Notes: a model not told the origin generated them from the sequence alone. Positions 1-64,000 are shown, counted from the first letter of the stretch. The stretch is DNA of 64,000 bases from an uncultured Candidatus Rokubacteria bacterium (GCA_963762145.1 CAVXJS010000014.1:288001-352000); one strand, 5' to 3'. Translations and numbers: made by a program.

Positions 1-226
1 GCCGACTGATGCGGAATGCGGGAAGCGCGTGATCCGGTGCTTGCCCAATCGGATCGGCCCGCGGAGGGCCGGAGGAGCCCGCTGACCAGGTTGAACAGCG
101 TCGTCTTGCCGGCGCCGTTGGGACCGATCAGCGCGACGATCTCGCCCTCGTCGACCGGAAGCTGACGCGCGTGAGGACGCGGAGGCCGCCGAAGCTCCGG
201 GCGACGTCGGTGCCTTCGAGGATGAT
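1..226 (-). CDS. Branched-chain amino acid ABC transporter ATP-binding protein (LivG-like), 5' part, frameshifted and running off the window edge
   Basis: Stitched minus-strand translation [48 protein letters not shown] contains Walker [10 protein letters not shown]; indels near 158 and 58; ends approximate. Confidence 0.75.
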
Positions 227-654
227 CCGCCCTGCGCCTGCAGCAGCAGCGAGCCGCCCACGATCATGGCGATCGCGAGCAGACGCATCCACATGAACGG
301 CTCCTGGAACAGCAGGAAGCCCACGAGCAGGACGAGCACGGTGGAGGTGCCGCCGATGTAGAAGGACGACGTCACCCTCAGGCCCCGCTCGTAGGCGAGC
401 AGGCCGAAGATGTCCACCCCGGCCGCGGCGACGCCCGCGAGGACCATGAGCCACAGCGCCTCGCGGGTGAAAACAACCTCGTGCCCGTGGGCGCGCGTGG
501 CCAGGAGGACGAGTGAGTTCATCACGAGGGCGCCGGTGGTGATGACCAGCGCGCCGAGGGCCGGGGTGATCTTGGTCGAGGCCAGCTTCAGGCAGAGCGT
601 CCAGGTGGCGGCCGACACGCCGGCGAGGATCGCGAAGAGGACGGCCCGGCTCAC
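225..654 (-). CDS. EamA/DMT-family small membrane transporter
   Basis: Manual translation from GTG 654: [39 protein letters not shown]...[23 protein letters not shown]; several hydrophobic helices; stop not seen (probable error near 224). Confidence 0.65.
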
Positions 655-753
655 GCGGTGCGGGCCGGCTCGATCGCGAGCGGCTGGAGACGGGCGATCA
701 GGAGCCGGGGACGCCCATGGGCGCTTCACCAGACCACACGGCGCGGCCGGCTG

Positions 754-1233
754 TCAATACGCGGCGGCCTCGTCGAGCCCGGCCGCCTTGTGATGGGCCC
801 GCCACATCAGGATCACCGCCAGGCCCCGCCAGATAATGTGGACGAGCAGCGCCCGGTGCAGGTTGTGGCCGATCGGGAAGCTGAGGAAGGCGAACAGGTT
901 GATGAGCAGCGCCAGCGCCTGGTAGATCGTGAGCACGATGACCGGCGCCAGGCCCGGCCGCAGGAAGCAGCCAGACGACGCCGATGAGCAGGATCGCGAT
1001 GTCCACCAGATCCACGGTCAGCGCCCCGATGACGATCAGGCCGACCGCGATCCACAGCAGGTGACCGGCCTGCACCGCGGCGGCGGCCACGTAGCCGGGT
1101 GAGCGACCGGGAATCGTTTCCGGGCCGCCCACCAGATCAGGCCGGTGAGGGCCAGGGGGATGAGGAGATGGGGGCCGGAGTACACGCCGACGGCGATCGC
1201 GACCACCGTCGCGACGATGGTGGAGGCCTTCAT
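754..1233 (-). CDS. Hypothetical multi-pass membrane protein (frameshifted)
   Basis: Pieces in three frames join: MKASTIVATVVAIAVG.../GYVAAAAVQAGHLLWIAVG.../LTIYQALALLINLFAFLSF... Confidence 0.55.
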
Positions 1234-1903
1234 CGGTTGCCCGCCGGCACGCGCTGCTCGTAGAGCGCGGAGGGCATTTCGTCGATCGCCGCCGCGGCCC
1301 GCCCCTTGAAGAAGGGCGATTGCTGCATGATCGCCCCAGTCGTGCAGGAAGCGCTCCCAGGCCTGCTCCCGCGTCTCGCCCGGCCGGGCCGCATGCATCG
1401 CCGGAGACGAGGCGGTCCCGGGGAAAGAGCGCGGGGCGCTCCGTGTAGTGATAGAGGTATCGGGTGCGTCGGTGTTGAAGACCACGACCGGAATCGACTG
1501 AAGGTCCGGCCGTCCTGCTCCCGGAGGAACATCGTTCATGAGATCGGCGTTGGGCGACTCCGCGGGATCCGCCTTTGGCTCGCGCCCAGGCCCGCTGGCC
1601 GTCGCGCGGGAAGATCCGCAGCTCGAGCGGAGCCGGCCTCCGCCAGCCGCCCGAGCATCGGGATGACCCGGCGGCAGTCCGAGGACCATTCCTCCGAGAT
1701 CACGAGGATCTTGGCCGGCCCCTCCGGCTGCGCGGCGAGCCACCGGATCGCGGCGACCTGATCGTCGTCGGAGCTGGAGGGTCTCGTACCATGTCCGCAA
1801 CGGGCCGGTCCAGTCCACTGCGCTCGGGCCCTCGCCACCAGCCGGCCTCGCGGACGAGGTTCTCCGGAGTGCCGATATAGGTCATGTACTCATCGAAGGT
1901 CAT
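1230..1903 (-). CDS. Thioredoxin-like protein (Thioredoxin_9-like), multiply frameshifted
   Basis: Fragments MTFDEYMTYIGTPEN..., KILVISEEWSSDCRRVIPML (SxxC variant of the CxxC site), QSIPVVVF. Confidence 0.65.
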
Positions 1904-1958
1904 GCCGGTCGCGAAGCGTGCCGGCGTGACAACACGGCTGCCGCGACCGCGGCCATGA

Positions 1959-2395
1959 CTAGAGGATCCCGGAGCGGTGCAGCCCGAGCAGCAGAAAGGC
2001 GACCGCGCTCACGACGCTGCGAACCGCGTGCAGCCGGCCCCAGCGGGCCAGGAGCGCCGCGGCCTCGGGCGCGTTGCGGTCGAGCCCGGCATCGAGCAGA
2101 CGCTTGTTGGTCGGCCGGATCACGATCAGAGTGAACGGGATCAGGGCCCCGAGCAGGAGGCCGGCGATGAGCACCGGGGGGGGGCTGCCCTGGGTCCAGG
2201 CGGCCACCGCCGCGAGGCAGCCCCCGACCGCGAGCGACGCCTGCATCACGGCGCCCCGCCGATAGCTCGGCCCGAACTCGGCGATGGCGAGAGCCGGTCC
2301 ACACTCGAGGCGCGCGGGGTGCTCGACCAGGTGACGTAGATGGCCGCCCCGGCGAAGAGCCCGGTGCAGAGCAGGGCGGCGAGCTCGAGGATCAC
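1959..2395 (-). CDS. DUF1772/anthrone oxygenase-like membrane protein (one frameshift near 2330)
   Basis: ILELAALLCTGLFAGAAIYV..LVEHPARLECG...PFTLIVIRPTNKRLL...RWGRLHAVRS. Confidence 0.7.
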
Positions 2396-2403
2396 GGTGT
2401 GAT

Positions 2404-3245
2404 CTAGTAGCGCAGGTCGGCGACGACCGCGTAGTGATCGGAGGGGACGACGCCGTCCACGGGCTCGACCCCCGCGATCGCGGAGCCGACAACGTGCCCG
2501 GCCCCGCCGCGGCGCGGCCGGCCCACCAGGATGTAGTCGATGCGCCGGTCCGGCAGGAGCGCCGGCGCGGTCCAGGGATTGCACCGCGCCCAGGTATGCC
2601 CGCTCCCGTCTCCGGCCATCTCCCAGGCGTCGAAGAGCGCGAATCCCGGCACCGCGGTGTCGGTGCGTCCGGTGAGCATGCGGAGCTCGTCCGAATCGGG
2701 GGGCGCGTTGAAGTCCCGCAGATGACGGTCGGGAAGGCCGGGCCCGCGACCTCGAGCGCGAACGAGACGAGGTGCCGGACCGAGGATTGCCGTACCGCGC
2801 TGGCATGCGGCGGCCAGTCGAGGGCTACCGAGAACGCGGGATAATGGCCCGCGCGGCCCCGCGATGCGTCCGAAGAGCGCGGCCCCGCCCCATCGGTCCG
2901 GGGCGGAAGCGGGGAACTCGCGATACTCGTGATGCTCGATCGGCCACCGAGACAGGAGGCCGGATCCGGTGCCCCAGTCTTCGGCAAGGAATGTTCCGCG
3001 CCCGTAAACTCCGTGGTATCCGAGGGCCTTGGCGAGCCGCGTCGCCTGATCCTGGCCTCCACGGTCGCACCAGGCCTCTTGCAGCGCGACGACGTCGGGA
3101 GCGAGAGCCTCGAGAGTCCCGATCAGCGCGGCTTCACAGTTCTTGCCATGGCCCGAAGCGGCCCCAGACGTTCCAGGTGAGCACGCGGAGCGTTGTGGTG
3201 ATCAACTCGCCGTATGGGCCGGTCTCCGGAGAGCTCGGGCTCATG
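2404..3245 (-). CDS. Endonuclease/exonuclease/phosphatase (EEP) family protein, frameshifted
   Basis: Motifs LRVLTWNVW, DVVALQE, GDFN, RIDYILV and SDHYAVVADL spread over several frames. Confidence 0.8.
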
Positions 3246-3753
3246 CCGGACGGGCTCGGTCGATCTTCCGCTGCAGGAACCAGCAGAACCAGCCCCGATA
3301 CTTGGCCTGCAGCTCCGGCTTCATCCAGTCCTTGCCGGTGATGGTCCCGCGGCAGCGGGCGCTCCCGCAGCGGCACACCATCTGGTAGTCGCCGTCGTCG
3401 GTGGTCGCCCAGTCGATGGTGAGCTCCTCGTCGGGCGCGACGTCCCGCATCGCGACCAGCACGATCTGGCCCTGGATCGCCAGGTTGGGGTCGCAGGAGT
3501 GGTTGGTGTAGAGCATGCTGCCGTCGCGCTCAGCCGGCGTGGCCGGCGCGATGAACAGGTCCTCGGCAATCTGGATGTCGGCCGGGCCGAGCGTCGGCTC
3601 GAGCGCCGCCCACTGGGGCGCGGTCAGGACGTGGCCGCCCTTGACCGCGACGATCTCGCCCTTGGCGATGGCGGCCTTTGCGAACAGGCCCTTGCCCTGG
3701 ATCGGGCTCGGGCGCACGTCCGTCTTCGGGGAGCGATAGGTGAGAGCGGTCAT
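3241..3753 (-). CDS. SET domain-containing protein-lysine methyltransferase with post-SET Zn motif
   Basis: GKGLFA, YTNHSCDPN, EELTIDW and CRCGSARCRG. Confidence 0.9.
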   Translation of the reverse strand: MTALTYRSPKTDVRPSPIQGKGLFAKAAIAKGEIVAVKGGHVLTAPQWAALEPTLGPADIQIAEDLFIAPATPAERDGSMLYTNHSCDPNLAIQGQIVLVAMRDVAPDEELTIDWATTDDGDYQMVCRCGSARCRGTITGKDWMKPELQAKYRGWFCWFLQRKIDRARPA

Positions 3754-3780
3754 GCGTTGGCCGCCATGGTTGCTGCCGCG

Positions 3781-3816
3781 CCCCCTCACCCTGCCCTCTC
3801 CCCGGAGGGGAGAGGG
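3781..3816. repeat. BoxC-like palindromic repeat
   Basis: CCCCCTCACCCTGCCCTCTCCCC-GGA-GGGGAGAGGG. Confidence 0.8.
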
Positions 3817-3838
3817 TGGAGGGAAGGGAGGGCGCCGG

Positions 3839-5476
3839 CTACTTGAACATCGAGAAGTTGATCTCTTTCTCGGTGATGAACTCGAGGAGGACCGGGACGC
3901 CGTCCTTGGTCTTGGCGATGCCGCGCTTGAGGGCGGGAATGATCTCGCCCGGCTCGGTGATGCGCTCGCCGTAGCCGCCGAAGGCCTTCGCCATGTCCGC
4001 GTAGTGGCCGCTGATGTCGGTGGAGCGGTACTTCTCGGTGGCCGTCTTCATGATCGGCAGCTCGATCGCCATCGAGAAGTTGTTGAGCAGGATCGACAGG
4101 ATCGGGATGCGCTCGCGCACCGCGGTCTCGAAGTCCATGCCGGTGAAGCCGATGGCCGCGTCGCCCCACACGTTGATGCAAAGCGACTCCGGCTTGGCGA
4201 GCTTGGCCCCCATGGCGAGGCCCAGACCGTAGCCGAGCTGGGTGGTCTTGCCCCAGCCGATGTAGGTGAGCGGGTGCGTGCTCTCCCAGAAGGGCGAGAG
4301 CTGATCGCGCGGGCTGCCCGCGTCGTGGGTGATGATGGTGTTGGCCACGTCCACCGTGTGCAGCAGATCCCAGATCACGCGGTAGGGCGAGAGCGGCTTG
4401 TCGTTGGCGGTCAGCTTGGGCATCCACTGCGCGAGCCACTCGCTCTTCATGGTGGCGATCTGCTTGGTGACCTCGGCCTTGCGGCCGCGCGCCTTGCCCT
4501 TCAGGCGGTCGCGCACCTCGGCGAGCAGCGCCTCCAGCACGAGGCCCGCGTCGCCGATCAGCGCGTGCTCGGCCACGATGTCCTTGTTGAGGTCGGCCGC
4601 GTCGAGGGTGGCGTGGATGATGGTCTTGCCCTTCGGCATCGTGACGCCGTAGTTCGTGGTCGCGAAGCTGCAGCCGATGCCGAAGATCACGTCGGCGTTC
4701 TTGAGGAACTCGTGGACCGTCTTGGGGATCGAGCGGCCGCCCGAGCCGAGCGACAGCGGGTGGTTCTCCGGGAACGCGCTCTTGCCCTCGAGGCTCGTGG
4801 TGACCGGCGCCTCGAGCAGCTCGGCCAGCTCGCGGAGCTGCTGCCACGCGCGCGCGTAGTGCACGCCCTGGCCCGCGTAGATCACCGGCCGCTCCGCCTC
4901 CACCAGGATGCGCGCGGCCTCGGTGACCGCGTCCGGATCGGGAGCGACCCGCGTGCGCGGAGTCATCTTGTAGTTGAGCGGCTCGGGCACTTCCTCCTGG
5001 TAGACGTCGACGGGAATCTCCACCAGCACCGGCCGCGGACGGCCGTTCTTCACCTGGGTGAAGGCCCGGCGCATCGCGTCGGGCACCGCGTCGCCCATGA
5101 TGACCTGCTCGCACCACTTGGTCACGTTGCGGTAGTTGATGAACGAGTTGAAGTTGGGCGGGATGTTGGTGAGGCGGCGCGGGTAGCCGCCGGGCAGCAC
5201 CACGATCGGCACCGAGTCGCCGTAGGCCTGGGCCACGCCGCCGAAGGCGTTCTCCGAGCCGGGCCCGTGCTGCATCGTGAACACGCCGATCTTCTGGCCG
5301 GAGGTGATGCGGCTCACCGCGTCCGCCATGTGCAGCCCCGTGCGCTCCTGGCGCACGATGATGGTGCGGATATCGGCCTGGGCGGCCGCCTCGATGATCG
5401 GGTTCACCGGATAGCCGATCAGAAAAGTGGTACCTTCGCGCTTCAGGATCTCGGCAACTGCGGCGACCGCCTTCAT
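3839..5476 (-). CDS. Thiamine pyrophosphate-requiring enzyme (acetolactate synthase large subunit-like)
   Basis: RQERTGLHMADA, GPGSEN, TPP motif GDAAIGFTG...NN; start MKAVAAVAE. Confidence 0.9.
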   Translation of the reverse strand: MKAVAAVAEILKREGTTFLIGYPVNPIIEAAAQADIRTIIVRQERTGLHMADAVSRITSGQKIGVFTMQHGPGSENAFGGVAQAYGDSVPIVVLPGGYPRRLTNIPPNFNSFINYRNVTKWCEQVIMGDAVPDAMRRAFTQVKNGRPRPVLVEIPVDVYQEEVPEPLNYKMTPRTRVAPDPDAVTEAARILVEAERPVIYAGQGVHYARAWQQLRELAELLEAPVTTSLEGKSAFPENHPLSLGSGGRSIPKTVHEFLKNADVIFGIGCSFATTNYGVTMPKGKTIIHATLDAADLNKDIVAEHALIGDAGLVLEALLAEVRDRLKGKARGRKAEVTKQIATMKSEWLAQWMPKLTANDKPLSPYRVIWDLLHTVDVANTIITHDAGSPRDQLSPFWESTHPLTYIGWGKTTQLGYGLGLAMGAKLAKPESLCINVWGDAAIGFTGMDFETAVRERIPILSILLNNFSMAIELPIMKTATEKYRSTDISGHYADMAKAFGGYGERITEPGEIIPALKRGIAKTKDGVPVLLEFITEKEINFSMFK

Positions 5477-5568
5477 TGAGGCCTCCTCTGGGGTGCTGCT
5501 AGGATGGGGCCGACTGTAACCCAATCCGCGGGGGAAGGGAAATCCGCGGCACGAAAGGACGGCGAGGC

Positions 5569-6660
5569 ATGGCTCGGAAGAAGCACCGCGTGGGCATCGT
5601 CGGGCTCGGCTTCGGCCGCGCCCACATTCCGGCGTTTCAGGCCAACGGCTGCGAGGTGGTGGCGGTCTGCCAGCGCAATCAGGAAACCGCCCGCTCGATC
5701 GCCGAGCGCTACAACGTTCCCGGCGTCTTCGAGCGGTGGGAGCAGATGCTCGAGGAGACCAAGCCGGACATCGTGGTGATCGCCTCGCCGCCCAACCTGC
5801 ACCGCGAGATCGCGCTGCGCGCGTTCGAGCAGGGCGCGCACGTCCTCTGCGAGAAGCCACTCGCCATGACCGCGGCCGAGGGTCGCGACATGGCCGAGGC
5901 GGCCCGCCGGGCGCAGCGCGTGGCCATGACCTCGTTCAACTGGCGCTTCATCCCGGCCATGCAGCGCTTCCACTCGCTGGTGGAGGAGGGCGGCGTGGGT
6001 CGGCTCTTCCACGCGGCGGGTCGCTGGCTCGGGGCGCGCTGGGCCGACGAGGCGGCGCCGTCGACCTGGCGGATGGACCGCGCCCAGGCCGGCCACGGCG
6101 CCATGGGCGACATGGGCGTGCACGTGATCGACCTCATACGCTGGCACTTCGGCGAGTTCGCACGGGTGACCGCGCAGGCCGGCGTGGCCTATCCGACCCG
6201 CAACGCTCCCGGCGGCAAGCCGACCGACGCGGAGGACTTCTGCAGCGTGATGGGCGAGCTGGTTTCCGGCGGGCAGGTGACGTTCTCGGTGAGCCGCGCC
6301 GCCCGCGGGGCGAACGAGTCGTTCCTGGAGGCCTACGGCAGTCAGGGCTCGCTTGTTTACCGGCTCGACCGCGAGAAGCCCAAGTGGTACGTGGGCGAGC
6401 TGCGCGCGGCCGGGGCGAGCGGCACGCTGCAGCCGGTTCCGATCACCGCAGGGCTGCCACGCTCGGCTGGCGAAGGCGACCAGATGGAGGTCACCGGGAA
6501 AGCCACGATAGCGCCGCTGGTGAAGCGCTTCCTCGAGGGCATCAAGAAGGGCGAGAGCCCATCGCCCACGCTCGAGGACGGCGTCGCGGCCCAGCTCGTT
6601 CTGGACGCGGTGCTGCGCTCGCTCAATGATGGCGGCTGGCAGCGGGTCGAGGCCGCGTGA
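5569..6660 (+). CDS. Gfo/Idh/MocA family oxidoreductase
   Basis: VGIVGLGFG, HVLCEKP, GAMGDMGVHVID. Confidence 0.92.
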   Translation: MARKKHRVGIVGLGFGRAHIPAFQANGCEVVAVCQRNQETARSIAERYNVPGVFERWEQMLEETKPDIVVIASPPNLHREIALRAFEQGAHVLCEKPLAMTAAEGRDMAEAARRAQRVAMTSFNWRFIPAMQRFHSLVEEGGVGRLFHAAGRWLGARWADEAAPSTWRMDRAQAGHGAMGDMGVHVIDLIRWHFGEFARVTAQAGVAYPTRNAPGGKPTDAEDFCSVMGELVSGGQVTFSVSRAARGANESFLEAYGSQGSLVYRLDREKPKWYVGELRAAGASGTLQPVPITAGLPRSAGEGDQMEVTGKATIAPLVKRFLEGIKKGESPSPTLEDGVAAQLVLDAVLRSLNDGGWQRVEAA

Positions 6661-6664
6661 CGTC

Positions 6665-7186
6665 ATGACGAAGCCGGCACGCGCCGGCCTCCACGTGGGC
6701 GTGATCGGCGAGGGCGTCTGCTCGCGCCGGGTGGCCGCGCTGGCCGAGCGGGTGGGCCGCGCCATCGCGGAAGCGGGCGCGGTGCTGCTGTGCGGAGGCC
6801 TCGGCGGCGTGATGGAGGCGGCCTCGCGCGGCGCGGCCCGGGCCGGGGGCACCGTGGTGGGGCTCTTGCCCGGATTCGAGGCGCGCGACGCCAATCGCTG
6901 GGTCTCCATTCCGGTCGTCACCGGCATGGATCAGGCGCGCAACGTGATCCTGGTGCGCTCGAGCGACGCGGTCATCGCGGTCGGCGGCCGGTACGGCACG
7001 CTCTCCGAGATCGCGCTCGCCCTCAAGCTCGGCCGGCCGGTGGTGGGCCTCGGCACGTGGCGCCTCGCGCAGCCGGAAGGCCGACGGGTGCCGCTTCTCA
7101 CCGCGCGCACGCCGGAGGACGCGGTGGCTCGCGCGCTGCGCGCGGCGCGGCGGGCCGGCCGCGGCTCGCGGGGCTGGCTCGTGTAG
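6665..7186 (+). CDS. TIGR00725/LOG-family protein
   Basis: CGGLGGVMEAASRGA, ARNVILVRSSD, GGRYGTLSEIALA. Confidence 0.88.
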   Translation: MTKPARAGLHVGVIGEGVCSRRVAALAERVGRAIAEAGAVLLCGGLGGVMEAASRGAARAGGTVVGLLPGFEARDANRWVSIPVVTGMDQARNVILVRSSDAVIAVGGRYGTLSEIALALKLGRPVVGLGTWRLAQPEGRRVPLLTARTPEDAVARALRAARRAGRGSRGWLV

Positions 7187-7253
7187 TCGACGTCGTCGTG
7201 TCGTGACCCGCGCGTCGTTGACCCTTCGCGCGGGCGCGTGCTAGCCTCCCGGC

Positions 7254-8285
7254 GTGGTTCGCGTCGGCGTCTCGGCCGTCTCCAAGCGCTACGGTGTAGT
7301 CGAGGCGCTCCGGTCCGTCTCGCTCGACTTCGAGCCCGGCCGTCTGACCGCGATCCTCGGCCCATCCGGCTGCGGCAAGACCACCCTCCTCCGCTCGATC
7401 GCGGGCTTCGTGTCGGTGGACACGGGGGCGATCCGCTTCGACGGCGCCGACGTGACCGCAGTGCCGCCGCAGCAGCGCGGGACCGCGATGGTCTTCCAGA
7501 GCTACGCGCTCTGGCCGCACATGACCGTGTTCGACAATGTCGCGTACGGCCTGCGGCTCAAGCGGGTACCCGGCGCCGAGATCACCCGCCGGGTGCGCGA
7601 CGCGCTCGCGCTCGTGGAGATCGGCGACGTGGAGACGACCGCGCGCCGCAAGCCGGCCGCGCTGTCGGGCGGCCAGCAGCAGCGCGTGGCGCTCGCGCGG
7701 GCCATCGTGGTGGAGCCCCGCGTGCTCCTGCTGGACGAGCCGCTCTCGAATCTCGACGCCAAGATCCGGCAGCGCCTGCGGGTGGAGGTGCGTCGTCTGC
7801 AGCGGCGCGTGGGCATCACCACCATCTACGTCACCCACGATCAGGAGGAAGCCCTCGCCATCGCGGATCACGTGGTGCTGATGAACCGCGGCGTGGTCGC
7901 GCAGGCGGGGACGCCGGAGCAGGTCTATCTCGAGCCCGCGTCCGAGTTCGTCGCCGACTTCCTGGGCGTGGGCAATCGCCTGGAGGGGCGCGCCGAGCCG
8001 GGTGCGCTGCATCTCGAAGGCCAGCGTCTGCCCTACGGCGGCCCCGCGCGCGGGCCCGTGCTCGTGATCCTGCGCTCGTCCGATCTCGGCCTCGCCGGCG
8101 CGACGGGTGGGGCGCCCGCGCTCGCGGGCACGCTGGAGGAAAGCCTGTTCCTCGGCGCGTACTACCGGCACTACGTGCGGGTGGGCGCGGCCGTGCTCAT
8201 GGTGGACGGGCCCGCTCCGGCGCCGCCCGGCCCCGTCACCATCACCGTCCCGTCGGATCGCGTGCGCGTGTATCCGGCGGCCTGA
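7254..8285 (+). CDS. ABC transporter ATP-binding protein (PotA/FbpC-like)
   Basis: [31 protein letters not shown]-like C-terminus. Confidence 0.93.
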   Translation: MVRVGVSAVSKRYGVVEALRSVSLDFEPGRLTAILGPSGCGKTTLLRSIAGFVSVDTGAIRFDGADVTAVPPQQRGTAMVFQSYALWPHMTVFDNVAYGLRLKRVPGAEITRRVRDALALVEIGDVETTARRKPAALSGGQQQRVALARAIVVEPRVLLLDEPLSNLDAKIRQRLRVEVRRLQRRVGITTIYVTHDQEEALAIADHVVLMNRGVVAQAGTPEQVYLEPASEFVADFLGVGNRLEGRAEPGALHLEGQRLPYGGPARGPVLVILRSSDLGLAGATGGAPALAGTLEESLFLGAYYRHYVRVGAAVLMVDGPAPAPPGPVTITVPSDRVRVYPAA

Positions 8286-8301
8286 CCAGAGGAGTCCAAC
8301 G

Positions 8302-9432
8302 ATGCTGCTGCGAAGCGTGCTCGCCGTCCTGCTGGCCCTCGCGGTCCCCGCGTCCGCGGCGACCCGGCTCAACGTCGCCATCGGGGCCGACGTCAACGTG
8401 GTCGAGGTGCACAAGACCCTCCTCGGGCCCGGCTTCCGGGCCACCGTCCCGGACGTGGAGATCAACGTGGTGGGCACCGGCACCGGCGAGCCGGCCAGCC
8501 GCGCGATCTACACGAAGATCAAGGCGCAGGCCGACACCGGCCGCAAGCCGTGGGACCTCGACGTGGCGCTGGTGAGCATGGCGGTGGCCTCGCAGATGGC
8601 GAAGGAGGGCCTGCTCCACCGGTTCGTGCCCCAGATGAAGAACGCGGCGCTCGTGAAGGGCGCGGAGGTGAAGGAGGCCTTCGGCGTCTCGGTGGACGGG
8701 TACGTGGTGCCGATGTTCCACAACCAGATCGCCGTCGCCTACGTGCCGTCCAAGGTGGCCAATCCGCCGAAGTCGTTCGACGAGCTGGCCGCGTGGGTGA
8801 AGGCCAATCCGGGTCGCTTCGGCTACAACGGGATCAAGGGCGGGGTGAGCGGCGTCGGCTTCACCATGGGCTGGGTCTACTGGAAGACCGGGCTCTACAA
8901 GGAGCTCACCCAGGGCCCGTTCGACAGAGGCAAGGAGGCGGCGATCCGCGAGGCGATCACCGCGCTGCGCGACTTCAACAAGCAGGCGACCATCACCAAC
9001 GGCAACGCGGGCACGCTGGACGCGCTCAACCGCGGTGAGATCTGGATGGGCGCGGTGTGGATCGACCAGCTCGTGGCCTGGAAGAACGAGGGTCGCATGG
9101 ACCCGGCGGTGACGCCGGTGCTGCCCGCGCCGGGGCTGCCGATCTACCCGCTCTACCTGGTGGTGCCGCGCGAGGCGGCGAGCCGGGACATGGCGGTGCG
9201 CTACATCGACTACATCGCGACCCCCGAGGTGCAGGCGAAGGCGATCGTCGAGAAGTTCGGCTGGTACCCGGGGGTGGACGCGGAGAAGGTGCTGCCGCTC
9301 ATCAACGCCAAGAGCCGCGAGCTGCTCTTCGCGGGCGTGAGCGCGCAGGATCTCGCCCGCTACTCGCGCCAGATGCCGATCAAGGAGTACCACGACCTGA
9401 TCAGCCTGGCGTACGAGGAGATCGTCCGCTGA
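8302..9432 (+). CDS. ABC transporter extracellular solute-binding protein
   Basis: Signal peptide MLLRSVLAVLLALAVPASA; PKSFDELAAWVKANPGRFGY; GGAG RBS. Confidence 0.88.
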   Translation: MLLRSVLAVLLALAVPASAATRLNVAIGADVNVVEVHKTLLGPGFRATVPDVEINVVGTGTGEPASRAIYTKIKAQADTGRKPWDLDVALVSMAVASQMAKEGLLHRFVPQMKNAALVKGAEVKEAFGVSVDGYVVPMFHNQIAVAYVPSKVANPPKSFDELAAWVKANPGRFGYNGIKGGVSGVGFTMGWVYWKTGLYKELTQGPFDRGKEAAIREAITALRDFNKQATITNGNAGTLDALNRGEIWMGAVWIDQLVAWKNEGRMDPAVTPVLPAPGLPIYPLYLVVPREAASRDMAVRYIDYIATPEVQAKAIVEKFGWYPGVDAEKVLPLINAKSRELLFAGVSAQDLARYSRQMPIKEYHDLISLAYEEIVR

Positions 9433-10190
9433 CCCTGGCCGAGCGGGTGCTGTGGGGGGCGCTCTGCGCCCCCGCGCTCGCGGTGCTCGCGGCCGTGTTC
9501 CTCTGGCCGCTCGGGGCCTCGGTGGTGGCGAGCTTCACGCGCGAGGGGCAGTGGACGCTGGCCAACTACGGGACGGTCGCCAGCCTCTACGCGCGCGACG
9601 TGGGCTACACGATCGGGGTCGCCGCGGCGGGGACCGCGCTCACCTTTGCCCTCGCGATCCCGGTGTGCGGATGGCTTCGCCTCCGCGCCTTCGGCCCGGT
9701 GGAGTTTCTGCTCAAGGTCCCGCTCTTCGTGCCCTTCGTGGTGGTCGGCCACGCGCTGCGCGTGTTCTGGAGCCCGTACGTGCCGTCGTTCTCGTCGTCG
9801 TGGGCGGGGATCGCCACCGCGCTCGCCTGGAAGCACCTCGGCCTGGCCGCGCTCCTGCTGCTGGGCGCCTTCCGCGGCACCGACGATTCGTACCTGGAGG
9901 CGGCGCGCCAGCTCGGCGCGTCCACCGGCCGGCTCACCCGCGACATCCTGGTGCCGATGGCCGCGCCGGCCCTCGCGGTGACCGGCATCCTGATCTTCTC
10001 CTCGATGCTGGCCTCGTTCTCGATCCCACTCATGATGGGCCGCGGCGGCGGCCCGCAGATGCTGATGATCGACGTGTACTACCGTTATGGCCAGCACGGG
10101 GATTTCGCCACCGCCTCCGCGCTGGGCGTGGTGGCCTACCTCCTGGCGATGGGCGCCGCGCTCGTGTACGTGCGCCGGCTCACCCGGTAG
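9429..10190 (+). CDS. ABC transporter permease
   Basis: Multi-TM protein with EAA motif YLEAARQLGAS; start uncertain (CTG 9429 overlapping the upstream stop, or GTG 9447). Confidence 0.85.
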   Translation: MTLAERVLWGALCAPALAVLAAVFLWPLGASVVASFTREGQWTLANYGTVASLYARDVGYTIGVAAAGTALTFALAIPVCGWLRLRAFGPVEFLLKVPLFVPFVVVGHALRVFWSPYVPSFSSSWAGIATALAWKHLGLAALLLLGAFRGTDDSYLEAARQLGASTGRLTRDILVPMAAPALAVTGILIFSSMLASFSIPLMMGRGGGPQMLMIDVYYRYGQHGDFATASALGVVAYLLAMGAALVYVRRLTR

Positions 10191-10196
10191 ACCGTC

Positions 10197-11012
10197 GTGA
10201 TCGCGCCCGCCCGGTCCCTCGGCGCCATGACCGGGCGCGCGGCCGCGCTCGCCCTGGCCGCCTTCTTCATCCTGGGCCCATTGCTGAGCCTCGGCGTCTG
10301 GTCGTTCGCGGAGCGGTGGACCTACCCGAGCCCGTGGCCGCAGCGGTTCGGGCTCCGCTACTGGGCGCGCATGCTCACCGGCGACTTCCTCGATCCCCTC
10401 TACACCGGCCTGATCGTGGCGGTGATCGTGACGGTGCTGGCCCTGCTCTTCGCGGTGCCGCTGGGCTACGCGCTCGCCCGGCTGAAGTTCGCGGGCCGCA
10501 CCGTGATCCTGCTCGCGTTCCTGCTGCCCCAGGCCTTCCCGCAGCTGCCGGTCTTCGCGAGCGCCACTCGCGAGTTCTACCGCTTCGGGCTCGCCGGCAC
10601 CGTGACCGGGGTGGTGCTGGTGCACCTGGTGGGCGGCCTGGTCTTCGCGGTGTGGACGATGACCGCGGTGTTCCGCGCGATCCAGCCGGAGCTCGAGGAG
10701 GCCGCCTGGAACCTGGGCGCCTCGGTGACCCGCACCTTCCTGACCGTGTCGCTGCCGCTGGCGGTGCCCGGTATCGTGGCGAGCGCGCTGCTCGTGTTCC
10801 TCTACTCGCTGGATGAGTTCACCGGCACGCTGCTGGTGGGCGCCCCGTTCGTCACCACGCTCCCCGTCTACATGTACACCGCCAGCGTGGGCTACGAGCT
10901 GCAGATCGCCTCGGTGACCGCGATCGTGCTGATGGTGCCCGGGGCGGTCCTGCTGCTCCTGCTGGAGCGCGTGCTCAAGGCCGAGTACCTGGTCTTCTTC
11001 GGCCAGGTCTGA
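10197..11012 (+). CDS. ABC transporter permease
   Basis: EAA motif LEEAAWNLGAS; multiple TM segments. Confidence 0.9.
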   Translation: MIAPARSLGAMTGRAAALALAAFFILGPLLSLGVWSFAERWTYPSPWPQRFGLRYWARMLTGDFLDPLYTGLIVAVIVTVLALLFAVPLGYALARLKFAGRTVILLAFLLPQAFPQLPVFASATREFYRFGLAGTVTGVVLVHLVGGLVFAVWTMTAVFRAIQPELEEAAWNLGASVTRTFLTVSLPLAVPGIVASALLVFLYSLDEFTGTLLVGAPFVTTLPVYMYTASVGYELQIASVTAIVLMVPGAVLLLLLERVLKAEYLVFFGQV

Positions 11013-11016
11013 CGCG

Positions 11017-11099
11017 CCCCCTCACCCTGCCCTCTCCCCCTCCGGGGGCGAGGGTTCCAAGACACCCTCTCCCCTCAGGGGAGAGGGCAGGGTGAGGGG
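11017..11099. repeat. Composite of two inverted BoxC-like palindromes between convergent genes
   Basis: CCCCCTCACCCTGCCCTCTCCCCC..GGGGGCGAGGG ... CCCTCTCCCCTCAGGGGAGAGGGCAGGGTGAGGGG. Confidence 0.85.
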
Positions 11100-11103
11100 C
11101 GGT

Positions 11104-11658
11104 CTAGCGCTTCAGCCGGGTCGTCCACGCGACGAGCTCGGTCAGCAGCTTCCGGATCAGCTCCCTCGACGTCTCGTCGGTCAGCTCGCCCTGCTCGTTG
11201 AAGCGCTGGGCCGCGTTGGCGATCAGCACCTCCGGCTGGTTGACCTGGTACATGTTGAGGTAGATGAAGCACTGGCGCAGGTGGTACTGAGCGCGCGCGC
11301 TGCCCAGCATGCCGACCGAGGCGCCCATCACCGCCACCGGCTTGCCCTGCCACGCGCTGTCGCCGTAGGGGCGCGAGGCCCAGTCGATCGCGTTCTTGAG
11401 CACCCCGGGCATCGAGTAGTTGTACTCGGGGGTGGAGAAGAGGATGGCGTCCGCCGCGCGCACGCGGGTCTTCATCTCCACCACGCGCGCGGGCGGCTCC
11501 TTCTCCAGGTCCTGGTTGTACGGAGGAATGCCCTCGAGCTCGAAGATGTCGAGGCTCGCGCCCGGGGGCAGGAGCGACTGGGCCGCGCGGAGCGCGAAGC
11601 GGTTGAAGGACGCCCGGCGCAGGCTGCCGGGAATGCCGAGGATCTTGAGGTCGGGCAC
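11104..11658 (-). CDS. NADPH-dependent FMN reductase (ChrR/YieF-like)
   Basis: GSLRRASFN, TPEYNYSMPGVLKNAIDWASR. Confidence 0.92.
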   Translation of the reverse strand: MPDLKILGIPGSLRRASFNRFALRAAQSLLPPGASLDIFELEGIPPYNQDLEKEPPARVVEMKTRVRAADAILFSTPEYNYSMPGVLKNAIDWASRPYGDSAWQGKPVAVMGASVGMLGSARAQYHLRQCFIYLNMYQVNQPEVLIANAAQRFNEQGELTDETSRELIRKLLTELVAWTTRLKR

Positions 11659-11675
11659 GCGGGGTCTCCTTCCGC

Positions 11676-12725
11676 CTAGAACGAGGTGAACACGCCCTTG
11701 CCGGTGGTCTGGGTGTCGAAGCGCTTGTAGGCCTCCGCGGCCTGGTCGAGGCGGAACTGGTCGGTGAAGATCCGGCCGAGCGGGATCTTGCGGTCGGCCA
11801 CGAAGCGCGCGCACTCCCACTGGCCCATGCTGCTGAACGTCCACGAGGCCACCAGTGTGAGCTGCTTGCGGATCAGGTCACGGCTCACGTCGATGGAAGT
11901 GGCGCCCCCCTCGCCCACGAAGCACATGCGTCCCCACGTGGCGGCGCTGCGCACCGCGGCCACCCGGGGCTCGGGGAGGCCGGTGCAGTCCATGGTGGCC
12001 TCGGCCCCCTCGCCGTGGGTGAGGTCCATGATGGCCTTCACCGGGTCGGTCTCGCGCGAGTTGACGACCGCGTCGGCGCCGAACTGCTTCGCGAGGGCGA
12101 GCCGCTCCGCCGCGATGTCCACCGCGATCACGCGCGCGCCCATCGCCACGCCCAGCATGGTGGCGGAGAGGCCGACCGGTCCCTGGCCGAACACGGCCAG
12201 GGTGTCGCGCCCGGACACGTCGATGCGCTTGAGCGCGCCGTAGGCGGTGCCGGTGCCGCAGGACACCGCCGCGCCTTCCTCGAAGGTGAGCTCGTCGGGC
12301 AGGGGCACGTTGGTGCGCGCGGGCACCTTCATGTACTTCGCGTGCGCGCCGTCTCCGGTGGCGCCGAAGACGGTGATGCCGGCCTTGCAGAGCTGCGACC
12401 ACCCCACCCGGCAATGCTTGCAGTGGCCGCATCCGGTGTAGTGATGATTCATCACGCGCTGGCCCACGCGCCCCTCGGTCGCGCTCACGCCGGGGCCCAG
12501 CGCCGCGATCACCCCGCAGGGCTCGTGCCCCGCGATCACCGGCTTGCCGCTGCCGCCCAGGCCGAGCGCGGCCGTCTCGTTGCCGTCCGCGCGGTAGAAC
12601 TTGAGATCGCTCCCGCACATGCCGGAGGCCTTGATCTCCAGCACGACCTCGCCCGGCCCGGGCGTCGGATCGGGGAAGTCTCGCAGCTCGAGCTGTCGAT
12701 TGCCGGTGAAGACGATACCGCGCAT
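11676..12725 (-). CDS. Zinc-binding (MDR) alcohol dehydrogenase
   Basis: GMCGSD, GHEPCG, CGHCKHC...C structural Zn site, GQGPVG. Confidence 0.92.
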   Translation of the reverse strand: MRGIVFTGNRQLELRDFPDPTPGPGEVVLEIKASGMCGSDLKFYRADGNETAALGLGGSGKPVIAGHEPCGVIAALGPGVSATEGRVGQRVMNHHYTGCGHCKHCRVGWSQLCKAGITVFGATGDGAHAKYMKVPARTNVPLPDELTFEEGAAVSCGTGTAYGALKRIDVSGRDTLAVFGQGPVGLSATMLGVAMGARVIAVDIAAERLALAKQFGADAVVNSRETDPVKAIMDLTHGEGAEATMDCTGLPEPRVAAVRSAATWGRMCFVGEGGATSIDVSRDLIRKQLTLVASWTFSSMGQWECARFVADRKIPLGRIFTDQFRLDQAAEAYKRFDTQTTGKGVFTSF

Positions 12726-12824
12726 GGGTGCACCCCCTCGTTGTCGTTAGAGCCCGGTGTAGTGTAAAAGATGAGGTGGTCGACGGCCAGCAGTGCTCAC
12801 TCTCACGATCTCTGGAGGTGATCG

Positions 12825-13481
12825 ATGTCGCGGCTCGTCCTGACGCTGGCCCTGGCGCTCCTCGCCAGCGCCTGCGCGCCCGCGACCGAGCCGCGCACCG
12901 TGATCGCCGCCGGTCCGCGCGTGCTCTTCGACGATGACCTCCGGATCGCCCGCAACTGGTCCGCCGGCACCGGGACGATCTGCAAGTCCTCCTACGCCGA
13001 CGACGGCTTCGTCGTCGAGAACATCGCGGCCTCCGCGCCGTGCCTGCTGGGCCCGGTGCGTCCGGAGCCATTTCCGGCCGGCGTGCGCATCGAGGTGACC
13101 GCCCGGCAGCGCAAGGGCACCCGCGAGGGCGCGTTCGGGCTCATGTTCGCCAGCCGCGGCGGGGCCGACAACCGGACCTTCGCCACCTTCGGACTCACCG
13201 CCAACGGCACCTACCGGGTGGCGAGCTGGAGCGGCGGGAAGTGGAACTATCCGGTGCCGCCCACCGCAACCCGGAGCGTGAAGACCGAGTACGGCGCCCC
13301 GAATACCCTGGCCGTCGAGCTGCGCGACCGATCCATCGTGGCCTACGTCAACGGCCGGCCGGTGGCGACCGCGGAGCTGGCCGCCGAGGCCAGCGGCACG
13401 CTGGGACTCTACGTGGACCAGCGGGGCATGGAGGTGCTCTTCGGCAACCTCCGTGTCAGCGAGCTGCCCCCGGTTCGCTGA
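12825..13481 (+). CDS. Hypothetical lipoprotein, beta-sandwich (DUF1080/ConA-like)
   Basis: Lipobox LASAC; NTLAVELRDRSIVAYVNG...GTLGL pattern. Confidence 0.6.
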   Translation: MSRLVLTLALALLASACAPATEPRTVIAAGPRVLFDDDLRIARNWSAGTGTICKSSYADDGFVVENIAASAPCLLGPVRPEPFPAGVRIEVTARQRKGTREGAFGLMFASRGGADNRTFATFGLTANGTYRVASWSGGKWNYPVPPTATRSVKTEYGAPNTLAVELRDRSIVAYVNGRPVATAELAAEASGTLGLYVDQRGMEVLFGNLRVSELPPVR

Positions 13482-13493
13482 TCCGCCCGCCGA

Positions 13494-14549
13494 TCAGTTT
13501 CCCGCGCGCTTGAGCGCGAGCTCGATGTGCTCGGGCGCCGGCTTCCGCGTTCCCGCGTCCACCTCGCGCATCAGGGCGACCACCGCGCTCGACACCGGCG
13601 TCGGCACGCCGACCTCGCGGCCCTTGTCCACCACGAGGCCGTTCATGTAGTCGATCTCGCTGCGGCGGCCCTTGATCGCGTCCTGGGCCATGGAGGCGCG
13701 CCAGTTGCGCGCGGAGCCGCCCTCCTTGGGGGTGAGCGCGGCGTCGAGCTCTCCGTAGACGTCGGGGCGGCCGGCCTGGGCCCACTGCTCGGCCTCGCGG
13801 CCGTTGAACTTGGGAATACGGTAGCCGAGCTTGAGCCCGACCGCGGCCGATTCCTGCGCGATCCGGATGGTGATCTCGCGCCCTCGCGCCTGCTTGGCGA
13901 TCTCGACCGAGCCCAGGCCGGTCATGGCCTGCACCGGGTTGCCCATGCAGTTCGCGCAGAGCTTGGACCAGCGCTCGCCCCATAGGTTGTCGGTGGGCCG
14001 CGCCCCGTCCACCACGCTCATGATATCGGCCAGCTCGGTGACCCGCTCGGTGATGCGCCCGTCGTGCTCGCCGGCGCGGAACACGTCGTGTCCGGCGCCC
14101 TGGCCCTTTTCCATGCCGCGCTCCACCTGGCCCGGCTTCCACAGGGCGACGCCGATCTTCGACATGATGAGGCCGACCGAGCGCTCCGCGCCCGCGATGC
14201 CGGCCACGATCGGATCGTTCCAGCAGTTCTGGGCGGAGACCAGGTAGCCCTCGGGCTTCAGATGCGGCAGCGCCATCCAGGTGGCCCACGCGGTGTCGTA
14301 GGCCTTCATGGCGATGAACCCGATGTCGAAGTCGGCTCCGAGCCGCTGGAGCTCGTGCACGTGGATCGCAACCGGCTTGGCCTCGAAGGGGTCGTGCGGG
14401 CCGGTGACCGCGATGCCCTGACGGCGGAGAGTCTCGACCTGCTCGGGCCACGGATCTACCAGGGTCACCTCGTGGCCGGCCCGCGCGAGGAACGCGCCCA
14501 GGTAGCTGCCGATCGCACCCGCGCCGATGAAGAGCATCCGCTTGGCCAT
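13494..14549 (-). CDS. panE: Ketopantoate reductase family protein (ApbA/PanE-like)
   Basis: IGAGAIGS, SAQN, WSKLCANCMGN, SMAQD...RSEIDYMNG. Confidence 0.8.
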   Translation of the reverse strand: MAKRMLFIGAGAIGSYLGAFLARAGHEVTLVDPWPEQVETLRRQGIAVTGPHDPFEAKPVAIHVHELQRLGADFDIGFIAMKAYDTAWATWMALPHLKPEGYLVSAQNCWNDPIVAGIAGAERSVGLIMSKIGVALWKPGQVERGMEKGQGAGHDVFRAGEHDGRITERVTELADIMSVVDGARPTDNLWGERWSKLCANCMGNPVQAMTGLGSVEIAKQARGREITIRIAQESAAVGLKLGYRIPKFNGREAEQWAQAGRPDVYGELDAALTPKEGGSARNWRASMAQDAIKGRRSEIDYMNGLVVDKGREVGVPTPVSSAVVALMREVDAGTRKPAPEHIELALKRAGN

Positions 14550-14618
14550 CTCGAGTTCCTCCTGGTTCGGTGAGAGACCCCGCGATCTTAGCCCCGCGCG
14601 AGGCCGTTGCCAAGCCGC

Positions 14619-14759
14619 ATGCTCTCCAGCAGCCGGCAGTACATGAACGTGGCGCCGCACGTGGCCGCGCTGCCCGGGCTCGCCATCTTCCTCGCCGTCC
14701 TCGGCTTCAACCTGCTGGGCGACGGACTGCGCGATGCGCTCGATCCGCGCCTCCGCTAG
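14619..14759 (+). pseudogene. Orphan C-terminal remnant of a DppC/OppC peptide ABC permease
   Basis: Translates [46 protein letters not shown], the typical DppC/OppC C-terminus; the rest of the gene is absent. Confidence 0.8.
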
Positions 14760-14771
14760 AATGCGGGCGGC

Positions 14772-14984
14772 ATGAGCGACGCGGAGGCGGTGCGCGCGGA
14801 GGTGGACACCATGCTCGCGCTGGTCCGCGAGCGGTACGGCAGCCGGCTGGACGCCGACCAGCTCGCGGGCGTGCGGACGTCGATCGAGGCGATCGTGCAG
14901 GCCTCGCGCGCCCTCCGCGCGGTGCGCCTCACCAACGCCGACGAGCCCGCCCAGCCCTTCGCGGTCTACCGCGCGGAGCCGTGA
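14772..14984 (+). CDS. Small amidase-associated protein (GatC/AtzG-like)
   Basis: 70 aa, stop overlaps the amidase ATG; LRAVRLTNADEPAQPF C-terminal motif. Confidence 0.65.
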   Translation: MSDAEAVRAEVDTMLALVRERYGSRLDADQLAGVRTSIEAIVQASRALRAVRLTNADEPAQPFAVYRAEP

Positions 14985-16414
14985 TGGCCGAGGACGTGGT
15001 CTTCACCCCGGTCCGGGAGCTCGCGGAGGGTGTCCGCACCCGGCGCCTCTCCCCGGTCGCGCTGGCCGAGACGTTCCTCGGGCGGCTCGAGCAGCTCGGC
15101 CCGCGTTACAACGCGGTGGTCACGGTCACGCGTGCCCGCGCGCTCGAGCAGGCGCGGCGTGCGGAGGCGGAGATCGCGGCCGGGCGTTACCGCGGCCCGC
15201 TCCACGGCATTCCCTACGGGGCCAAGGATCTGCTCGCGACGTCCGGCGGCATCCCGACCACGTGGGGCGCGGCGCCCTTCAAGGACCGATGCTTCGATTT
15301 CGACGCCACCGCGATCCTGAAGCTGGAGGCCGCGGGCGCGGTGCTCTGCGCGAAGCTCGCCATGGTGGAGCTGGCCGGCGGCATGGGCTACCGGCAGCCC
15401 AATGCCGCGTTCACCGGGCCCGGCGTGAATCCGTGGAACCGGGAGGCGTGGAGCGGCGGCTCGTCGAGCGGCTCGGGCTCCGCGGTCGCGGCGGGGCTCG
15501 TCCCGTTCGCGATCGGCTCGGAGACCTGGGGCTCCATCCTCTCGCCCGCCGGCAACTGCGGCCTCGCGGGGCTGCGGCCGACCTACGGGCGGGTGAGCCG
15601 CCACGGCGCGATGGCCCTCTGCTGGACCCTCGACAAGCTCGGCCCGCTCGCCCTCACCGCGGACGACTGCGGCCTGGTGCTCGAGGTCATCGCGGGGCGA
15701 GACGCCGCCGATCCGACCACGGTGGACCGGCCCTACCGCTACGACGCGGGCGAGCCGGCGGGCCGGCGCTTCCGCTTCGGGGTGCTGCGCGGCATCACCG
15801 ACGGCTGCGAGGACGAGGTCCGGGAGAACTTCGCGCGCTCGCTGGACGTGCTGCGCGGGCTCGGTACCGTCGAGGAGGTCACGCTGCCGGATCTGCCCTA
15901 CGACGACATCACGCGCACCATCCTGTTCGCGGAGGCGGCGAGCGCGTTCGAGGACGTGATCGAGAGCGGCGCCATCGCCGGGCTCACCGCGCCGGAGGAC
16001 CGCTACACCGCCTACGCGCGCGACGCGATCCTCGCCAAGGACTACGTGAAGGCGCTGCGGCTGCGCGGCGTGATGGCGCGCGAGGCGGACCGCGTGCTGG
16101 CGCGGCTGGACGCGCTGGTCGCGCCGGGGCGCTCCACGGTGGCCGCGATGCTGGGCGGCGAGGTGCGCAGCGCGATCCGCGGGACCGCCCGGGACGTGAT
16201 GGGCGCCGTCGGCAACGGGGCGGGCCTGCCCGGGGTGGCGGTGCCGAATGGCTTCGGCGCGCGCGGACTGCCGACGAGCGTGCAGTTCATGGGGCGCGCC
16301 TGGGAGGAGAACACGATCCTGGCCGCCGCCCGTGCCTACCAGTCGGCCACCGACTGGCACCGGCGCCATCCCGCCGACGTCTCGACGAGCGGGGTGGCCG
16401 GATCGACGAGGTGA
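14984..16414 (+). CDS. Amidase signature family enzyme
   Basis: GPLHGIPYGAKD, GGSSSGSG, IGSETWGSI. Confidence 0.93.
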   Translation: MAEDVVFTPVRELAEGVRTRRLSPVALAETFLGRLEQLGPRYNAVVTVTRARALEQARRAEAEIAAGRYRGPLHGIPYGAKDLLATSGGIPTTWGAAPFKDRCFDFDATAILKLEAAGAVLCAKLAMVELAGGMGYRQPNAAFTGPGVNPWNREAWSGGSSSGSGSAVAAGLVPFAIGSETWGSILSPAGNCGLAGLRPTYGRVSRHGAMALCWTLDKLGPLALTADDCGLVLEVIAGRDAADPTTVDRPYRYDAGEPAGRRFRFGVLRGITDGCEDEVRENFARSLDVLRGLGTVEEVTLPDLPYDDITRTILFAEAASAFEDVIESGAIAGLTAPEDRYTAYARDAILAKDYVKALRLRGVMAREADRVLARLDALVAPGRSTVAAMLGGEVRSAIRGTARDVMGAVGNGAGLPGVAVPNGFGARGLPTSVQFMGRAWEENTILAAARAYQSATDWHRRHPADVSTSGVAGSTR

Positions 16415-17424
16415 CGGGCCCGCTGCGATCGGCCCCCCGCAAGGGGGCGATCGGTCTCGGCGCTCTCGTCCTGGCACTGGTCTTCCTGGCTCTGACGCTC
16501 GCCGCCGACGCCCAGCCGGCCCGGAAGGTGCCGACGGTCGGCTACGTGGGGCTGCCCACCGATTCGGCCGAGCCCCGGTGGCAGGACGGCTTCGTGCGCG
16601 GTCTTCGCGAGGCCGGGCACGTCCCGGGGCAGACCATCGTCGTCGAGGTCCGCAGCTACACGACCGGCGACGAGCTGCGGAAGGTGCTGGACGACTTTGT
16701 CCGGCAGAAGGTCGACGTCATCTTCGTCGGGCAGCCATTCGTCGCGCTCGCCGCGAGACAGGCGACCCGGGACACTCCCATCGTCTGCGGGTCCTGCGGC
16801 GATCCGATCGAGAACGGTCTCGCGAAGAGCCTGGCCAACCCGGGCGGTAACGTCACGGGCCTCGCGAGCCTGTCGGCGGAGCTCATCGGGAAGCGCGTGG
16901 CCCTGATGAAGGAGGTGCTCCCGGGTGCCTCGCGCCACGCGGTCTTCGTGTTTCCCTCCAACCCCGGGACCCGGGCGACCTCGAGGGCACTCGACGCGGC
17001 GGGCCGGACGCTCGGGGTCGAGATTCAGCGCATCGAGATCCGGCGCCCGGGTGACTTCGAGGGGGCGTTCCGGTCGGCGGCCAGAGGCGGCGCCGGCAGC
17101 GTCCTGCTCCAGGACGATCCGCTGCTCCGTCCCTCCGCGACTCAGATCGCGGAGCTGGCGCTGAGGCACCGGCTTCCGGTATCAGCCGGCGTGCTCGAAC
17201 TGACCGAGACGGGGGTCCTGATGGCCTACGGGCCCGACCGTGTCGACCTGTATCGGCGTGCCGCGGGGTTCGTGGACCGGATCCTCAAGGGGGCCAAGCC
17301 GGACGATCTGCCCTTCGAGCAGGCGGCGAAGTTCACCCTCGTGCTGAACCTCAAGACGGCCCGGGCTCTCGGCGTCACGATTCCGCCGTCGCTCATCCTG
17401 CGCGCGGATCGGGTCATCGAATGA
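16411..17424 (+). CDS. Orphan ABC substrate-binding protein (ABC_sub_bind, PF04392-like)
   Basis: SLANPGGNVTG, AGFVDRILKGAKPDDLPFEQ, LNLKTARALGVTIPPSLILRADRVIE. Confidence 0.9.
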   Translation: MTGPLRSAPRKGAIGLGALVLALVFLALTLAADAQPARKVPTVGYVGLPTDSAEPRWQDGFVRGLREAGHVPGQTIVVEVRSYTTGDELRKVLDDFVRQKVDVIFVGQPFVALAARQATRDTPIVCGSCGDPIENGLAKSLANPGGNVTGLASLSAELIGKRVALMKEVLPGASRHAVFVFPSNPGTRATSRALDAAGRTLGVEIQRIEIRRPGDFEGAFRSAARGGAGSVLLQDDPLLRPSATQIAELALRHRLPVSAGVLELTETGVLMAYGPDRVDLYRRAAGFVDRILKGAKPDDLPFEQAAKFTLVLNLKTARALGVTIPPSLILRADRVIE

Positions 17425-17462
17425 CCCGACCGGGAGTCCGGGGCTCGGTGGATGCGGGGGCG

Positions 17463-17729
17463 CTACTTCGGATCCGGGGCGCCGTTGCGGCGCTCCCGCT
17501 TGTCCTTCGACGGCTCGTTGCGGGTCTTCTGGTAATTCTCCCGCGCGGTCTTGATCGCCCCGGGATCACCCGACTTGTACGCCTCGCGAAGCTTCTGACG
17601 CGAGGTCTCCACGTCTTTCCGCTCGTGCTTGACGTCCTGGCTACCCTGCACGGGCAGCGCCAAGCCTCCGCTCACGATCACGGTGGCGCACGCGGCGCCC
17701 ATGGTCCAGCCGATCAGCGTCCTCATCAT
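17463..17729 (-). CDS. Small secreted hypothetical protein
   Basis: N-terminal hydrophobic signal then highly charged helical region; GAGGGAG RBS. Confidence 0.55.
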   Translation of the reverse strand: MMRTLIGWTMGAACATVIVSGGLALPVQGSQDVKHERKDVETSRQKLREAYKSGDPGAIKTARENYQKTRNEPSKDKRERRNGAPDPK

Positions 17730-17899
17730 CTTGCTCCCTCGGGGATGGATAGAAGTACGACCCACGATGCCCGAGGACACTGCAATGGCGTTGCCAGGCT
17801 GGAAGTATCTGGATTAGCAGGCGAATCGAGCTACTGCACCCCCGGGCTCTGACGCCACCCGTCACTCGCGCGGCCCACTTTTCGGCAGCTGCCGGAGTC

Positions 17900-18779
17900 C
17901 TATTTCCTGCCGCCCTGTGCCTTTCGGTCGGGCGCGGCGGCGCGGCGGGGCGCCTTCACGGGGGGCTTCTTGGCGCTCGGGGTGCCGCCCTCCGCGGGGG
18001 CGGCGGCGCGCTTGGCCAGGCTCTGCTTGAGCGCGTCCATCAGGTCGATCACCTGGGCCCGCTGCGCCTCCGGCTCGACCGCGGTGATCTCCTTGCCCTC
18101 CACCTTCGAGTTCGCGAGGTCGAGCACGCGGCTCCGGTAGTCGTCCTCGTACTGCTCGGGCTTGAACTCGTCGTGCGAGAGCTCGCCGATCAGGCGCTCG
18201 GCGAGGCCGAGCTCGCCCTCGCGCAGCTTCACCGACTTGCCCTTCTCGATCTCGCCGAAGTCGCGCACCTCGTCGGCGAAGTACATCGTGTGCAGCATCA
18301 GCCCGTCCTGCGCGGGGCGGATCGAGCACGAGGCTCTCCTTGCCGCGCATCACGAACGTGGCCAATGCCACCTTGTCGCTCTTGGCCATCGCCTCGGCGA
18401 GGAGACGGTACGGCTTCTCGCCGCCCTTGTCCGGTCCGAGGTAGTACGTCTTCTCGAAGTAGATCGGGTCCACCGACGAGAGCGGGACGAACTCGGCGAT
18501 GTCGATGACCTTCGAGGCCTCGCCTTCGAGCGACTTCAGCTCCTCGTCGGTGAAGCGCACGTACTGGTCCTTCTGGAACTCGTAGCCCTTGACGAGCGCG
18601 CTGCGCTCGACCACCTCGTTGCAGGCCGGGCAGAAGGTCTGCTGCTTGATCCGGCTGCCGCACTTGGCGTGCAGCAGGTTGAAGCTCACTCCGCCCGACG
18701 ACGCGGCGGTGTACAGCTTCACCGGGATCGAGACGAGCCCGAAGGAAATGGTGCCGGAACCGAGTGAATGAGGCGCCAT
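17900..18779 (-). CDS. ku: Non-homologous end-joining protein Ku (one frameshift near 18324)
   Basis: GTISFGLVSIPVKL, LVKGYE, VDPIYFEKTYYL, then after one extra base IRPAQDGLMLHTMYFADEVR...VIDLMDALKQSL and a basic tail. Confidence 0.93.
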
Positions 18780-18815
18780 GACCGTGAGACTTTGCACAGT
18801 ACCACGCGGGCAGCT

Positions 18816-21655
18816 ATGCTCCAAGACTCCGATGGCAACCGCACGGGATGGTGGTGCACGGGGCGAAAAGGGGCGACGTATTGGGCCCCCGAGCTCACCA
18901 CGTATCGCAAGATGCGGGACCCGCAGCGCACGCCGGAGCCCTTCGGCGGGCGGCCGCCCACCGGCGGCCGGCTCTTCGTGGTGCAGAAGCACGCGGCGCG
19001 GCGGCTGCACTACGATCTGCGCCTCGAGATGGACGGGGTGCTGAAGAGCTGGGCGGTGCCGAAGGGGCCGTCGGTCCACGCGGAGGAGAAACGGCTCGCG
19101 GTTCACGTCGAGGATCATCCCATCGAGTACGGCGATTTCGAGGGCGTGATCCCGCCCGGCAACTACGGGGCCGGCTCGGTCATCGTGTGGGACCGCGGCT
19201 GGTACCGGTCCGCCAAGCCCGAGGATCCCCTCGCGCAGCTCGCGCGCGGCAAGCTCGAGGTAGAGATCTTCGGCCACAAGATGCGCGGGCGGTGGACGCT
19301 GGCCCGCATGTCGGGCAAGGACAAGGACTGGCTCCTCCTCAAGAAGACGGACGGCGCCGCGCTCCCGCCCGACGCGGCCGAGCTGACCGAGCGGTATCCG
19401 CACTCGGTGCTCTCCGGTCTCACCGTCGAGGAGATGGCCAACGCCTCCGGGCGCCTCGCCACGATCCGCGCGCGGCTGGACGCGCTCGAGGCCCCGCGCG
19501 GCGAGGTCAGCGCGCGGCGACAGCCCTTCACGCTGGCCACCCTCGCCGACCGGCCGTTCTCGGATCCGGCCTGGCTCTTCGAGATCAAGTACGACGGCGT
19601 GCGCGTGCTCGCCGCGCGACGCGGGGACCGGGTCGAGCTGTACGGTCGGAGCGGCCAGGACACCACGTCGCGTTACCCGGAGGTGGTGCGCGCCCTGCGT
19701 GCGCTGCCGGTGGATTCGTTCGTGATCGACGGGGAGATCGTGGCCCTAGACGACGCGGGGCGGCCGAGCTTTCAGCGGCTGCAGCCGCGCATGGCGCTCA
19801 CGGATCCGCGCGAGATCGAGCGGATGGCGGTGCAGCGCCCCGCGATCGGCGTGTTCTTCGACTGCCTCATGCTCGACGGCCGCGATCTGCGGAAGCTGCC
19901 GCTCGTGGACCGCAAGGAATGCCTGCGCCGTCTGGTGCCCTCGCTCGGCGCGGTTCGCTACGGCGACCACGTATGGAGGAGGGGAAGGCCTTCTTCGACC
20001 TGGCCTCCGAGCAGCGGCTCGAGGGCATGGTGGCCAAGCGGGCGCGGAGCGTGTATTCGGGCGCGCGCACGCGAGACTGGATCAAGATCAAGTGCCAGCG
20101 GCGCCAGGAGTTCGTGATCGGGGGCTACACCGATCCCCAGGGCTCGCGCGGCCACTTCGGCGCCTTGCACCTGGGTGTCTACGACGGGCCCACCGAAGCC
20201 GCGCGCCTCGTGTACGTCTCGAAGGTCGGCACCGGCTTCGACGACGCCAGGCTCGAGGCGATCATGGCCAGGCTCCGACCGCTCGCCCGCGCCACGCCTC
20301 CCTTCGACGCGGGAGCCGTCCCCACCGGCCGGGGCCACCACTGGGTCGAGCCGCGCCTCGTCGCCGAGGTCCGCTTCACCGACTGGACCGACGACGGCGG
20401 CCTCCGTCACCCGACCTTCATCGACCTCAGAGACGACAAGAAGCCCCTCGAATGCCGACGAGAAGAGCCGGAGCAACCGCTGGAACCGGAGCCAGCGCCG
20501 GAACGACCGAAAGCGCCAAGTGCGCCGGAACGAAAGCCACCAGATCGCGCAATACGATCCGCGCGTCGCGGCCAGCGCAACCACGCGGGGGTGGGGGGGC
20601 TCGGGGGCGGAGCGGCATCCGCTCCCCCCCAATCAGAACAAGAAGCCCCTGTGGCACCAACACCGGCGCGCTTTCAGCCCACCAACGTCAAGAAAGTCCT
20701 CTGGCCCGGAGAGCCAGCCCTCACCAAGGGCGACTTGATCGGCTACTACGAGCGAGTCGCATCGCTGATGCTGCCGTATCTTCGCGATCGGCCGCTCGTG
20801 CTCACGCGGTTCCCCGACGGCATCACCGGCAAGTCGTTCTACCAGAAGGACGCGCCCGATTTCGCGCCGGCCTGGGTGCGCACCGAGCGCATCTACTCGC
20901 GCGACACCGAGCGCGACATCGCCTACCTGGTGGTGGACGACGTGGAGATGCTGCGCTACGTGGCCAACAGCGCGGCCCTTCCGATCCACGTCTGGGCCTC
21001 GCGGGTCCCGTCGCTCGAGCGGCCGGACTGGCTGGTGCTCGACCTCGACCCCAAGGGCGCGCCGTTCACCGACGTGGTTCGGGTCGCGCTCGCCCTGCGC
21101 GGCATCCTGGAGCGGCTCGAGCTGCCGAGCTACGTGAAGACGTCGGGGGCCACCGGGCTCCACATCATGCTGCCCCTAGGGGCGCGCTACACCTACGAGC
21201 AGTGCCGGACCTTCGCGCGGCTCCTCGCGGTGATGGGGGTGGAAGCGGAGCCCGAGATCTCGACCGTGGCCCGTCCGTTGCGGTCGCGAGGCGGAAAGGT
21301 CTATATCGACTTCGGCCAGAACGGCCACGGCCAGACCATCGTCGCGCCCTACTCGGTGCGGCCGCTCCCCGGCGCTCCCGCTTCGTGTCCGATCGAGTGG
21401 CGTGAGGTGACGTCCCGCCTGGATCCCGCGCGCTTCACGCTCGAGACCTTGCCCGCGCGCTTCGACAAGATGGCGGATCCGCTGACCCCGGTGCTCGGCG
21501 ACGGCATAGACATGGCCGCGGCCATCGAACGCATCGCGGAGCTGCACCAGAAACCCTCTCCCCTCAGGGGAGAGGGAAAGAGCAGGCTCAGCGGTCGAGC
21601 AGCTCCCGGAGCTGGCGGGCGAACGCGGGGCCGGTCCCGGCCTCCTCGTGCTTGA
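18816..21655 (+). CDS. ligD: DNA ligase D (phosphoesterase-ligase-polymerase), one frameshift near 19972
   Basis: PE domain FVVQKHAARRLHYDLRLE...SWAVPKG; ligase FEIKYDGVR, EGMVAKR, WIKIK; polymerase LDLDP, KTSGATGLH; start uncertain. Confidence 0.93.
20589..20637. repeat. G-rich palindromic repeat (family 2) inside the ligD interdomain linker
   Basis: GGGTGGGGGGGCTCGGGGGCGGAGCGGCATCCGCTCCCCCCCAATCAGA; near-copy at 47839-47885. Confidence 0.7.
21554..21576. repeat. BoxC-like core palindrome in the ligD 3' end
   Basis: CCCTCTCCCC-TCA-GGGGAGAGGG. Confidence 0.75.
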
Positions 21656-22289
21656 AGTAGACGTAGGTGTCGCGCCAGCGTGCGTCGAGCTCCTTGATGC
21701 GCCGGCCCCAGCCCTCGAGATCTTCGGCGGTATAGCCCTGGTCGCGCAGGCGTAGATAGCCCCAGTCGGCGGTCACCTCGACCGGCGTGGTGTCCTCCTC
21801 GGTATCGGCCACGCAGAGCGAGGCGTTGGACGCGCGCAGGCGCTCGTAGACGTCGTCCGAGAACCAGCTCTCGTGGCGGAACTCCATCGCGCAGCGCAGG
21901 CCGGCGGGGAGCTGATCGAGCAGGCCGCCGAGCCGCACCAGGTCCTTCTTGAAGTTGGGCGGGAGCTGGAACAGCACCGGGCCGAGCTTGGGCCCGAGGC
22001 CGGCCGCGGTGTCGAGGAAGTAGCGGAGCGGATCCCCGATCTCGCGCAGCCGCGCGAAGTGGGTGATCCGCTGCGGCGCCTTCAGCGTGAACGAGAAGCC
22101 CGCGGGCGTCTCCGCGACCCAGCCCGCGATGGTCTTGGCATTGGGCATCCGGTAGAAGGTGTAATTGACCTCCACCGTCGAGAAGCGCTCGGCGTAGTAG
22201 GGCAGCATCTTGCCGGTGGGGAACTTCTCCGGATAGAACGAGCCGCGCCACTCCGGATAGTTGTAGCCGGACGTGCCGATGGCGATCAT
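21588..22289 (-). CDS. DUF72 domain protein (YecE-like)
   Basis: IGTSGYNY.EW, VEVNYTFYRMP, LFQLPP, EFRHESW, YLRLR. Confidence 0.92.
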   Translation of the reverse strand: MIAIGTSGYNYPEWRGSFYPEKFPTGKMLPYYAERFSTVEVNYTFYRMPNAKTIAGWVAETPAGFSFTLKAPQRITHFARLREIGDPLRYFLDTAAGLGPKLGPVLFQLPPNFKKDLVRLGGLLDQLPAGLRCAMEFRHESWFSDDVYERLRASNASLCVADTEEDTTPVEVTADWGYLRLRDQGYTAEDLEGWGRRIKELDARWRDTYVYFKHEEAGTGPAFARQLRELLDR

Positions 22290-23089
22290 GCGAAGCGATG
22301 GAGCGCGATGCCGCAGGCGGCCGCGACGTTGAGGGAGTCGACGCCGGCGGCCATGGGGATGCGCACCTCGACGTCCGCGGCGGCGCGCGTCGCGTCGCTG
22401 AGCCCCGCGCCCTCGGCACCGAGCAGGAGCGCGAGCCGCGGCCGGCGCGGCGCCCGGCCCGCCACCTCGACGATGTCCTCCGCTTCCGCACCGGGGCAGA
22501 GGGCCACCAGCCGGTATCCGGCGTGGCGCAGCGCCGCGAGGGTGGCCGCCCAGTCGGGTACCTGCGCGAACGGCAGCGCGAGCGTGGCGCCCATGGAGAC
22601 CCGGATCGCCTTCCGGTAGAGCGGGTCGGCGCAGTGGCTCGACAGCAGCACCCCGGAGACTCCGAAGGCCGCCGCGTTCCGGAAGATCGCGCCGACATTG
22701 TCGGGATCGGTCACGCCCTCGAGCGCGAGCAGTGTGCGCGGGCCCATCGGGTCCATGAGCGCCCCGGGCGCGACGGGCTCGCCGCGCACGCCCAGCGCCA
22801 GGCAGCCGCGATGGAACTTGAAGCCCACGATGGCGCGGATCGTCTCGGCCGAGGCCACGTAGGCGGGCGTCGAGCCGTCGCGGGCGAGCAGGTCGCGGAG
22901 ATCATCGAGGACGGGCGGCGTCAGCAGGAGCGACTGGACCTGGAAGCGCCGGGTTTCGAGCAGGCGGCGAACCAGAAGACGGCCCTCGACGAGGAACAGA
23001 CCCTCGCGCCGCCGTAATTCACCGTCACGCGCGTCGCGGAATCCCGCGATGCGCGGATCGGTGGAATCCTCGACCATTTCGATCTTCAA
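22286..23089 (-). CDS. TrmH/SpoU-family RNA methyltransferase
   Basis: DPDNVGAIFRNAAAFG, LGAEGAGL, VDSLNVAAA. Confidence 0.92.
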   Translation of the reverse strand: MKIEMVEDSTDPRIAGFRDARDGELRRREGLFLVEGRLLVRRLLETRRFQVQSLLLTPPVLDDLRDLLARDGSTPAYVASAETIRAIVGFKFHRGCLALGVRGEPVAPGALMDPMGPRTLLALEGVTDPDNVGAIFRNAAAFGVSGVLLSSHCADPLYRKAIRVSMGATLALPFAQVPDWAATLAALRHAGYRLVALCPGAEAEDIVEVAGRAPRRPRLALLLGAEGAGLSDATRAAADVEVRIPMAAGVDSLNVAAACGIALHRFA

Positions 23090-23136
23090 CGCCGCCTCCG
23101 TGGCGGCTATGATCCCATGGCGAGGAAGGGACAGGA

Positions 23137-23162
23137 AAGGGCCCGGCGGGAACCGGGCCCTT
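23137..23162 (-). terminator. Probable intrinsic terminator
   Basis: 10-bp stem AAGGGCCCGG/CCGGGCCCTT with a 6-nt loop, short T-tract on the minus strand, about 30 nt after the stop of the 23193-23594 gene. Confidence 0.6.
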
Positions 23163-23192
23163 CTACGAAGTTATTGGAAGAGGCGAGCGCGC

Positions 23193-23594
23193 CTACTGGT
23201 AGGCGACGATGCTCGTGGCCCACTCCGGGAGGTCGACGTCGGCCGGCCGGGGGAGGTCGAAGCGGATGCGGCTCAGCACGAACTGGGGAAGCGCGACGTG
23301 CTCCATGCAGCGCAGGCAGTAGAAATCGAGCTCGAGCTGGGCGCGGCGGCCCTGGAACTCGAGCGGCTGCTTGCAGACGGCGTGGTAGAGCTCGCCGTCA
23401 TGGCTCGCGTAGACCGTCGCGAGGGGCGACTTGGCGATCTCGGCGGCCAGCACCGAGTCCGGATGGCGCCGGCTGATGCCGGTGCTACCCTTCGGGCGGC
23501 CGCGCTTCCGCCGGACCTCAGGGGGGTGGGGATCGGTGGCGTGCTGCCTGGCTGCGCTCTCCCGGGGGCCGTGTACGCGATCTCGATTTCTCAT
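23193..23594 (-). CDS. Hypothetical protein with AT-hook motif and putative Zn ribbon
   Basis: RKRGRPKGS; YHAVC...FYCLRC; followed by a terminator. Confidence 0.6.
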   Translation of the reverse strand: MRNRDRVHGPRESAARQHATDPHPPEVRRKRGRPKGSTGISRRHPDSVLAAEIAKSPLATVYASHDGELYHAVCKQPLEFQGRRAQLELDFYCLRCMEHVALPQFVLSRIRFDLPRPADVDLPEWATSIVAYQ

Positions 23595-23757
23595 GCAAGG
23601 CGGTAAGAGCAAGAGGCGTTCCACAGGTGACACTATCAGCAACATATTGAAATAACTGACTTCGGATGCCGTCTATGGGGGCCATGGGGGCCTGGAAACC
23701 AACAAAATTCGGCGCACGATGGCCGGAGGTTGTCATCTCATCAACAGGAGGTTAGCG

Positions 23758-24045
23758 ATGCTCGGTGTCGTCGCGACGATCAAGGTGAAGCCGGGAATGG
23801 AGTCTCAGTTCGAGGCGGTGGCCAAGGAGCTGGTCGCCAAGGTCAACGCCAACGAGCCGGGCTGCCGGCTGTATGCGCTCCATCACGGTGAGGCCCCGCA
23901 GACCTACGTGTTCATGGAGCGTTACGCGGACCAGGCGGCGGTGGAGGCCCACCGGGCGACCGACTACTTCAAGGCGCTGGGCCGGAAGATGGGCGAGTTC
24001 ATGGAAGGGCGGCCGGAGATCCTCCGCCTGAAGGAAGTCGACTAG
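23758..24045 (+). CDS. Antibiotic biosynthesis monooxygenase (ABM) family protein
   Basis: VVATIKVKPG, EPGCRLY, FMERYAD...AH; AGGAG RBS. Confidence 0.9.
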   Translation: MLGVVATIKVKPGMESQFEAVAKELVAKVNANEPGCRLYALHHGEAPQTYVFMERYADQAAVEAHRATDYFKALGRKMGEFMEGRPEILRLKEVD

Positions 24046-24048
24046 CGG

Positions 24049-24312
24049 TCAGCCGCCGGCCAGCTTCACGGGGTAGCCGAGCGCGCGCAGCCGCGCGGCG
24101 AGGCGCTCCCGGTGGTCGCCCTGGATCTCGAGCACGCCGTCCTTCAGGGTGCCCCCGGCGCCGCAGAGCCGCTTGAGCTCGGAGAGGCGCGCTTCGAGCG
24201 CGGGGCCACGCTCGGGGAGCCCGTGAATCACGGTCACGGTCTTGCCGTTGCGTCCGCCGCGGTCGCGGAAGAGCCGGACGACGCCGTCGCGCGGAACGTG
24301 CGGAGCAGCCAC
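24049..24312 (-). CDS. yciH: SUI1-family translation initiation factor YciH
   Basis: GRNGKTVTVI.GL, LKRLCGAGGTLKDGVLEIQGDHR. Confidence 0.9.
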   Translation of the reverse strand: MAAPHVPRDGVVRLFRDRGGRNGKTVTVIHGLPERGPALEARLSELKRLCGAGGTLKDGVLEIQGDHRERLAARLRALGYPVKLAGG

Positions 24313-24343
24313 CGCCAGAATCTAGCAGAAGGGGAGGAGCCTC

Positions 24344-25450
24344 GTGAAGATCACGGACGTCACGCTCACGCTGTTCGGCTGGGACAACATTCCCGCCACC
24401 ACCTACGGCCGGCACACCGGCAAGTTCGGCGGCCAGAGCCAGCTCGGGCTGCTCACCCTGCGCACCGACGAGGGCGCGGAGGGGCACGCCTTCCTGGGCT
24501 CGGCGAGCCGCGGCGCGAACTACGACGCCGAGTCGCTGATCGCCGCGCTCAAGCCCCTCGTGATGGATCAGGACCCGCTGGACCGGGAGCGGCTGTACCA
24601 GGCGCTGCTCTCGCGGAGCCGCCAGACCACGTGGCGCGCGATCGGCGCGGTGGACGTGGCGCTGTGGGATCTCGCGGGCAAGATCACCGGGCTCCCCATC
24701 CACCGGCTGCTCGGCTCCTACCGCGAGCGTCTCCCCGCCTACGCGAGCTCCGCGGTGCTGCCGTCCAAGCAGGCCTACGCGGAGGAAGCGGCGCGATTCA
24801 AGAGCGAGGGCTGGACCGCCTACAAGATTCACCCGCCGACCGATCCCCGGCTCGACATCGAGATCTGCGAGGCGGTGCGCGGGATGGTGGGCGACGCCTT
24901 CACCCTGATGCTCGACTCCACGTGGGCCTACGACTACCCGGCCGCGATCCGGGTGGGCCGCGCGGTCGAGCGCCTCGGCTACTACTGGTACGAGGACCCG
25001 CTGCCCGACGACGACCTCTACAACTACGTCAAGCTCAAGCAGCACCTCTCGATCCCGATCCTGGCCACCGAGTACGTGCCGGGCGGCTTCACCGCCTACG
25101 CGCCCTGGCTCGTCGCCCGCGCGACCGACTATCTCCGTGGGGACGTGGCGGTGAAGGGGGGTATCTCGGCGCTCGTGAAGACCGCGCACCTCGCGGAGGG
25201 CTTCCACATGAACTTCGAGATCCACCACGGCGGCAACTCGCTCAACAACGTGGCCAACCTCCACGTGGCGATGGCGATCCGCAACTGCGAGTTCTTCGAG
25301 GTGCTGCTCCCCGCGGAGGCCCAGAAGTACGGGCTCGTCGCCGACATCGAGGTGGACTCGCACGGCATGGTGCGGGCGCCGAGCGCGCCCGGCCTGGGGG
25401 CCCAGATCGACTTCGCGCTGATAGAGCGGAAGAAGATCGCGACGATTTGA
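24344..25450 (+). CDS. Mandelate racemase/muconate lactonizing enzyme family protein
   Basis: AIGAVDVALWDLAGK, YKIH, MLDS, YEDP, ATE. Confidence 0.9.
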   Translation: MKITDVTLTLFGWDNIPATTYGRHTGKFGGQSQLGLLTLRTDEGAEGHAFLGSASRGANYDAESLIAALKPLVMDQDPLDRERLYQALLSRSRQTTWRAIGAVDVALWDLAGKITGLPIHRLLGSYRERLPAYASSAVLPSKQAYAEEAARFKSEGWTAYKIHPPTDPRLDIEICEAVRGMVGDAFTLMLDSTWAYDYPAAIRVGRAVERLGYYWYEDPLPDDDLYNYVKLKQHLSIPILATEYVPGGFTAYAPWLVARATDYLRGDVAVKGGISALVKTAHLAEGFHMNFEIHHGGNSLNNVANLHVAMAIRNCEFFEVLLPAEAQKYGLVADIEVDSHGMVRAPSAPGLGAQIDFALIERKKIATI

Positions 25451-25484
25451 TCGAAGGGGGCCTCGATGGCCCCCTCGGCCTCGA

Positions 25485-26372
25485 CTAGTCGAGGCCGGAA
25501 ACGATCGCGGTGAGGGCGGCGGCGGCGCGGTGGAGGGCGGCGGGCTCCAGCGTCTCGAGTGCGTCGGCGCTCGTGTGGTAGGTGTGGAACGGCGGGGGGC
25601 GGCGGATCAGGCTCCGCACGCTGGAGAGCACCGGGCTCAGCACGAAGCGGCGCAGGGCGTTCGCGTGAGCCCCTGGCACCATCGTGAAGCCGTAGGCGGG
25701 AATGCCCGCGGCCGCGAAGGCCCGGTGGTCGCTCCCGAACATCGGGATACGTCCGATCACCCGATGGCCCGCATCGCGCGCGAGGCCGATGGACTCGAGC
25801 GCCGCCGTCACCCCGTCCAGGAACGGGGTGAGCTCGCCCGCGTCCCAGAGGGCCACCGTGTCGCCGATGCCGCACAGCTCGAGGCTGAGTACGCCCGCGA
25901 TGTCGCTCAGCGGTGTGTCCTCCACGTAGGCGCGCGCGCCCAGGTAGTCGAGCTCCTCCGCGGCGGTGAAGAGCAGGCGCACCCGCCAGCCGCGCGGGAT
26001 CCGGGCGGGCAGGCGCGGGATCAGGTGCAGCAGGATGCCGACCGCGGCCGCGTTGTCGTTGGCCCCGGGACTGCCCGGCACCGCGTCGTGATGCGCGCAC
26101 AGCACCAGGACGCGCGGGCCCTCGCCGAGCTCGACCGCGAAGGTGTCGCCGCGGCCCTCGGGCCGCGTGAACCGATGGCGCGAGAACGCGATGCCGCGGT
26201 ACTGGAGGTAGCGGGGCAGGGCCGCCTCGCGTGCCGCGTTGTCGCGGCCGCAGAGCAGGCGGCTGAGCGCGGCGGGGGAATCGTCGCCCACCAGCACTCG
26301 CTCGAGCGGCGCGGGTGGCGCGATGGGGCCGCCGGGGCGGCGATTCAGCCACCGCCCCAGCGACCGCAGCAC
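25485..26372 (-). CDS. M28 family metallopeptidase
   Basis: AHHDAVPGSPGANDNAAAV, AAEE, SDH, YHT; start uncertain. Confidence 0.85.
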   Translation of the reverse strand: MLRSLGRWLNRRPGGPIAPPAPLERVLVGDDSPAALSRLLCGRDNAAREAALPRYLQYRGIAFSRHRFTRPEGRGDTFAVELGEGPRVLVLCAHHDAVPGSPGANDNAAAVGILLHLIPRLPARIPRGWRVRLLFTAAEELDYLGARAYVEDTPLSDIAGVLSLELCGIGDTVALWDAGELTPFLDGVTAALESIGLARDAGHRVIGRIPMFGSDHRAFAAAGIPAYGFTMVPGAHANALRRFVLSPVLSSVRSLIRRPPPFHTYHTSADALETLEPAALHRAAAALTAIVSGLD

Positions 26373-26401
26373 GAGCTGGGCCGCCGCGTGGGCGACCCTT
26401 C

Positions 26402-27499
26402 TCAGTTGAACACGACCACGCCGCGGGCGACCTGGCCGGTCCGCAGCGCGGTGAAGCCCTCGTTGATGTCCTCGATCTTGTAGGTGCGGCTGACCAGCTC
26501 GTCGATCTTGAGGCGGCCGTCCAGGTAGAGATCCACCAGCTTGGGGAAGTCGATGTTCGGGCGCACCGAGCCGTACATCGTGCCCTTGATCGACTTCTCC
26601 TGGAGCGCCATGTTGTAGGGCGTGATCGGCGCGCGCACGTTGAGCGCGGCCATGCCCACGATCACCGCGGTGCCGCCCGGCCGGATCGCTTCCACGATCT
26701 GCAGCGTGGTGGCCTCGCCGCCGATGGCGTCGAAGGCGTAGTCCACCCCGCGCCCGCCCGGGGTCAGCTCGCGCACGCGGTCCACCACGTTCTCGCTCTT
26801 GGCGTTGATGGTGTGGGTCGCCCCGAAGTCCTTGGCGTAGGTGAGCTTGCTGTCGAGCAGATCCGCGGCCACGATGATGCCGGCCCCGGCCAGCTTCGCG
26901 CCCTGCACCACGTTGAGCCCGACGCCGCCGCAGCCGATCACCAGCACCGAGGCGCCCGCCTCCACCTCGGCGCAGCGAGTCACCGCGCCCACGCCGGTGG
27001 GCACGCAGCAGCCCATGAGCGCGGCCTGCGGCCACGGCATCTCCTTGCGGATGGGCACCAGCATCTCGGCCGGGCACACCACCTGCTCGGAGAAGGTGCC
27101 GATGCGCGCCATCTGGAAGATGTCCTGCCCGTTGCGCTTGAGCCGGAAGGTGCCGTCGAGCATGCCCCAGCGCGGCGAGGTGTGCCCGTCGCACAGGATG
27201 GAGCGGCCCATCGAACAGTAGAGGCAGTGGCCGCACTGCGGGCGGAACGAGAAGATGATGTGGTCGCCGGGCTTGACGTTCGTGACCCCCGGCCCCACCT
27301 CCTCGACCATGCCCGCCGCCTCGTGGCCCAGGACCATCGGCAGGGGCGGGGTCCAGTCCCCGTTCATGATGTGCCAGTCACTGTGGCAGATGCCGGCGGC
27401 CTTGACCTTCACGCGCGCTTCCCCGGCTTTCGGCCCTTCCTGGACCAGATCGACCACTTCGAGCGGAGTATTGGCCTTGTAGAGGACGGCGGCTTTCAC
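26402..27499 (-). CDS. Zn-dependent alcohol dehydrogenase (class III-like)
   Basis: GICHSD, LGHEAAG, CGHCLYC, GCGGVG. Confidence 0.92.
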
Positions 27500-27516
27500 G
27501 GGGATCTCCTTCTTAT

Positions 27517-27550
27517 CCCTCTCCCCTAGGGGAGAGGGCCGGGTGAGGGG
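27517..27550. repeat. BoxC-like palindromic repeat
   Basis: CCCTCTCCCC-TA-GGGGAGAGGG-CCGGGTGAGGGG. Confidence 0.8.
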
Positions 27551-27622
27551 TGAAACACCGGGCTGCGCGGCCGATGATGCGGTGGGGCGCTGGCCCTGTC
27601 AAGCGCGGTATCATCTGTCGCC

Positions 27623-28612
27623 ATGACGGGGGGCGCCATGACGGGCTTTCGATGGTCGCACCTGTTCTTCCTTCTCTCCACCTGGGTGGTGGTGTCGATC
27701 GTGGCCCTGCTGGTGGTCGGGCTGGCGTGGACGCTCCGGCTCAAGCCGCAGGCGCTCCGGGACGCGCGCGCCCAGCGCCAGGACATCGTCCGCGTGCTCG
27801 CGGGGCTGGCGGATGCCCAGGTGCGCGACAAGCTCGACGCCCTCGGCCCGCTCGCCGTCCACTTCGCGCAGGGCTGGGCCGCGCGCGAGCCGCGCGCGCT
27901 GCAGCGCGAGATCGACACGATCCGGGCGATGCTGCAGATGCCGACTCTCTTCGTGGTGTCGCCCGACGGCCGGCCGCTCGCGTTCAGTCCGCTCACCGGG
28001 CCGGACGGCACATCCAACCTCGATCTGCGCTACGCGGACCGGCCCCTCCTGCAGGAGGCCATTCGCCTCCAGGGGCCCGCGGTGTCCGGCATCATCTTCG
28101 GCCGGGCCTCGCGCGATTTCATCGTGGGCGCCGCGGTGCCGATCAAGGTGAACGAGCAGATCGTCGCCTATCTGATCGGCAGCATCCGGCTGCAGGGATC
28201 CATCGAGGCCATCGAGCAGGCCGGGCCCGGGGGCTGGCTGATCATGATCGACGCGGGGAAGCAGGCGATCTACCTGGACCGGAAGACGCGCCAGCTCACG
28301 CAGGAGGACTGGAAGAACCATCCATTCGTCGCCGAGCTGAGCCGCCGCCAGTCCGACGGCCTCGTCGCGCTGGGCGAGGACGACGAATGGCTGCTCACCA
28401 AGGCGGTGATGCCCACCCTCAAGGTGGATCTGGTCTTCGCCGCCTCGGTACGCCAGATTCTGGAGAGCCAGCGGGCGGTGCTGCTGACCCTGGTGGCCGC
28501 CCTCCTCGTCTCGGTGGCCATGAGCCTGGCCGTGAGCACGGTGACCGCCCTCCGCTTCGTACGGGAGCAGGAGGCGGCCGCGCTCAAGATGCGCGTGGGA
28601 ACGGGGGGTTAG
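27623..28612 (+). CDS. Two-TM Cache-domain membrane protein without a cytoplasmic output domain
   Basis: TM, then YADRPLLQEAI..GPAVSGIIFGRAS..IVGAAVPI (dCache-like), TM, then a ~20-aa tail. Confidence 0.7.
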   Translation: MTGGAMTGFRWSHLFFLLSTWVVVSIVALLVVGLAWTLRLKPQALRDARAQRQDIVRVLAGLADAQVRDKLDALGPLAVHFAQGWAAREPRALQREIDTIRAMLQMPTLFVVSPDGRPLAFSPLTGPDGTSNLDLRYADRPLLQEAIRLQGPAVSGIIFGRASRDFIVGAAVPIKVNEQIVAYLIGSIRLQGSIEAIEQAGPGGWLIMIDAGKQAIYLDRKTRQLTQEDWKNHPFVAELSRRQSDGLVALGEDDEWLLTKAVMPTLKVDLVFAASVRQILESQRAVLLTLVAALLVSVAMSLAVSTVTALRFVREQEAAALKMRVGTGG

Positions 28613-28628
28613 CGCGCCTCCGGGGGAA

Positions 28629-28661
28629 GCCGTTTCACACCCGGCCGGCGGCGGTGTCTCA
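28629..28661 (+). promoter_or_regulatory. Putative ECF-dependent (autoregulatory) promoter, copy 1
   Basis: GCCGTTTCACACC-N9-GCGGTGTCTCA; both blocks and the spacing are identical to 30182-30214. Confidence 0.7.
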
Positions 28662-28672
28662 TGGGCAGAGTG

Positions 28673-29200
28673 ATGGCAGAGGACGCGTTCGAGGCGGTGG
28701 TGGGGGCCCACCACGCGGAGATCCGGCGCTACCTGCTGCGGATCACGGCGCGCGGAAGCGACGCCGACGATCTCTCGCAGGAGACCTTTCTCCGCGCGTT
28801 CCGGGCGTACCGCGCCCTGGCGCCCGGCTCGAACGTGCGCGCGTGGCTCTTCACGATCGCCACGAACCTCGGGCGCAATCACTTCCGGGCCCAGGGGCGC
28901 CGGCGCCGGGCCTATGCGGCGGCGGCCCTCGAGATGAGGCCCGACGCGCCGGACCGGGCCGACGGCCAGGCGCTGGCCGACGAGGCGCGCGGGCGGCTGG
29001 AGCGGGCGATCGGGGAGCTGCCCGGCAAGCAGCGGCTGGCGTTCATCATGAGGAAAATGCACGAGCTCGAATACGCGGAGATCGGGGCGAGCCTGTCCTG
29101 CTCGGAGGAGAGCGCCCGCGCCCACGTCTTCCAGGCCCTCCGCAAGGTGCGGCGCAGCCTCGACGGTCATCTTCCGCTCGGAATGGAGTCCCGGTCATGA
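28673..29200 (+). CDS. ECF RNA polymerase sigma factor
   Basis: Region 2 DADDLSQETFLRAF...AWLFTIATN; region 4 LPGKQRLAF..LEYAEIG..ARAHVFQA; start may be 28661, 28670 or 28673. Confidence 0.93.
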   Translation: MAEDAFEAVVGAHHAEIRRYLLRITARGSDADDLSQETFLRAFRAYRALAPGSNVRAWLFTIATNLGRNHFRAQGRRRRAYAAAALEMRPDAPDRADGQALADEARGRLERAIGELPGKQRLAFIMRKMHELEYAEIGASLSCSEESARAHVFQALRKVRRSLDGHLPLGMESRS

Positions 29201-30162
29201 GCCCTCAGCACCCCCTGTGCCGCGCCATCGAGCCGGACCTCCTGAGCGTCGCTGCGGGTGAGGCGGGATCCACCGCGGCGGGACGCGTGGAAGCGCACGT
29301 GGCCGGTTGCGGGCTCTGCCGGGACGAGCTCGCGCACTACCGGGCGCTCGAAGGCATGATGGGCACGCTGCGACGCGCCCCGCTCGAGGACGACGACGCG
29401 ACGCTCGCGCGCGCCCAGCTCGCCTCGCGCCTCTCGGACCTGCGCTCGCGCATGGTCGGCTTCGGGATCTTTCCGTCGCCGCTGGGGCGCATCCTCATCG
29501 GTCGCTCCGAGCAGGGCGTGGCCCTGGTACAGTACCTGCCCGCGGACGGATCGCTGTCCGCGCACGTGCGGCGGCTCCTGGGCGAGGACGCGGTCGAGGA
29601 CCGCGCGGCGACCGAGGCGCTGCGGGCGGAGCTGGTGGAGTATCTCGAGGGCCGGCGCGCGCGGCTCGACTGGCCGCTCGACCTGCGCCGGATGCGGAGC
29701 GAGTTCCAGCGGCGCGTGCTCGAGGCGACGGCCGCGCTGCCCTACGGTGCGGTCACCTCGTACGCGGGCATCGCCGCCCGCATCGGGGCACCCTCCGCGG
29801 TGCGCCCGGTCGCGCAGGCGCTGCGCTGGAACCCGCTGCCGATCGTCATCCCGTGCCACCGGGTGATTGGCGGCTCCGGCGCGCTCACCGGCTACGCGGG
29901 CCGGCGCGTGGAGCTCAAGCAGCGTCTGCTCGCGGTCGAGGGCGTGAAGACGGTCGCGACGCGGAACGACTTCAAGGTGGACCGCGAGGCCATGTACACG
30001 ATGGTCACCGGGGACAGCGAGTACTGCGTGCCCACCTGCGGCTCGCTCCTCTCCCGGCCGTTGTCCGCGCTCACGCTGTTCGGCACGCGGGAGGGCGCCG
30101 AGGCCGCCGGCTTCGAGCCCTGCACGAGCTGCCGGCCCGATCTGCACCCCCTCCCCGCCTAG
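29197..30162 (+). CDS. Fusion protein: ZAS (zf-HC2) anti-sigma + O6-alkylguanine-DNA alkyltransferase + Ada-type Zn-binding domain
   Basis: HVAGCGLC (HxxxCxxC); NPLPIVIPCHRV; YCVPTC...FGTREGAEAAGFEPCTSCRP; ATGA overlap with the sigma stop. Confidence 0.88.
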   Translation: MSPQHPLCRAIEPDLLSVAAGEAGSTAAGRVEAHVAGCGLCRDELAHYRALEGMMGTLRRAPLEDDDATLARAQLASRLSDLRSRMVGFGIFPSPLGRILIGRSEQGVALVQYLPADGSLSAHVRRLLGEDAVEDRAATEALRAELVEYLEGRRARLDWPLDLRRMRSEFQRRVLEATAALPYGAVTSYAGIAARIGAPSAVRPVAQALRWNPLPIVIPCHRVIGGSGALTGYAGRRVELKQRLLAVEGVKTVATRNDFKVDREAMYTMVTGDSEYCVPTCGSLLSRPLSALTLFGTREGAEAAGFEPCTSCRPDLHPLPA

Positions 30163-30181
30163 CCCGCCCGCGACGTCCTCC

Positions 30182-30214
30182 GCCGTTTCACACCGTCTCG
30201 CTCGCGGTGTCTCA
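30182..30214 (+). promoter_or_regulatory. Putative ECF-dependent promoter, copy 2
   Basis: GCCGTTTCACACC-gtctcgctc-GCGGTGTCTCA, followed by an AAGGAGG RBS and ATG at 30237. Confidence 0.7.
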
Positions 30215-30236
30215 ACGTGCGAAGGAGGACAGAACG

Positions 30237-30641
30237 ATGAGCTCGGAGACGGAGATCACGATCATGATTGTGCTGGTTCCCTTCCTCGCGGTCTGGGCGT
30301 TGCTCGCGCTGAGCCGCCGCGTCCAGCGGCGCCGCGAGGAGCGGGTGGTCCGGCAGATCGCCCTGACCGACGCCATCCACGGCGAGCTGGGCGCCGTCGC
30401 GGCCCCGGACGTGACGCGGAGCTTCGCCGGCGAGTGGACGGTCTCGATGCGCCTGCCGCTCCATCACGAGGGCATGGTGGGCGCGATCACGCGCCTCACG
30501 CAGGATCTCTTCCGCCGCCTCGACCGGCAGGATCCGCCGCGGCTGCGCCTGGTCCTGATCCCGCAGACGGTTCGGCCGTGGCGGCGGGACCGGGTGGTGG
30601 GCGTTTCCCGCGAGGCGGGGCGCCTCGACCGCGCGGCCTGA
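30237..30641 (+). CDS. Hypothetical membrane-anchored protein
   Basis: Strong RBS; N-terminal TM IMIVLVPFLAVWALLAL; small alpha/beta C-domain. Confidence 0.7.
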   Translation: MSSETEITIMIVLVPFLAVWALLALSRRVQRRREERVVRQIALTDAIHGELGAVAAPDVTRSFAGEWTVSMRLPLHHEGMVGAITRLTQDLFRRLDRQDPPRLRLVLIPQTVRPWRRDRVVGVSREAGRLDRAA

Positions 30642-30662
30642 GCGCAGAAGAGGAGAGCGGGC

Positions 30663-30878
30663 ATGGACATCAATACCTACGCCCTCGAGAAGATCGCCAA
30701 CGGGCGGCTCACCGAGCTCCGCGCCGCCGGCGCGCGGGTGGCCCTGATCGAATCGGCCCGGATCGGCCCCCGCGGGGTGGGGGTCGCGGTCGGATCCGCC
30801 CTCATCCGGCTCGGACACTGGCTGGCGCCCGCGGAGGAGGCGGCGGCGCCGAATGCAGGAGTGCGAGTCGCCCGCTGA
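30663..30878 (+). CDS. Small hypothetical protein
   Basis: GAGGAG RBS; VGSALIRLGHWLA amphipathic motif. Confidence 0.65.
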   Translation: MDINTYALEKIANGRLTELRAAGARVALIESARIGPRGVGVAVGSALIRLGHWLAPAEEAAAPNAGVRVAR

Positions 30879-30917
30879 AATAGTATGCTTGCCCCCAGGC
30901 CGGGGAGGGCCGGGGCC

Positions 30918-31787
30918 ATGGCGGGAACATTCGATCGGCGGGAGCAGGATCTGGGCAACATCGTGCTGCTGGAGCACGTCAACGTGCGGGTGCCGGATCA
31001 GCACGCGGCCACCCTGTTCTACATCGCCGGGCTCGGGCTGACGCGCGATCCCTACCTGATGGTGAGCGTGGAGAACATGTGGGCCAACGCGGGGCAGACC
31101 CAGTTCCACCTGCCGACCGGCGCGCCGAACGTGCTCCAGGGGCACGTGGAGATCGTGGTGCCGGATCTCGACGCGCTGATGCGGCGGCTGGCCGCAGTGC
31201 GCGAGCCGCTCGCGGGCACCCGGTTCGCCTACGAGATGCGCGACAAGCACGTGGCGGTGACGTGTCCGTGGGGCAACCAGTTCCGCTGCGTAGGCCCCGC
31301 CGCCGAGTACGGTGACATGACGCTCGGCATCTCACGGGTCGAGGTCCCGGTGGCGCGCGGCGCCGCCGCGGGCATCGTGTCCTTCTACAAGACCGCGCTC
31401 GGGGCCACCGCCTCCGTGAGCCAGGACGACGTCGGCCAGGCCGCGCGTATCAGCGTCGGCAACCGGCAGGAGATGGTGTTCCGGGAGACCGACGCCCCGA
31501 TCGCGCCCTACGACGGCCATCATGTCGCGGTCTACATCTCGGACTTCTCGGGCCCGCACGCGTGGCTGGTGGAGCACGGGCTCCTGTCCGAGGAGAGCAA
31601 TCCGTACCAGTATCGCTTCCAGGTCATTACCGACCCGGAGAGCGGCAAGAAGCTCTCGGAGATCGAGCACGAGGTGCGCTGCGTGACCCATCCCATGTAC
31701 ATGCGCCCGCTGATCAACCGCAACGCGGCCCAGCGTCAGGCCACCTACGTACGGGGGCGGGACGCTTTCGTCCCCGGGCTGCTCTAG
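30918..31787 (+). CDS. Two-domain VOC/glyoxalase-like protein
   Basis: LEHVNVRVPD...FY..GLG, QFHLP, CPWGNQF, HHVAVY. Confidence 0.7.
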   Translation: MAGTFDRREQDLGNIVLLEHVNVRVPDQHAATLFYIAGLGLTRDPYLMVSVENMWANAGQTQFHLPTGAPNVLQGHVEIVVPDLDALMRRLAAVREPLAGTRFAYEMRDKHVAVTCPWGNQFRCVGPAAEYGDMTLGISRVEVPVARGAAAGIVSFYKTALGATASVSQDDVGQAARISVGNRQEMVFRETDAPIAPYDGHHVAVYISDFSGPHAWLVEHGLLSEESNPYQYRFQVITDPESGKKLSEIEHEVRCVTHPMYMRPLINRNAAQRQATYVRGRDAFVPGLL

Positions 31788-31812
31788 GACAGCTCCGGGG
31801 CGCCGAGGAGGA

Positions 31813-32103
31813 ATGCGTATGCTCGCTGACCGCTACGTCAAGACTCTGCTCACCGTGATCGCGCTGGCGCTGGTGGCCATTGCCGCGCACCTGTGGCAGG
31901 GCCAGCTCCGGCCGGCCGCGGTGGACGCTCAGCCGGTCGCCAAGTACGGCGAGGTCGGTCTCCCCAAGGCGTGGGGCAAGCTCGTCGGCTTCTCGAACAA
32001 CAATCTCCTGCTCGAGAGCAGCGACGGCATGCTCCGCATCGTGGACGTGGAAGGCAAGGAGCCGGAGTACCCGAAGGTCAAGGTGCAGGTGCGCTGGAAG
32101 TAA
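31813..32103 (+). CDS. Small secreted/membrane-anchored hypothetical protein
   Basis: DRYVKTLLTVIALALVAIA signal anchor; GAGGAGG RBS. Confidence 0.65.
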   Translation: MRMLADRYVKTLLTVIALALVAIAAHLWQGQLRPAAVDAQPVAKYGEVGLPKAWGKLVGFSNNNLLLESSDGMLRIVDVEGKEPEYPKVKVQVRWK

Positions 32104-33050
32104 CTCCCCGCTGGACGGCTCTCGCGCTCGCCGCCCTCCTGCTCGCCGCGACTCCCGCCTTCGGGGCGTTCGAGGACGGCCGCCGCGCCTACGACCGCGG
32201 CGACTACGCGACCGCGTATCGTGAGTGGCGCCCGCTCGCCGAGGGCGGGAACGCGGCGGCCCAGTTCCTCGTGGGGTTCATGCACGAGCGCGGACAGGGC
32301 ATGCCGCCGGACCCGGCCGAGGCCGTGGCCTGGTATCGTCTCGCCGCGCTCCAGGGTGATGTGCACGCCCAGTTCCGTCTCGGCTTCCTCTATGCCTACG
32401 GCCGCGGGGTGGACCGGGACGACATGCAGGCCGCCGACTGGTATGGCCGCGCCGCCGCCCGGGGCAATCGCGCGGCGCAGGCCGCGCTCGACGAGCTCCG
32501 CGCGGAGGGCCGGCTCCCCACGCCGGGCGGAACGCGCGACGTGCTGCTGCTGCGGAGCGCGGCGGATCGCGGCGGCGCCACCGCCCAGTACCAGCTCGGC
32601 GTGCGCTACGCCACCGGGGAGGGCGTGGCCCAGGACGCCCAGCAGGCGGTCTACTGGTACCGGCGTGCCGCGGAGCAAGGGGTCGCGACCGCGCAATACC
32701 AGCTCGGGCTCCGCTACGCGAACGGGGACGGCGTCACGCGGGACTACGCGGAGGCGGTGAAGTGGTACCGACGCGCCGCCGAACAGGGTGTGGCGTTCGC
32801 GCAGTTCAACCTGGGCGTGCGGTACGTCAACGGCCAGGGCGTGCCGCGCGACCCGGTGCTGGCCTACCAGTGGTTCAGCGTCGCGGCCCAGAGCCTCCTC
32901 GGCAAGGAGGCGGACACCGCGCGGCAGGCCCGCGACTCGGTCAAGGCCCAGCTCGCCCCCGAGCAGCTCGCGCGCGCCGAGGAGCTGGCGCGGAGCTGGC
33001 GAGCGAAGCCGGAGCCGCCCGACGCGCCGGTCGCTACGCCTCGAAGGTGA
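32094..33050 (+). CDS. Sel1-repeat (SLR) secreted protein
   Basis: Repeated AQYQLGxxYxxGxGVxxD...AVxWYRRAAEQG; signal peptide; start codon unclear. Confidence 0.9.
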   Translation: MEVTPRWTALALAALLLAATPAFGAFEDGRRAYDRGDYATAYREWRPLAEGGNAAAQFLVGFMHERGQGMPPDPAEAVAWYRLAALQGDVHAQFRLGFLYAYGRGVDRDDMQAADWYGRAAARGNRAAQAALDELRAEGRLPTPGGTRDVLLLRSAADRGGATAQYQLGVRYATGEGVAQDAQQAVYWYRRAAEQGVATAQYQLGLRYANGDGVTRDYAEAVKWYRRAAEQGVAFAQFNLGVRYVNGQGVPRDPVLAYQWFSVAAQSLLGKEADTARQARDSVKAQLAPEQLARAEELARSWRAKPEPPDAPVATPRR

Positions 33051-33447
33051 TGTCCTGAGCGCCTTCCCAGCAGAGAAGCCGTCCGACCTCGGGTAGCTGC
33101 GAGCGGCCCTCCTCGATCGTGAGGAAGTGGTTGCCGGCCAATGGGCCGTGCACGCTCGCGAAGCGCGCGGAGCCGTACGGGAACAGGATCTCGGTCTCGC
33201 TGACTCCCGCGGGGTAGAACAGCAGCGCGCCCGGCGCGGGCGCGCTCGTCGCGTGCTCCGCGCCCACTCCCAGGTCGAGGGGGCCGAGCGGAATCCAGCC
33301 CGCCTCGCCGCTCCAGCGCGCCTGGATGATCCGCTGCCGGTAGGGCAGGAGGCGGCGGAAGGCGGCGCAGGTGCGCGGCGCGGCGGCTTCTTCCCAGCGG
33401 GCCGTGAAGCTCAGTGGCCCCAGCCGGATGCGGAGCGGCCCCATCAT
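33034..33447 (-). CDS. DUF3830 family cyclophilin-like protein
   Basis: APRTCAAF, ARWSGEAGW, YPAGVSETEIL.PYG, GNHFLTI. Confidence 0.85.
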   Translation of the reverse strand: MMGPLRIRLGPLSFTARWEEAAAPRTCAAFRRLLPYRQRIIQARWSGEAGWIPLGPLDLGVGAEHATSAPAPGALLFYPAGVSETEILFPYGSARFASVHGPLAGNHFLTIEEGRSQLPEVGRLLCWEGAQDITFEA

Positions 33448-33467
33448 CGTCGGGGGCGGCGGAGCCC

Positions 33468-33938
33468 TCAGCGGCGCCGGCGCGACTTCCGGGCCGGGGC
33501 GCTCGCGCGGGCCTTGCGCCGGGGCGCGCCCGCCTTCTTCTCGGGGAGGACCGCGGTCGCCTCGACCTCGATGAGCAGGTCCGGGCGCACGAACTGGGAG
33601 ATCTCGATCAGGGTGCTCGCGGGCCGGCTCTTGCCGAAGTACTCCTTGCGCACCGTGTTGACCGCCTCCCGGTGCGCGACGTTCTTGAGGAACACGGTCA
33701 CCTTGCACACGTCGGCGAAGGTGGCGCCCGCGGCGGCCAGGCAGCTCTTGATGTTCTCGTGGACCTGGCGGGTCTGGGCCACGATGTCGCTGCCGCCGAC
33801 CGTACGTCCCTGGGCGTCGCTGGCCACGCAGCCGGAGACGAAGACGAGCCGACCGGCCCGTACGACGTGGACGAAGTGGCTGATCGGTTCCGGCATGCCC
33901 GGAACCCAGATCTCTTCTCGATGTGCGGTGGTGGGCAT
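33468..33938 (-). CDS. RidA/YjgF family protein with a basic C-terminal tail
   Basis: VFVSGCVA, DVCKVTVFL, RPASTLIEI...LIEVEATA. Confidence 0.9.
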   Translation of the reverse strand: MPTTAHREEIWVPGMPEPISHFVHVVRAGRLVFVSGCVASDAQGRTVGGSDIVAQTRQVHENIKSCLAAAGATFADVCKVTVFLKNVAHREAVNTVRKEYFGKSRPASTLIEISQFVRPDLLIEVEATAVLPEKKAGAPRRKARASAPARKSRRRR

Positions 33939-34136
33939 CGTGGTCTCCTCGCGGGCTGGGGTGGAAGTGCGCGGCGATTATTCTCCGGCCGGGCCCGATG
34001 GTCAAGCTGTGTCCACGAAGCGCCGCGGCCTGACACCGGCCGTCAGCCGAGCGCCGCGACCCGCCGGCCAACGTCGGGATTTCTAGATAGTTCTCGGGAT
34101 CCGGCGGTGGTCCGACTCTTGCTGTTTCCTGACGGC

Positions 34137-34556
34137 ATGATCAAACGACTCGCCACCGCCCTGCTCGTCGCGCTGTCCCTGCTCGTGCTCCCCGCCACCA
34201 GGCTGTCCGCGCAGACGCTCGATCCGGCCGCTGCGGAGGCCCTCGCCGCGACCCTCCGGATGCTGGCGGATCCGGCGGCTCGGGGCCAGATCCTCGCCAC
34301 CGACCCGAACGCCGCCGCGGTCGACCGGCAGGTCCAGGGCATGGCGGGCTCCTCCCAGCTCGCGCAGGAGGTCTACGGCCTCGCCGCCGAGGTCTTCGCG
34401 GACCTGGCGCGGAGCACGGGCGGCGACCCGCGGCAGCTGAGCGCGGCGCTCGACCGCGCCAAGTCCGACCCGGCCGCCTTCGCGGCGATGCTCCGGCCGG
34501 AGACGCTCGACCGGTTGCGCGCCCTGGCCACCCGGATCTCGGACGCGCAGCGCTGA
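34137..34556 (+). CDS. Secreted alpha-helical hypothetical protein
   Basis: Signal peptide MIKRLATALLVALSLLVLPA. Confidence 0.65.
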   Translation: MIKRLATALLVALSLLVLPATRLSAQTLDPAAAEALAATLRMLADPAARGQILATDPNAAAVDRQVQGMAGSSQLAQEVYGLAAEVFADLARSTGGDPRQLSAALDRAKSDPAAFAAMLRPETLDRLRALATRISDAQR

Positions 34557-34559
34557 GTC

Positions 34560-35222
34560 ATGGACGACGTCAATCTGCTGAAGAGCCGGATGGCGGAGGC
34601 GCTGGTCGAGGGCATCTTCAAGCGCGCGCAGTACATGGTGGCGCGGGTCGCTCGCGAGACGCAGGTCTCCGCCCTCATGCGCACCGGCCAGAGCGTGCCG
34701 GACTTCGTGGTCTGGAAAGCGCTGGACGAGCCGAGCCTGGGCCACCGCTCGTACCTGCTGCTCGCGATCGAGGTGAAGTACTGCACCGACCTGGACGACC
34801 ACCTCCGCCGCGAGGCGCCCGCGCGCTCGCCCGAGGTGGCGCTGCAGTGGCCGGAGCTCTACGAGATCCTGGTGACGGATCGGCCCGAGCTCGGCCGTTC
34901 GTGCTTCCAGGCGGTCCACGTCTCGATCCTACCGCCGGGGGCGCCGCCCAGCACGCTCGATCTCCACCTGGTGCCGGGGCTGGACATCTATCGACGCACC
35001 GTCGAGGAGTACGAAGGGCTGGTGCGGGAAGTGTTCCCGCTCATCGGCTCAAGGAAGGGCGCCGGCGACTGGGCGCGCAAGCTCGGGAGCCGGACCCCCG
35101 CGCGTCACGACTCACGCCCGCACCCGCGGTCCCGGCCGGCCCGCGATCACGGCGACCGGTCGGGCGAGCGGGGTTATCGGCCGTCGGCGGCCCAGGAGCA
35201 GCGGCACGGCGTGAGCGAGTAG
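34560..35222 (+). CDS. Putative PD-(D/E)xK nuclease-fold protein
   Basis: AEALV...VPDFVV...AIEVKY. Confidence 0.6.
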   Translation: MDDVNLLKSRMAEALVEGIFKRAQYMVARVARETQVSALMRTGQSVPDFVVWKALDEPSLGHRSYLLLAIEVKYCTDLDDHLRREAPARSPEVALQWPELYEILVTDRPELGRSCFQAVHVSILPPGAPPSTLDLHLVPGLDIYRRTVEEYEGLVREVFPLIGSRKGAGDWARKLGSRTPARHDSRPHPRSRPARDHGDRSGERGYRPSAAQEQRHGVSE

Positions 35223-35650
35223 CGCAGTCCCGACGTCTCGATCACACTCGTCGCCCGCCAGCCCGACAGCAGCGAGTAATCGACCCGGAAGTAGTGGTCG
35301 GTGCCTTCCATCCCCACGCTCTGACCGTTGACCACGTAGCGCGTCCGGCAGGTCATGCCGCCCAGGAGGCTCGGTCCGCAGGTCAGCGCGGTCACCCGCA
35401 CCGCGGTCCGCGCGGCCAGGATCTCGCGATCGGCGGTTTTCAGAATTCGCGCCATCCGGCGCACCTGCTTGCCCCGGACGTGGGCTTCCACCGCCTCGCG
35501 CGCGCCGTCGAGCGTGGCGCAGGAGCGGACGAACCGGAGCGCGTGATAGCCCACCACGGAGACCACGGCGGCGAGCACCACGATCAGCACACCGCGCGCG
35601 AGGGCCGCGGCGTTCCAAGGTCGGCGGAGTAGCGCGGGTCGTCTAGCCAA
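35174..35650 (-). CDS. Hypothetical membrane-anchored Cys-containing protein
   Basis: TM GVLIVVLAAVVSVVGY; several Cys; start overlaps the upstream stop. Confidence 0.55.
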   Translation of the reverse strand: MARRPALLRRPWNAAALARGVLIVVLAAVVSVVGYHALRFVRSCATLDGAREAVEAHVRGKQVRRMARILKTADREILAARTAVRVTALTCGPSLLGGMTCRTRYVVNGQSVGMEGTDHYFRVDYSLLSGWRATSVIETSGLRYSLTPCRCSWAADGR

Positions 35651-37151
35651 GGAGTCCCTCCTGGAGCGCGAGCCCGGTGGACGGATCGAGGAGCGACTGG
35701 GACTCGCGCCGGAATGGCAGCCACGTGAGGCGCACCGCGGTGAACGCGGGCTCGGCCTCCGCGGCCTTCTTCACCTCGCGGGGCGTCCGACGCCGGCCCG
35801 CCGCCGCGAAGCGCGCGAGCAGCGCGGCGTCCTCGGCGTCGTAGAAGCAGCCGTGCGCGGCGGGGCGCTCGCCGGTCCACGGCCGGTACGCGGGCGGCTT
35901 CGCGGTCAGCCGCGCGGACAGGTCGTGCAGGGCCTTGAGCCGGCGGTAGCGAAAGGCGGGCGCCCAGGCGAGCGCCGCGTCGGGCCCGCCGGCGGGATCG
36001 AGCTGCCAGAACGGCAGGTAGACGGCCGCGTCCGCCGGGCCGGGCGTCGCCGCGTCGGGCCGCACGTCGGCGATCTCGTGCGGCATGTCGCCGAGCTCGA
36101 CGCCGTGGATCTGCCACGCCCGGTGACAGGAGCCGCAGAAGAAGATCACGTCGTCGGGCTCGACGGGCAGGGCCCAGCCGCAGTTCGGACACACCAGCGG
36201 CCGGAGCCCCACCGTTCGCGGCTCGTCGGTCGCGGGCCGCTCGAGGGCGTCGCGCAGCGAGAGCGGCGCGCGCGGCTGCACGATGCATTCGGCCACCGCG
36301 TCCACCACGGTGAGCCACCGCTCGCCGTTCCGGGCGAGCTCCACCACCCAGAAGGGGAAATAGATCACGCTCAGGATGCGCCCGAGCACCTGCCGGTAGA
36401 CCACGTGCTGGAAGCCGCGCGCGGACAGCCCCTGGGCCATCGCGCGCTCCGGCGTGAGCTGCGGCGCGACGATGGACCCGAGCGCGGCCAGGGCCGCGCG
36501 CTCGAACAGCGAGACGCGGAGCACCTGGGCGCGCACGCCGAGCGAGGCCACCCCGAGCTCGGCCAGCTCCGCGGCCGGGAAGGTCTTCTCCACGTAGCGA
36601 TCGAGGAACTGGACCTGCCCGTCGGGCGCGGAGCGCGCCGGCGCGTCGCGCATCGCGGTCAGGACGGGTAGGTCGAGCGGGCGCTCCGGGGTCGGCGGCT
36701 CATCCAGGAGATCGCGCACGGTGTCGCCGGCCTTGCGCCCGAAGAGCACGTCGGCGCCCCAGCCCAGCATCGCGCCGATGGGGATCTCGATCTCGGGCCG
36801 GTCGGGCGCGCTCCCGCCCAGGCTCTCGCCGACGAGGGGGAAGGCCGCGCTCTCCGGTGAAGGCTTCGGCGGCACGTCCAGCCACTGGAAGTCGTGGCCG
36901 GTGAGGCGGTAGAAGGGCACGAAGAAGAGCCGGGCGCCCGCGACGCGCGCCTCGATCCGGCCGGTGCGCGCGACGGCGCCCGCGACCTCGGCGCGCACCT
37001 TGGGAGCGACCCAGTAGCTCAGGACCTGCTTGCGGCCGGTGACGAGCAGGGTGGAGCCGCAGCTCGGACAGCGGATCGCGTTGGCCCCCTCGGAGAAATC
37101 GAGGGGACCGCTGCAGGTGGGGCACTCGGTCGAGACGACGACCTGGCTCAT
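35643..37151 (-). CDS. Zn-ribbon protein (YdjG-like), internally duplicated
   Basis: CPTC/CPSC at the N-terminus and CPNC/CGSC internally; FVPFY, YFPFW, YLPFW and WLPF motifs. Confidence 0.7.
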   Translation of the reverse strand: MSQVVVSTECPTCSGPLDFSEGANAIRCPSCGSTLLVTGRKQVLSYWVAPKVRAEVAGAVARTGRIEARVAGARLFFVPFYRLTGHDFQWLDVPPKPSPESAAFPLVGESLGGSAPDRPEIEIPIGAMLGWGADVLFGRKAGDTVRDLLDEPPTPERPLDLPVLTAMRDAPARSAPDGQVQFLDRYVEKTFPAAELAELGVASLGVRAQVLRVSLFERAALAALGSIVAPQLTPERAMAQGLSARGFQHVVYRQVLGRILSVIYFPFWVVELARNGERWLTVVDAVAECIVQPRAPLSLRDALERPATDEPRTVGLRPLVCPNCGWALPVEPDDVIFFCGSCHRAWQIHGVELGDMPHEIADVRPDAATPGPADAAVYLPFWQLDPAGGPDAALAWAPAFRYRRLKALHDLSARLTAKPPAYRPWTGERPAAHGCFYDAEDAALLARFAAAGRRRTPREVKKAAEAEPAFTAVRLTWLPFRRESQSLLDPSTGLALQEGLLG

Positions 37152-37195
37152 GGAGACGTCGTCGGAGCGGGGGCGCGGCGGGGCGGGCCGGCGCG

Positions 37196-38251
37196 CTAGG
37201 CGCCGGGCACCGCCTGGCCACAGGCCGAGCAGAAGCGCGCGCCGGCCGGCAGATCGGCCTGACAGCGCGCGCACCGCGTGGCCGTCGAGAGCTGGCGACC
37301 GCAGCGCGCGCAGAAGCGGCTGTCCGCCGCGACCGCCGACTGGCAGCCCGGGCAGCTCACGGTCGCCATCGCGGCGCCCGCCGGATCGGCGCCGAGGCTC
37401 TTCGCGAGCATGCCCGGCATCATCATGCCGAGCCCCGCGCCGACGCCCACGCCCACCCCGGCGGCCGCGCCGCCGTCCAGCCCGCCCCCGTGGCCCTGGG
37501 CCGCGTCGCCCATGGCCTTGGCCGCCTTGAACTTGAGGAAGCGGTCGAGATCGCCGACCGCGCCCATGCTCGAACGCTCGTCGATCATCCGCTCCACGTC
37601 CTCGGGCGGCGTGATGCGGTTGATGTAGAAGTCCACCATCTCGGTCCCGTACTTGCGGAACTCGTCGGCCAGCCGGGTCTTGAGCGCCACCGCCATCTCG
37701 TCGTACTGCCGCGGCAGCTCGATCAGGCTCTGCACGGTCTCGCCGAGGAAGTCGTTGAGGCGGGCCACGATGACTTCCCGCAGGTAGTCCTCGATCTGGT
37801 CCGTGGTGTAGCTGCCCTGTGTCCCCACCAGGCTGTTGACGAAGAGGAGCGGCTGGGTGACGCGCATGGTGAAGCTGCCGAAGGCGCGCAGGCGGATCAG
37901 GCCGAGCTGGCTGTCCTTGAAGGCCACCGGATCGCGCGTGCCCCAGCGCATGTTGGTGAAGACCTTCAGGTTGACGAAGTAGACCTCGGCGCGGAACGGG
38001 CTCTGGAAGCCCCACGGCAGCGAGAGGAGCCGGGTCAGGATCGGGAGGTTCTGGGTGGAGAGCGTGTGGCGGCCGGGCCCGAACGCGTCGAGCGCCTGGC
38101 CGTCGCGGAAGAACACCGCGGCCTGGTTCTCGCGGACGATGAGCTGGGCGCCCATCTTGATGTCGCCCGACCCCTCCTCCGGGTACCGCTGGACGATGGC
38201 GGTGCCGGTCTGGTCGAACCACTCGATGACTTCCATCATGATCGGTGACAT
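37196..38251 (-). CDS. SPFH (Band_7_1/YdjI-like) protein with C-terminal double zinc ribbon
   Basis: GAQLIVRENQAAVF, GPGRHTLSTQNLP, SPFRAEVYFVN, WGT; CPGC..FCARC..CARC..FCSAC. Confidence 0.9.
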   Translation of the reverse strand: MSPIMMEVIEWFDQTGTAIVQRYPEEGSGDIKMGAQLIVRENQAAVFFRDGQALDAFGPGRHTLSTQNLPILTRLLSLPWGFQSPFRAEVYFVNLKVFTNMRWGTRDPVAFKDSQLGLIRLRAFGSFTMRVTQPLLFVNSLVGTQGSYTTDQIEDYLREVIVARLNDFLGETVQSLIELPRQYDEMAVALKTRLADEFRKYGTEMVDFYINRITPPEDVERMIDERSSMGAVGDLDRFLKFKAAKAMGDAAQGHGGGLDGGAAAGVGVGVGAGLGMMMPGMLAKSLGADPAGAAMATVSCPGCQSAVAADSRFCARCGRQLSTATRCARCQADLPAGARFCSACGQAVPGA

Positions 38252-38265
38252 GGCGTTGGTCCGTC

Positions 38266-38769
38266 CTAGTCCGCGTCGACGATGCGCCGGCGCTGGTCGA
38301 AGAGCTCCGCGAAATCGTCCAGCGCTTCCCGCATGTGCTCGACCGCGCTCCGGAGGCCCTCCGGATCGGGGAGCGCGGCGCGCACCGCCTCGGCCTTGGC
38401 CCGCACCGCGCTCAGCGCGTCGAAGAGCCCGAGATCGAAGGCGTAGAGCTGGGCGAGGGTGTCGCCGTCCACGGTGTGGAGATCGAAGAGACCGGCGTAG
38501 CCGCGGCCCGCGAACTCCACGGTGCGGCCGATGCGCTCGAGGCGTCCCGCGAGCCGGTCGAGGCGCGGCAGCGAAGAGAGGTCGCCCGAGCCCGCGATGC
38601 GCTCCTTGTCCTCCTCGAGGCCCTGGATGAGCCGTTGGATCTCGCCCACCAGCCGCATCCGGACCTGCTTGTCGGTGGCGCGGGAATTCTCCCGGTCCTG
38701 GTAGCCCGCGACCCCCGGAACGAACCGGACCAGCCGCTCCAGCCTCTTCGCGACGGTAACTCCGCCCAT
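38266..38769 (-). CDS. Conserved helical hypothetical protein
   Basis: LERLVRFVPGVAGYQDRENSRATDKQVR...GYAGLFD; AGAGGAGG RBS. Confidence 0.7.
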   Translation of the reverse strand: MGGVTVAKRLERLVRFVPGVAGYQDRENSRATDKQVRMRLVGEIQRLIQGLEEDKERIAGSGDLSSLPRLDRLAGRLERIGRTVEFAGRGYAGLFDLHTVDGDTLAQLYAFDLGLFDALSAVRAKAEAVRAALPDPEGLRSAVEHMREALDDFAELFDQRRRIVDAD

Positions 38770-38912
38770 TGCCTGCCTCCTCTTGTTACTCGCCGGTGTG
38801 CCCGGCCGAGGGCACGAGGGTGCAAGCGGATTGCCAGTGGAGTTGATTCAGAAGCTACTGGAAAATCGGGGAAGAACGGCGACCATGCGATGGCCACCGT
38901 GGCCAGCCTGTG

Positions 38913-40103
38913 TCAGTCTGCTGACACTTCTTGGCGGGCCTCCAGTAGAGCCTCGCTCGATCCGGCACGGCGACGCCAGGCCCTGAAGCGCCGCCAGGCC
39001 AGCGCGATCCCGGTCCAGACCAGCATCGCTCCGCCCGCCGAGGCCAGGCCGGCGATCGCCTGCCCCGGCAGACCACCCGCCTCCCCGGTATGGAGGGGGC
39101 GGACCCAGGCCCGCAGCCGCCGGCCCATGTTCTGCCCCGTGAAGGGCTCCCACTTGACCACGTCCGCGGTGACCGGATCGAGCACGAGCTGGGAGCGGGG
39201 GGCGGGATGCCAGCCGATCGGCTCCTGGATGAAGAAGGTCACCGGCGCATCGGCCCGCTGCGGCAGCCGGGCATTGATGGCGATCCAGCCGGGGACCTGC
39301 CGCTCGGCGCGGGACCAGAGCGCATCGAGGCTCCCGGCCGCGCGTCCGGTCCCGGCCGCCGATGGGCGCGGACCTCGCTCGCCCTCGCGCGCGGGCTGGG
39401 AGCCCGCGGCGGGGGGCGGCGGCGGGGGCCCGTTGCCGGTGAGGGTGTAGAGGAGGTTGTTGGCCGACTGGTAGGACATGACCGCGCCGGTGAGCGTCAG
39501 GATCAGGAGCACGGGCGCGCACCAGATCCCGATCACGTTGTGCCAGTTGAAGTCGCGCGCGCGGCCACCCAGGCCGCCGCGGAAGAGCGTGACCGCGCGC
39601 ACGGTCTCCCGCGTCCACCGCCGCGGCCACCAGAGATAGACCCCGAGCACCACGAGGCCGAGGAAGCCCAGGTTGGCGGCGCCGGTAACCGGCCGGAGGT
39701 TGTCGCGCGACCCGAGCCAGCGATGCCACTCGACCACCTCGTGCAGCGCGTCGTGCACCGGCGAGAGGCCGCCCAGCACCACGCCGCGGTACTGGTCCAC
39801 GAAGAGCGCGCCGCCCTCGCGCCCGAAGCTCACCACCGCGGACGCGCTCGGGTCGGCGCGCAGCGTGAGCGCGGTGGGGCGCACGTCCGGCCGCGCCTCG
39901 CGCGCCTTGGCCAGGATCGCTTCCGCGGAGAGCGGACGCGCGTCGGGGGGCGGCGTGATGATCCGGCGATCCCGCTCGAGCCAGTCGGTGATCTGGGGCT
40001 CGAAGGCCAGGATCACGCCCGTGACCGACATGAACAGGATCACCGCGCCGGCGGTGACACCCACCAGCAAGTGCAGCCAGAAGACGAGCGTGCGCAGCGA
40101 CAT
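38913..40103 (-). CDS. PepSY-associated TM helix domain protein (PiuB-like)
   Basis: FWLHLLVG, MSVTG, EWHRWL, NWHNVIG, PLHTGE. Confidence 0.9.
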   Translation of the reverse strand: MSLRTLVFWLHLLVGVTAGAVILFMSVTGVILAFEPQITDWLERDRRIITPPPDARPLSAEAILAKAREARPDVRPTALTLRADPSASAVVSFGREGGALFVDQYRGVVLGGLSPVHDALHEVVEWHRWLGSRDNLRPVTGAANLGFLGLVVLGVYLWWPRRWTRETVRAVTLFRGGLGGRARDFNWHNVIGIWCAPVLLILTLTGAVMSYQSANNLLYTLTGNGPPPPPPAAGSQPAREGERGPRPSAAGTGRAAGSLDALWSRAERQVPGWIAINARLPQRADAPVTFFIQEPIGWHPAPRSQLVLDPVTADVVKWEPFTGQNMGRRLRAWVRPLHTGEAGGLPGQAIAGLASAGGAMLVWTGIALAWRRFRAWRRRAGSSEALLEARQEVSAD

Positions 40104-40113
40104 GCGGATCGCG

Positions 40114-40962
40114 CTAGTAACGGCGGGGGACCGCCTGGCCGGGGGTGCTGCCCGGCATGGCCTTGTCGGGCGCGGTGCCGGTGCTCGGCCCCTTCATGGC
40201 CTCGCGGACCTTCGCCATCTCCTTCTGCGCGGGCTCCTTCGTCTCGCCGTGCTGCGCGGCCCGCTCGTAGGCCTGGAGCGCCCCCGGCAGGTCGTTCAGG
40301 CGGGTGCGCACCACGCCCAGGTTGAACCACGTGCGTCCCTCGTCGCGCAGCGCGGCCGCGCGGGTGAAGTTCTTCTCGGCCGCGGGCAGATCGTTCTTCT
40401 CGTACGCGACGCGGGCGAGGGTGGCCCACACCTCGGGCGCCTTGGAGTCGCGCTCGGCCAGGGTCTGCAGCTGGGTCATCGCGCGCGGCTGCTGGTTCGC
40501 CTTGATGAGCAGAAAGGCCAGGCGCATGCGGAGATCGTCCTGGTCGCGCAGGGCGATGGCGGCCTCGTACTCCCGCGCCGCGTCGTCCACGCGGTTGAGC
40601 TGCTCGTAGGCGCCCCCGAGGTCACGGTGACCCGCGAACGAGCCGGGGTAGAGCTCGACCACCTTGCCGAACGCGGTCGTCGCCTCGTCCCAGCTCGACT
40701 GGAACATGGCGGCCTGGCCGCGAAGGTAGTAGGCGAGCACGTGCGTCGGCTGTTGCGCGATGGCCTGCCCGGTCAGGGTGCTGACCTTGGCGTAGTCCTT
40801 CTTGTCCATGGCCTCGACGGCCTGCCGGTAGAGGGCGAACGCCGGATCGTCCCAGATGCCCTGGGCCCGAGCGGTCCCGGCGCTGGCGATGGCGCAGAAT
40901 GCGAGACCCAGCGCGGTCCAGTGATGGCCGCGGGGCCCTCGCGGAGTGCGAGGGACATTCAA
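40114..40962 (-). CDS. Periplasmic tetratricopeptide repeat protein
   Basis: Signal peptide and multiple TPRs (AYYLRGQA, TWFNLGVV); TTG start overlapping the tonB stop. Confidence 0.8.
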   Translation of the reverse strand: MNVPRTPRGPRGHHWTALGLAFCAIASAGTARAQGIWDDPAFALYRQAVEAMDKKDYAKVSTLTGQAIAQQPTHVLAYYLRGQAAMFQSSWDEATTAFGKVVELYPGSFAGHRDLGGAYEQLNRVDDAAREYEAAIALRDQDDLRMRLAFLLIKANQQPRAMTQLQTLAERDSKAPEVWATLARVAYEKNDLPAAEKNFTRAAALRDEGRTWFNLGVVRTRLNDLPGALQAYERAAQHGETKEPAQKEMAKVREAMKGPSTGTAPDKAMPGSTPGQAVPRRY

Positions 40963-41720
40963 TGGGCGTGCAGCTCGAAGCGTACCGGCAAGATGACCCA
41001 TACGGCGACTGCCTCCTTTCCTCGGCGAGCGGGCTCGAAGAGCCAGGTCCTGATCGCCTCGATGGCGGCGCGATCGAGATCCAGGCGCCCCGCGGAGCGC
41101 TGCACCTGCACGGTGCCGACCTTTCCGGTCGCGAGCACCTCGAAGCGAAGCGTGACGGTCCCTTCGGCGCCCTCACGTCGAGCCGCCTCCGGGTAGTGGG
41201 GGGTCGTTTGATAGCCGCCCAGCGGGCGGGCGAGCGACGTCACGCCCTCCCCGGAGCCGCTGGCGACCCCGGTGCCGACGCGCGGGCTGCCGCTCGGCGC
41301 GCCCGGGATGTCGGGGGAGGGCAGCAGGAGCCCACCCGCGCCGGCGGGGCCCGGGATGGGCAGGGCCGGACCCGGAGCCTCGGCCGACGCCATGTAGCGC
41401 CGGTCGGGTGAGGCGGTCGCCGGGTCCGGCGTGCGCGGACGAGGCGTCGGATCCTGCAACAGGTTCTGCAGCGGGGTGGCGCGGGTCACGCGGTTCGGCT
41501 GCGAGACCTGGCGCGGCGGCATCTTCGGCTTCTCGGGCGGGGCGGGCGGCGGCGGCTCCACGCGGACCATCTCGACCGGCACGAGCACGCGCTCGGGCTC
41601 GTGGCGCGCGACAGCCACCACCGAGGACACCGCCACGAGGCTCACCGCGTGGATGCCTACCGAGAGCCAGATCGGCCAGCCCGCCAGTCGTCCGTCGATC
41701 ATCGCGGCGTGTCTCCTCAT
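40959..41720 (-). CDS. tonB: Energy transducer TonB
   Basis: TM SVGIHAV, Pro-rich linker, [16 protein letters not shown]...[17 protein letters not shown]. Confidence 0.9.
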
Positions 41721-42397
41721 GTCTCGGAGCATCGGCGCAGCAGGTTGTGGTAGCAGCTCGTGAGCGCGACGATCCCCGGATTGTCTGGCGCATGCTCGCT
41801 GACCCGGCTGATCGCCATGTCGAGATCGAACAGCAGCGACCGTTCCCCGTCGTCGCGCACCATGCTCTGCACCCAGAAGATGGACGCGAGCCGCACCCCG
41901 CGGGTGACCGGGGTCACCCGGTGGAGGCTCGAGGCCGGGTAGAGGATCATGTCGCCGGCGGGCAGCTTGACCGAGTGCGCGCCGTAGGTGTCGTCCACCA
42001 CGAGCTCGCCGCCGTCGTACTCCTCGGGCCGGCTCAGGAACACCGTGGCGGACAGGTCGGTGCGGACCCGCAGCGGCGAGGTCGGGAGCTCGCGGATCGC
42101 GTTGTCGACGTGGGCGCCGAAGGCCATGCCCGGCTCGTAGCGGTTGAAGAGGGGAGGGAAGACCCGCAGGGGGAGCGCGGCCGCCATGAAGAGCGGCGTC
42201 CGCTCGAGCGCGGACACGATGACGTTGCCCATCTCGCGCGCTTCGGGCGTGGCCTCGTCCACCTGCCGGTTGTGCTTGACCCGGGCCGCCAGGTGGCCGG
42301 ACGTCTCCCGACCGTCCACCCACTTGGCGTCCTCCAGGAGCGCGCGGCAGTGCGCGACCTGTGCTTCGGTCAAGACCCGGGGAATGTGCAGGAGCAT
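41717..42397 (-). CDS. piuC: Fe(II)/2-oxoglutarate dioxygenase PiuC/YbiX
   Basis: [48 protein letters not shown]. Confidence 0.93.
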
Positions 42398-42405
42398 CGA
42401 GCGGC

Positions 42406-44598
42406 TCAGAACCTCCAGGTGCCGGTGAACAGGAAGGTGCGGGCGTTGCCCGGGATGACGTGGCCCGGGTGGATGGCGTCGAAGTACTGGGCGTCCGAGA
42501 TGTTGATCACGTTCAGGCGCAGCTCGAGCGGCCTGATCGGCTTGTAGCCGATCATCACGTCGCCGCGCACGTAGGACGGCACCACGTTGAGGTTGTCGTT
42601 GTTGGCGTAGCGCTTGTCGATGAAGTTCGCGCCGCCGCCCACCTGCCACTGCGCGGTGATGTCGTAGGTCGTCCACACGCTCGCCGAGCTCTCCGGCACG
42701 TTGGCGATCCGCTTGCCCTCGATCGGGACTCCGTTCTGGATGTCCTGCGAGGCGAGGATCCGCGAGTCGAGGTACGCGTAGGCGAGCCAGATGTTCCAGT
42801 TCCTCATGATCTGTCCCACCACCTCGACCTCGAAGCCCCGCACCCGCTGCCGGCCGTCGGTCACCTGGATGCCCAGGACCGGATCGGTGGTGCGGGCGTT
42901 GCGCTTGTAGGTCTCGAAGACCGCGGTGCGGACGCCGAGCGCTCCGTTGAAGAAGTCCCACTTGGCGCCCAGCTCGTACGTCTCGTTGGTCTCGGGGTCG
43001 GTCTGGGCGTTGTTCAGGGCGAGGGTGAGCGCCTCGGCCGAGGGGTTGAACGACTGACCCCAGGAGAAGTAGTAGGTCTGGCTCGGGGTGGGCAGGACGA
43101 TCAGGGCCGCCCGCGGGCTCAGCTGCTCGTCGTTCCGCGACAGCTCCTGGGCCGCGAAGCGGTTCCGCCAGTGGGCGTCGAACATGTCGTAGCGGAGCCC
43201 GCCCATGATCTTGAGCCATTCGGTGATCGCCATCTCGTCGACCGCGTAGACGCCGACGCTCGTCGCGTGGGAGGAGCCGTTGAAGTTCTTGACCCGGCTC
43301 ATGGTGGAGAGGTTCGGGTACGAGAACGGATTCACCAGCGTGGTGGGCGGCACGCCGGTGAACGTGTAGCGCTGCACTTCCTGGGTCTCGTAGGACGCGT
43401 CGACACCGCCCACCAGGGTGTGCTTGAACTGCCCCGTCTCGAACTTCGCCACCACCTCCGCGTTGTTGAGCACGTACTGGTCCAGCTGGGCCCGCTGGGT
43501 CCCGGTGCGGGTGACCTGGATCTGGTTCAGGGGCAGGGTGGTGAACGAGCCGCCCACGATGGCCGGGATCGACACGAGCGAGCCGCGGTCGAGGTTGGCC
43601 AGCCGCAGGGTGTTGCGGAAACGGATGTTCTCGTTGAAGTCGTGCTCGAAGCGGATCGTGCCGATGCTGACGTCGTCGTGCTCGTAGTCGCGGTTGGGCA
43701 GACCGTAGAAGTTCGCGTTGCGGACCGGCGCCGGCTCGCCCCGGAGATAGGGCAGGCCGTAGTCGGGGAGGTTGTCGTCCCCCTGGTAGAAGAAGCTGAA
43801 GATCAGCCGGGTCGGCCCGTTGAGCCCGATCGCGAACGAGGGCGCCACCCCCCACGTCTCGGTGTTGACCTCGTCGCGCCCGGGCGTGTCGCCCTTCGTG
43901 TACAGCAGGTTCAGCCGGCCGGCCGCGGAGGGGCCGAAGGGCTGGTTGATGTCCACGGTGGCGCGTCCCATGGGCCCGGAGCCCACCGTCCCGCTGACCT
44001 CGTAGAACGGGGTGAGCTTCGGCGACTTGCTCACCTGGTTGATGACGCCGCCGGTCGAGCCGCGGCCGAACAGCACCGAGGACGGACCCCGCAGCACCTC
44101 GACCGCCTCGAGGTTGAAGGTATCGCGCGGGTACTGTCCCAGATCGCGCACGCCGTCGAGGTAGATGTCGTTGCCGGCGTTGAAGCCCCGCAGCGTCAGG
44201 TTGTCGCCCTGGCGCCCGCCGCCCTCGCCCGCGGCCAGGCTGATGCCGGGCACGGTGCGGAGGGCATCGCGGAGGCTGAAGAACCCCCGCTCCTCGAGCA
44301 GCTTCTCGGGGATGATCGTGATGGACTGCGGGGTGTCCTGGATCGGGTCCGGCAGCTTGTACATGCTCGGCTCTTCGATCTTGTACTGGTTGCGCTGACC
44401 CTGGACGTTCACTCCCGGCATCGAGACGTCGTCCTTGCCGTCGCTCGGCTTCGATTCGGGGGACGGCGTCTGTCCCCAGGCCGAGGTGGCAGCGAGCGCC
44501 AGACCCATGCCGACGGTGGAGCCGAACAACCGGGTGAACGGAATCCTGCGCCGACTGGCGCGCTTGATGTTCCTGACGAATGCTCGACGGCGACCCAT
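42406..44598 (-). CDS. TonB-dependent siderophore receptor (Fiu/PiuA-like)
   Basis: [13 protein letters not shown]...[28 protein letters not shown]-terminal TWRF. Confidence 0.93.
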
Positions 44599-44707
44599 GT
44601 GCGATGCCTCCCGGGAAAAGGTCACTGACCGGGCTGGCTAGCTTGGGTCGCGAAACCGGGGGCTGGCTAGCGAATCGTTTGGGCGGGGTCCTCGCGCTCG
44701 GGATCCG

Positions 44708-44736
44708 GCCCGCCCCGGTCCACGACCGGGGCGGGC
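44708..44736. other. Perfect 13-bp GC hairpin in the receptor upstream region
   Basis: GCCCGCCCCGGTC-CAC-GACCGGGGCGGGC. Confidence 0.6.
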
Positions 44737-44774
44737 ATTAGGTAAACCTAATGAAGAAGGGTTGCCAACCCTAA
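44736..44774. promoter_or_regulatory. Tandem palindromic operator, DtxR/MntR-box-like
   Basis: CATTAGGT-AA-ACCTAATG and AGGGTTG-C-CAACCCT upstream of the iron-uptake operon. Confidence 0.65.
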
Positions 44775-44811
44775 CTTCCGGCGGGTTCCGCCGGGTGGTG
44801 GTCGGAGGCTC

Positions 44812-46512
44812 CTAGCCGGGGAAATCCCGCAGGAGCCGGCCCGGCCGGCCGCAGCTGGCGATCACGCCCCGCTTGTCGGCGGTCCGGACCCCGTTGACCC
44901 AGACCCCGTGGAGACCCACGGCGGGCGTGTCGAGCCGGCTGGCCCCGGTAGGCAGGTCGTTCACGCGCCGCTTGCCTCCCCGGCCGACCGTCTTGGGGTC
45001 GAAGAGCATGAGGTCGGCCCAGGCGCCGGTCTGGAGCCGGCCCCGGTCCTGGATGCGGTAGGCGTCGGCCACCGCGCTGGTCACCGCCCGCACCGCCTGC
45101 TCGAGGGTCAGGTCGCCACGCTCCCGTGCCCAGTGCCCGAAGAGGTGCAGGCCGAAGCCGGCGTCGCAGAGGAACGAGAGATGCGCGCCCGCGTCGGACA
45201 GGGCCACCGCGGCGTGCGGATGGCGCAGCAGCCGCTTCACCTCGGTCTCGTCGATGTTGAAGAGACGGCAGTCGAACATGGCGTCGAGCTCACCGTCGAG
45301 GCCGAAATCGAGAAAGGTGTCCCACGGGTGCTGCCCGCGCTCGCGGGCCAGCGCGCCGATGGTCTGGCCCTCGAGGGCGCGGTGCTCCGGACGCTGCACC
45401 TCCGCGATCGTCAGGTGGTCCCAGTTCTTGTCGCTGAAGCGGTTCGGCACGCCCGGCTGGCCGATCTCCTTCTTCAGCGCGGCGCGGAACGACGGATCCG
45501 CCAGCACCGCCCGGTAGCGCGCTTCCTCGGCGGCCTCGATGGCGGGGCGCCAGGCGATGAAGGCCTCGAGCGGGTAGGGGTGCCGGAGCGTGAACTCCAT
45601 GCCGAGCGGGAAGCATCCCACCTGCGCCCACAGCTCGCGCCCGCGGCTCCGCGCGGCCTCGATCTCCCCCAGCTCGCGGAACACGCGGGTCGGATCGCCC
45701 GGGTCCACGAACATGGCCGCGATCATCACCGGCCGCCGGGTGGCCGCGGCGATACCCTCGAGCCACGGCACGGTGGAAGTCGAGCCCTTGGTGAGCATGA
45801 AGACGCCGCGCCCGACCTCGCCGAGCGCGCCGGTGAGCGCCGCCATCTCCCGCTCGTCGGCCAGCCGCGAGGGCATCGGGATGCCGTGCTCGCCGTTGTG
45901 CTGCTCGAGCGTGGAGGTGGCGAAGCCGATGGCGCCGGCCCGCAGCGCCTCCAGCACGATCCGCCGCATCTCCGCGATCTCGGCGTCGGTGGCCGTGCGC
46001 TTGCTGGCCTCCTCGCCGAGCACGTAGGTGCGCACCGAGGAGTGGCCGACGAACGAGGCCACGTTGGGCACGAGCCCGCGGCGCTCGAGCGAAGCGAGAT
46101 ACTCGGGATAGCTCTCGAAGTCCCACTGGATGCCCGCGCGCATGGCCTCGAGCGACATGCCCTCCACGTGGGTGAGGTTGCGCACGACGAGATCGCGGTT
46201 GGCGGGGCGGCACGGCGCGATCGTGAAGCCGCAGTTGCCGATCACCACCGTGGTCACGCCGAGGGAGGTCGAGGGGGTCGCGAAGGGGTCCCAGGTGAGC
46301 TGGGCGTCGTAGTGGGTGTGCAGGTCCACGATGCCGGGCGCCAGCACGAGGCCGCCCGCGTCCACCCGCTCTCGCGCGGCGCCGAGATCGCCGCCCCGGC
46401 GGTCGGCGCTGATCGCGGCGATGCGGCCGTCCCGGACCGCGAGGCTGCCGTCCCGCGCGGGCGTGCCGAGACCGTCGATGAGGCGGGCGTTGTCGATGAC
46501 GAGATCGTGCAC
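44812..46512 (-). CDS. Amidohydrolase (N-acyl-D-amino acid deacylase family)
   Basis: APGIVDLHTHYD, GNCGF, SDAGAH, DRGRL...ADL. Confidence 0.9.
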   Translation of the reverse strand: MHDLVIDNARLIDGLGTPARDGSLAVRDGRIAAISADRRGGDLGAARERVDAGGLVLAPGIVDLHTHYDAQLTWDPFATPSTSLGVTTVVIGNCGFTIAPCRPANRDLVVRNLTHVEGMSLEAMRAGIQWDFESYPEYLASLERRGLVPNVASFVGHSSVRTYVLGEEASKRTATDAEIAEMRRIVLEALRAGAIGFATSTLEQHNGEHGIPMPSRLADEREMAALTGALGEVGRGVFMLTKGSTSTVPWLEGIAAATRRPVMIAAMFVDPGDPTRVFRELGEIEAARSRGRELWAQVGCFPLGMEFTLRHPYPLEAFIAWRPAIEAAEEARYRAVLADPSFRAALKKEIGQPGVPNRFSDKNWDHLTIAEVQRPEHRALEGQTIGALARERGQHPWDTFLDFGLDGELDAMFDCRLFNIDETEVKRLLRHPHAAVALSDAGAHLSFLCDAGFGLHLFGHWARERGDLTLEQAVRAVTSAVADAYRIQDRGRLQTGAWADLMLFDPKTVGRGGKRRVNDLPTGASRLDTPAVGLHGVWVNGVRTADKRGVIASCGRPGRLLRDFPG

Positions 46513-46576
46513 GGGGAGGCCTCCTGGGGTCGTGGGGTGCCTGACCGCCCGAGGCTAGCCCGGGGGTGGAGGTGAG

Positions 46577-47770
46577 TCAACCGGTCCGCAGCGCCTCCGT
46601 GACCGGGATGCGCGCCGCCCGCACCGCGGGCAGGAGCCCGCCGGCCAGGCCGATGACCAGCGCCCAGGTGAGCCCGCGAAGGAGCAGGCCCGGTGTCACG
46701 CGGAAGTCGAAGGCCACCTGCGAGAACGTGTTGAAGTTGAGCGTGGAGAGCGAGGCGCCGTCGCAGTAGACGTAGGCGAGGCCCCCGCCCACCGCTCCGC
46801 CCAGGAGCGACAGCACGAGGGCCTCGATCATCACCGAGATGACGACCGGCGCGCCCCCGAAGCCAATGGCGCGCAGGGTCGCGATCTCCACCTGGCGGCT
46901 CGCGATCGCAGAGTACATGCAGTTGAGCGCGCCGAAGGTGGCGCCCACCGCCATGAAGGCGGCCACGGTGTAACCCAGCACGTTGATGAGATCGGAGAGC
47001 ACGGTGGCCTGCTTGGCGTAGTACTCGGGCTCGCGCAGCACGCTGATGGAGAAGCGGGGATCGCGGCTGACCGAGTCGCGGAAGGCGGCGAGGCCCGCGT
47101 CCGAGCCATCCGCGAGCCGGGCCGTCACCGACTGGTAGCCGGTGCGCCGGAAGGCGGACATGGCCACCTCGGCGTCGGCCCAGATCTCGGACTCGTGCAC
47201 GTCGCCCCCGCTCGCGAAGATGCCGACCACCGTCCAGTCGCTGTCCCGGAAGGCGATGCGCGAGCCGACCGAGAGGCCCGCGAACTGTGCGGCCGCCTTG
47301 CGGCCCACCACGACCTCGCGGACGCCGGGCTCGAAGCGCCGGCCCTCCACGAGGCGCGCCTCGTCCCGGATGTCGAACGCGGCGCGCTGCACGCCGCGAA
47401 AGGGCACGTTGTTGGGGTGGCTCTCGCCCTTGCGCGGCAGATCCACCATCACCACCAGCTCCGCGGAGGCGAGCGGGCGCCCGGCCGCGTCTCGGGCCAC
47501 GCCGGGCTGGGCCGCCAGCAGAATGGCCTGGTCGCGACCGACGCCGCTCGAGAGCTCCGCGTCGGACCCCGCACGCAGCATGATCACGCGATCCCCGCGC
47601 CCGGTGCTGGCCAGCGTGTGGCGAAAGCCCTCCGACATCGCCAGCACCGATACGAGAACCCCCACGACTCCCGCGATGCCCACGACAACCACGAGCGACG
47701 TGCCGATACGCGAGGGCAGGTTGCGTAGGTTCATGAGCGTGATGGCCGCGATCTGGGTCAGCGTGCGCAT
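46577..47770 (-). CDS. MacB/FtsX-type ABC permease
   Basis: TM - large periplasmic domain - 3 TM; EIATLRAIGF. Confidence 0.9.
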   Translation of the reverse strand: MRTLTQIAAITLMNLRNLPSRIGTSLVVVVGIAGVVGVLVSVLAMSEGFRHTLASTGRGDRVIMLRAGSDAELSSGVGRDQAILLAAQPGVARDAAGRPLASAELVVMVDLPRKGESHPNNVPFRGVQRAAFDIRDEARLVEGRRFEPGVREVVVGRKAAAQFAGLSVGSRIAFRDSDWTVVGIFASGGDVHESEIWADAEVAMSAFRRTGYQSVTARLADGSDAGLAAFRDSVSRDPRFSISVLREPEYYAKQATVLSDLINVLGYTVAAFMAVGATFGALNCMYSAIASRQVEIATLRAIGFGGAPVVISVMIEALVLSLLGGAVGGGLAYVYCDGASLSTLNFNTFSQVAFDFRVTPGLLLRGLTWALVIGLAGGLLPAVRAARIPVTEALRTG

Positions 47771-47838
47771 CAAGTGGACCTGTGGTAGACGGACGTCCGC
47801 TCGCAGACCGGAACCGGCCACGCGCAAATGAATGATGC

Positions 47839-47885
47839 GGTGGGGGGGGTTGGGGGAGGAGCGCCGCCGCTCCCCCCCAATAAGA
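47839..47885. repeat. G-rich palindromic repeat (family 2), intergenic copy
   Basis: GGTGGGGGGGGTTGGGGGAGGAGCGCCGCCGCTCCCCCCCAATAAGA. Confidence 0.7.
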
Positions 47886-47928
47886 TCAATGCCGTACCTG
47901 CGCGCGTCATGAACGCCCCGTTTGGCCT

Positions 47929-49092
47929 CTAGTGCCCGGACAAGGCGTCGACGATCTTCAGGCGGTTGGCGCGCAGCGCAGGGGGGAGGCCGATGCAGAG
48001 GGCGACGAGGGCCGCGATGACGGCTGCCAGGAGCCAGGTCTCGGGGCCGACGAAGAGCGGAGGGAAGCGGCCGCCGGTGGAGCCGTTGAGCGCGGGCATC
48101 GCGGCCACCGCCGCGCCCATGCCGATGCCGCCGCCCAGGATGAGCAGCAGCACCGCTTCCGCGATGACCAGCGCGGTCACCTTGCCGTCCGAGAAGCCGA
48201 GGGTTTTCAGAATCGCCAGCTCCGGGATTCGCTCGCGGATGGACTGGGCCATGGTGTTGCCGGTCAGGATCAGGATGGTGAAGAACACCGCGATCAGGAT
48301 GCGGGTGACGAGGGCGCCGATGTCGCCGATCTGCTTGGCGAAGCCCAGCGCGAACTCCTTCTCGGGCTGGGTCTTGGTCTCGTCCGGAGAGTTCGTGAAG
48401 AGGGTGTCGATGGTGGCCGAGATCGCCCGGGCCTGGGTCGAGTCGGCCACCCGCACGATGTACCAGCCGGTCTTGCCGCGGCCGATCTGGCGGGCCTCGT
48501 CGAAGTGGGCCACGTTGATCAGGACCATGTCGGTGTTGCCACGCACTGCCGGATCGTCGGCGTCGAGGATGCCGACCAGGTCGAACTCCCAGCTCATGCT
48601 GCCGTCGGCCTTCGCATGGATCTCCGAGCTGATCGGCAGCTTCTGCCCGACCTTCCAGCCGAAGCGGTCGGCGAGCCGCTTGCCCGCGATCGCGCCGGTG
48701 CGTGTCCGCGCGAAGGCCTCGCGCTGGGCGCGGTCGATGGTGAACTCCGGATACATGTCGAGGTAGCGCGCCGGGTCCACCGCGAAGACCGGGAACGCGT
48801 TGGACTCGTTCTGGTACTTGGCCCCGAACCAGTCCGCCGAGGCCACCCCCACCACGCCCGGCACCTGCTCGATCCGGCGCAGGTAGGACATGGGGAGCGG
48901 CTCGATGATGGAGTAGCGCGCGGTGGTGAGCAGCCGCTTGGCGTCGGCCGCGTCGGCGCCCGACTCGAACGCGACCTGGACCGCCTGCAGGAGACCGAAG
49001 AGCGCGAAGGCCACCACGATCGAGAGCAGCGTGAGGACGGTGCGGGTCTTCTTGCGGAAGAGCCCGGCCCAGAGCAGCGGAAGGTATCTCAC
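47929..49092 (-). CDS. MacB/FtsX-type ABC permease
   Basis: RKKTRTVLTLLSIVVAF, ERIPELAILKTLGF. Confidence 0.9.
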   Translation of the reverse strand: MRYLPLLWAGLFRKKTRTVLTLLSIVVAFALFGLLQAVQVAFESGADAADAKRLLTTARYSIIEPLPMSYLRRIEQVPGVVGVASADWFGAKYQNESNAFPVFAVDPARYLDMYPEFTIDRAQREAFARTRTGAIAGKRLADRFGWKVGQKLPISSEIHAKADGSMSWEFDLVGILDADDPAVRGNTDMVLINVAHFDEARQIGRGKTGWYIVRVADSTQARAISATIDTLFTNSPDETKTQPEKEFALGFAKQIGDIGALVTRILIAVFFTILILTGNTMAQSIRERIPELAILKTLGFSDGKVTALVIAEAVLLLILGGGIGMGAAVAAMPALNGSTGGRFPPLFVGPETWLLAAVIAALVALCIGLPPALRANRLKIVDALSGH

Positions 49093-49787
49093 GCGGACAC
49101 GGGCTCCGCGCTCATGGTCCCCTTGTCGAGGTGCACGCGTCGCCGCGCGTACTCGGCGGCCTTGGGATCGTGGGTGACCATCACCACCGTCTTGCCGTGC
49201 TCGCGGTTGAGCATCCGGATGAGGCGCAGCACCTCGTCGGCGGTGGCGCGGTCGAGATCGCCGGTCGGCTCGTCGCAGACCAGCAGGGTAGGATCGGAGA
49301 CGATGGCGCGGGCGATGGCGACACGCTGCTCCTGGCCCCCCGAGAGCTCGCGCGGCTTGTGCCGGGCGCGATCCTCGAGGCCGACGAGGGTCAGCGCGAT
49401 GCGCGCGCGGCGGTGGCGCTCCGACGCGGAGAGATCGGTCAGGAGCAGCGGCAGCTCCACGTTGCGCTGGGCCGAGAGCGCGGGGAGCAGGTTGTAGAAC
49501 TGGAAGACGAAGCCCACGTGGCCGGCCCGCCACGCGGCGAGCTCGCCGCCCGAGAGCCGGTCGATGCGCCGGTCGCCCACCGTGATGCTGCCGCCGGTCG
49601 GCGTGTCGAGCCCGCCGATTAGGTTCAGCAGCGTGGTCTTGCCCGAGCCCGACGGCCCCATGAGGGCCACGAAATCGCCGCTCGGGATGTCCAGATCGAT
49701 GCCGTGCAGGACCTCGATGCGCTCGCGGCCCCGCTTGTAGACCTTGGTGACTGCGCGGATCTCGACGAGGGTCTCCATCGCGATCAC
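49089..49787 (-). CDS. ABC ATP-binding protein (LolD/MacB-type)
   Basis: GPSGSGKTT, LSGGQEQR, DEPTGDLD. Confidence 0.93.
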   Translation of the reverse strand: MIAMETLVEIRAVTKVYKRGRERIEVLHGIDLDIPSGDFVALMGPSGSGKTTLLNLIGGLDTPTGGSITVGDRRIDRLSGGELAAWRAGHVGFVFQFYNLLPALSAQRNVELPLLLTDLSASERHRRARIALTLVGLEDRARHKPRELSGGQEQRVAIARAIVSDPTLLVCDEPTGDLDRATADEVLRLIRMLNREHGKTVVMVTHDPKAAEYARRRVHLDKGTMSAEPVSA

Positions 49788-51016
49788 TTGGCCTCGGCCG
49801 GAGTCACCGCCTGGCCGTCGGCGAGGGCGGGCGGCGGGGCGAGCACCACGCGCTCGCCGTCGCGCAGACCGCTCAGGACACGCCGCTGGCCCGAGACGTC
49901 GGGCCCGAGGGTCACGCTCCGGCGCTCGACCTTGCCGTCGCCGTTGTACACGAACACCACCCCCGCGTCGCCCTCGGCGCGCACCGCGTCCGCCGGCACC
50001 AGCACGCTGGGGGCGGGCGGCGGCGCACCGGCCGCGGGCTTGCCGTCGAGGAAGCCCACCCGTGCCCCCATGTCGGGCACGATGCGCTCGTCCTTCGCCT
50101 TGATCGCGATCCGGACCTTCACGGTGGCCTTGCTGCGGTCGGCGGTCGGGATGATCGCGATCACCTCGCCGGGGATCTTCCAGTCCGGATACGCGTTGAG
50201 CGTCGCCTCCACCGGCTGTCCTGGGGTCACGCGGTTGATGTAGGACTCGTTGACGTCCACCTGGATCTCGAGCGAGTCCATGTCCACGATGGTGCCGATG
50301 CCGGTCCGCGTGAAGCCGCCGCCCGCCGAGATCGGCGAGATCATCTCCCCCGGCTGGGCCGACTTGGCGACGACCACGCCGCTGAACGGCGCGCGGATCA
50401 CCGTGTTGTCGAGCTGCACCTGGGCCACCGACTGCGACTGCTGCGCCACCTTGACCTGCTCCTCGGTGGCGGCCAGGCGCGCCCGCAGCATGTCGCGCTG
50501 GGCCAGCGCGGCGTCGAGCGCCTGCGGGGCAATGAGCTTGCGGTCGGAGAGCTCCTGCTGGCGCGCGTGGTCCTGCTCGGCCTGGACGAGCTGGGCCCGG
50601 ACCTCCGCGAGCTGGGAGCGCGCGGCGACGAGCTGCGCCTGCGTCAGCCCGAGCTGCGCCTGTGCCTCGGTGTCGTCGAGGCGGGCGAGCACCGCGCCCT
50701 CGGGTACGCGCTGTCCCTCCTCGATCAGCACCTCGGTCACCTTGCCGGTGATCTTGGCTGAGACGGTGGCCTGGCGGCGAGCGGTGACGTAGCCGCTCGC
50801 GTCGAGGACCGAGCCGGCCCCGCCCCCCTGGCTGACCGCGCGCGCCACCGCGAGCTGCACCACCGGGGGCCGGGCGCGGAGGACGCCGAACCAGAGCCCG
50901 CCCCCCAGGAGGAGCACGGCGGCGACGAGGACGACGTACAGACGGGTGCGCCGGCGGGGCCGAGCGTCGGTCCCACGGTCGATACGCAACTGGCTGAGGA
51001 GGTCTGATTTCTCCAA
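49784..51016 (-). CDS. Efflux membrane-fusion (periplasmic adaptor) protein
   Basis: TM anchor, ASGYVTARRQATVS, biotinyl-like and coiled-coil regions, IRAPFSG; probable TTG start. Confidence 0.9.
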   Translation of the reverse strand: MEKSDLLSQLRIDRGTDARPRRRTRLYVVLVAAVLLLGGGLWFGVLRARPPVVQLAVARAVSQGGGAGSVLDASGYVTARRQATVSAKITGKVTEVLIEEGQRVPEGAVLARLDDTEAQAQLGLTQAQLVAARSQLAEVRAQLVQAEQDHARQQELSDRKLIAPQALDAALAQRDMLRARLAATEEQVKVAQQSQSVAQVQLDNTVIRAPFSGVVVAKSAQPGEMISPISAGGGFTRTGIGTIVDMDSLEIQVDVNESYINRVTPGQPVEATLNAYPDWKIPGEVIAIIPTADRSKATVKVRIAIKAKDERIVPDMGARVGFLDGKPAAGAPPPAPSVLVPADAVRAEGDAGVVFVYNGDGKVERRSVTLGPDVSGQRRVLSGLRDGERVVLAPPPALADGQAVTPAEAK

Positions 51017-51064
51017 GACGTCCCAGTGTGCCACAGCCGGGCCCGGTGTTAGAATCGGTCCCCC

Positions 51065-51439
51065 ATGGAGCTGGCCGCGAAGCGCTTCGCCGACACCGTC
51101 GCGGTCTTTCCCACGGGACGGATCGATCACGCGAGCGCGGACGCCTTCAAGGCCGCGCTGGCGCCGTACCTGGCCCGCGTCGCATCCGGGCTCGATCGCG
51201 CGGTGATCGACCTGGCCGGCGTGGAGTACATCAGCAGCGTCGGGCTCCGCGTGCTCATGCTCGCGAGCAAGCAAGCCAAGGCCCAGGGCGGGGCTCTCGC
51301 GGTGACGGGTCTGCAGCCGGTGGTGCGCGAGATCTTCGAGATCAGCCGCTTCAACCTGGTCCTGGAGGTCTTTCCCACCCTGCGGGACGCCCTGGCCAAG
51401 CTCTCGCCCGCCGCGCTGGCCGCCTTCGAGTCGGCCTGA
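51065..51439 (+). CDS. STAS-domain anti-anti-sigma factor
   Basis: GRID...IDLAGVEYISSVGLRVL with the phosphoacceptor Ser. Confidence 0.92.
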   Translation: MELAAKRFADTVAVFPTGRIDHASADAFKAALAPYLARVASGLDRAVIDLAGVEYISSVGLRVLMLASKQAKAQGGALAVTGLQPVVREIFEISRFNLVLEVFPTLRDALAKLSPAALAAFESA

Positions 51440-51446
51440 GGGCCGC

Positions 51447-52403
51447 GTGCGCATCCGGTTCTGGGGCACGCGCGGCTCGATCCCGGTCGCGATGACCTCC
51501 GCGGAGGTGCAGCGCAAGCTCGTCACCGCGCTGGTGGCCGCGGCCGGTCGCGGGCTCGACACCGCGGGCAAGGCGCGCGCCTTCGTCGAGACCGAGCTCG
51601 ACTTCTCGGTCTCCCACACCTTCGGGGGCAACTCCTCCTGCGTGCAGATCGAGCCGGACGGCTCCGACTACGTCCTCTGCGATCTGGGGAGCGGCGCGCG
51701 GGCCTTCGGCAACTCGCTCCTCGCCACGCGCGGGCCCTCCGGGCACCGGTTCCACGTCTTCATGTCCCACCTCCACTGGGACCACATCATGGGCTTCCCG
51801 TTCTTCATGCCCGCGTACCTGCCGGGCAATCACGTGACGATCTACGGCTGCCACGACACCCTGGAGGAGGCATTCCGCCGCCAGAATGCCGCGCCGTCAT
51901 TCCCGGTGGATTTCTCTCGGATGGAAGCGCGCATCGAGTTCGTGCGCCTCGAGCCCGAGCGCAACTACGACGTCGCGGGTCTCCGCGTGCGGGCGAAGCG
52001 CCAGCACCACGGCGGCGATTCCTACGGCTACCGCATCGAGCAGCGCGGCAAGGTGGTCGTCTACTCCACCGACTCCGAGCACAAGCAGGACGATCCGGTG
52101 GAGATGGCCGCGTTCGTGGAGTTCTTCCGTGACGCCGACCTGGTGATCTTCGACGCCCAGTACTCGCTCGCGGACGCCATCTCGGTCAAGGAGGACTGGG
52201 GGCACTCGAGCAACGTGGTGGGCGTGGAGATGTGCCAGCTCGCGCGCGCCCGCCGTCTCTGCCTCTATCACCACGAGCCGATCTTCGACGACGAGCGGAT
52301 CGCGCGGCTGCTGGCCGAGACGCGCCGGCTCGAGGAGATCACGCGGACCGACCACCGCGTGGAGGTCTGGGCCGCCTACGACGGCCTGGAGATCGCGCTC
52401 TGA
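51447..52403 (+). CDS. MBL-fold metallo-hydrolase (possible phosphodiesterase)
   Basis: FWGTRGSIP, GGNSSC, SHLHWDHIMG, WGHS, YHHEP. Confidence 0.9.
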   Translation: MRIRFWGTRGSIPVAMTSAEVQRKLVTALVAAAGRGLDTAGKARAFVETELDFSVSHTFGGNSSCVQIEPDGSDYVLCDLGSGARAFGNSLLATRGPSGHRFHVFMSHLHWDHIMGFPFFMPAYLPGNHVTIYGCHDTLEEAFRRQNAAPSFPVDFSRMEARIEFVRLEPERNYDVAGLRVRAKRQHHGGDSYGYRIEQRGKVVVYSTDSEHKQDDPVEMAAFVEFFRDADLVIFDAQYSLADAISVKEDWGHSSNVVGVEMCQLARARRLCLYHHEPIFDDERIARLLAETRRLEEITRTDHRVEVWAAYDGLEIAL

Positions 52404-52413
52404 GGAGAGCGGC

Positions 52414-54594
52414 CTGAGCAGCGACCCGCCCGACCTTCGGCGCGCGACGGATTCATCGCACTGGGCGGAGCGGCGGTGGGCCCGCGCGCTCCTGGGCGGG
52501 CGGGGCCGGCCGGCCGGCGCGCTGCTCCTGGCCGCGCTCCTGCTCGCGGTGCTGCTGCCCGAGCAGGCGGGTCTCCGCTTGCTGCGCGCGGCCGCCTTCG
52601 ACACCTACCAGAGCTTCTACCCGCGAGTTCCGCGCACGGCCCCGGTGGTCATCGTCGCCATCGACGAGGAAAGCCTGCGCCAGTATGGGCAGTGGCCGTG
52701 GCCCCGAACCTGGCTGGCGCGAATCGTGGGAGTGGTCGCGGCCGCGCGGCCGGCCGCCATCGGCCTGGCCATCCTCATGCCGGAGCCCGACCGCCTCTCG
52801 CCGGCCCGGCTGCCCGATATGGTCGCCGGGATGGACGCCGATACCGCGCAGCGGCTCTCCCGGTTGCGCGGCAACGACACGGTCCTGGCCGAGGCGATTC
52901 GCGGGCGACCGGTGGTGCTCGGCATCGCCGGCCTCGAGGGCCGCCCGCCGGAGGCGACGACCGAGGTCCGTCACGCGCCGGTCCGCTCGATCGGCGGCGA
53001 TCCCGCGCCCTTCCTCCGTCGCTTCGAGGCCGCGCTGCACAGCGTGGACGAGATCGACCGCGCCGCGGCCGGCCACGGCCTGACCAGCGTGGATCTGGAG
53101 CGTGGGGTGGTGCGGCGGGTTCCCCTGCTGGCCAATGTGGCCGGCAGCCTGGTTCCGTCTCTCGGTCTCGAGATGCTCCGGGTGGGGGAAGGCGGGTCGC
53201 CGGTCTCGGTGCGTGTCTCGGCCGCGGGCATCGAGACGGTGGCGGTGGGCGCCTTCGTTGCTCCCAGCGACCCGGATGGCAGCGCGTGGATCCACTATAC
53301 GCGGCACGATCCCGATCGCTTCGTGTCGGCGGCCGACGTGCTCGCGGCCCAGGCGGATCCGAGCCTCTTCCAGGGCCGCCTGGTGCTGATCGGCGTGACC
53401 GCGCTCGGGTTGTCGGATCATCTGGCGACGCCGGTGGGTGAGCACATGTCGGGAGTGGAGGTCCACGCCCAGTTTCTCGAGAACGTCGTGGAGGGATCGC
53501 TGCTCTCGCGTCCCCGGCTCGTCCGGTGGATCGAGATCGGCTGGCTGCTGGCCGGCGGGCTGCTCCTCATCGTGCTGGTGCCGCGGCTGTCCGCCCGCGC
53601 GTCGGTGGGGCTCCTCGCCGTCCTGGTCGCGGCGATGGCGGGGCTCGGGCTCCTGTTCTATCTGAAGATGGGCGTCCTCCTGGATGCGGCCACCCCTTCG
53701 GTGGCGCTCGCCATCCTGTTCGCCATGATGCTCGTGGCCACTCTCACCGAGACTCAGACACAGCGGCGCGCCCTGCGCCGCCAGGTGGAGCTGCAGCGTG
53801 AGGCGGCCGCGCGGCTGGCGGGCGAGCTGGAGGCCGCGCGCCGCATCCAGATGGGCACGCTCCCGGCCCCCGCGGCCGCCTTTCCGGGGGAGACGCGCTT
53901 CGAGCTCTTCGCGATGCTGGAGCCCGCGCGTGAGGTAGGCGGCGATCTCTACGACTTCTTCCTTCTAGATGGCGATCATCTCTTCTTCATGATCGGCGAC
54001 GTCTCGGGCAAGGGTCTGCCCGGCAGCCTCTTCATGGCGATCAGCAAGGCGCTCTACAAGAGCACCGCGCTGCGTCGGCACGGCCAGGTGGCGGCCATGA
54101 TGCGCGAGGCCAACGCGGAGATCTCGCGCGACAATACGGAAGATTACTTCGTGACGGTCCTGGCCGGCATCCTGGACGCCCGCACCGGCGCGCTCGAGTA
54201 CTGCCGCGCGGGCCACGAGCCGCCGCTGCTGCTGCCGCACGGCGCCCGCGCGCTCCTGAGCCTGGACGAGGGCGGGGGCCCGCCGCTCTGCTCGGTGGAC
54301 GGGTATGCCTACGAGCCGGCCACCCGCCGGCTCGAGCCCGGTGACACGCTGTGCCTGTTCACCGACGGGATCACGGAGGCGGCAGGCCCCGATGGGCAGC
54401 TCTACGGGCGGGCGCGGCTCCACGCGCTGCTGGGCCGCCTGGGCCGGGCGGCGACCGCAGCCGGGGTGGGCGAGGCGATTCGCCGCGACCTCGCCGCCTT
54501 CACCGGCGGCGCCGAGCCCTACGACGACATGGCGGTCCTGATCATCCGCTACACCGGCACTCTCCCTCTCCCCCATGGGGAGAGGGCAGGGTGA
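52414..54594 (+). CDS. CHASE2 sensor + SpoIIE/PP2C Ser phosphatase
   Basis: VVIVAIDEESL...GQWPWPR, GVEVHAQ, 3 TM; EVGGDLYD, IGDVSGKG, FTDGITE, DDMAV; in-frame CTG start after GAGGAG (next start GTG 52549). Confidence 0.9.
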   Translation: MSSDPPDLRRATDSSHWAERRWARALLGGRGRPAGALLLAALLLAVLLPEQAGLRLLRAAAFDTYQSFYPRVPRTAPVVIVAIDEESLRQYGQWPWPRTWLARIVGVVAAARPAAIGLAILMPEPDRLSPARLPDMVAGMDADTAQRLSRLRGNDTVLAEAIRGRPVVLGIAGLEGRPPEATTEVRHAPVRSIGGDPAPFLRRFEAALHSVDEIDRAAAGHGLTSVDLERGVVRRVPLLANVAGSLVPSLGLEMLRVGEGGSPVSVRVSAAGIETVAVGAFVAPSDPDGSAWIHYTRHDPDRFVSAADVLAAQADPSLFQGRLVLIGVTALGLSDHLATPVGEHMSGVEVHAQFLENVVEGSLLSRPRLVRWIEIGWLLAGGLLLIVLVPRLSARASVGLLAVLVAAMAGLGLLFYLKMGVLLDAATPSVALAILFAMMLVATLTETQTQRRALRRQVELQREAAARLAGELEAARRIQMGTLPAPAAAFPGETRFELFAMLEPAREVGGDLYDFFLLDGDHLFFMIGDVSGKGLPGSLFMAISKALYKSTALRRHGQVAAMMREANAEISRDNTEDYFVTVLAGILDARTGALEYCRAGHEPPLLLPHGARALLSLDEGGGPPLCSVDGYAYEPATRRLEPGDTLCLFTDGITEAAGPDGQLYGRARLHALLGRLGRAATAAGVGEAIRRDLAAFTGGAEPYDDMAVLIIRYTGTLPLPHGERAG

Positions 54595-54629
54595 GGGGCG
54601 GCAGGGTGAGGGGCAGCAGGGTGAGGGGC
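54564..54629. repeat. BoxC-like palindrome with a triplicated GCAGGGTGAGGGG arm
   Basis: CCCTCTCCCCCATGGGGAGAGG followed by three GCAGGGTGAGGGGC units. Confidence 0.8.
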
Positions 54630-54633
54630 GGCC

Positions 54634-55233
54634 CTACCGGACGATGATCTCGACGCGCCGGTTCCGCGGCTCCGGCACCTCGTCTGCGGTGGGCACCAGC
54701 GGCTCGCGCTCCCCGCGCCCCGCCACTCGAATGCGGTCGGCCGCGATGCCGACCTTCCCGAGCTCGTCGCGCACCCGCTCGGCGCGCCGGAGCGAGAGCG
54801 TGTCGTTGTAGGGCACCGCACCGACCCGGTCGGTGTGGCCGATGACGAGGATCTCCGGCGCAGGCCGCCGGGCGATCTCGTCCACGATGCGGCTGAGGAG
54901 CAGCCGGGAGTCCGGGGTCAGCTCGTCCCGGGCCTCGAGGAAGTAGAGGACGAAGGAGGTCGGCCGCGGCGGCTGCGCGTCCAGGGCGGCGCCGAAGGCC
55001 TTGCGGGTCTCCTGCTCAGTTGTCGAGCCTGCCGTCACGCGGCCCGGCTCCGTCACGCGCGCGGAGGCATAGGGCTGGTCGAGGACGGTCTGCTGCCCGC
55101 CGCTCTCCACGCCGAGCGCGCCGGTCTTGCCGTCCTTGTCCGGCACGAGCACGTAGAGATCGTCGCGCATGGGCTTGGCGCAGCCCACCAGGAGGAGCAC
55201 CGCGAGCACCAGGAGAGCGACCCGGCTGGCCAT
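54634..55233 (-). CDS. OmpA-family peptidoglycan-binding lipoprotein
   Basis: Lipobox LVGC; IGHTDRVG...NDTLSLRRA; NRRVEI. Confidence 0.9.
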   Translation of the reverse strand: MASRVALLVLAVLLLVGCAKPMRDDLYVLVPDKDGKTGALGVESGGQQTVLDQPYASARVTEPGRVTAGSTTEQETRKAFGAALDAQPPRPTSFVLYFLEARDELTPDSRLLLSRIVDEIARRPAPEILVIGHTDRVGAVPYNDTLSLRRAERVRDELGKVGIAADRIRVAGRGEREPLVPTADEVPEPRNRRVEIIVR

Positions 55234-55265
55234 CGTCAACAGAGCGATGAAGGGGGCGCCGCGCG

Positions 55266-55718
55266 TCAGTTCTTCGGGTCGCCGGTGCGGACGAGGAACT
55301 CGGTGCCGCGCACGCCCAGCACCGCCGCGGGTGTCTTCACCTTCATGGCGTCCGGGGATTGCTTGGCGAGCTTGCCGGACACGACGGCGAGCGTGCCCTT
55401 CTGCAGCGAGCTCTCGAAGGAGCCCTGGTGCGTGGTCGAGTCGAACGCGAATCGATCGATCGCCAGCACGCTGTTGGGCCCGGCGGACAGCAGGCTGTTG
55501 TCGAGGAAGGTGATCCCCACCGAGCCATCGGCTCCGGTCACCACCACGTCTCCGGCCTGAACCATCGCGCCCAGCGTGGCCGGTATCTTCTGCCCGCCGC
55601 GCTCGATCTGCACCGAGCCCTTGGCCACCTTGACGTGCCCGGCCTCCTGCGCCAGCGCCGGCGCCGCCCCGAGCGCCGCCGCCATCACCACGACCAGCGA
55701 GAGAGTCATGCGATTCAT
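55266..55718 (-). CDS. Secreted FecR-domain protein
   Basis: Signal peptide; GDVVVTGADG, FLDNSLL, VKTPAAVLGVRGTEF. Confidence 0.88.
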   Translation of the reverse strand: MNRMTLSLVVVMAAALGAAPALAQEAGHVKVAKGSVQIERGGQKIPATLGAMVQAGDVVVTGADGSVGITFLDNSLLSAGPNSVLAIDRFAFDSTTHQGSFESSLQKGTLAVVSGKLAKQSPDAMKVKTPAAVLGVRGTEFLVRTGDPKN

Positions 55719-55876
55719 ACCGTCTCCTTCGACTACGCGGGATCGAGCGCCCGGCCGCATCCGGCCGAGAGCGCCTCATCATAGCGCAAAGCGTCGAGCC
55801 CGTCGGCGGGGAAGTCCCGGGCGGTCTCCCGCGCGGGCTGTGTAAGATTGGACCCGCAGCCGAGGAGGAAACGCGC

Positions 55877-56242
55877 GTGAACGAGGTGTACCCTGAGCTT
55901 CTGTTTTCCTACGGCACGCTGCAGCTCGAGGCGGTGCAGATGGCGACGTTCGGTCGGCGAATGGCGGGTACCCCCGATGCCTTGCTCAGGTTCGAGGCGG
56001 TGCCGCTCGAGATCGAGGACGAAGCGGTCATCGGGATCAGCGGAAAGGCGCAGCACACCATGGCCACATTCACCGGGCGCGCCTCCGACGTCATATCCGG
56101 GGCGGTATTCGCGGTCACGCCGGACGAGCTTCGGCATGCCGACACGTACGAGGTGGCGGCGGTCAAGCGCGTGGCCGTCGTTCTCCGATCGGGAGTGCGT
56201 GCGTGGGCCTACGTCGATGCCCGATATCAACCTGACAGGTGA
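55877..56242 (+). CDS. Gamma-glutamylcyclotransferase (AIG2-like) family protein
   Basis: LFSYGTLQ, ADTYE, AWAYV. Confidence 0.85.
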   Translation: MNEVYPELLFSYGTLQLEAVQMATFGRRMAGTPDALLRFEAVPLEIEDEAVIGISGKAQHTMATFTGRASDVISGAVFAVTPDELRHADTYEVAAVKRVAVVLRSGVRAWAYVDARYQPDR

Positions 56243-56254
56243 GGAGGGGCGCGC

Positions 56255-56533
56255 ATGTGCCGAAACATCAAGACGTTGCACAACTTCACGCCGCCGGCCA
56301 CGGACGAGGAGATCCGCGCGTCGTCCCTGCAGTTCGTCCGGAAGCTGAGCGGCTTCTCGAAGCCGTCCCGGGCCAACGAGCCCGCGTTCAACCGGGCGGT
56401 GGACGAGGTGACGCGGGCGGCCCGGGCTCTGATCGATGCGCTCGTCACCAACGCGCCGCCTCGCGATCGCGAGGCGGAGGCGGCGAAGGCTCGCGCGAAG
56501 GGGGCGGCCCGCTTCCGCGTGGGCGGAGCCTGA
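56255..56533 (+). CDS. DUF2277 family protein
   Basis: MCRNIKTLHNF.PPATDEEIRASSLQFVRK. Confidence 0.9.
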   Translation: MCRNIKTLHNFTPPATDEEIRASSLQFVRKLSGFSKPSRANEPAFNRAVDEVTRAARALIDALVTNAPPRDREAEAAKARAKGAARFRVGGA

Positions 56534-56633
56534 GCGGTGTTCGCCCGGCCTGTCGATCCGGAGATGACTCGATCGACTAGCTGGTGAGGGCGGTGCGGTC
56601 CGGCCGAAAATGACCCTCGAAGGGAGGACTGCC

Positions 56634-57134
56634 ATGCCGGTCAGCCAGAGAATCACCCCCTGTCTGTGGTTCGACGATCAGGCCGAGGAAGCGGTGGCGT
56701 TCTATACCGGAATCTTCAAGAGCTCGAAGATCGTGGCGGTGTCCCGGTACGGGGAAGCCGGCAAGGAGATCCACGGAAGGCCGGCGGGATCCGTGATGAC
56801 CGTCGCCTTCGAGCTGGATGGACAGACGTTCACCGCGCTCAACGGCGGGCCGGTCTTCAAGTTCAACGAGGCCCTTTCGCTCCAGGTCAATTGCGAGACG
56901 CAAGCCGAGGTCGACCACTTCTGGACGAAGCTGTCCGCGGGCGGGGATCCGGGCGCCCAGCAGTGCGGCTGGCTCAAGGATCGGTACGGCGTCTCCTGGC
57001 AGATCGTCCCGCGCGTGCTGGTCGAGCTGCTCATGGATCCCGATGCGGCGAAATCTCAGCGAGTCATGACCGCGATGCTGCGGATGAAGAAGATCGACAT
57101 CGCGGAGCTCAAGCGGGCTCACGCCGGTGAGTGA
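56634..57134 (+). CDS. VOC family protein (PhnB/3-dmu-9_3-mt-like)
   Basis: ITPCLWFDDQAEEA, ALNGGP, CGWLKDRYGVSWQI. Confidence 0.92.
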   Translation: MPVSQRITPCLWFDDQAEEAVAFYTGIFKSSKIVAVSRYGEAGKEIHGRPAGSVMTVAFELDGQTFTALNGGPVFKFNEALSLQVNCETQAEVDHFWTKLSAGGDPGAQQCGWLKDRYGVSWQIVPRVLVELLMDPDAAKSQRVMTAMLRMKKIDIAELKRAHAGE

Positions 57135-57369
57135 CGAGAACGGAGAGCGGCTCCCGACCAACTTCTGGGATGAATCCTTCCGCCTGCAGGTGGACGGGAT
57201 CCCGAGCGTGCCGGTCGGCAATCTCAACAAGCTGGTTCCGGCCCAGAGCGCGGCAGAGGGTGTGGTCGAGTTCGTCATCCCCGCGGCGGCGCAGGCGGTC
57301 GTACTCGTGCGGCAGGCGGACGAATCGACCGAGGTTGCCGTGGACCTCTCGGGCAAGCCGCGTGGGTGA
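57127..57369 (+). CDS. Short beta-rich ORF, possibly a truncated Ig-like domain remnant
   Basis: NFWDESFRLQVDG...EGVVEFVIP; no signal peptide. Confidence 0.35.
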   Translation: MSDENGERLPTNFWDESFRLQVDGIPSVPVGNLNKLVPAQSAAEGVVEFVIPAAAQAVVLVRQADESTEVAVDLSGKPRG

Positions 57370-57574
57370 CGTCACAGTCACCACCTTCGGCGTCCTGGCC
57401 CTGCTCGGGTTCGTGCTCGCCGGGGTCGGGGCCGTTCGCGGCGCACGCGTCCCCCTCGTGGCCGGCGCCGGGCTCCTGCTGGCCCTCGCGGGCGCGTGGG
57501 TGGTTGGCCTGCCCGGCGTCGCGCTGGGCCTGGTCGCGCTCGTCTTCCGGAGGCGCCGGCCCTCCGGCGCCTGA
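57362..57574 (+). CDS. Small hydrophobic membrane protein
   Basis: FGVLALLGFVLAGVG...LVALVFRRRR. Confidence 0.5.
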   Translation: MGDVTVTTFGVLALLGFVLAGVGAVRGARVPLVAGAGLLLALAGAWVVGLPGVALGLVALVFRRRRPSGA

Positions 57575-57583
57575 CCTCTCCGC

Positions 57584-58585
57584 CTACTGGACCACTTCGT
57601 CAGCGCGGACCAGCAGCGAGGGTGGCATCGTCAATCCCAGCGTCGCCGCCGTCTTGAGGTTGACGGCGAGGATATACGTCGTCGGCTGCTGCGCCGGGAG
57701 GTCGGCCGGCTTCACCCCCTTGAGGATGCGATCGACGTATACGGCGGCCTGACGAAAGCTGTCTTCGATGCTGGGCCCGTACGACATCAGGCCGCCCTCA
57801 CGGACGAGGAGGTCGGTTTCATACATGGCGGGAATGCGCTGCGTCGCTGCGAATTCGATGAAGCGTTTACGATTCACGTTCGTGAGCGCATCCGCCACCA
57901 GGAACATGGCGTCCGGCCGCTGCCGCGCCATTGTGGTGAACGCTCCGTCGAAATCATCCGGCTCGCGCACGCCGTGCGCCTGCACCTCCACCTGGAGGAT
58001 GCGCGCCGCCTTCTCGATCTCCCGGTAGCGCAGCGTCATCCCCTGATCGTTCGTGTTCCAGAAGACCGCGATCCGGGTCGCCTTCGGGACCGCTTCCTTG
58101 AGGAGCTCCATCCGCTTGGCGCTGAGCTGGACCGACTCGTCGGTCAGGCCGGTGATGTTCTGGCCCGGGCGCGCAAGGCTCGCGATTATCCCGGTGGCCA
58201 CGGCGTCGCCCGAGGCAGGCGCCATGACGATCGGAATGGTCGAAGTGGCCTGCTTCGCCGCCGCAGTCGACGCGCCTCCCTGCGTCACGAGGACATCGAC
58301 CCTGAGGCGTACGAGCTCCGCCGCCATGTCGGGAAGCCGTTCGACCTTGGCCTCCGCAAAGCGCGCCTCGTACACGATGTTCTGACCCTCGACATAGCCG
58401 AGTCCTCGCAACATCTCGCGAAGCGGGCGGGGCGGCGCGCCGTCGGGCGTGCGCCCGGCCGCCGACAAGTGACCGACGCGAAATACCTTCTGAGCCGGCT
58501 GCGAGGCCGCCAGGAACGGCACGGCGAGCGTGCCCACCGCGACGGAGGCGATCAGCGTGAGCCGCGCGATACGGGAATTCAGCAT
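57584..58585 (-). CDS. Orphan ABC substrate-binding protein (PF04392-like)
   Basis: SLARPGQNITG, GGLMSYGP, YVDRILKG.KPADLP, LLVRADEVVQ. Confidence 0.9.
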   Translation of the reverse strand: MLNSRIARLTLIASVAVGTLAVPFLAASQPAQKVFRVGHLSAAGRTPDGAPPRPLREMLRGLGYVEGQNIVYEARFAEAKVERLPDMAAELVRLRVDVLVTQGGASTAAAKQATSTIPIVMAPASGDAVATGIIASLARPGQNITGLTDESVQLSAKRMELLKEAVPKATRIAVFWNTNDQGMTLRYREIEKAARILQVEVQAHGVREPDDFDGAFTTMARQRPDAMFLVADALTNVNRKRFIEFAATQRIPAMYETDLLVREGGLMSYGPSIEDSFRQAAVYVDRILKGVKPADLPAQQPTTYILAVNLKTAATLGLTMPPSLLVRADEVVQ

Positions 58586-58668
58586 GACGTGATGTCCCTC
58601 CCACGACGACGTTCCTTTATGGCTCTTCGGAGCGTTGACGCGCTTCTGGCGGCCCTTACAATAGCCCA

Positions 58669-59091
58669 GTGAGCGGCCCTCGACACCATCGGATCTTTCC
58701 GGCTCGCCGCGACGCCCTGCCGCAGGTCGAGGCGTTTCTCGCCGAGGTGTGCGCGGCGGCCGGGCTCGACCGGGTGATGTGCCTTCGGGTCACGCTCCTG
58801 GTGGAGGAGCTCTTCACCAACACGGTGGTGCACGGGCACGGGACGGACAGCGATGCGCCGGTCCGGCTCGACTGCGACGTGGCGCCCGGCCGCGTCACGC
58901 TCGTCTACGAGGACACCGGCCCGCCCCACGATCCGTTCGCGGCGGTGGCGAGCCCCGATCCGGCCGTGGACGTGCAGGACCGTCCGGTGGGCGGGCTCGG
59001 GGTGCTCCTCGTCGCCGCCATGGCCCGGCAGTTCGAATACCGACGGGCGGACGACCGGAATCGCATCTCGCTCGTGTTCGGCCCCGCCTAG
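58669..59091 (+). CDS. Anti-sigma factor/Ser kinase (RsbW-like, HATPase_c_2)
   Basis: EELFTNTVVHG, EDTGPPHDP, RPVGGLGV. Confidence 0.88.
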   Translation: MSGPRHHRIFPARRDALPQVEAFLAEVCAAAGLDRVMCLRVTLLVEELFTNTVVHGHGTDSDAPVRLDCDVAPGRVTLVYEDTGPPHDPFAAVASPDPAVDVQDRPVGGLGVLLVAAMARQFEYRRADDRNRISLVFGPA

Positions 59092-59134
59092 GCATCCCCC
59101 GCGCTCCCTGCTACCATCCCCGCGGAGGTCCCCC

Positions 59135-60682
59135 ATGAACTGGAAGTCCGAGATGGACGAGCTGAAGCGCCGCGAGGAGTTCGCCGAGGGCCTGGGCGGC
59201 CCGGAGCGGGTCAAGCGGCAGCACGACGGCGGGCGCTACACGATCCGCGAGCGCATCGACCGGCTCGTCGACCCGCAGAGCTTCCACGAGATCGGCAAGA
59301 TCGCCGGGAAGGCCTCCTACGACGCCAAGAACGACCTGAAGGAGCTGACGCCGTCCAACTTCGTCTTCGGCCGGGCGCGGCTCGACGGGCGCCCGGTGGT
59401 GGTGGGCGGCGACGACTTCACGGTGCGGGGCGGCTCCGCCGACGCCACCATCAAGGGCAAGCACAACCAGTGTGAGCAGATGGCCAACGAGCTGCGCCTG
59501 CCGCTCATCCGCATCGTCGAGGGCTCGGGCGGCGGCGGCTCGGTGAAGACCATCGAGACCACCGGGCGCGCCAACGTGCCCGGCGTGGCCGGCTGGGAGT
59601 GGGTGGTCAACAGCATCGGCACGGTGCCGCGCGTCGCGCTCGGCCTGGGCTCGGTGGCCGGGCTCGGCGCCGCGCACCTCGCGGCCGCGCATCTCTCGGT
59701 GATGGTGAAGGACAAGTCGGCGCTCTTCGTGGCCGGCCCGCCGGTGGTCGAGCGGCTCGGCCAGAAGCTCACCAAGAACGAGCTCGGCGGCTGGCAGATC
59801 CAGCTCAAGTCGGGCGCGGTGGACCAGGCGGTGGATACCGAGGAGGAAGCCTTCGCGGTCGCGCGGCGCTTCCTGTCCTATCTGCCCTCCTCCATCTACG
59901 AGCTGCCGCCGCGCGGCCCGCAGACCGACGACCGCGAGCGCCGCGAGGAGTGGCTCTCGGATGCGGTGCCGCGCGACATCCGTAAGCCCTACAAGATGCG
60001 CGCGATCGTGGAAGCGGTGGTGGACCGCGGGTCGTTCTTCGAGATCCAGCCGCTCTACGGCCGCGCCATCATCACCGGGCTGGCGCGCCTCGACGGCTGG
60101 CCGGTGGCGGTCCTGGCCAGCGATCCCTATTTCTACGGGGGCGCCTGGACCGCCGACACCTGCCAGAAGGTGGAGCGCTTCGTGGACTTCGCGCAGACCT
60201 TCCACCTGCCGGTGGTCTACCTGGTGGACTGCCCGGGCTTCCTGATCGGGCTCGAGGCGGAGCAGACCGGGACCATCAAGCAGGGCGTGCGCGCGATGTC
60301 CGCGATCTGGCAGTCCACGATTCCGTGGTGCGCGGTCATCATCCGCAACGTGTTCGGGGTGGCGGGCGCGGCCCACAAGCCGGGCGCGCGCTACGGCCCG
60401 CGCTACGCGTGGCCCTCGGGGCGCTGGGGCTCGCTGCCGCTCGAGGGCGGCATCGAGGCGGCCTACCGCGCCGACCTCGACGGCGCGCCCGATCGCGCCG
60501 CGAAGATGATCGAGATCGAGGAGCGGCTGCAGAAGCTCCGCTCGCCCTTCCGCTCGGCGGAGGCCTTCTGGATCGAGGAGATCATCGATCCGCGTGCCAC
60601 CCGCCCGCTGCTCTGCGAGTTCGCGGAGCTGGCCGCGCCCCTGCGCGAGGTGGGGCCGTTCACTCACCGCATGCGGCCCTGA
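59135..60682 (+). CDS. Acyl-CoA carboxylase carboxyltransferase (beta subunit)
   Basis: RERIDRLVDP.SF, DFTVRGGS, FVAGPPVV, LVDCPGFLIG, EIIDPRATR. Confidence 0.92.
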   Translation: MNWKSEMDELKRREEFAEGLGGPERVKRQHDGGRYTIRERIDRLVDPQSFHEIGKIAGKASYDAKNDLKELTPSNFVFGRARLDGRPVVVGGDDFTVRGGSADATIKGKHNQCEQMANELRLPLIRIVEGSGGGGSVKTIETTGRANVPGVAGWEWVVNSIGTVPRVALGLGSVAGLGAAHLAAAHLSVMVKDKSALFVAGPPVVERLGQKLTKNELGGWQIQLKSGAVDQAVDTEEEAFAVARRFLSYLPSSIYELPPRGPQTDDRERREEWLSDAVPRDIRKPYKMRAIVEAVVDRGSFFEIQPLYGRAIITGLARLDGWPVAVLASDPYFYGGAWTADTCQKVERFVDFAQTFHLPVVYLVDCPGFLIGLEAEQTGTIKQGVRAMSAIWQSTIPWCAVIIRNVFGVAGAAHKPGARYGPRYAWPSGRWGSLPLEGGIEAAYRADLDGAPDRAAKMIEIEERLQKLRSPFRSAEAFWIEEIIDPRATRPLLCEFAELAAPLREVGPFTHRMRP

Positions 60683-60703
60683 GCGGGCTCGGTTGCCCCA
60701 CCA

Positions 60704-60738
60704 CCCCTCTCCCTGCCCTCTCCCCTGAGGGGAGAGGG
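60704..60738. repeat. BoxC-like palindromic repeat
   Basis: CCCCTCTCCCTGCCCTCTCCCC-TGA-GGGGAGAGGG. Confidence 0.8.
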
Positions 60739-60764
60739 ACACCGGGATGAAAGGTGTTTCTGAC

Positions 60765-61541
60765 ATGGCGTACAAGGCCTTCGACCTCACCGGCAAGACC
60801 GCGATCGTCACCGGCGGCAACAGCGGTATCGGCCTCGGCATGGCGGAGGCGATGGCGCAGGCGGGCGCCGCGGTCTGCATCTGGGGCACCAACGAGGACA
60901 AGAACGTGCACGCGCTCGCCCGCCTGCACGCGACCGGGGCCAAGGCCCTCGCGCTCCGCTGCGACGTGAGCGACGAGGCGGCGGTGGAGCACGCGTTCGC
61001 GGAGACGGTGTCCGCTCTCGGCGGGGTGGACGCCTGCTTCGTCAACGCGGGCGTCTCCGGCCGCGGCGGCGCCAGGAGCTTCGCCGAGATGACCACCGAG
61101 GAGTGGCACCGGGTGCTCGCGGTGAACCTCGACGGCGCGTTCTTCACCCTGCGCGCGGCGGCCCGGCACATGACCGCGCGCGGCGCGGGCGGCTCGCTCG
61201 CGGTCACCGCGAGCCTCGCCGCGCTCGAGGGCTCGCCCCTCAGCGCCCACTACGCGGCCAGCAAGGGCGCGATGCTGTCGGTGATGCGCGCGCTCTCGGT
61301 CGGCCTCGCGCGCCACAAGATCCGCGTCAACGCCATCGTGCCCGGCTGGATCGACACGCCGATGACCGAGAAGGCCGTCCACGGTGAGGCCTTCCAGACG
61401 CGCGTGCTCCCACGGGTCCCGGTGCGACGCTGGGGCACCGGCAGCGACTTCGGCGGCATCGCGGTCTACCTGGCGAGCGACGCGAGCAGCTACCACACCG
61501 GCGACACCTTCGTCATCGACGGCGGCTACGCCATCTTCTAG
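60765..61541 (+). CDS. SDR family oxidoreductase (KduD-like)
   Basis: TGGNSGIG, NAG, YAASK, VNAIVPG, IDGG. Confidence 0.93.
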   Translation: MAYKAFDLTGKTAIVTGGNSGIGLGMAEAMAQAGAAVCIWGTNEDKNVHALARLHATGAKALALRCDVSDEAAVEHAFAETVSALGGVDACFVNAGVSGRGGARSFAEMTTEEWHRVLAVNLDGAFFTLRAAARHMTARGAGGSLAVTASLAALEGSPLSAHYAASKGAMLSVMRALSVGLARHKIRVNAIVPGWIDTPMTEKAVHGEAFQTRVLPRVPVRRWGTGSDFGGIAVYLASDASSYHTGDTFVIDGGYAIF

Positions 61542-61544
61542 GGA

Positions 61545-61624
61545 CCCTCACCCCAACCCTCTCCCTGAAAGGGAGAGGGGAGTCGAACACCCTCTCCCCT
61601 CAGGGGAGAGGGCAGGGTGAGGGG
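61545..61624. repeat. Composite of two inverted BoxC-like palindromes between convergent genes
   Basis: CCCTCACCCCAACCCTCTCCC..GGGAGAGGG ... ACACCCTCTCCCCTCAGGGGAGAGGGCAGGGTGAGGGG. Confidence 0.85.
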
Positions 61625-61643
61625 TGGTTCCCACCTCCCACCG

Positions 61644-62195
61644 CTACCGCAGCCGCACCGGCTCCTCCGCCCGCCACTGCCCCGGCGGCAGCGGACCCAG
61701 CGCGTATGGCCCGATCGACGCGCGGATCAGCCGCAGCGTCGGGTGCCCCACCGCCGCGGTCATGCGCCGCACCTGCCGGTTGCGTCCCTCGCGGATCCCG
61801 ATCTCGATCCACGCGGTGGGGATGGCCGCGCGATACCGGATCGGCGGATCGCGCGGCCAGAGCCGGGGCGGCTCGGCGATGAGCCGGGCGCGCGCGGGCC
61901 GCGTGCGCCCGTCCTTGAGGACCACGCCGGCGCGGAGCTGCTCGATCGCGGCCTCGGCGGGCGCGCCCTCCACCTGCGCCCAGTAGGTCTTCTCGACACC
62001 GTGCCGCGGCTCGGCCAGGCGCGCCTGGAGGGCGCCGTCGTCGGTGAGCAGCACGAGCCCTTCGCTGTCGTGATCGAGGCGGCCGGCCGGGTAGACGCCG
62101 GCGACCGAGACGTAGCGGGCGAGGGTGGGCCGGCCCCCCGGGTCGGTGAACTGGCACAGCACGCCGTAGGGCTTGTTGAGGAGGAGCAGCTTCAC
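61644..62195 (-). CDS. rluE: 23S rRNA pseudouridine synthase (RluE-like)
   Basis: [41 protein letters not shown]. Confidence 0.88.
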
Positions 62196-63268
62196 TCGGG
62201 TTCGAGGGCCGCCATCTGCCCCGGATCCAGCTCGAGCCAGACCTTCTCGTCCACCTCGAACACCTCGTGCGGGCGCGCGGTCACCCGCAGCGCGAGCGCG
62301 CTCTCCGCGGGGCGCACCGTGTAGTCCCAGTGCTCGCCCAGGTAGGCGCGCTGGGTGACCTGGCCCGGCACGACGCTCGCGCGCTGCGCCGCGGGCGGCG
62401 GCTGGCGGTGCAGCACGATGGACTGCGGCCGCAGCGAGAAGCTCACCCGACCCGCGAGGGCGGTCGGCTCCGCGAAGGCGCGCCGCGCGATCGCGAAGCG
62501 ATCGAAGACGACCTCCTCGCCGCGGACCTCCCCGTCCAGCAGATTGGTACGCCCGATGAAGCCGGCCACGAATCGCGTGCGGGGTCGCGCATAGAGGGCG
62601 CGCGGGGCGTCCACCTGCTCGACCCGGCCCTGGTTCATGACCGCGATGCGGTCCGAGGTGACCATCGCCTCCGCCTGGTCGTGCGTCACGTAGACCGTGG
62701 TGATGTGGAACTCGTCGTGGAGGCGGCGGATCTCGTAGCGCATCTCCTCGCGCAGGTTGGCGTCGAGGTTGCTCAGCGGCTCGTCGAGCAGCAGCACCGC
62801 CGGCTGGACCACGATGGCGCGGGCCAGCGCGACGCGCTGCTGCTGGCCGCCCGACAGCTCTTGCGGATAGCGCGCGCCCAGGTGGCCCATCTGCACCACG
62901 TCGAGGATCTTGGCCACCTTGGCCGCGATCTCCGCCTTGCCCAGGCGCCGCACCTCGAGCCCGAAGGCCACGTTCTCCGCGACGGTCATGTTGGGCCAGA
63001 TCGCGTAGCTCTGGAAGATCATGGACATGTTGCGCTTCTCGGGCGGCAGCGAGGAGCTCGGCGAGGAGATGGTGCGCCCGTCCATCGCGATGGTGCCCGC
63101 GCTCGGATCGAGGAAGCCCGCGATCATCCGCAGCGTGGTGGTCTTGCCGCAGCCCGACGGCCCCAGGAGCGAGACGAACTCGCCGGGCGGCAGCGTCAGG
63201 CTGAAGCGATCCACCGCGGTCACGCTGCCGAAGCGGCGGCTCACGTCGGTGAGGACGAGACGGCTCAC
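62192..63268 (-). CDS. ABC transporter ATP-binding protein (PotA/FbpC-like)
   Basis: [25 protein letters not shown]. Confidence 0.92.
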
Positions 63269-64000
63269 GTGGCGGTCCTCCGCAGCAGGAAGTCCCGGCC
63301 GACCAGGCGGAAGCCCACCAGCACGAGCGCCACCGTGACCACGACGAGGATCAGGCCCATCGAGGAGAGGATCTCGAAGTTGCCCTCGTCGCTCTTGTCG
63401 AAGAGCAGCACCGAGAGCACCTGGGTGCCGGTGGTGTAGAGGAAGATCGCGGAGGACAGCTCGCGGGTGGCCGGGATGAACACCAGGATGAAGGCGCCCG
63501 CGAGCCCGCGCTTGAGCAGCGGCGCCACCACCCGGCGCAGGGCGAGCAGGCGGCTGCCGCCCAGGATGCGCGCGGCGTCCTCCAGCTCCGGGTTGATGCT
63601 GCGCAGCGCCGCGTCGCTGTTGGTGTACGCGATGGGCAGGAAGCGGGTCGCGAAGGCCAGGATCAGGATCCACGCGGTGCCGTAGAGCACCAGCGGCTTC
63701 GTGGTGTAGGCCGCGTAGAAGCCGATCGCGAGCACGATGCCCGGGATGACGAAGGGCGCCATCGCCACGTAGGTCAGCGCGCGGCCGAACGGCACCAGGC
63801 GCCGGGCCACGATGTAGGCGATGGCGAGTGCCAGGCCGAGCGCGATGATCGAGGCGGCGCCCGCATAGACGAAGGTGTTCACGGTGGCCGCGCGGGTGGC
63901 GGTCTGATCGAAGAGCACGAAGCGCAGATTGCGCAGGGTGACGTTGTCCCAGCCGAAGCCGCGGCCCCACGCGCGCGCGAGGGCCGCCTGCACGATCACC
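63265..64000 (-). CDS. Iron(III)-type ABC permease (FbpB-like), 3' part, begins outside the window
   Basis: [18 protein letters not shown], multiple TM segments. Confidence 0.88.

Follow-up and report, generated by a model that had tools for sequence, protein, structure and literature searches.

A candidate alkylation-sensing sigma/anti-sigma system pairing an ECF sigma factor with a fusion of anti-sigma, O6-alkylguanine alkyltransferase and Ada-type zinc domains

In the textbook adaptive alkylation response, a repair protein becomes a transcription activator. Among the described anti-sigma factors, RsrA has the ligands Cys11, His37, Cys41 and Cys44; in the accessible portion of that study, Cys11 is needed for oxidation-induced release, an HHCC variant stays bound, and the CHCC motif is the type able to sense thiol oxidation unaided (PMC4960319). 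For the sigma group ECF122, the accessible sections of a review, citing the 2021 ECF re-classification, list conserved 6-O-methylguanine DNA methyltransferase neighbours with the mechanism unknown, and place the group among those 'without cognate anti-sigma factors' (PMC8999054). The main text of PMC7826278 does not mention ECF122. A literature search that covered main texts, with few subscription journals among them, yielded no characterised case that combines a sigma factor, an anti-sigma factor and an alkyltransferase.

Here, we analysed a window of 64,000 nucleotides from an uncultured soil bacterium (Candidatus Rokubacteria), in which an ECF sigma gene is followed by the gene of a three-part fusion protein. 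The features of the locus are as follows:

28633..28658, plus strand: predicted promoter P1 of the sigma/fusion operon, auto-regulated ECF type, TTTCAC-N15-GTGTC
28661..29200, plus strand: ECF sigma ORF, 179 aa (ATG at 28673 would give 175 aa)
29197..30162, plus strand: fusion gene, 321 aa, with anti-sigma domain, O6-alkylguanine alkyltransferase and Ada-type zinc domain
29197..29466, plus strand: predicted ZAS-type class I anti-sigma domain, aa 1-90, with C8, H34, C38 and C41
29464..29946, plus strand: both domains (N and C) of the MGMT/Ogt alkyltransferase, aa 90-250; active site P219-C220-H221-R222
29974..30141, plus strand: Ada-type Cys4 zinc domain, aa 260-315, with C277, C281, C309 and C312
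30186..30211, plus strand: predicted promoter P2, same motif as P1, 24 nt past the fusion stop
30237..30641, plus strand: gene, preceded by its own promoter P2, for a 134-aa protein that has a single hydrophobic helix at its N terminus

The sigma protein contains Sigma70_r2 (60.5 bits) and Sigma70_r4_2 (48.3 bits) as judged by Pfam and matches the sigma70-ECF model TIGR02937 with 90.3 bits (cut-off 42.9). With only regions sigma-2 and sigma-4 and a match to the ECF superfamily model, it belongs to the ECF (group IV) sigma-70 factors, and its nearest solved structures are ECF sigma factors as well (8z6g_B, 2.3e-27; RpoE, 1or7, 4.6e-23). The second ATG (28673) is the more probable start of translation, M5 being invariant across 28 orthologues; this ATG lies ~14 nt past the end of the -10 element. 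As the earlier note on this DNA had stated, the ORFs 28661-29200 and 29197-30162 overlap by ATGA, the TGA stop of sigma and the ATG of the fusion (29197) sharing 4 nt. Such an overlap is typical for sigma/anti-sigma pairs. It recurs in 74 of 79 loci, where it indicates translational coupling of the sigma and fusion genes. Of 80 loci at species level, 79 have an ECF sigma gene immediately 5' of the fusion gene, and the 80th lacks upstream DNA. Searching 28400-31000 for a sigma-70-type promoter and an intrinsic terminator revealed neither.

The 321-aa product carries the three motifs in the order in which they had been noticed: HVAGCGLC (H34, C38, C41), IPCHRV (C220) and YCVPTC...PCTSC, the latter corresponding to C277-x3-C281-x27-C309-x2-C312. 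It also proved right that the AraC helix-turn-helix is missing, as no AraC, HTH_18 or HTH_AraC domain was reported for the fusion by Pfam, and that the zinc domain sits at the end opposite to that of E. coli Ada. The scan for three families in one chain, proposed by the earlier note, bore out two of them, DNA_binding_1 (residues 169-250; 97.1 bits, cut-off 27) and Ada_Zn_binding (residues 260-315; 31.9 bits, cut-off 23), but left zf-HC2 (residues 8-42; 14.9 bits) under its Pfam cut-off of 22.2. Against the NCBIfam Ada equivalog NF011964, the fusion scores 107.7 bits at a cut-off of 345. A full-length AlphaFold2 model with a mean pLDDT of 86.8 begins with four N-terminal helices, and in an unbiased whole-chain fold search the three parts map to Ogt, N-Ada and anti-sigma domains. 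Residue conservation was assessed on a set of 28 orthologues (n=28) with 50-87% identity.

The weak zf-HC2 score of the fusion is offset in part by its orthologues, 18 of 28 of which match the family (E <= 0.01; best 2.1e-6). The zinc ligands C8, H34, C38 and C41 (CHCC) are invariant in all 28 and provide the H-x3-C-x2-C with an upstream ligand that characterises ZAS domains. Helices are predicted at residues 6-19, 25-37, 39-59 and 68-85 (pLDDT mostly 84-91). When the N-domain was modelled alone and compared with 48,161 chains, RslA (Z 6.3), MucA (6.2) and RsiW (5.9) appeared at ranks 1, 2 and 4, and RskA, PupR and ChrR followed at ranks 11, 24 and 35; the full-length model retrieved RslA (6.4), RsiW (5.9), MucA (5.9) and RskA (5.4); for a helical domain this small, the search tool itself terms Z values of 5-6.4 common. 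A profile search against known anti-sigma factors gave no significant sequence match (E 0.64 for RsrA, 0.37 for RsiW, 0.35 for DdvA). The N-domain is thus predicted to adopt a four-helix anti-sigma fold, at modest Z, and the anti-sigma character ascribed to it earlier agrees with this predicted bundle and with anti-sigma domains being its best structural matches.

The alkyltransferase part is matched by TIGR00589 with 93.5 bits (cut-off 46.4) and, at residues 90-163, by Methyltransf_1N with 23.8 bits (cut-off 21), and DNA_binding_1 is found in 28/28 orthologues (E <= 0.01). P219, C220, H221 and R222 are invariant in the 28 orthologues, and PCHR is present in 121/121 close homologues. Y189, R203, N212 and E248, which we take to correspond to residues that serve catalysis and DNA binding in human AGT, are likewise invariant among the 28. 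The best fold matches are M. tuberculosis Ogt (4bhb_A, Z 17.3) and E. coli Ada-C (1sfe_A, Z 15.9), so that the PCHR site and the two-domain alkyltransferase fold of Ogt/MGMT proteins are both in place. One full-length relative (50% identity, a single metagenomic sequence) has the active-site Cys replaced by Ser (IPSHRV). Judging from these data, the fusion contains an intact O6-alkylguanine alkyltransferase that is predicted to be active; the active site had been called intact before, and the IPCHRV with its invariant C220 agrees.

The C-terminal module has the four cysteines, the profile score and the fold of an Ada zinc domain. Ada_Zn_binding is matched by 26/28 orthologues (E <= 0.01), and the four Cys together with an RPDLHP tail are invariant in the 28. 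It superposes on the methylated N-Ada/DNA complex 1u8b_A with Z 7.1 and an rmsd of 1.9 Å over 54 residues, on 1eyf_A with Z 5.2, and matches 1adn by profile (E 0.0016). Profile, Cys4 and fold therefore support the claim of an Ada zinc domain moved to the other end of the chain, but the six basic residues of N-Ada are gone: the Arg/Lys/His positions flanking the ligands in 1adn (E. coli N-Ada) are occupied by V, G, L, E, T and S in the fusion. The net charge of the Cys-to-Cys core averages 0.0 in the 28 orthologues versus +4.5 in 14 relatives lacking the ZAS domain, and a basic surface like that of N-Ada is not found beside the zinc site. In N-Ada, this surface is used for binding the DNA backbone. 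Given the lost basic residues and the neutral core, methylphosphotriester repair on DNA is doubtful, and the question arises whether the zinc module senses free methylating agents instead of DNA lesions.

Upstream of the sigma gene, TTTCAC-N15-G[TG]GT[CT] occurs at a fixed spacing in 74 of 76 orthologous loci; the other two carry variants with one mismatch, and the remaining upstream sequence differs among loci. P1 is the top match of the position weight matrix (PWM) genome-wide (40.2 bits; exact pattern at G000:C14:316633-316658), and P2 scores 29.9 bits (exact pattern at G000:C14:318186-318211). Across the 80 loci, there are 154 PWM matches of >= 18 bits, all on the plus (gene) strand, of which 75 lie 5' of sigma and 79 downstream of the fusion. 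In the downstream group, 59 matches precede a homologue of the gene that comes next; of the remaining 20, 18 are located within ~100 nt of the fusion stop. This next gene, the 134-aa ORF, begins at +54 from P2, has a GC3 of 0.95 and has a homologue downstream of the fusion in 68/80 loci. Its product has no Pfam match and falls only into clusters of hypothetical proteins from the same phylum in the ESM Atlas. Judging from its neighbourhood, the 134-aa gene is a conserved member of the predicted module. The span 28629..30878 delimited at the outset thus holds the sigma/fusion pair, but its end also takes in this further conserved gene at 30237-30641 with its own promoter copy.

The motif is rare. 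Both strands of the 6.26 Mb genome contain only 7 PWM matches of >= 14 bits, the weakest of which (C11:753004, 14.3 bits) we regard as noise with no convincing gene behind it. In 19 of 21 related genomes, the exact motif has 87 matches, versus 0 for a reversed-pattern control, which amounts to only 3-7 sites per genome. We tallied the first gene behind 80 of 84 unique motif sites: DinB/DUF1706-like genes (22), sigma (17), the small membrane protein (13), DUF2652 (10), SRPBCC (5), Ogt (4) and singletons (9). Ogt is the next gene after 10 of the 22 DinB-like genes, and a stand-alone Ogt is found behind the motif in 13/19 motif-bearing genomes, usually after a DinB/DUF1706 gene. The motif was not seen in front of any AlkA- or AlkB-type gene, and most members of the predicted regulon are of general detoxification type or of no known role (DinB, DUF2652, SRPBCC, MFS) and not DNA repair enzymes. 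The Ogt and DinB-type genes nonetheless fit an adaptive alkylation response run by the sigma factor and its inhibitor. Within the window, motif sites occur only 5' of the sigma gene and 5' of the 134-aa gene. We rejected as members of the system the upstream genes (329-aa membrane protein, zinc alcohol dehydrogenase, M28 peptidase, enolase-family) and the downstream genes (glyoxalase-like, Sel1, RidA), because they are kept only in close relatives and none lies directly behind a motif.

Among the 251 genomes of this phylum, 168 encode the anti-sigma part (165/248 if the unpublished genomes G224, G225 and G096 are left aside); judging from sequence, the sigma/fusion pair is near-universal in the lineage. 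The survey of architectures and neighbourhoods that had been called for upheld the pairing beyond the 79 of 80 loci in which sigma adjoins the fusion. Where an alkyltransferase ends in an Ada zinc domain, an ECF sigma gene lies directly upstream in 39/41 loci from at least six phyla, versus 1/21 loci for Ada proteins of canonical order, and this sole exception turned out on reading to be a ZAS-alkyltransferase without the Ada module. The 39/41 set takes in cultured actinomycetes, loci with sigma and alkyltransferase being found in Actinoallomurus, Nonomuraea, Actinomadura and Spirillospora. Relatives without HxxxCxxC in their N-extension have the ECF sigma gene directly upstream in 10/10 cases. 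What we observe is the architecture, how well it is conserved, the motif and the genes that follow it, and the association of this domain order with ECF sigma genes across phyla. Separately, a KSB1 genome encodes a ZAS-alkyltransferase without an adjoining sigma gene.

The locus looks like an alkylation or electrophile response that is governed by an anti-sigma factor and looks uncharacterised. Our preferred reading, to which we assign a probability of roughly 55%, is a cytoplasmic ECF sigma/anti-sigma pair in which the soluble three-part anti-sigma factor is the alkylation sensor; binding of sigma, the alkylation trigger and the release are what we infer. At rest, the N-domain would keep sigma sequestered. 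Under alkylation stress, the fusion would be irreversibly alkylated, most likely at C220 and/or at a zinc-bound thiolate (C277 or the ZAS cysteines), and would then be reshaped or degraded, letting sigma go. The freed sigma factor would turn to TTTCAC-N15-G(T/G)GTC promoters, including that of its own operon, in a positive loop that would also resupply the spent sensor. Further targets would be the adjoining small membrane protein, DinB/DUF1706-type genes with stand-alone Ogt, DUF2652, SRPBCC and an MFS transporter. The adaptive response through sigma/anti-sigma logic put forward in the earlier note is supported in part, with regard to architecture, anti-sigma-like fold, coupling and an Ogt/DinB-type regulon, but not with regard to the zinc module, which lacks the basic residues of N-Ada. 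Tentatively, one may go further and see in the suicide alkyl transfer an irreversible, stoichiometric anti-sigma switch that frees one sigma per alkyl group, and thereby a damage-counting circuit which resupplies its spent sensor. It would represent a second form of the adaptive response, independent of AraC and found in at least six phyla, whose versions with and without ZAS have their own promoters and can coexist in one genome.

The best-surviving alternative, which we consider rather unlikely, is a thiol switch as in RsrA. Here, the CHCC site of the N-domain would sense oxidants or soft electrophiles through a disulfide or S-alkylation, the alkyltransferase and the Ada module would be cargo or fine-tuning, and the regulon would be a thiol/electrophile response that incidentally includes Ogt. 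The DinB_2/MDMPI_N-type genes of the predicted regulon, families that are presumably annotated as thiol-dependent enzymes, would suit such a switch, as would an Ada module without DNA-facing charges. Likewise, C8, H34, C38 and C41 are invariant at the RsrA spacing, and release of RsrA needs Cys11 according to the accessible portion of that study (PMC4960319). However, a thiol switch accounts neither for the invariance of PCHR and of all four cysteines of the Ada module across 28 orthologues (50-87% identity), nor for the linkage of relatives lacking HxxxCxxC to ECF sigma genes (10/10; 39/41 loci), nor for the repeated presence of Ogt in the regulon.

It is improbable that the alkyltransferase domain merely binds lesions in the manner of alkyltransferase-like proteins, so that DNA binding and not methyl transfer would alter the hold on sigma or deliver sigma or RNA polymerase near lesions. 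The IPSHRV relative suggests that transfer may not be essential everywhere, 2kim_A (Z 12.7), a member of the alkyltransferase family to which no transfer activity is assigned, is among the fold matches, and the alkyltransferase-like protein 3gva matches the profile (2.3e-12); against these stand C220 in 28/28, PCHR in 121/121 and a Cys-to-Ser exchange confined to that one metagenomic sequence. That the fusion has no anti-sigma function, being a repair enzyme under the control of a sigma factor that shares its transcript but is itself regulated elsewhere, its N-domain a structural or oligomerisation extension, finds some backing in the sub-threshold zf-HC2 score, the modest structural Z and the placement of ECF122 'without cognate anti-sigma factors' in the accessible part of the review (PMC8999054), but we judge it hardly plausible given the invariant CHCC set, zf-HC2 in 18/28 orthologues, anti-sigma domains at ranks 1, 2 and 4 of 48,161 chains and the 4-nt overlap in 74/79 loci.

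If true, the sensor reading would provide a function for an ECF group called 'mechanism unknown' and would reveal a new class of sensor domain among cytoplasmic anti-sigma factors. The promoter motif, the small predicted regulon and the residues C8, C38, C41, C220 and C277 are handles for testing it, and the ZAS-less version is available in cultured actinomycetes.

Compared with known systems, the locus resembles ECF122 in combining an ECF sigma gene with a 6-O-methylguanine DNA methyltransferase gene conserved in its neighbourhood, a layout also seen in the actinomycete loci; it differs in its Ada zinc domain, ZAS domain, predicted promoter and predicted regulon, none of which is mentioned in the accessible sections of the review (PMC8999054). 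The sigma factor of the window shares only 31-37% identity with sigma factors of Actinoallomurus. The listing of such neighbours for ECF122 in these sections reduces the novelty of the system but does not remove it (PMC8999054).

The same genome contains a second, paralogous pair on contig C13, where sigma is followed by an alkyltransferase/Ada-Zn protein without the ZAS motif and by an oxygenase of family PF09859 ('Oxygenase-NA', 265.6 bits), annotated for damaged DNA. Sigma lies upstream in 18/18 loci of this type, and the order sigma, alkyltransferase, oxygenase is kept in 17/18. Both pairs have an alkyltransferase with a C-terminal Ada zinc unit straight after an ECF sigma gene. In contrast to the fusion, the C13 protein has a short N-extension without HxxxCxxC, zinc modules of its kind retain the basic residues (mean net +4.5), and its operon has a promoter of its own, TTCCACCC, ~16 nt, CGTATA.

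With RsrA-SigR, the fusion shares a soluble N-domain with four predicted helices and a CHCC set, C8, H34, C38 and C41 being spaced as the RsrA ligands are in the accessible part of that work (PMC4960319). A coupled ECF sigma gene with its own promoter is common to the fusion and the ZAS pairs RsrA-SigR, RslA-SigL, RsiW-SigW and ChrR-SigE, whereas only the fusion has a DNA repair enzyme and an Ada zinc module as its C-terminal part.

Like E. coli Ada, the fusion joins a suicide O6-alkylguanine alkyltransferase to a Cys4 zinc domain of the Ada type within a single chain, and each of the two proteins appears to induce its own gene. The genome also encodes a canonical Ada-Zn/AraC/AlkA regulator, and the organism may thus already possess a classical adaptive response. 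Unlike E. coli-type Ada, with its order of zinc domain, HTH and alkyltransferase, the fusion has the reversed domain order and no AraC/HTH_18 domain, its zinc module is without the six basic residues beside the ligands, and its predicted output is an anti-sigma domain with a separate sigma factor. If our reading is true, the same alkylation chemistry is wired via a different principle, the freeing of a sequestered sigma factor.

The sigma factor gene and the triple fusion described in the earlier note could be traced to two overlapping reading frames, accompanied by two copies of a predicted promoter:

28633..28658, plus strand, P1, predicted promoter before the sigma gene
28661-29200, plus strand, ECF sigma gene, its TGA stop overlapping the ATG at 29197
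29197-30162, plus strand, fusion gene (321 aa), its start overlapping the sigma stop
30186..30211, plus strand, P2, predicted promoter copy past the fusion gene
30237-30641, plus strand, gene of a 134-aa protein

The observation is real. All three motifs are present in 113 of 121 close homologues (the window's fusion protein plus 120 matches); of the other eight, five are short at the N terminus and the C-terminal pattern is missing from three. The ATGA-type overlap is present, and the motifs and spacings claimed for the fusion are all correct on reading the sequence. Pfam assigned Methyltransf_1N (23.8 bits, cut-off 21), DNA_binding_1 (97.1 bits) and Ada_Zn_binding (residues 260-315; 31.9 bits, cut-off 23) to the chain. 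The third domain expected there, zf-HC2, aligned to residues 8-42 but stayed below threshold (14.9 bits, cut-off 22.2). The Pfam scan found no AraC-type HTH in the fusion, in line with what had been claimed. Moreover, the NCBIfam Ada equivalog scored 107.7 bits, far under its cut-off of 345, and the fusion is therefore not an Ada orthologue. The window has a G+C content of 71%, and its closest protein relatives come from Rokuibacteriota or Methylomirabilota, as named by the sources.

The gene coupling seen in the window recurs across genomes. The sigma gene lies directly upstream of the fusion in 79 of 80 species-level loci, the 80th having just 79 bases upstream, and the sigma stop and fusion start share a 4-nt overlap in 74 of these 79. 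Downstream, the 134-aa protein is found in 68/80 loci. It contains one N-terminal hydrophobic helix, is preceded by its own predicted sigma-dependent promoter copy and matches no Pfam family; the relatives found are all from the same phylum. On the other side, a 329-aa membrane protein (27623-28612) without a Pfam match is encoded directly upstream, its stop 20 nt before P1, and is kept among the closest relatives only (15/80 loci). Of 251 genomes surveyed in the phylum, 168 (three of them unpublished, G224, G225 and G096) yielded a match to the N-domain alone, as did 71 of the 104 high-quality ones; in two sampled families it was not found (0/20 and 0/6 genomes).

We then considered whether the N-domain is an anti-sigma domain. 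Residues C8, H34, C38 and C41 are invariant in 28 orthologues of 50-87% identity and form a CHCC ligand set. Their spacing equals that of the zinc-site residues given for RsrA, Cys11, His37, Cys41 and Cys44 (PMC4960319). Across the orthologues, zf-HC2 was matched in 18/28 at E <= 0.01. An AlphaFold2 model of the fusion, built from the 28-orthologue alignment (mean pLDDT 86.8), shows four N-terminal helices, and the same four recur when the N-domain is modelled alone. In a fold search against 48,161 representative solved chains, residues 9-79 of the full model aligned to RslA (Z 6.4), RsiW (5.9), MucA (5.9) and RskA (5.4), modest values of a kind that, as the search tool warns, can mirror a common helical arrangement. 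The N-domain alone, searched against the same chains, ranked RslA first, MucA second and RsiW fourth, with RskA, PupR and ChrR also listed. Sequence comparison of the fusion to solved anti-sigma factors gave no significant match (E 0.35-0.64). The predicted anti-sigma role thus has good support from the sequence, from the modelled fold and from the coupling of the two genes.

The alkyltransferase domain matches Mycobacterium tuberculosis Ogt (Z 17.3) and E. coli Ada-C (Z 15.9). P219, C220, H221 and R222 are invariant in the 28 orthologues, as are Y189, R203, N212 and E248. A single metagenomic protein, P0125 (full-length, 50% identity), reads IPSHRV, with Ser replacing the alkyl-acceptor Cys, and retains both the ZAS and the Ada cysteines. 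The four cysteines of the C-terminal domain are likewise invariant in the 28 orthologues, and this domain can be overlaid on 1u8b, the complex of methylated N-Ada with DNA, with Z 7.1 and an r.m.s.d. of 1.9 Å over 54 residues. It is a true Ada-type zinc module. However, six basic positions by the zinc ligands of E. coli N-Ada carry V, G, L, E, T and S in the fusion, and the Cys-to-Cys core has a mean net charge of 0.0 (range -4 to +2) in the 28 ZAS-type orthologues, as opposed to +4.5 (range +2 to +8) in 14 relatives without the ZAS motif. Judging from these differences, the module probably does not bind the DNA backbone in the way of E. coli N-Ada.

Upstream of the sigma gene, TTTCAC-N15-G[TG]GT[CT] occurs in 74 of 76 loci at one fixed spacing within otherwise unrelated sequence, and the other two regions carry one-mismatch variants. 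The conserved sigma ATG (M5 of the ORF) lies only ~14 nt past the -10 element, so that the sigma mRNA would be almost leaderless. A weight matrix built from the sigma-upstream sites gave only seven matches of at least 14 bits in the 6.26-Mb genome:

P1, the sigma promoter (40.2 bits)
P2, 24 nt past the fusion stop and ahead of the 134-aa gene (29.9 bits)
before a 115-aa ABM-like protein
before an MFS transporter
before a DUF1706/DinB-like gene followed by Ogt
before a DinB_2 gene
one weak match, probably noise

Within the 80 fusion loci, 154 matches reached at least 18 bits, every one on the gene strand, with 75 before the sigma gene and 79 downstream of the fusion. Of the latter, 59 precede the 134-aa homologue; the remaining 20 include 18 that are no more than ~100 nt away from the end of the fusion gene. 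In eight loci (L040, L042, L044, L050, L057, L058, L064 and L085) the second promoter copy precedes another first gene (MAKRILVP...), ~10-100 nt past the fusion stop and farther in L050, with the 134-aa homologue further downstream. Searching 21 genomes for the exact pattern gave 87 matches, spread over 19 of them, as opposed to none for the reversed pattern used as a control.

First genes could be assigned for 80 of 84 unique motif sites: DinB/DUF1706-like (22 sites), sigma (17), the 134-aa protein (13), DUF2652 (10), SRPBCC (5), Ogt (4) and singletons (9), counts that are slightly low because sites of identical sequence were merged. Ogt follows the DinB-like gene in 10 of the 22 cases, three of the twelve others having less than 600 nt of downstream DNA. 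With these ten, a stand-alone Ogt therefore lies behind the motif in 13 of 19 motif-bearing genomes. The PCHR-bearing frame is open over 198-386 aa in all ten DinB-like/Ogt genomes, including the source genome. In the latter (locus L002, G000:C11:629430-632675, positions 1229-1812), the Ogt after the DUF1706-like gene seems split over two frames, one encoding the N-domain (to 1477) and the other the PCHR domain (1285-1812), owing either to a frameshift or to faulty assembly. No AlkA- or AlkB-type genes were seen behind the motif at the sites surveyed. Taken together, sigma and fusion form a conserved module with a definable, predicted regulon.

The source genome encodes five alkyltransferase and four Ada zinc domains in total. 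Locus L006 (G000:C14:633796-636990, minus strand 64-1866) carries a canonical fusion of Ada-Zn (105.9 bits), HTH_18/AraC, AlkA_N and HhH-GPD; a classical Ada/AlkA-type regulator is thus also present, on the window's own contig. In L007 (G000:C21:454184-457375, minus strand 237-1719), an Ada-Zn ORF (1153-1719) overlaps an AraC/AlkA-like ORF (237-1430) in another frame; this could stem from a frameshift in, or a misassembly of, an Ada/AlkA gene. A second sigma/alkyltransferase pair resides in L004 (G000:C13:92570-95809):

648-1184, ECF sigma
1177-1905, alkyltransferase with C-terminal Ada zinc domain, no ZAS motif
1899-2621, PF09859 'Oxygenase-NA' (265.6 bits)

In related loci, the sigma gene is upstream in 18/18 and the oxygenase downstream in 17/18, and the pair has its own conserved promoter, TTCCACCC, about 16 nt, CGTATA. 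Relatives of this second pair were also seen in actinomycetes available in culture (Nonomuraea and Actinoallomurus, the latter with a complete genome among its sequences) and in an Eremiobacterota genome, with an ECF sigma directly upstream in 10/10.

A profile scan with one genome per species yielded 80 alkyltransferase loci of three types. An ECF sigma lies directly upstream in 39 of 41 loci whose alkyltransferase ends in an Ada zinc domain (of the two exceptions, one lacks upstream DNA altogether), in 1 of 21 with the canonical order, zinc domain first, and in 5 of 18 with neither pattern. The lone sigma-linked locus under the canonical order is a ZAS-alkyltransferase without an Ada module. 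The 41 are labelled in their records as Actinomycetota, Chloroflexota, Dormibacterota, Eremiobacterota, Acidobacteriota and Binataceae. Besides Actinoallomurus and Nonomuraea, the cultured bacteria with a ZAS-less version include Actinomadura and Spirillospora. The ZAS-bearing triple fusion is also found in 'Bacterium HR23', and ZAS-alkyltransferases without the zinc module are encoded next to a sigma factor in members of the Longimicrobiales and Thermomicrobiales; one in KSB1 has no sigma gene beside it. A search of representative proteins showed that the three alkyltransferase classes recur in metagenomes.

The earlier note had presented the architecture as possibly novel, which holds in part. 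Our full-text literature search found no characterised case, but the ECF122 passages of a 2022 review (PMC8999054), citing the 2021 ECF re-classification, name '6-O-methylguanine DNA methyltransferases (ECF122)' as conserved neighbours. They place ECF122, with a Cellulomonas example, among sigma groups without an anti-sigma factor and of unknown mechanism. The main text of the 2021 classification paper (PMC7826278), whose group descriptions sit in the supplements, makes no such mention. As far as these sources go, prior notice in print is a gene-neighbourhood remark only. Three findings underlie the proposed link to alkylation: the acceptor cysteines are invariant, Ogt genes belong to the predicted regulon, and this domain order is tied almost exclusively to ECF sigma genes. 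DNA damage, free methylating agents and general thiol stress are candidate signals. The system relates both to ECF/ZAS signalling and to the Ada-type adaptive response, as a variant of each.
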